This document shows, piece by piece, positions 1-13,080 of a DNA stretch of 13,080 nt. The stretch's first letter is position 1, and each line of letters opens with the position of its first letter. The position numbers were made by a program, and so were the translations under genes. The notes under the pieces were generated by a model that made no database searches, was not told the DNA's origin, and worked only from the letters and a program-made list of their open reading frames with translations. The stretch comes from Conexivisphaerales archaeon (GTDB lineage: Archaea; Thermoproteota; Nitrososphaeria; Conexivisphaerales; DTJL01): contig JBEKZX010000040.1 in the NCBI GenBank assembly GCA_049509455.1, forward strand, positions 1 through 13,080. The letters are read 5' to 3'.

Positions 1-159
1 TATGCTCTCCACGCCTCACGCGCCGGAGCGAATCGCCGCCGTCCGCCGCAGGAAGACTGCATTCTGGTTCCCTCTGAAGCTAATCCCATCTTTTCCAGTA
101 GCAACAGATATCCGAAAGTACCCATGAAAGCGCGATTCGCGTTTGTCTAAGCTACAGGT

Positions 160-176
160 TGGGCAAACTTAAAAAC
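160..176 (+). promoter_or_regulatory. Putative archaeal BRE/TATA promoter of the rps2 operon
   Basis: GGCAAA-CTTAAAAA (TATA-like box at about 168-175) in GC-rich context, about 50 nt upstream of the proposed TTG start at 224. Predicted TSS about 195-200. Confidence 0.55.
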
Positions 177-223
177 CCGCCACTTGAATGGCTAGGTGCG
201 TAAAGGTATTCGGTGGAATTCGC

Positions 224-895
224 TTGTCCGAACCAGACATCAATGTAGATGATGAGGAGGGAAGCAGCGACAAGCTCATCACTACACAGCTGTCCGAGAA
301 GACCCTGATTTCGACCGGCATCCGCATAGGAACGACGGTCAAGACGAAATACATGGAGGGATACATAGCGCGGAGCAGGCCCGACGGTCTTCATCTGATA
401 GACCTCAACAAGACCCTGAACAGAATCGAAGTGGCGGGGAAGTTCATTGCCCGCTTCCCGCCTAACAGGGTCGTCATTTACACATCAAGGGACTTCGGGA
501 GGGTCCCCATCGAAAAGTTCTGTGAAGCCACCGGCTGCATCTCTATCGTCGGCCGTTTCATGCCTGGAACCTTCACCAACCCCCAGCTGCCCTTCTACAG
601 GGATGCCGACCTCCTCCTGGTCGTTGACCCGGCACTGGACCATCAGGCTATAGTGGAAGCATCGGCTATCGGCTTTCCGGTGATTTCGGTGGCGGACACG
701 GACAACATCACCGAAAAGGTCGACGTGGTCATCCCTGCCAACAATAGAGGCAGGAAGGCGCTGGCGGCCGTGTTCTGGCTACTGGCCAGATCTGTAATGA
801 TTCACTCCGGAGCTCTCTCAGCTGAGCAGCCGATGAAGTACTCCATCGACGACTTCGAAACGAAGCTGGTGGAGGAAGAGGAGAGTGAAGGTTAG
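224..895 (+). CDS. rps2: 30S ribosomal protein S2 (uS2), archaeal type
   Basis: Motifs GIRIGT, YI...RPDGLHLID, GRFMPGTFTNP, DHQAIVEA, DTDN, IPANNRGRKALA. The ORF track starts at ATG 188, but TTG 224 has a GGTGGA SD 6 nt upstream and lies downstream of the predicted TSS, so 224 is preferred (223 aa). Confidence 0.95.
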   Translation: MSEPDINVDDEEGSSDKLITTQLSEKTLISTGIRIGTTVKTKYMEGYIARSRPDGLHLIDLNKTLNRIEVAGKFIARFPPNRVVIYTSRDFGRVPIEKFCEATGCISIVGRFMPGTFTNPQLPFYRDADLLLVVDPALDHQAIVEASAIGFPVISVADTDNITEKVDVVIPANNRGRKALAAVFWLLARSVMIHSGALSAEQPMKYSIDDFETKLVEEEESEG

Positions 896-1727
896 AAGGC
901 CCGCCGTCGCAGGGCAGTTCTATCCTTCTGATCCTTCCGAACTCAAGTCTGAGATTCGAGCAGCCTTTGAAGGCCCCCAGGGCCCTGGCAAGTTACCACC
1001 CGGGGTCTTCGATGGCGATGTAATAGCCACGGTGAACCCCCATGCTGGATACGAGTATTCGGGCGGGTTCGCGTCCCACTCCTTTTACGCCCTCTCATCG
1101 AAGAAGGGGGCGGACATCGCCGTTGTACTGGGACCCAACCATTACGGCCTGGGGAGCGGAGTCGCGGCCCCCGAAAGCGAGGCCTGGGATACGCCGCTGG
1201 GCAGGGTCGACGTGGACGTCAAAGCGGCCAGAAGACTCATGGTGGATTCACACCTCGTAGACTTGGACGACTCCTCCCACTGGAGGGAGCATAGCATCGA
1301 AGTACAGGTACCCTTTCTGCAGTTCGTCTTCGGCAGCGGGTTCAAGCTCCTCCCGGTCAGCATGGCCCTCCAAGACATCTCTACGGCCATCGACGTGGGA
1401 GACCAGGTCGCTCGGCTCTTGAGAGGCAGGAACTACATCCTCATCGCCTCCTCGGATTTTACTCACTACGAGCCGGCAGCCGACGCCGAAGCGAAGGACG
1501 AAGAGGCCATCGGGAGGATCTTGGACTTCGATGTGCCAGGACTCTACCGGATCATAGAGAGGCGCAACCTGACCATGTGTGGATACGGGCCCATTGCGGC
1601 AGTCATGACAGCCGCCAAGCAGCTGGGGGCCGACAAGGCCAAGCTCCTCAGATATGGGTCCAGTGGGGACGTCACGGGTGACTTCTCGTCCGTCGTCGGG
1701 TACGCGTCCATCGCGTTTTACAGGTGA
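885..1727 (+). CDS. amrB: MEMO1-family protein (AmmeMemoRadiSam system protein B)
   Basis: Motifs RRPAVAGQFYP, PHAGYEYSG, LGPNH, EHSIEVQVPFLQ, SSDFTHY, MCGYGP. GTG start overlaps the rps2 stop. The rps2-MEMO-mvk order is known in archaea. Confidence 0.9.
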   Translation: MKVRRPAVAGQFYPSDPSELKSEIRAAFEGPQGPGKLPPGVFDGDVIATVNPHAGYEYSGGFASHSFYALSSKKGADIAVVLGPNHYGLGSGVAAPESEAWDTPLGRVDVDVKAARRLMVDSHLVDLDDSSHWREHSIEVQVPFLQFVFGSGFKLLPVSMALQDISTAIDVGDQVARLLRGRNYILIASSDFTHYEPAADAEAKDEEAIGRILDFDVPGLYRIIERRNLTMCGYGPIAAVMTAAKQLGADKAKLLRYGSSGDVTGDFSSVVGYASIAFYR

Positions 1728-1733
1728 GTCGGC

Positions 1734-2666
1734 CTGACGTTTCACGGCAAGGCCCCGTGGAAGGTCATCCTCCTAGGCGAGCACTTCGTGGTGCACGGGA
1801 ACCCTGCCCTGGCCGCTGCCCTAGACCGGGGCGTTGAAGCCGAGGCCATCAGCTGCCCCGATGATATCGTCGTTTCGAAGGACTTGGGCCTTGAATGCCG
1901 CGTCAGGGAGCCCTCCGGGCAGCTTAAGCCGGTCGCCGCGGCCCTGCAGAAGCTGCTGGACGACCGGAGCTTGAACGGCGTCAAGGTGACCATAAAGAGT
2001 TCCTTACCTGTGTCAGCCGGCCTGGGTTCCTCCGCCGCCTCTTCGGTGGCCGCGCTGGCCGCCGTGGGCGCCTTCTTCGGCGTGACCGTGAGCCACGACA
2101 CCCTCTTCGACTACGGAATGATATCGGAGAAGCTGGTGCACGGCAACCCTTCGGGAGTCGACGTGTACGTCGCCGTCCACGGCGGCCTCGTGTACTTCAA
2201 GGGTCGTAGGAGGAAGAGCGTGCCTCTCACTCAGCGCTTCCCCATAATGGTCTCTTGCACGGGCATCGAGCGTAACACAGGGGAGCTGGTCTCTCGCGTA
2301 GCCAAGTTCAAGGAGTCGTCGCCGGCTCTTTACAGGACCCTAGCCAAAGCTTCGGAGAAGCTCGTGGAGGACTGCATGAAGGCGCTCGAGAAGGGCGATC
2401 CAGGCGTCCTCCCTCCTTCGATGAACTTCCATCAACAGGCGTTGAAGTCGATGGGAGTCTCCTCTCCCGAGCTGGACTCCCTAGTCAAGGAAGCGAGGCT
2501 GGCCGGTTTTGTGGGTGCCAAGCTGACGGGCAGCGGCTGCATAATCGGATGGCCAGGGACCGCACGCTTCGAGGATTCGTTCGAAGGATTCAACGCCAAA
2601 CACCCAAATAGCTTCATGAGCTACATACCTTCGGAAGGCGTGACCACTTGGGAGACACCGTCGTAG
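1734..2666 (+). CDS. mvk: Mevalonate kinase (resident copy, possibly impaired)
   Basis: GHMP motifs K-V-ILLGEHFVVHG, LPVSAGLGSSAA, HGNPSGVD, GVSSPELD, GAKLTG. The reading frame extends upstream of the tracked ORF (1788) to CTG 1734, with a GGTGA SD at 1723-1727, giving MTFHGKAPWKVILLGEH (310 aa). APWK replaces the usual APGK, and the C-terminal Gly loop is shortened to KLTGSGC. Confidence 0.88.
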   Translation: MTFHGKAPWKVILLGEHFVVHGNPALAAALDRGVEAEAISCPDDIVVSKDLGLECRVREPSGQLKPVAAALQKLLDDRSLNGVKVTIKSSLPVSAGLGSSAASSVAALAAVGAFFGVTVSHDTLFDYGMISEKLVHGNPSGVDVYVAVHGGLVYFKGRRRKSVPLTQRFPIMVSCTGIERNTGELVSRVAKFKESSPALYRTLAKASEKLVEDCMKALEKGDPGVLPPSMNFHQQALKSMGVSSPELDSLVKEARLAGFVGAKLTGSGCIIGWPGTARFEDSFEGFNAKHPNSFMSYIPSEGVTTWETPS

Positions 2667-2841
2667 TCAAGCTGGGCGGCTCGTTCATCATGGAGAAGGA
2701 CGGGCTCTTCACCTTCAGAGAGAAGGAAGTCAAGGAGGCGGTTCCTGCCATGAAGGGCACGGGATGTGACTTCGCCATCATCCATGGCGGCGGCTCCTTT
2801 GGGCACCCCGTTGCCAAGAGGTTCGGCCTTTCGGGGGGCAC
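2458..2841 (+). repeat. Diverged direct repeat, copy A (mvk 3' end plus ipk 5' end)
   Basis: Aligns to 7949-8341. Hand count gives about 62 mismatches over 384 aligned nt plus a 9-nt gap. The last 41 nt (2801-2841 = 8301-8341) are identical. Confidence 0.95.
2648..2841 (+). pseudogene. ipk: Truncated 5' fragment of isopentenyl phosphate kinase
   Basis: MGDTVVVKLGGSF...IHGGGSFGHPVAKRFGLSGG matches the N-terminus of the full ipk at 8148. Homology stops at 2841, and the frame runs into antisense hutI DNA to a stop at 2878. Confidence 0.9.
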
Positions 2842-3600
2842 CACGCCAATAGTGTCCTTCCGCGCCAGCAGCGCGTAATCCTTCTTCGGCGTGGCTATTA
2901 TGTGGTCCGCGGAGACGGCCCCGACCTCGGCAGCTGGCTTCGCCCAGCCGAGCGGGACGACTTCGTCCGCGTGAACCTTTCAACCCGAAGCCCAGCTTCT
3001 TGGCAGCCAGAATAGTGCGCTTCGATTGCGCGACGTCCAAGACCCCCTTCTCGCAGAACACGTTGCAGTATCTAGCAATGCCCGCGTCAGCAACCGCAGG
3101 CAGCATGTCTTCGAAAATGTGGTTAGTGTAATCTTTGGCGTTTTCGAATTCTGGCTAGACTTCGTGAGCCCCCAGGAACGTCGGGACCATGTCGACGCCC
3201 AGCTTCCTTCCTATTTCTGCTGAAGCTTGGAGCATATTCAACTCTCCCTTGATCTCCAAGCAGTAGCCGCTCTTCGCCTCGATGGTAGTCGTTCCGCGGG
3301 TGAGCATCCTCCTTGCCGGCGCGAGCCCGCGAAGACAAGGTCCGTGTGAGCGTCCACGAAGCCCGGGACTACGGCTTTCCCTCCCGCATCGACGGTTTCA
3401 TAGGCCTTGAACTTGGGCGCCTCCAAGCCCTTGCCGGCGTAGAGGATTTTACCGCCCCTGATCACCAGCAGGCCATCTGCCGCAATTGCCGTGTCAGCCA
3501 TGGCCTTGCCTTTCCGCAGGTCGCCAGCCAGCATTGCCAATTGGCCGATGTTCTTCGCAACGAGGTCGCAATCTTGTGTTGGCTTTTGATCGCCGCTCAG
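2842..3600 (-). pseudogene. hutI: Imidazolonepropionase (HutI-like amidohydrolase) pseudogene
   Basis: Stitched translation: NIGQL...VDAGGKAVVPGFVDAHTDLVFAGSR / [internal deletion and frameshift near 3320] / RRMLTRGTTTIEAKSGY...PTFLGAHEV*(TAG 3157-3155)...NVFCEKG...GLK / [+1 frameshift at 2978-2980] / VHADE...GAVSADH...TIGV, cut at the 2842 junction. Probable CTG start at 3600 overlapping the upstream stop (CTGA). Confidence 0.88.
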
Positions 3601-3980
3601 GCCTTCTCGACTGTGCCTGCCTCCGCATTGATTTTCAGCTTGTCGCCAGTCTTTATCTCGGAGATATCAATTCTGTCAACACAGGGTATCCCGCCGAGGA
3701 TTACCCCAGTAGCTACGATGGTCTCCGTTTCCTTGTTGATGATGGCTTTCGGCGCCACCTTGTTCGCCGCCAATCCGTATATTACGTACGAGCCAACGGT
3801 CGAGCCCTTTCCGCAGGGGAAGACCAGTATCTTTCCCTTGACGCTCTTTCCCTCCAATTCGTGGCCTTTCTCGATGACGACGCCCGTCTTGGGGTTCACG
3901 CAGCCATAGAATCCTAGCGGTTCCTTCGAGACGAGCGCCTCGCCCTCGACCTTACCGGGATAGATTGACCTTCCCTTCAT
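3597..3980 (-). CDS. Phosphomevalonate dehydratase small subunit (AcnX swivel domain, DUF126 family)
   Basis: MKGRSIYPGKVEGEALVS...LGFYGCVNPKTG...GHEL.GKSVKGKILVFPCGKGSTVGSYVIY...ETIVATG. True start ATG 3980 (ATGA overlap with the large-subunit stop, GGAGGTGA SD), 127 aa. The tracked ORF from 4124 is over-extended. Confidence 0.9.
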   Translation of the reverse strand: MKGRSIYPGKVEGEALVSKEPLGFYGCVNPKTGVVIEKGHELEGKSVKGKILVFPCGKGSTVGSYVIYGLAANKVAPKAIINKETETIVATGVILGGIPCVDRIDISEIKTGDKLKINAEAGTVEKA

Positions 3981-5164
3981 TCCGTCACCTCCTTCACTAG
4001 GTCGTCGACGCTCTTGAACATCACGCTCTGCTTGCAGAAGCCAGGCAGATAGTTCGCGGCCTTTCCGGAGTTCACGCCTGTCGTCTGATAGCCCATGTCC
4101 TCGATGGGCGATACGACCATGCATGTATCAGCAACGACCTTACCTCCGGCTTTCTCTATGGTATGAACAAGACCCATCCTGGCGGCGCAATCCTTCGTCA
4201 TCCTCGATGTGCATATCCACAGCTGCTTCTTGACCTTCCGGCCCTTCAGCTTCTCAGCCAATTCGGTTATCTCGCGCAAGGACGCGTGCGGGCAACCGAG
4301 TATGACGATGTCGGCAACCTTTCCGGTGTTCAGCTTGGCATAGGTCTCTTCCAGTTCTTTTTGGCCGATTTCGACCTTTTCCAGCCCGGCAGTCTCCCAG
4401 AGGTGTGCTTCGGGGGTCTGGTCTTTTACATGGTACATCGCGACCGCTCCCGAGGCGGCCATCGCAGCCCCCAACGCCTTCAACTTGTCCGTGTCCGACT
4501 CCGGCAGCCCGACGAAATAGGGGTTCTTATTCCTCACGATCTTACCAACGTGGTAACCCAACGCACCGTAGTCCGCGCTAGATTTCAGCTCGGCTTTCAC
4601 GTCAATCAGAAAGTCCGGCTTCCGGTTCACGTCCAGGTGCAAACCGTAGTGGGGCGTGACCCCGCACAGAGCGGCAGCCAGTGCGCTCGGGCCGCCCTCG
4701 CGGTTCGTCCGCGCGCCGATGACGGAATTCGAGAATGCGATGGCGGAAGATTCTGACCAGGCTATGTGTTCCCGGTACCTCGGCAGGTTGCCAGCGAGGT
4801 AGGGCGTGCAGGTAGCGCTCGTCACGATGCCCATCTTCCCGAAAGCGTCCATGATGCGCGTTTGCTTCTCCGCGAACGCCTTGGGTATGCCCATGGCTTT
4901 CCAGTCGTCCATGTCCATGCCTGCGGGGTTGAGGAAGGTGACGACCTTCACTCTCGCACCCTTCTTTGCCAAGTCCTCTAGGAACTCCATGCCGGGGTCC
5001 TCGATGGACTTGTAGGACACGCCAGCCACCTGGACCGAGCCAACGGGCACCATCTTGTCTGCTTCATAGATGTCGCCGAGCCTAACGAGGAGGCGCAGCA
5101 TCCTCTCCAAGACTTCGCCGTGCTCCCCTGCCAGCGTCTTTTCCTCCTCCTTGGTCAGATACAT
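3977..5164 (-). CDS. Phosphomevalonate dehydratase large subunit (aconitase X catalytic domain, DUF521 family)
   Basis: MYLTKEEE..L.GE.G start, GVSYKSI, NPAG, TCTPY, WSESSA, RTNREGGPSALAAA, LGCPHAS, DTCMVV. The three Fe-S-ligand-type Cys motifs are present. ATG 5164 has a GGAGCTGA SD (395 aa). Confidence 0.9.
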   Translation of the reverse strand: MYLTKEEEKTLAGEHGEVLERMLRLLVRLGDIYEADKMVPVGSVQVAGVSYKSIEDPGMEFLEDLAKKGARVKVVTFLNPAGMDMDDWKAMGIPKAFAEKQTRIMDAFGKMGIVTSATCTPYLAGNLPRYREHIAWSESSAIAFSNSVIGARTNREGGPSALAAALCGVTPHYGLHLDVNRKPDFLIDVKAELKSSADYGALGYHVGKIVRNKNPYFVGLPESDTDKLKALGAAMAASGAVAMYHVKDQTPEAHLWETAGLEKVEIGQKELEETYAKLNTGKVADIVILGCPHASLREITELAEKLKGRKVKKQLWICTSRMTKDCAARMGLVHTIEKAGGKVVADTCMVVSPIEDMGYQTTGVNSGKAANYLPGFCKQSVMFKSVDDLVKEVTE

Positions 5165-5472
5165 TTTATCAGCTCCTTCCAACTCGCAACCAGTGGTTCT
5201 ATTTCATCCTTGCTTGCATTGTCCACGTGCACGCCGCCGACGGCGGCCACGGTCCGACCGTACTTCTTGCTCGCTGCCTCGGCCATCGGTTTCAGAACCA
5301 TATAGTCATGATGGTTGCCCGGCTTGACGACGCGCGCTTTCTTCCCAGGCTCCGTGACTACGGCAGTACCAACGTGGAGCCTCTCCCCACCGCCGAGGAT
5401 GTAGACCAAGTCCTCGCCGACCTTCTCCTTCCTCAGCCAGACCTTGCACTCCCCCTTACCGTAGGTATTCAT
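5155..5472 (-). CDS. lpdD: Small LpdD-like protein (putative prenylated-FMN chaperone of UbiD enzymes)
   Basis: 105 aa with the pattern G.DL...GG...HVG...HHD...GGVHVDNASKDEI, which matches my recollection of Lactiplantibacillus plantarum LpdD (GYDLL..TGG..PHIG...HKD...AGIHVNQITKAQI). It overlaps the ubiD stop (17 nt) and the dehydratase start (10 nt). The family call is from memory, not from a search. Confidence 0.65.
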   Translation of the reverse strand: MNTYGKGECKVWLRKEKVGEDLVYILGGGERLHVGTAVVTEPGKKARVVKPGNHHDYMVLKPMAEAASKKYGRTVAAVGGVHVDNASKDEIEPLVASWKELIKCI

Positions 5473-6769
5473 CGAGGTTCACGCTAGAATACTGGATCTT
5501 CTCGTATTCCTTTGGCCCGGCTTCAAAAGGCATCGTCGCGTCGATGCCGACCTTGGTTGTCAGCGCCTTCTTGCCAGAATGGTCCGCAGACGGGTCCAGT
5601 GAGGAGCCGGGCTCCTTCTCCTTAATGACGAGCCTCTTGTCACCCTGGAACCTCGTGGCGATTGCCCACTCGACGGCGTTCATATCGTAAATGTCAACAT
5701 CATCGTCGATTATCACGACGTGCTTCATCGATTTGTGGCCCCTGAAGGCAGCCTCGATGGCGTTTTTGCCGTCCTCTGGCTTCTCCTTCTCTATCTGGAC
5801 GATGCCGTGCAGCCATGAACCTCCTCCGATGGTGATGAGGACGTTCTTGCACTTGCAGACCTTGCTCACTTCATCGTAAATCGTGGGCTCCTTCGGCATG
5901 CCCATCAGTATCTTGTGCTCCAACCTGCCAGGCAGCAAGCATTGGTACATCGCGTCCTTCCTGTGAGTCAGGCAGTCGACGACGAATACCGGCTCCTTCC
6001 TCTCGAAGTCCCGCATCTCTGTCAGGTCGACGAATGGCCCCTCCTTGTCCACGTCTTTCGTGAGCCGCCCCTCGAGGACGAACTCCGACTCCGCCGGGAC
6101 TTCCAGGTCCTTCGTCACGCACTTGACCAGCTTCGTCTCGTCCAGGGCGTTGGCGATTGCCAGCTCGTCGACTCCCGGTGGCGGCCCGAGCGACGCCGCG
6201 ACCATCACTGGAACAGAGTTTCCGATGCATACCACCATTTCCAAATCCCCCTGCAGCTTATCGTAGGTCGTCCTGGTCTGGCGCCCGGGTACAAGCCTCG
6301 CCGTGAACTTGTTCTTGCCGTGGAACATCAGCCTATGGAAGGCCATGTTGCGCCCCGTTTCCGGGTCCTTTATGATTGAGCATGTCGCCGTCGCGTACGG
6401 CCCGCCATCCCCTGGAAGGTGCGTCAGCAGCGGCAGCATCGAGAGGTCGGGATCCTTGACGACGACTTCCTGGCATGGCCCCTCGCTCGCCACCTCCGGA
6501 GGCACTGGCCTGCGCAGAGCCTCTACGAGCCTGAGGAGCATCTTATCCTTTGTAGTGTCGAGCCCCTCAGCGATGATATCCCTCGATGAAGTGATGCCGC
6601 CGAAGACCGGGAATCTGCTGCCCTGGACCTTCTCGAAAATCGCGGGCTTCTCACCCATCGTGTTCAGGACGTTGCCCAGCTCGAACTGCGGGCTCACCTT
6701 CCTGCTTATCCTGGTCAGCTTTCCCTCCGACTCCAGCCTCTTGAGGAAACTCCTTAGATTCATATTCAC
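5456..6769 (-). CDS. UbiD-family prFMN-dependent decarboxylase, likely anhydromevalonate phosphate decarboxylase
   Basis: Motifs FHRL, ESEFVLEG, EGPFVD, GGGSWLH..VQI.K, AAFRGH.SMKHVVI.DDDVDI, VEWAIATRFQGD, GSSLDPS, KVGIDAT. The substrate call rests on co-location with mvk and both AcnX subunits. Start is GTG 6769 or ATG 6763. Confidence 0.88.
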   Translation of the reverse strand: MNMNLRSFLKRLESEGKLTRISRKVSPQFELGNVLNTMGEKPAIFEKVQGSRFPVFGGITSSRDIIAEGLDTTKDKMLLRLVEALRRPVPPEVASEGPCQEVVVKDPDLSMLPLLTHLPGDGGPYATATCSIIKDPETGRNMAFHRLMFHGKNKFTARLVPGRQTRTTYDKLQGDLEMVVCIGNSVPVMVAASLGPPPGVDELAIANALDETKLVKCVTKDLEVPAESEFVLEGRLTKDVDKEGPFVDLTEMRDFERKEPVFVVDCLTHRKDAMYQCLLPGRLEHKILMGMPKEPTIYDEVSKVCKCKNVLITIGGGSWLHGIVQIEKEKPEDGKNAIEAAFRGHKSMKHVVIIDDDVDIYDMNAVEWAIATRFQGDKRLVIKEKEPGSSLDPSADHSGKKALTTKVGIDATMPFEAGPKEYEKIQYSSVNLDEYLR

Positions 6770-7746
6770 ACCCCTATCGTCGTCTTCAAAGCCTTGAATC
6801 CTGCCTTCTCCATCGCTGCGGCGACCTTCTCCTGGGTCGCCTTCTCCGGCGTCAGCGCCACCATGTATCCACCGAGCCCACCGCCGGTCATCTTCGCCCC
6901 CGCGGCCCCGTTCTTCCGCGCTATCCCGACGAGCTCGTCCAGCATCGGATGCGAGACCTCAATCTGCTGCAGAAGGTAGTGGTTCTCGTCCATCAGCCGC
7001 CCAACCTCAGCGACGTCGTACCTGTCGAGCGCTGCACGCGCCTTGCCCGCCAGCTCGCGGGCCTTCGCGAAGATAGCCTCGTATTTCTCGGGCTGCCCGG
7101 CCTTGCGCTTCCTCACACCAGCAACTGCGGCCTCGGTGTTCGTTGTCAGAAGGGTATTGCCCATGACGATGCGCAACGGCTCCTTGATCTTCAGCTGCTC
7201 CATCGTATTCGGCCCTCCCTGGAGGTTCTTGACAAACCATAGAAGGCCGCCGTAGGTCGAAGCGGTGTTGTCTATGCCAGAAGGCGTCCCAGCGTAGGCG
7301 CTGTCGCCGATGAATGCTATCTCGTTGATTTTCTTATCGTCGAAATCGAGTTTGAACTCTTCGTTTAGGGCTCTCGCCACTGAAACGCAAACAGCGGCGC
7401 TCGCCCCCACCCCGCCGACGGCGATGAGGTCGCCCCCCAGAAGAATCTTAAGAGGATTCTTCCTCGGGTCGACGCCCGCAGCCTGGAACACCAATTCTAT
7501 TGACTTCTTCTGCTGAGGGAACTTCTCCGCCTTGTAGCCCGGATTCGCGGGCCTTTCATCTTCCATCACCCACCCATCGCCTGCCATGGAGCCCTCCTTG
7601 CCCGAAGGAGCTGGTAGCTGTCCTTTCACGCGCTCAACGGTAGCCACGGTAGTCGAGTTTATGGCTGAGGCGACGGACGGTATGCCGTAGACCACGAAAT
7701 GCTCGTTGAACAAGATGACCTTGCCGTATCCAGAGCCTTTACCCAC
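6766..7746 (-). CDS. mvk: Second mevalonate kinase, divergent (trypanosomatid-like motifs)
   Basis: GYGKVILFNEHFVVYG, DERPANPGY, GGVGASAA, GTPSGIDNTASTYGGL, VSHPMLDELV, GAKMTGGGLGG. GTG start with GGAGGGG SD. Clearly different in sequence from the resident mvk. Confidence 0.85.
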   Translation of the reverse strand: MGKGSGYGKVILFNEHFVVYGIPSVASAINSTTVATVERVKGQLPAPSGKEGSMAGDGWVMEDERPANPGYKAEKFPQQKKSIELVFQAAGVDPRKNPLKILLGGDLIAVGGVGASAAVCVSVARALNEEFKLDFDDKKINEIAFIGDSAYAGTPSGIDNTASTYGGLLWFVKNLQGGPNTMEQLKIKEPLRIVMGNTLLTTNTEAAVAGVRKRKAGQPEKYEAIFAKARELAGKARAALDRYDVAEVGRLMDENHYLLQQIEVSHPMLDELVGIARKNGAAGAKMTGGGLGGYMVALTPEKATQEKVAAAMEKAGFKALKTTIGV

Positions 7747-7825
7747 TCTCGACCCCTCCAGCGCGCTACCCCTCCGCCGACCGTTCGGAAGGCGCTACGC
7801 GGGTCACGGTGGCATATCGTCGAGT

Positions 7826-7846
7826 TCGATAAAAACGTTATTGCGA
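7826..7846 (-). promoter_or_regulatory. Putative BRE/TATA promoter for the inserted cassette
   Basis: The minus strand reads CGCAATAACG-TTTTTATC, the main AT-rich patch of the intergenic region, about 85 nt upstream of the mvk2 GTG. Confidence 0.4.
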
Positions 7847-7856
7847 CGGACCAGCG

Positions 7857-7948
7857 CTAGTTTTCCCTCTGGTGGTCTTCCAGCCTCTTCCGCTCGTCCA
7901 TCGTGAAGATGACCCCACGGTGGGGGGAGCGCACCGGCTCGGCCACAA
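7857..7948 (-). pseudogene. Possible 3' stub of an unidentified gene cut at the right junction
   Basis: Open frame ...VAEPVRSPHRGVIFTMDERKRLEDHQREN* ends in TAG at 7859-7857, just upstream of the putative cassette promoter. No family recognised. Confidence 0.3.
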
Positions 7949-8166
7949 TCTCCTCTCCCGAACTGGACTTCCTGGTCAACGAAGCGAGGTTAGCCGGCTT
8001 CGCGGGGGCCAAGCTGACCGGCGCCGGCCGAGGGGGATGCATAATCGGCTGGCCGGGGACGGGCCTCTGGGAAGCCGCCTTCGAGGGCTTCCGCTCCAAA
8101 CACCCAAATAGCTTCATCAGTTACATACCTTCGGAAGGCGTGACCACTTGGGAGACCCCGTCGTAG
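7949..8166 (+). pseudogene. mvk: C-terminal fragment of a resident-type mevalonate kinase
   Basis: SSPELDFLVNEARLAGFAGAKLTGAGRGGCIIGWPG...SYIPSEGVTTWETPS* is about 72 codons with the 5' three quarters of the gene missing. The frame is intact and the Gly loop is canonical. Confidence 0.9.
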
Positions 8167-8341
8167 TCAAGCTGGGCGGCTCATTCATAACACAGAAGGA
8201 CAGGCTTTTCACTTTCAGGGAGAAGGAGGTCAAGGAGGCCGTCACCGCCCTGAAGGGCACAGGGTTGAGTCTCGCCATTGTCCACGGCGGAGGCTCCTTC
8301 GGGCACCCCGTTGCCAAGAGGTTCGGCCTTTCGGGGGGCAC
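7949..8341 (+). repeat. Diverged direct repeat, copy B (mvk 3' end plus ipk 5' end)
   Basis: Aligns to 2458-2841 with an offset of 5491, then 5500 after the extra 9 nt CGAGGGGGA at 8029-8037. Confidence 0.95.
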
Positions 8342-8906
8342 ATTCAGCAAGTCGTCCGCCGGGGTGTCGGAGACCAGGCTGGCCATGCACAACCTCTCGT
8401 ACCTTCTCTACATCCAGCTCGGGACCGCCGGATTCAAACCCTACCTCATCAACTCGTCATCGCTCATCAGGATGGATGGTGGCCCCCTTGCCGGATACTC
8501 TACATTGCTGACGGAATTGGTGAGGACAGGGCTGACGCCGCTTACGCACGGCGACGTCCAGCTCTTCCAAGAAGGATACAGGATCGTCAGCGGCGACCAC
8601 CTGTCCTACCTCTTCTGCAAGGGCTTGAAGCCCTCTAGGATGGTCTACGTCTTCGACCAGCCGGGGTTACTGAAGACCGCCGGCGACCCATCCAGCGTCA
8701 TCGAAGAGTTGACAATCGCCGCTGCCAAGGAGCTCCGCTTCGAAGGGGCCGAGGACGCGACGGGAGGGATAACGACGAAGATCAGGACCGCCTGCGAAAT
8801 TGCTTCGCTGGGAGTCGAAACATGTTTTGTTAGCGGGTTCGACAGAGATGACCTTATTAAAGCCGTAACTGGTGAGAAGTTCAAGGGAACCATACTGAAA
8901 AGGTAG
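8148..8906 (+). CDS. ipk: Isopentenyl phosphate kinase (amino acid kinase family)
   Basis: VVKLGGS, VHGGGSFGH (IPK-type His), HGD, IVSGD, DATGGITTKI. TTG start lies within the mvk 3' end, and the gene sits between mvk and fni. Confidence 0.9.
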   Translation: MGDPVVVKLGGSFITQKDRLFTFREKEVKEAVTALKGTGLSLAIVHGGGSFGHPVAKRFGLSGGTFSKSSAGVSETRLAMHNLSYLLYIQLGTAGFKPYLINSSSLIRMDGGPLAGYSTLLTELVRTGLTPLTHGDVQLFQEGYRIVSGDHLSYLFCKGLKPSRMVYVFDQPGLLKTAGDPSSVIEELTIAAAKELRFEGAEDATGGITTKIRTACEIASLGVETCFVSGFDRDDLIKAVTGEKFKGTILKR

Positions 8907-8912
8907 TCTGCC

Positions 8913-9986
8913 TTGGGAATCGAAGAAAGGAAGGATAGCCATTTGGACATCTGCCTCCACGAGGACGTCGGCGCGAAGCTTGAGACGACCCTCTTTGAAG
9001 ACGTGTACCTCGTTCACCAAGCCCTCACCGAGCTCGACCTTGGCTCGGTCGACCTTTCCACCACGTTCCTCGGCAAGAAGCTAGAGGTCCCTCTTCTCAT
9101 TGACTCGATGACGGGGGGAACCACGATGGCGATGGAGGTCAACAAGACCCTCGCGCAGCTCGCCGAGAGGAATAAGATGGGGATTGGCGTGGGAAGCCAG
9201 AGGGCTGGCCTCACCAAGCCCGCCGTCGCAGAGACCTATTCTGTCGTCCGAAAGGAGGCTCCCAACGCCTTCGTGTTTGGCAACCTTGGCGGAGCTCAGC
9301 TCGTCCGGGGCCTCACTGTGGAGGACGCCAGGAAGGCCGTCGAGATGATACAGGCTGACGCCCTAGCCATCCACCTCAACCCGCTACAGGAGGCAGTCCA
9401 GATGGGCGGAGAGGCCACGTACAAAGGGATCATCGACAAAATCGCCGAATTAGCTCACGGCCTGGACGTCCCCATCATCGTCAAAGAAGTGGGCGCGGGA
9501 ATCTCCAGAGAGACGGCCATTCGCCTCTCGTTGGCCGGGGTGAAGGCTATCAACGTCTCGGGTCTGGGCGGGACCAGCTGGGCCGGAGTCGAAAGCATCA
9601 GGGCAAGACGGAAGGGTGAAGTGTCCGTGGCCGAGCTGGGCGAAGCCTTCTGGGACTGGGGGATCCCGACCGCCGCAGCGCTGTTGGAGGTCAAGGGGAG
9701 GGCGAACGTTCCGCTGATAGCATCTGGAGGGATCAGGAACGGCATCGAAGCCGCGAAGGCCATCGCCCTGGCGGCCGACGTCGTCGCCATGGCCAGGCCC
9801 TTCCTGTACGCGGCCTCGAATGGTGGAATCGACGGAGCGCAGCACATGACTGACGCGTTCGTGTCTCAGCTGAAGCTAGCTGCCTTCCTGACGGGTTCGG
9901 GCAGCATCGCCTCTCTCAAGAGGGCGCGGCTTGTCCTGACGGGGAAGCTCCTCGAATGGAAGAACAGCCTTGGTGACCGGCCCTGA
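8913..9986 (+). CDS. fni: Type 2 (FMN-dependent) isopentenyl-diphosphate delta-isomerase
   Basis: RKDSHL, SMTGG, GVGSQR, GNLG, HLNPLQEAVQ, KEVGAG, GGTSW, WGIPT, SGGIRNG, KAIALAA. TTG start. Confidence 0.95.
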   Translation: MGIEERKDSHLDICLHEDVGAKLETTLFEDVYLVHQALTELDLGSVDLSTTFLGKKLEVPLLIDSMTGGTTMAMEVNKTLAQLAERNKMGIGVGSQRAGLTKPAVAETYSVVRKEAPNAFVFGNLGGAQLVRGLTVEDARKAVEMIQADALAIHLNPLQEAVQMGGEATYKGIIDKIAELAHGLDVPIIVKEVGAGISRETAIRLSLAGVKAINVSGLGGTSWAGVESIRARRKGEVSVAELGEAFWDWGIPTAAALLEVKGRANVPLIASGGIRNGIEAAKAIALAADVVAMARPFLYAASNGGIDGAQHMTDAFVSQLKLAAFLTGSGSIASLKRARLVLTGKLLEWKNSLGDRP

Positions 9987-10969
9987 GTCTTCAGGAAGAG
10001 ATCAAGAGGGTAGCCCTGAAGGTCAACGCCTACATGGATAAGAAGATCAGGGGGGACCCGCAGGTCCTCTACGACGCCTCTCTACACCTAATCAATGCTG
10101 GCGGGAAGCGCCTAAGGCCCTTCATGACTCTGAAGTTCCATGGCTTGTACAGCGAAGACGAGTCGGCCGTGATTCCCGCCGCCGCAGCCGTGGAGCTAGT
10201 GCACAACTTCACACTGATTCATGATGACATCATGGACAGGGACGACATAAGGCACGGAGTGCCGACGGTCCACAAGAGGTTCGGGGAACCTCTGGCGATC
10301 CTGGCCGGAGATGTGCTGTTCGCCGAGGCCTTCAAGCTCGTCGCAGAGACGCCGTCGCTGGCGGGCGACTACCGCAGGCTGGACGAAGCCGTCGAGCTGC
10401 TGGCCGAGTCACTCATAGTGCTGTGCGAAGGACAAGCCATCGACGTCAAGGCGGCCACGGACGAGCTTTACACTGAGAAGCAGTATTACGAAATCATCAA
10501 GAAGAAGACAGCGGCCCTCTTCGAGGCGGCCTCGGTCATGGGCGTGATCGCAGGAGGAGGCGGGAAGGAGGACATGGTAAACGCTCGGATGTACGCACGT
10601 AACGTAGGCATAGGCTTTCAGATAGTGGACGACCTTCTCGGAGTCGTGGGCGACTCGGCGGTCACGGGGAAGCCTGTGGGCAACGACCTCAAGGAGGGGA
10701 AGAAGACGCTTCCGATATTCATGGCCGTCCAGAGGAGCAGGGAAAGGGACCGTACCCTCCTGCTCAAGGTGTGGGGTAACGTAGAGGCTAAACAGGAGGA
10801 GGTGGAGGCGGCGGTAGAGGTCCTTCGAAGGCTTGAGATCGACAAGGCCGCCCGGAACCTCGCCCTCGATCACGTAGAGAAGGCCGTTGATTACCTCGGC
10901 AAGCTCCCCGGGGAAGACAAGCACTGGCTTGCCGACTTGGCCCGCTACGTCGTGGAAAGAAAGATATAG
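9983..10969 (+). CDS. Short-chain polyprenyl (geranylgeranyl) diphosphate synthase, archaeal type I
   Basis: GGKRLRP, FARM HNFTLIHDDIMD (Phe five residues before the first Asp, typical of type I GGPPS), RHGVPTVH, GQAID, KTAALF, SARM FQIVDD. The frame extends upstream of ATG 10034 to CTG 9983 (CTGA overlap with the fni stop, GGTGA SD 6 nt upstream), 328 aa. Confidence 0.92.
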   Translation: MSLQEEIKRVALKVNAYMDKKIRGDPQVLYDASLHLINAGGKRLRPFMTLKFHGLYSEDESAVIPAAAAVELVHNFTLIHDDIMDRDDIRHGVPTVHKRFGEPLAILAGDVLFAEAFKLVAETPSLAGDYRRLDEAVELLAESLIVLCEGQAIDVKAATDELYTEKQYYEIIKKKTAALFEAASVMGVIAGGGGKEDMVNARMYARNVGIGFQIVDDLLGVVGDSAVTGKPVGNDLKEGKKTLPIFMAVQRSRERDRTLLLKVWGNVEAKQEEVEAAVEVLRRLEIDKAARNLALDHVEKAVDYLGKLPGEDKHWLADLARYVVERKI

Positions 10970-10999
10970 AAACATGCGGACAATGCCCCTAGTCATACG

Positions 11000-12751
11000 T
11001 TGACCTTCACGGAGCAGGTCCTTGACGCAATCAGGAGGAACGCCCTAGCCAACGCCTTCCGCCACGGGGGCAAGCCTGACGTCGGGTCGACACTGGGCAA
11101 AACCATCTCCGACTTTCCGACTCTCAAGAAGGATGCCAAGGAGCTCATGACCACGGTGAGCCGCGTCTGCGGCGAGGTTGACAGGCTCAGCCTGGCGCAG
11201 CAGGAGGAGGAGCTCCGCAGGAGGTACCCCGAGGCGCTCGAGGAGAAGAAACAGGCCAAGGAGGAGAGGAAGCTCCCGCCGTTGCCGAACTTCGCGAAGT
11301 ACAAGGAAATCAGGACGCGGTTCGCGCCCAACCCCGACAGCGTTCTCCACCTTGGTTCGGCCAGGGCAATCATACTCAGCCACGACTACGCCAGGATGTA
11401 CGGAGGGAAGTTCGTCCTGCGCTTCGAAGACACCGATCCCCGGCTGAAAAAGTCGTCCCTTGTGTTCTACGATTACATCTTGCAAGACCTGGGCTGGCTC
11501 GGCTGCAGCCCAGACGAGGAATACATCCAGAGCGACCGTATGGAGATCTACTACAAGTTCGCCGAGGAGCTGATATCAAAGGGAGGAGCATACGTTTGCA
11601 CCTGCGACCAAGACACCTTCCATACGCTGGTCACTAGGAGAGAGGCTTGCCCATGCCGCGGACTGAGCGTGAAAAATAACCTCGGACGATGGGCGAAGAT
11701 GTTGGATGGCACCTACGGAGAGGGCGAGGCGGTGATGAGGGTGAAGACGGAGCTCAACCATCCCAACCCGGCCGTGAGGGATTGGCCCGCCCTGCGCATC
11801 ATTGATACCCGGAGGCACCGGCACCCTCGCACCGGCTCGAAGTATCGAGCATGGCCTCTATACAACTGGGCGGCAGGCCTCGACGACCACCTCATGGGCG
11901 TGACTCACATAATCAGGGGACAGGAGCACTACACCAACATGGTGAGGCAGAAGTTCTTCTACAAGACCCTCGGCTGGGACTATCCCGAGGCAATCCACTA
12001 CGGGAGGCTGAAGATCGAAGGAGGGGTGCTCAGCAAGAGCAAGATAGAGGCAGGGCTACGTCAGAAGCTCTACGAAGGGTACGACGACCCACGCCTGGCC
12101 ACGCTAAGGGCATTGAAGAGGCGTGGAATCTCGGTCGAGGCGATACGCCGCCTGATATATGATGTCGGACCGAAGGGGACCGACGCCATCGTCAGTTGGG
12201 ACAACTTGCTGGCGGCGAATAGGCAGATCATAGACAAGAGGAGCTCCAGGTACTTCGCTGTGGTGGACAAAGGGGTCCCGCTGGTGGTGAAGGGGCTCAC
12301 ACGGGACATACGAGTGGAGATGCCCCGTCATCCGGAGATGTCGGACAGGCCAAACCGGGTCTTCGATGTCCCGACTGTTGGCGGGGAGGCACACTTAATC
12401 GTGAACGGGTCGGACGTCCCAACCATTACCGAGGGGGGGGTGGTGCGCCTAATGGGCCTGATGAACGTCAAGGGCGGGAGAGCCTTCGCCGGCGGACTGG
12501 CCGTCGACTTCGATAGCCTGGGCGTCGAGGAGGCAAGGCGCGCCAAAGCCCAGGCCATCCAGTGGCTGGTGTCGGGAAATACCGCCGAACTCTCCGTGAA
12601 GATGAGTGACGCCTCGGTGGCGACAGGCCTTGCCGAGGCGCAAATAACAGAAGAGAAGGTCGATGCTACGGTGCAGCTGGAGAGGCTCTTCTTCGCCCGG
12701 ATTGACTCCGTCGAACCCGGGAAGGTGGGCCTATACTTCACTTCACGTTAA
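11000..12751 (+). CDS. gltX: Glutamate--tRNA ligase, archaeal type
   Basis: RFAPNPD..LHLGSAR (HIGH motif), [11 protein letters not shown]...CPCR, VTHIIRG.EH, LSKS (KMSKS motif), DPRLATL, VQLER..FARID. TTG 11000 is the only available start after the in-frame stop at 10967-10969. Confidence 0.96.
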
Positions 12752-12770
12752 CGGCCCCGGTACGAATTGT

Positions 12771-12784
12771 GAAAAGTTTAAAAC
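12771..12784 (+). promoter_or_regulatory. Putative BRE/TATA promoter of rpl7ae
   Basis: GAAAAG-TTTAAAA, a good match to the archaeal BRE plus TATA, about 45 nt upstream of ATG 12826. Confidence 0.65.
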
Positions 12785-12803
12785 AGGTTCTCTGCACGGT
12801 AGA

Positions 12804-12833
12804 GGTCAAGGGTGAGTATGAAAAGATGACCCC
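12804..12833 (+). promoter_or_regulatory. Candidate K-turn/K-loop-like element over the rpl7ae SD and start codon
   Basis: GGUCAAGGGUGAGUAUGAAAAGAUGACCCC contains a box D-like GUGA/AUGA and a box C-like GAUGA enclosing the AUG, closable by GGGU/ACCC or GGUCA/UGACC. The geometry is imperfect. Confidence 0.35.
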
Positions 12834-13080
12834 GTCGGAAAACGCGGCTGGCAAACCATACTTCGTGAAGTTCGAGACGCCGAAGGAGCTGGCCGAAGCC
12901 GCCTATGAAGCGGTACGTCAAGCTAGGCAGACAGGGAAGGTCAAGAAGGGGACGAACGAGACGACCAAGGCCATAGAGAGAGGCACGGCCAAACTCGTCG
13001 TCGTCTCCGAGGACGTAGAGCCGCCCGAAGTTGTCGCGCATCTCCCGATGCTCTGCACCGAAAGGAAGGTGCCCTTCCTC
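12826..13080 (+). CDS. rpl7ae: 50S ribosomal protein L7Ae (partial, runs off the window end)
   Basis: [22 protein letters not shown]...[50 protein letters not shown]. Not in the ORF track because it has no stop in the window. GGTGAG SD at 12811-12816. Confidence 0.96.

Follow-up and report, generated by a model that had tools for sequence, protein, structure and literature searches.

An LpdD-family gene in an imported mevalonate-pathway cassette of a Conexivisphaerales archaeon: a candidate prFMNH2 chaperone

LpdD is a small, dimeric protein with a PAC3/4-like fold, i.e. a six-stranded sheet and two helices, and it binds reduced prenylated FMN (prFMNH2). Another group of small proteins connected to UbiD-type decarboxylases consists of the small subunits VdcD, BsdD and EcdD of the phenolic acid decarboxylases, where the VdcD/BsdD type is a short zinc-ribbon protein with four cysteines that is needed for enzyme activity. 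In Lactiplantibacillus plantarum, LpdD (PDB 8PO5, 8PZO, 8PZH, 8P4W) has been described as a prFMNH2-binding chaperone that is co-transcribed with the UbiX homologue LpdB, and the metal ion present in its crystals is coordinated by His35, His61 and Asp63 (PMC10865409). According to the same study the active decarboxylase does not contain it, and a hand-over of prFMNH2 to the apo-decarboxylase was proposed from work with the UbiD of E. coli (PMC10865409). PhdC and YclD are prFMN maturases with a flavin-reductase fold and a catalytic, oxidative role (PMC13040415).

Published accounts of the mevalonate pathway in archaea name only mevalonate kinase (MVK), phosphomevalonate dehydratase (PMDh), the anhydromevalonate phosphate decarboxylase (AMPD), IPK and the prFMN synthase UbiX. 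In M. mazei the genes for AMPD (MM_1526) and the two PMDh subunits (PMDh-L, MM_1525; PMDh-S, MM_1524) are immediate neighbors, and the pathway functions in E. coli given only UbiX and AMPD (PMC12547664), so that the decarboxylase reaction does not generally depend on an LpdD-type factor. We found no literature that connects LpdD with the mevalonate pathway of archaea or describes an MVK-UbiD-LpdD-AcnX arrangement; archaea and mevalonate go unmentioned in the LpdD paper (PMC10865409), and the searchable literature on the archaeal pathway lists no LpdD-type factor. The first-pass annotation of the DNA described below had stated that no cofactor chaperone is known to be described for this pathway, and our search of the literature agrees with it.

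An LpdD-like gene within a mevalonate operon

The window, i.e. the whole stretch of 13,080 nucleotides that was analyzed, stems from a Conexivisphaerales archaeon (genome G000), a non-ammonia-oxidising member of the Nitrososphaeria, as also indicated by the label of a near-identical locus (L001). On its minus strand it carries a densely packed run of genes in the order MVK-UbiD-ORF-AcnXL-AcnXS:

6766..7746, minus strand: mevalonate kinase of the cassette discussed below, the second MVK in the window (TIGR00549, 210 bits)
5456..6769, minus strand: UbiD-family decarboxylase, taken as AMPD (three UbiD Pfam domains and TIGR00148; located between the MVK and AcnX genes)
5155..5472, minus strand: LpdD-family gene, candidate prFMNH2 chaperone, 105 aa (PF21758, profile match to LpdD in the PDB, AF2/Foldseek)
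3977..5164, minus strand: AcnX large subunit, i.e. phosphomevalonate dehydratase large subunit, PMDh-L (PF04412, E 1.4e-160)
3597..3980, minus strand: AcnX small (swivel) subunit, PMDh-S (PF01989, E 1.6e-32; NF003046, 177 bits)

With a UbiD, both subunits of a type-II AcnX and an MVK, all identified by Pfam and NCBIfam, the run has the composition of an archaeal modified mevalonate operon. The UbiD is the only one in the genome (a single PF01977 match) and is taken to be the AMPD, judging by its domains and neighbors. A conserved methionine suggests that its true start lies at 6763; the AcnX-L ATG at 5164 is conserved among sister genomes, and the NF003046 match of AcnX-S covers residues 49-173 of a long ORF. 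The host has one copy of UbiX, which is unlinked to the operon and adjoins ileS.

The middle gene of the run had originally been noted as a 105-aa ORF that overlaps both ubiD and the dehydratase gene and contains His/Asp/Gly motifs, and both observations proved accurate. Its ATG (5472-5470) lies 17 nt within the 3' end of UbiD, the stop codon of which is found at 5458-5456, and its own stop codon (5157-5155) lies 10 nt within the AcnX-L gene. The motifs are LGGGERLHVG (residues 26-35), HHD (54-56) and GGVHVDNASKDEI (79-91). Together with the ATGA formed by the start of AcnX-S and the stop of AcnX-L, these overlaps give a layout which is typical of translational coupling. The ORF is not a chance one, since it matches PF21758 and has 217 homologues of similar length at E<=1e-3, and since its position and overlap are unchanged in 80 out of 80 related loci (the best 80 of 158).

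PF21758 is the single clear Pfam match of the protein (73.6 bits, where the cut-off is 27; E 1.4e-20, residues 6-103), and no other Pfam or NCBIfam match was obtained, including to the VdcD/BsdD type. The family was labelled 'PAC_bac' ('proteasome assembling chaperone-like') in older Pfam and is called 'LpdD_chaperone' in a newer release, and some homologues in JGI carry the automatic label 'gallate decarboxylase subunit D'. A single-sequence phmmer search of the PDB returned spurious thermonuclease matches only, and a family profile was required to reach LpdD. When built from an alignment of 28 archaeal homologues, such a profile matched the LpdD chains 8P4W, 8PZH and 8PO5 at E 7e-6, the next best other match having E 0.047. 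In the profile alignment the LpdD metal ligands H35, H61 and D63 stand opposite H33, H54 and D56 of the archaeal protein. H54 and D56 occur in every one of the 28 homologues, and the conservation of H33 is 90% or more. An AF2 model (pLDDT 82, pTM 0.71) was compared with the PDB using Foldseek, and the six best matches were all LpdD chains (TM 0.78-0.81, rmsd 1.8-3.1 A, E ~1e-6). By profile and by predicted structure, the product is thus assigned to the LpdD family, as the first-pass annotation had supposed.

The two proteins share their Pfam family, their fold (TM ~0.8), the aligned H/H/D residues, a small size (105 aa compared to ~120-140 aa in LpdD) and a genomic tie to the UbiX/UbiD system. 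They differ in that their identity is only ~20%, the present protein is archaeal, and its gene is coupled to that of UbiD, whereas the LpdD gene is coupled to that of UbiX. Furthermore, its presumed client is an aliphatic decarboxylase of isoprenoid synthesis, acting on anhydromevalonate phosphate, and not an aromatic acid decarboxylase. With the VdcD/BsdD/EcdD subunits it has in common being a small protein encoded beside a UbiD enzyme, but it contains only two cysteines (C9 and C104), shows no similarity to the zinc ribbon, and its gene is lost in sister species that retain the decarboxylase. Like PhdC and YclD, the LpdD-like protein is predicted to assist in decarboxylase activation, as an accessory factor within the UbiD/UbiX system; its fold is however another one, the catalytic oxidative role is on the PhdC/YclD side, and no similarity was detected. 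The proteasome chaperones of yeast and human, i.e. Pba3/Pba4 and PAC3/PAC4 (PDB 2Z5B, 2Z5E, 5WTQ), share the general beta-sandwich/two-helix fold at TM 0.45-0.62 (0.55-0.62 for Pba3/4), but lack the H/H/D site and significant sequence similarity, and the present gene has a mevalonate-operon and not a proteasome context. A complex prediction that used the UbiD alignment and that of the LpdD-like protein gave a score of 0.00, which counts neither for nor against an interaction.

Conserved gene order and co-occurrence with one decarboxylase clade

By scanning species-representative genomes for relatives, we obtained 158 loci, of which the best 80, nearly all labelled Thermoplasmatota, were kept. 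UbiD was found directly upstream with the same overlap in all 80, and wherever the contig was long enough the order was MVK-UbiD-LpdD-AcnXL-AcnXS. The expected linkage of homologues to ubiD, acnX and mvk was accordingly recovered throughout these best 80 loci. UbiX was found within the LpdD operon in 5 loci in all, namely directly after AcnX-S in four of them and, in one metagenomic contig, in the configuration Memo-UbiX-UbiD-LpdD-(74 aa)-AcnXL-AcnXS.

Co-occurrence was assessed in a sample of 301 Thermoplasmatota genomes, with at least 61% identity to the window UbiD as the threshold for the UbiD clade. The LpdD-like gene was present in 40 of these genomes and a clade UbiD in 42, with both in 39. 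Among the mismatches, two had the UbiD cut by or near a contig end, and in one the contig began with the LpdD-like gene, the UbiD having been lost at the cut; the true exception is G372, in which the clade MVK-UbiD pair is not followed by the small gene. The LpdD-like gene was absent from all of the ~228 Thermoplasmatota genomes in which the best UbiD reached no more than 48% identity to that of the window. Therefore, the small gene accompanies one decarboxylase clade and not the archaeal pathway generally, which agrees with the M. mazei arrangement of AMPD and PMDh genes with nothing between. From the close coupling of the genes and their co-occurrence within one clade, the client would be the AMPD of this clade.

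A distant homologue (30-36% identity) was found in 24 out of 25 genomes of one Thermoproteota family with small genomes (1.2-1.5 Mb). In 10 of the 12 loci fetched it is placed tail-to-tail with UbiX at a distance of at most ~90 bp, and in all 12 the distance is at most 4 kb. Other PF21758 members lie between UbiX and a bacterial-type UbiD. Such adjacency to UbiX in other lineages connects the LpdD family with the cofactor and not with any one enzyme. Further contexts of PF21758 are beside an AFOR gene and C-terminal to a class II aldolase/adducin domain (the metagenomic 298-aa protein P0169), the latter fusion showing that the use of the family is not confined to UbiD/UbiX.

Two other observations were made in these genomes. 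In G536, G496 and G540 (Thermoplasmatota), a single in-frame TAG or TGA occurs inside otherwise full-length, ~70%-identical UbiD genes, which could be due to recoding (e.g. pyrrolysine, as in Methanomassiliicoccales), assembly error or pseudogene formation. G353, which has the MVK-UbiD-LpdD-AcnX operon on a complete 1.8-Mb chromosome (CP070712.1), gave no match to PF02441 (UbiX/CoaC flavoprotein).

Import of the operon into a native isoprenoid cluster

The operon is situated between two direct repeats of ~380 bp, which bound 5.1 kb (about 2835-7948) and duplicate the native junction of MVK and IPK:

2458..2834, plus strand: left direct repeat, comprising the 3' end of the native MVK and a 5' end of IPK-like sequence (repeat families D1 and D2)
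7949..8334, plus strand: right direct repeat, comprising a truncated 3' fragment of MVK and the start of IPK (83-84% identical to the left)

The native cluster reads rpS2-Memo-MVK-[cassette]-IPK-IDI2-GGPP synthase-GluRS, and in two genomes of the same genus, G302 and G303, the window segments 141-2832 and 7949-13079 are contiguous and the cassette is absent. The UbiD of the cassette is 66-73% identical to Thermoplasmatota proteins, compared to 36-38% for the UbiD found in relatives of the host from its genus and family. In these relatives the UbiD gene forms a pair with that for an AcnX small subunit, and no LpdD gene accompanies it. Between G000 and its sister species G304, the cassette genes have a dS of 0.057-0.096, versus 0.98-1.19 for the flanking housekeeping genes and an intermediate 0.48 for IPK. 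Hence the two lineages received the cassette, or exchanged it with each other, long after their divergence. No native-type UbiD is left in either G000 or G304. The whole MVK-AMPD-LpdD-PMDh(L,S) operon is thus an imported cassette within the native isoprenoid cluster, and it replaced the native UbiD-AcnXS pair.

GC content fails to mark the cassette (0.56-0.61 inside compared to 0.59-0.62 outside), so the case for a foreign origin rests on synteny, identity and dS. Mis-binning of the window contig (C76) was considered and rejected, as the cassette occupies an identical site in the sister genome, where the contig measures 576 kb, and as the window flanks match other genomes of the genus.

Two smaller segments of the window also deserve mention. 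Between the left repeat and the cassette, ~650 bp (2743-3395) contain ORFs without Pfam match and are absent from G304. At 89-182, ~85 nt upstream of rpS2 recur in more than 10 places in G304 with 82-97% identity, and this element may be a short dispersed repeat or promoter-like.

Apparent decay of the cassette copy and the probable function of the protein

Comparison of the LpdD-like gene in G000 and G304 revealed 1 synonymous and ~13 nonsynonymous differences, in addition to two in-frame TAG codons in G304. This pattern departs from that of the cassette neighbors, whose omega is 0.14-0.23 (Fisher's test, p 9e-5). The G304 copy also has the replacements G29R and D56E at invariant positions, and in a third species, G301, the 5' two-thirds of the gene are deleted, with a 3' remnant of ~100 nt left between UbiD and AcnX-L. 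That the TAG codons are recoded or sequencing errors is unlikely, given the two replacements in the same copy and the deletion in the third species. When the replacements were polarised against the family alignment, about half (~6-7) turned out to be derived on the G000 branch, including K8E, L51P, Y55H, I63M and L93P, and a 96%-conserved cysteine, Cys98, is lost in both copies (C98W). The cassette LpdD-like gene thus appears to be decaying in the genus, with no visible constraint.

A second PF21758 gene, besides the ORF at 5155-5472, is present in the host:

C119:13680-14084 (L083:4681-5085), minus strand: native PF21758 paralogue of 134 aa (100 bits, H...HKE motif)

It is intact in G000, G302, G303 and G304, and LpdD was its only match in a search of the PDB. 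The neighbors are arcadin-1, a DSP phosphatase and a molybdenum hydroxylase, with no linkage to UbiD or UbiX.

In our view the best reading of the LpdD-like protein is that of a prFMN-loading helper for the mevalonate-pathway decarboxylase, because of the conserved operon, the tracking of one decarboxylase clade and the adjacency to UbiX in another archaeal family. It is fairly probable that the protein is an LpdD-family prFMNH2 chaperone for AMPD in its home lineage, of which an imported, redundant and drifting copy is found here. Most likely, the protein would take prFMNH2 from UbiX in the home lineage, i.e. one Thermoplasmatota decarboxylase clade, and would then pass it to the apo-decarboxylase or stabilise it. 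In the present host the paralogue would substitute for the cassette copy, leaving the latter redundant and drifting; the losses in G304 and G301 are compatible with a helper whose role the host paralogue can take over, and we infer the replacement itself, as we do the binding of prFMNH2 and AMPD as the client. Speaking against the chaperone reading are the ~20% identity to LpdD, the M. mazei pathway that runs in E. coli on UbiX and AMPD alone, the occurrence of PF21758 in contexts unrelated to UbiD, including that of the host paralogue, and, for the G000 copy, the excess of nonsynonymous differences. The original suggestion of a pathway component that had escaped description is supported, in that the protein is a putative accessory factor for which no describing paper was found; it would be a dispensable factor and not a core enzyme of the pathway, and its gene is confined to one decarboxylase clade.

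A more radical view of the G000 ORF, and a serious contender although not the one we would favor, is that it is open but functionally dead, a pseudogene in the making that is carried along by the cassette. With ~13 nonsynonymous differences to a single synonymous one, the gene may indeed no longer function, and the replacements on the G000 branch at conserved positions, the shared C98W, the broken copy in G304 and the deletion in G301 all fit this. However, G000 has kept an open frame, the H/H/D triad and every one of the 19 residues that are invariant in the family, both overlaps for translational coupling are preserved, the AF2 model is confident and the substitution counts are small. The copy may still work, but purifying selection on it is not in evidence.

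It is improbable that the protein is an obligate, stoichiometric small subunit of the clade decarboxylase, in the manner of VdcD for VdcC. The conserved 17-nt overlap with UbiD implies coupled and about equimolar synthesis, and the near one-to-one co-occurrence with a single UbiD clade would be expected of such a subunit. The gene is nevertheless dispensable in the genus, being broken in G304, where the sole UbiD remains under purifying selection (omega 0.23), and deleted in G301, which argues against an obligate subunit; G372 likewise has the UbiD without the gene. LpdD itself lies outside the active decarboxylase in L. plantarum (PMC10865409), and there is no similarity to the zinc-ribbon VdcD/BsdD type. 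UbiD-LpdD fusions were not found, which counts weakly against a subunit, as the search for fusions with UbiD or UbiX, in which long candidates crowd out true relatives, gave a single questionable protein of 267 aa, encoded by a contig of 878 bp. Still less probable is a PAC3/PAC4-like chaperone that helps to assemble, for example, UbiD oligomers or AcnX heterodimers and takes no part in cofactor handling, as hinted at by the Pba3/4 and PAC3/4 fold resemblance and the older Pfam name, since the present protein is structurally much closer to LpdD than to Pba3/4 and conserves the metal triad of LpdD, and since the gene is found beside that of the cofactor synthase UbiX, and not UbiD, in other lineages.

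Returning to the prFMN-loading helper, a bolder version can be put forward tentatively, in which a dedicated prFMN-loader co-evolved with an AMPD clade that is inefficient at loading its own cofactor, the two travel in a mobile 'lower mevalonate' cassette, and the loader copy becomes redundant after transfer. If this is true, the decay beside the host paralogue would represent a natural complementation experiment, with LpdD-family proteins being interchangeable cofactor chaperones, and the MVK/PMDh/decarboxylase/LpdD cassette would be self-contained and able to replace a host's native decarboxylase across phyla.

The LpdD family was already named in Pfam; what is new here is the cross-phylum transfer of the cassette and the evidence from natural knockouts. 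The latter, with the helper lost while the decarboxylase is kept, is natural genetic evidence for an accessory factor and not a subunit. An LpdD-type gene is coupled to the decarboxylase throughout one clade, suggesting that certain AMPDs require assistance in acquiring their cofactor. This bears on the engineering of the ATP-saving archaeal mevalonate pathway in bacteria, as well as on the maturation of UbiD enzymes, especially in anaerobes. Lastly, the locus demonstrates that a whole mevalonate module moves between archaeal phyla.
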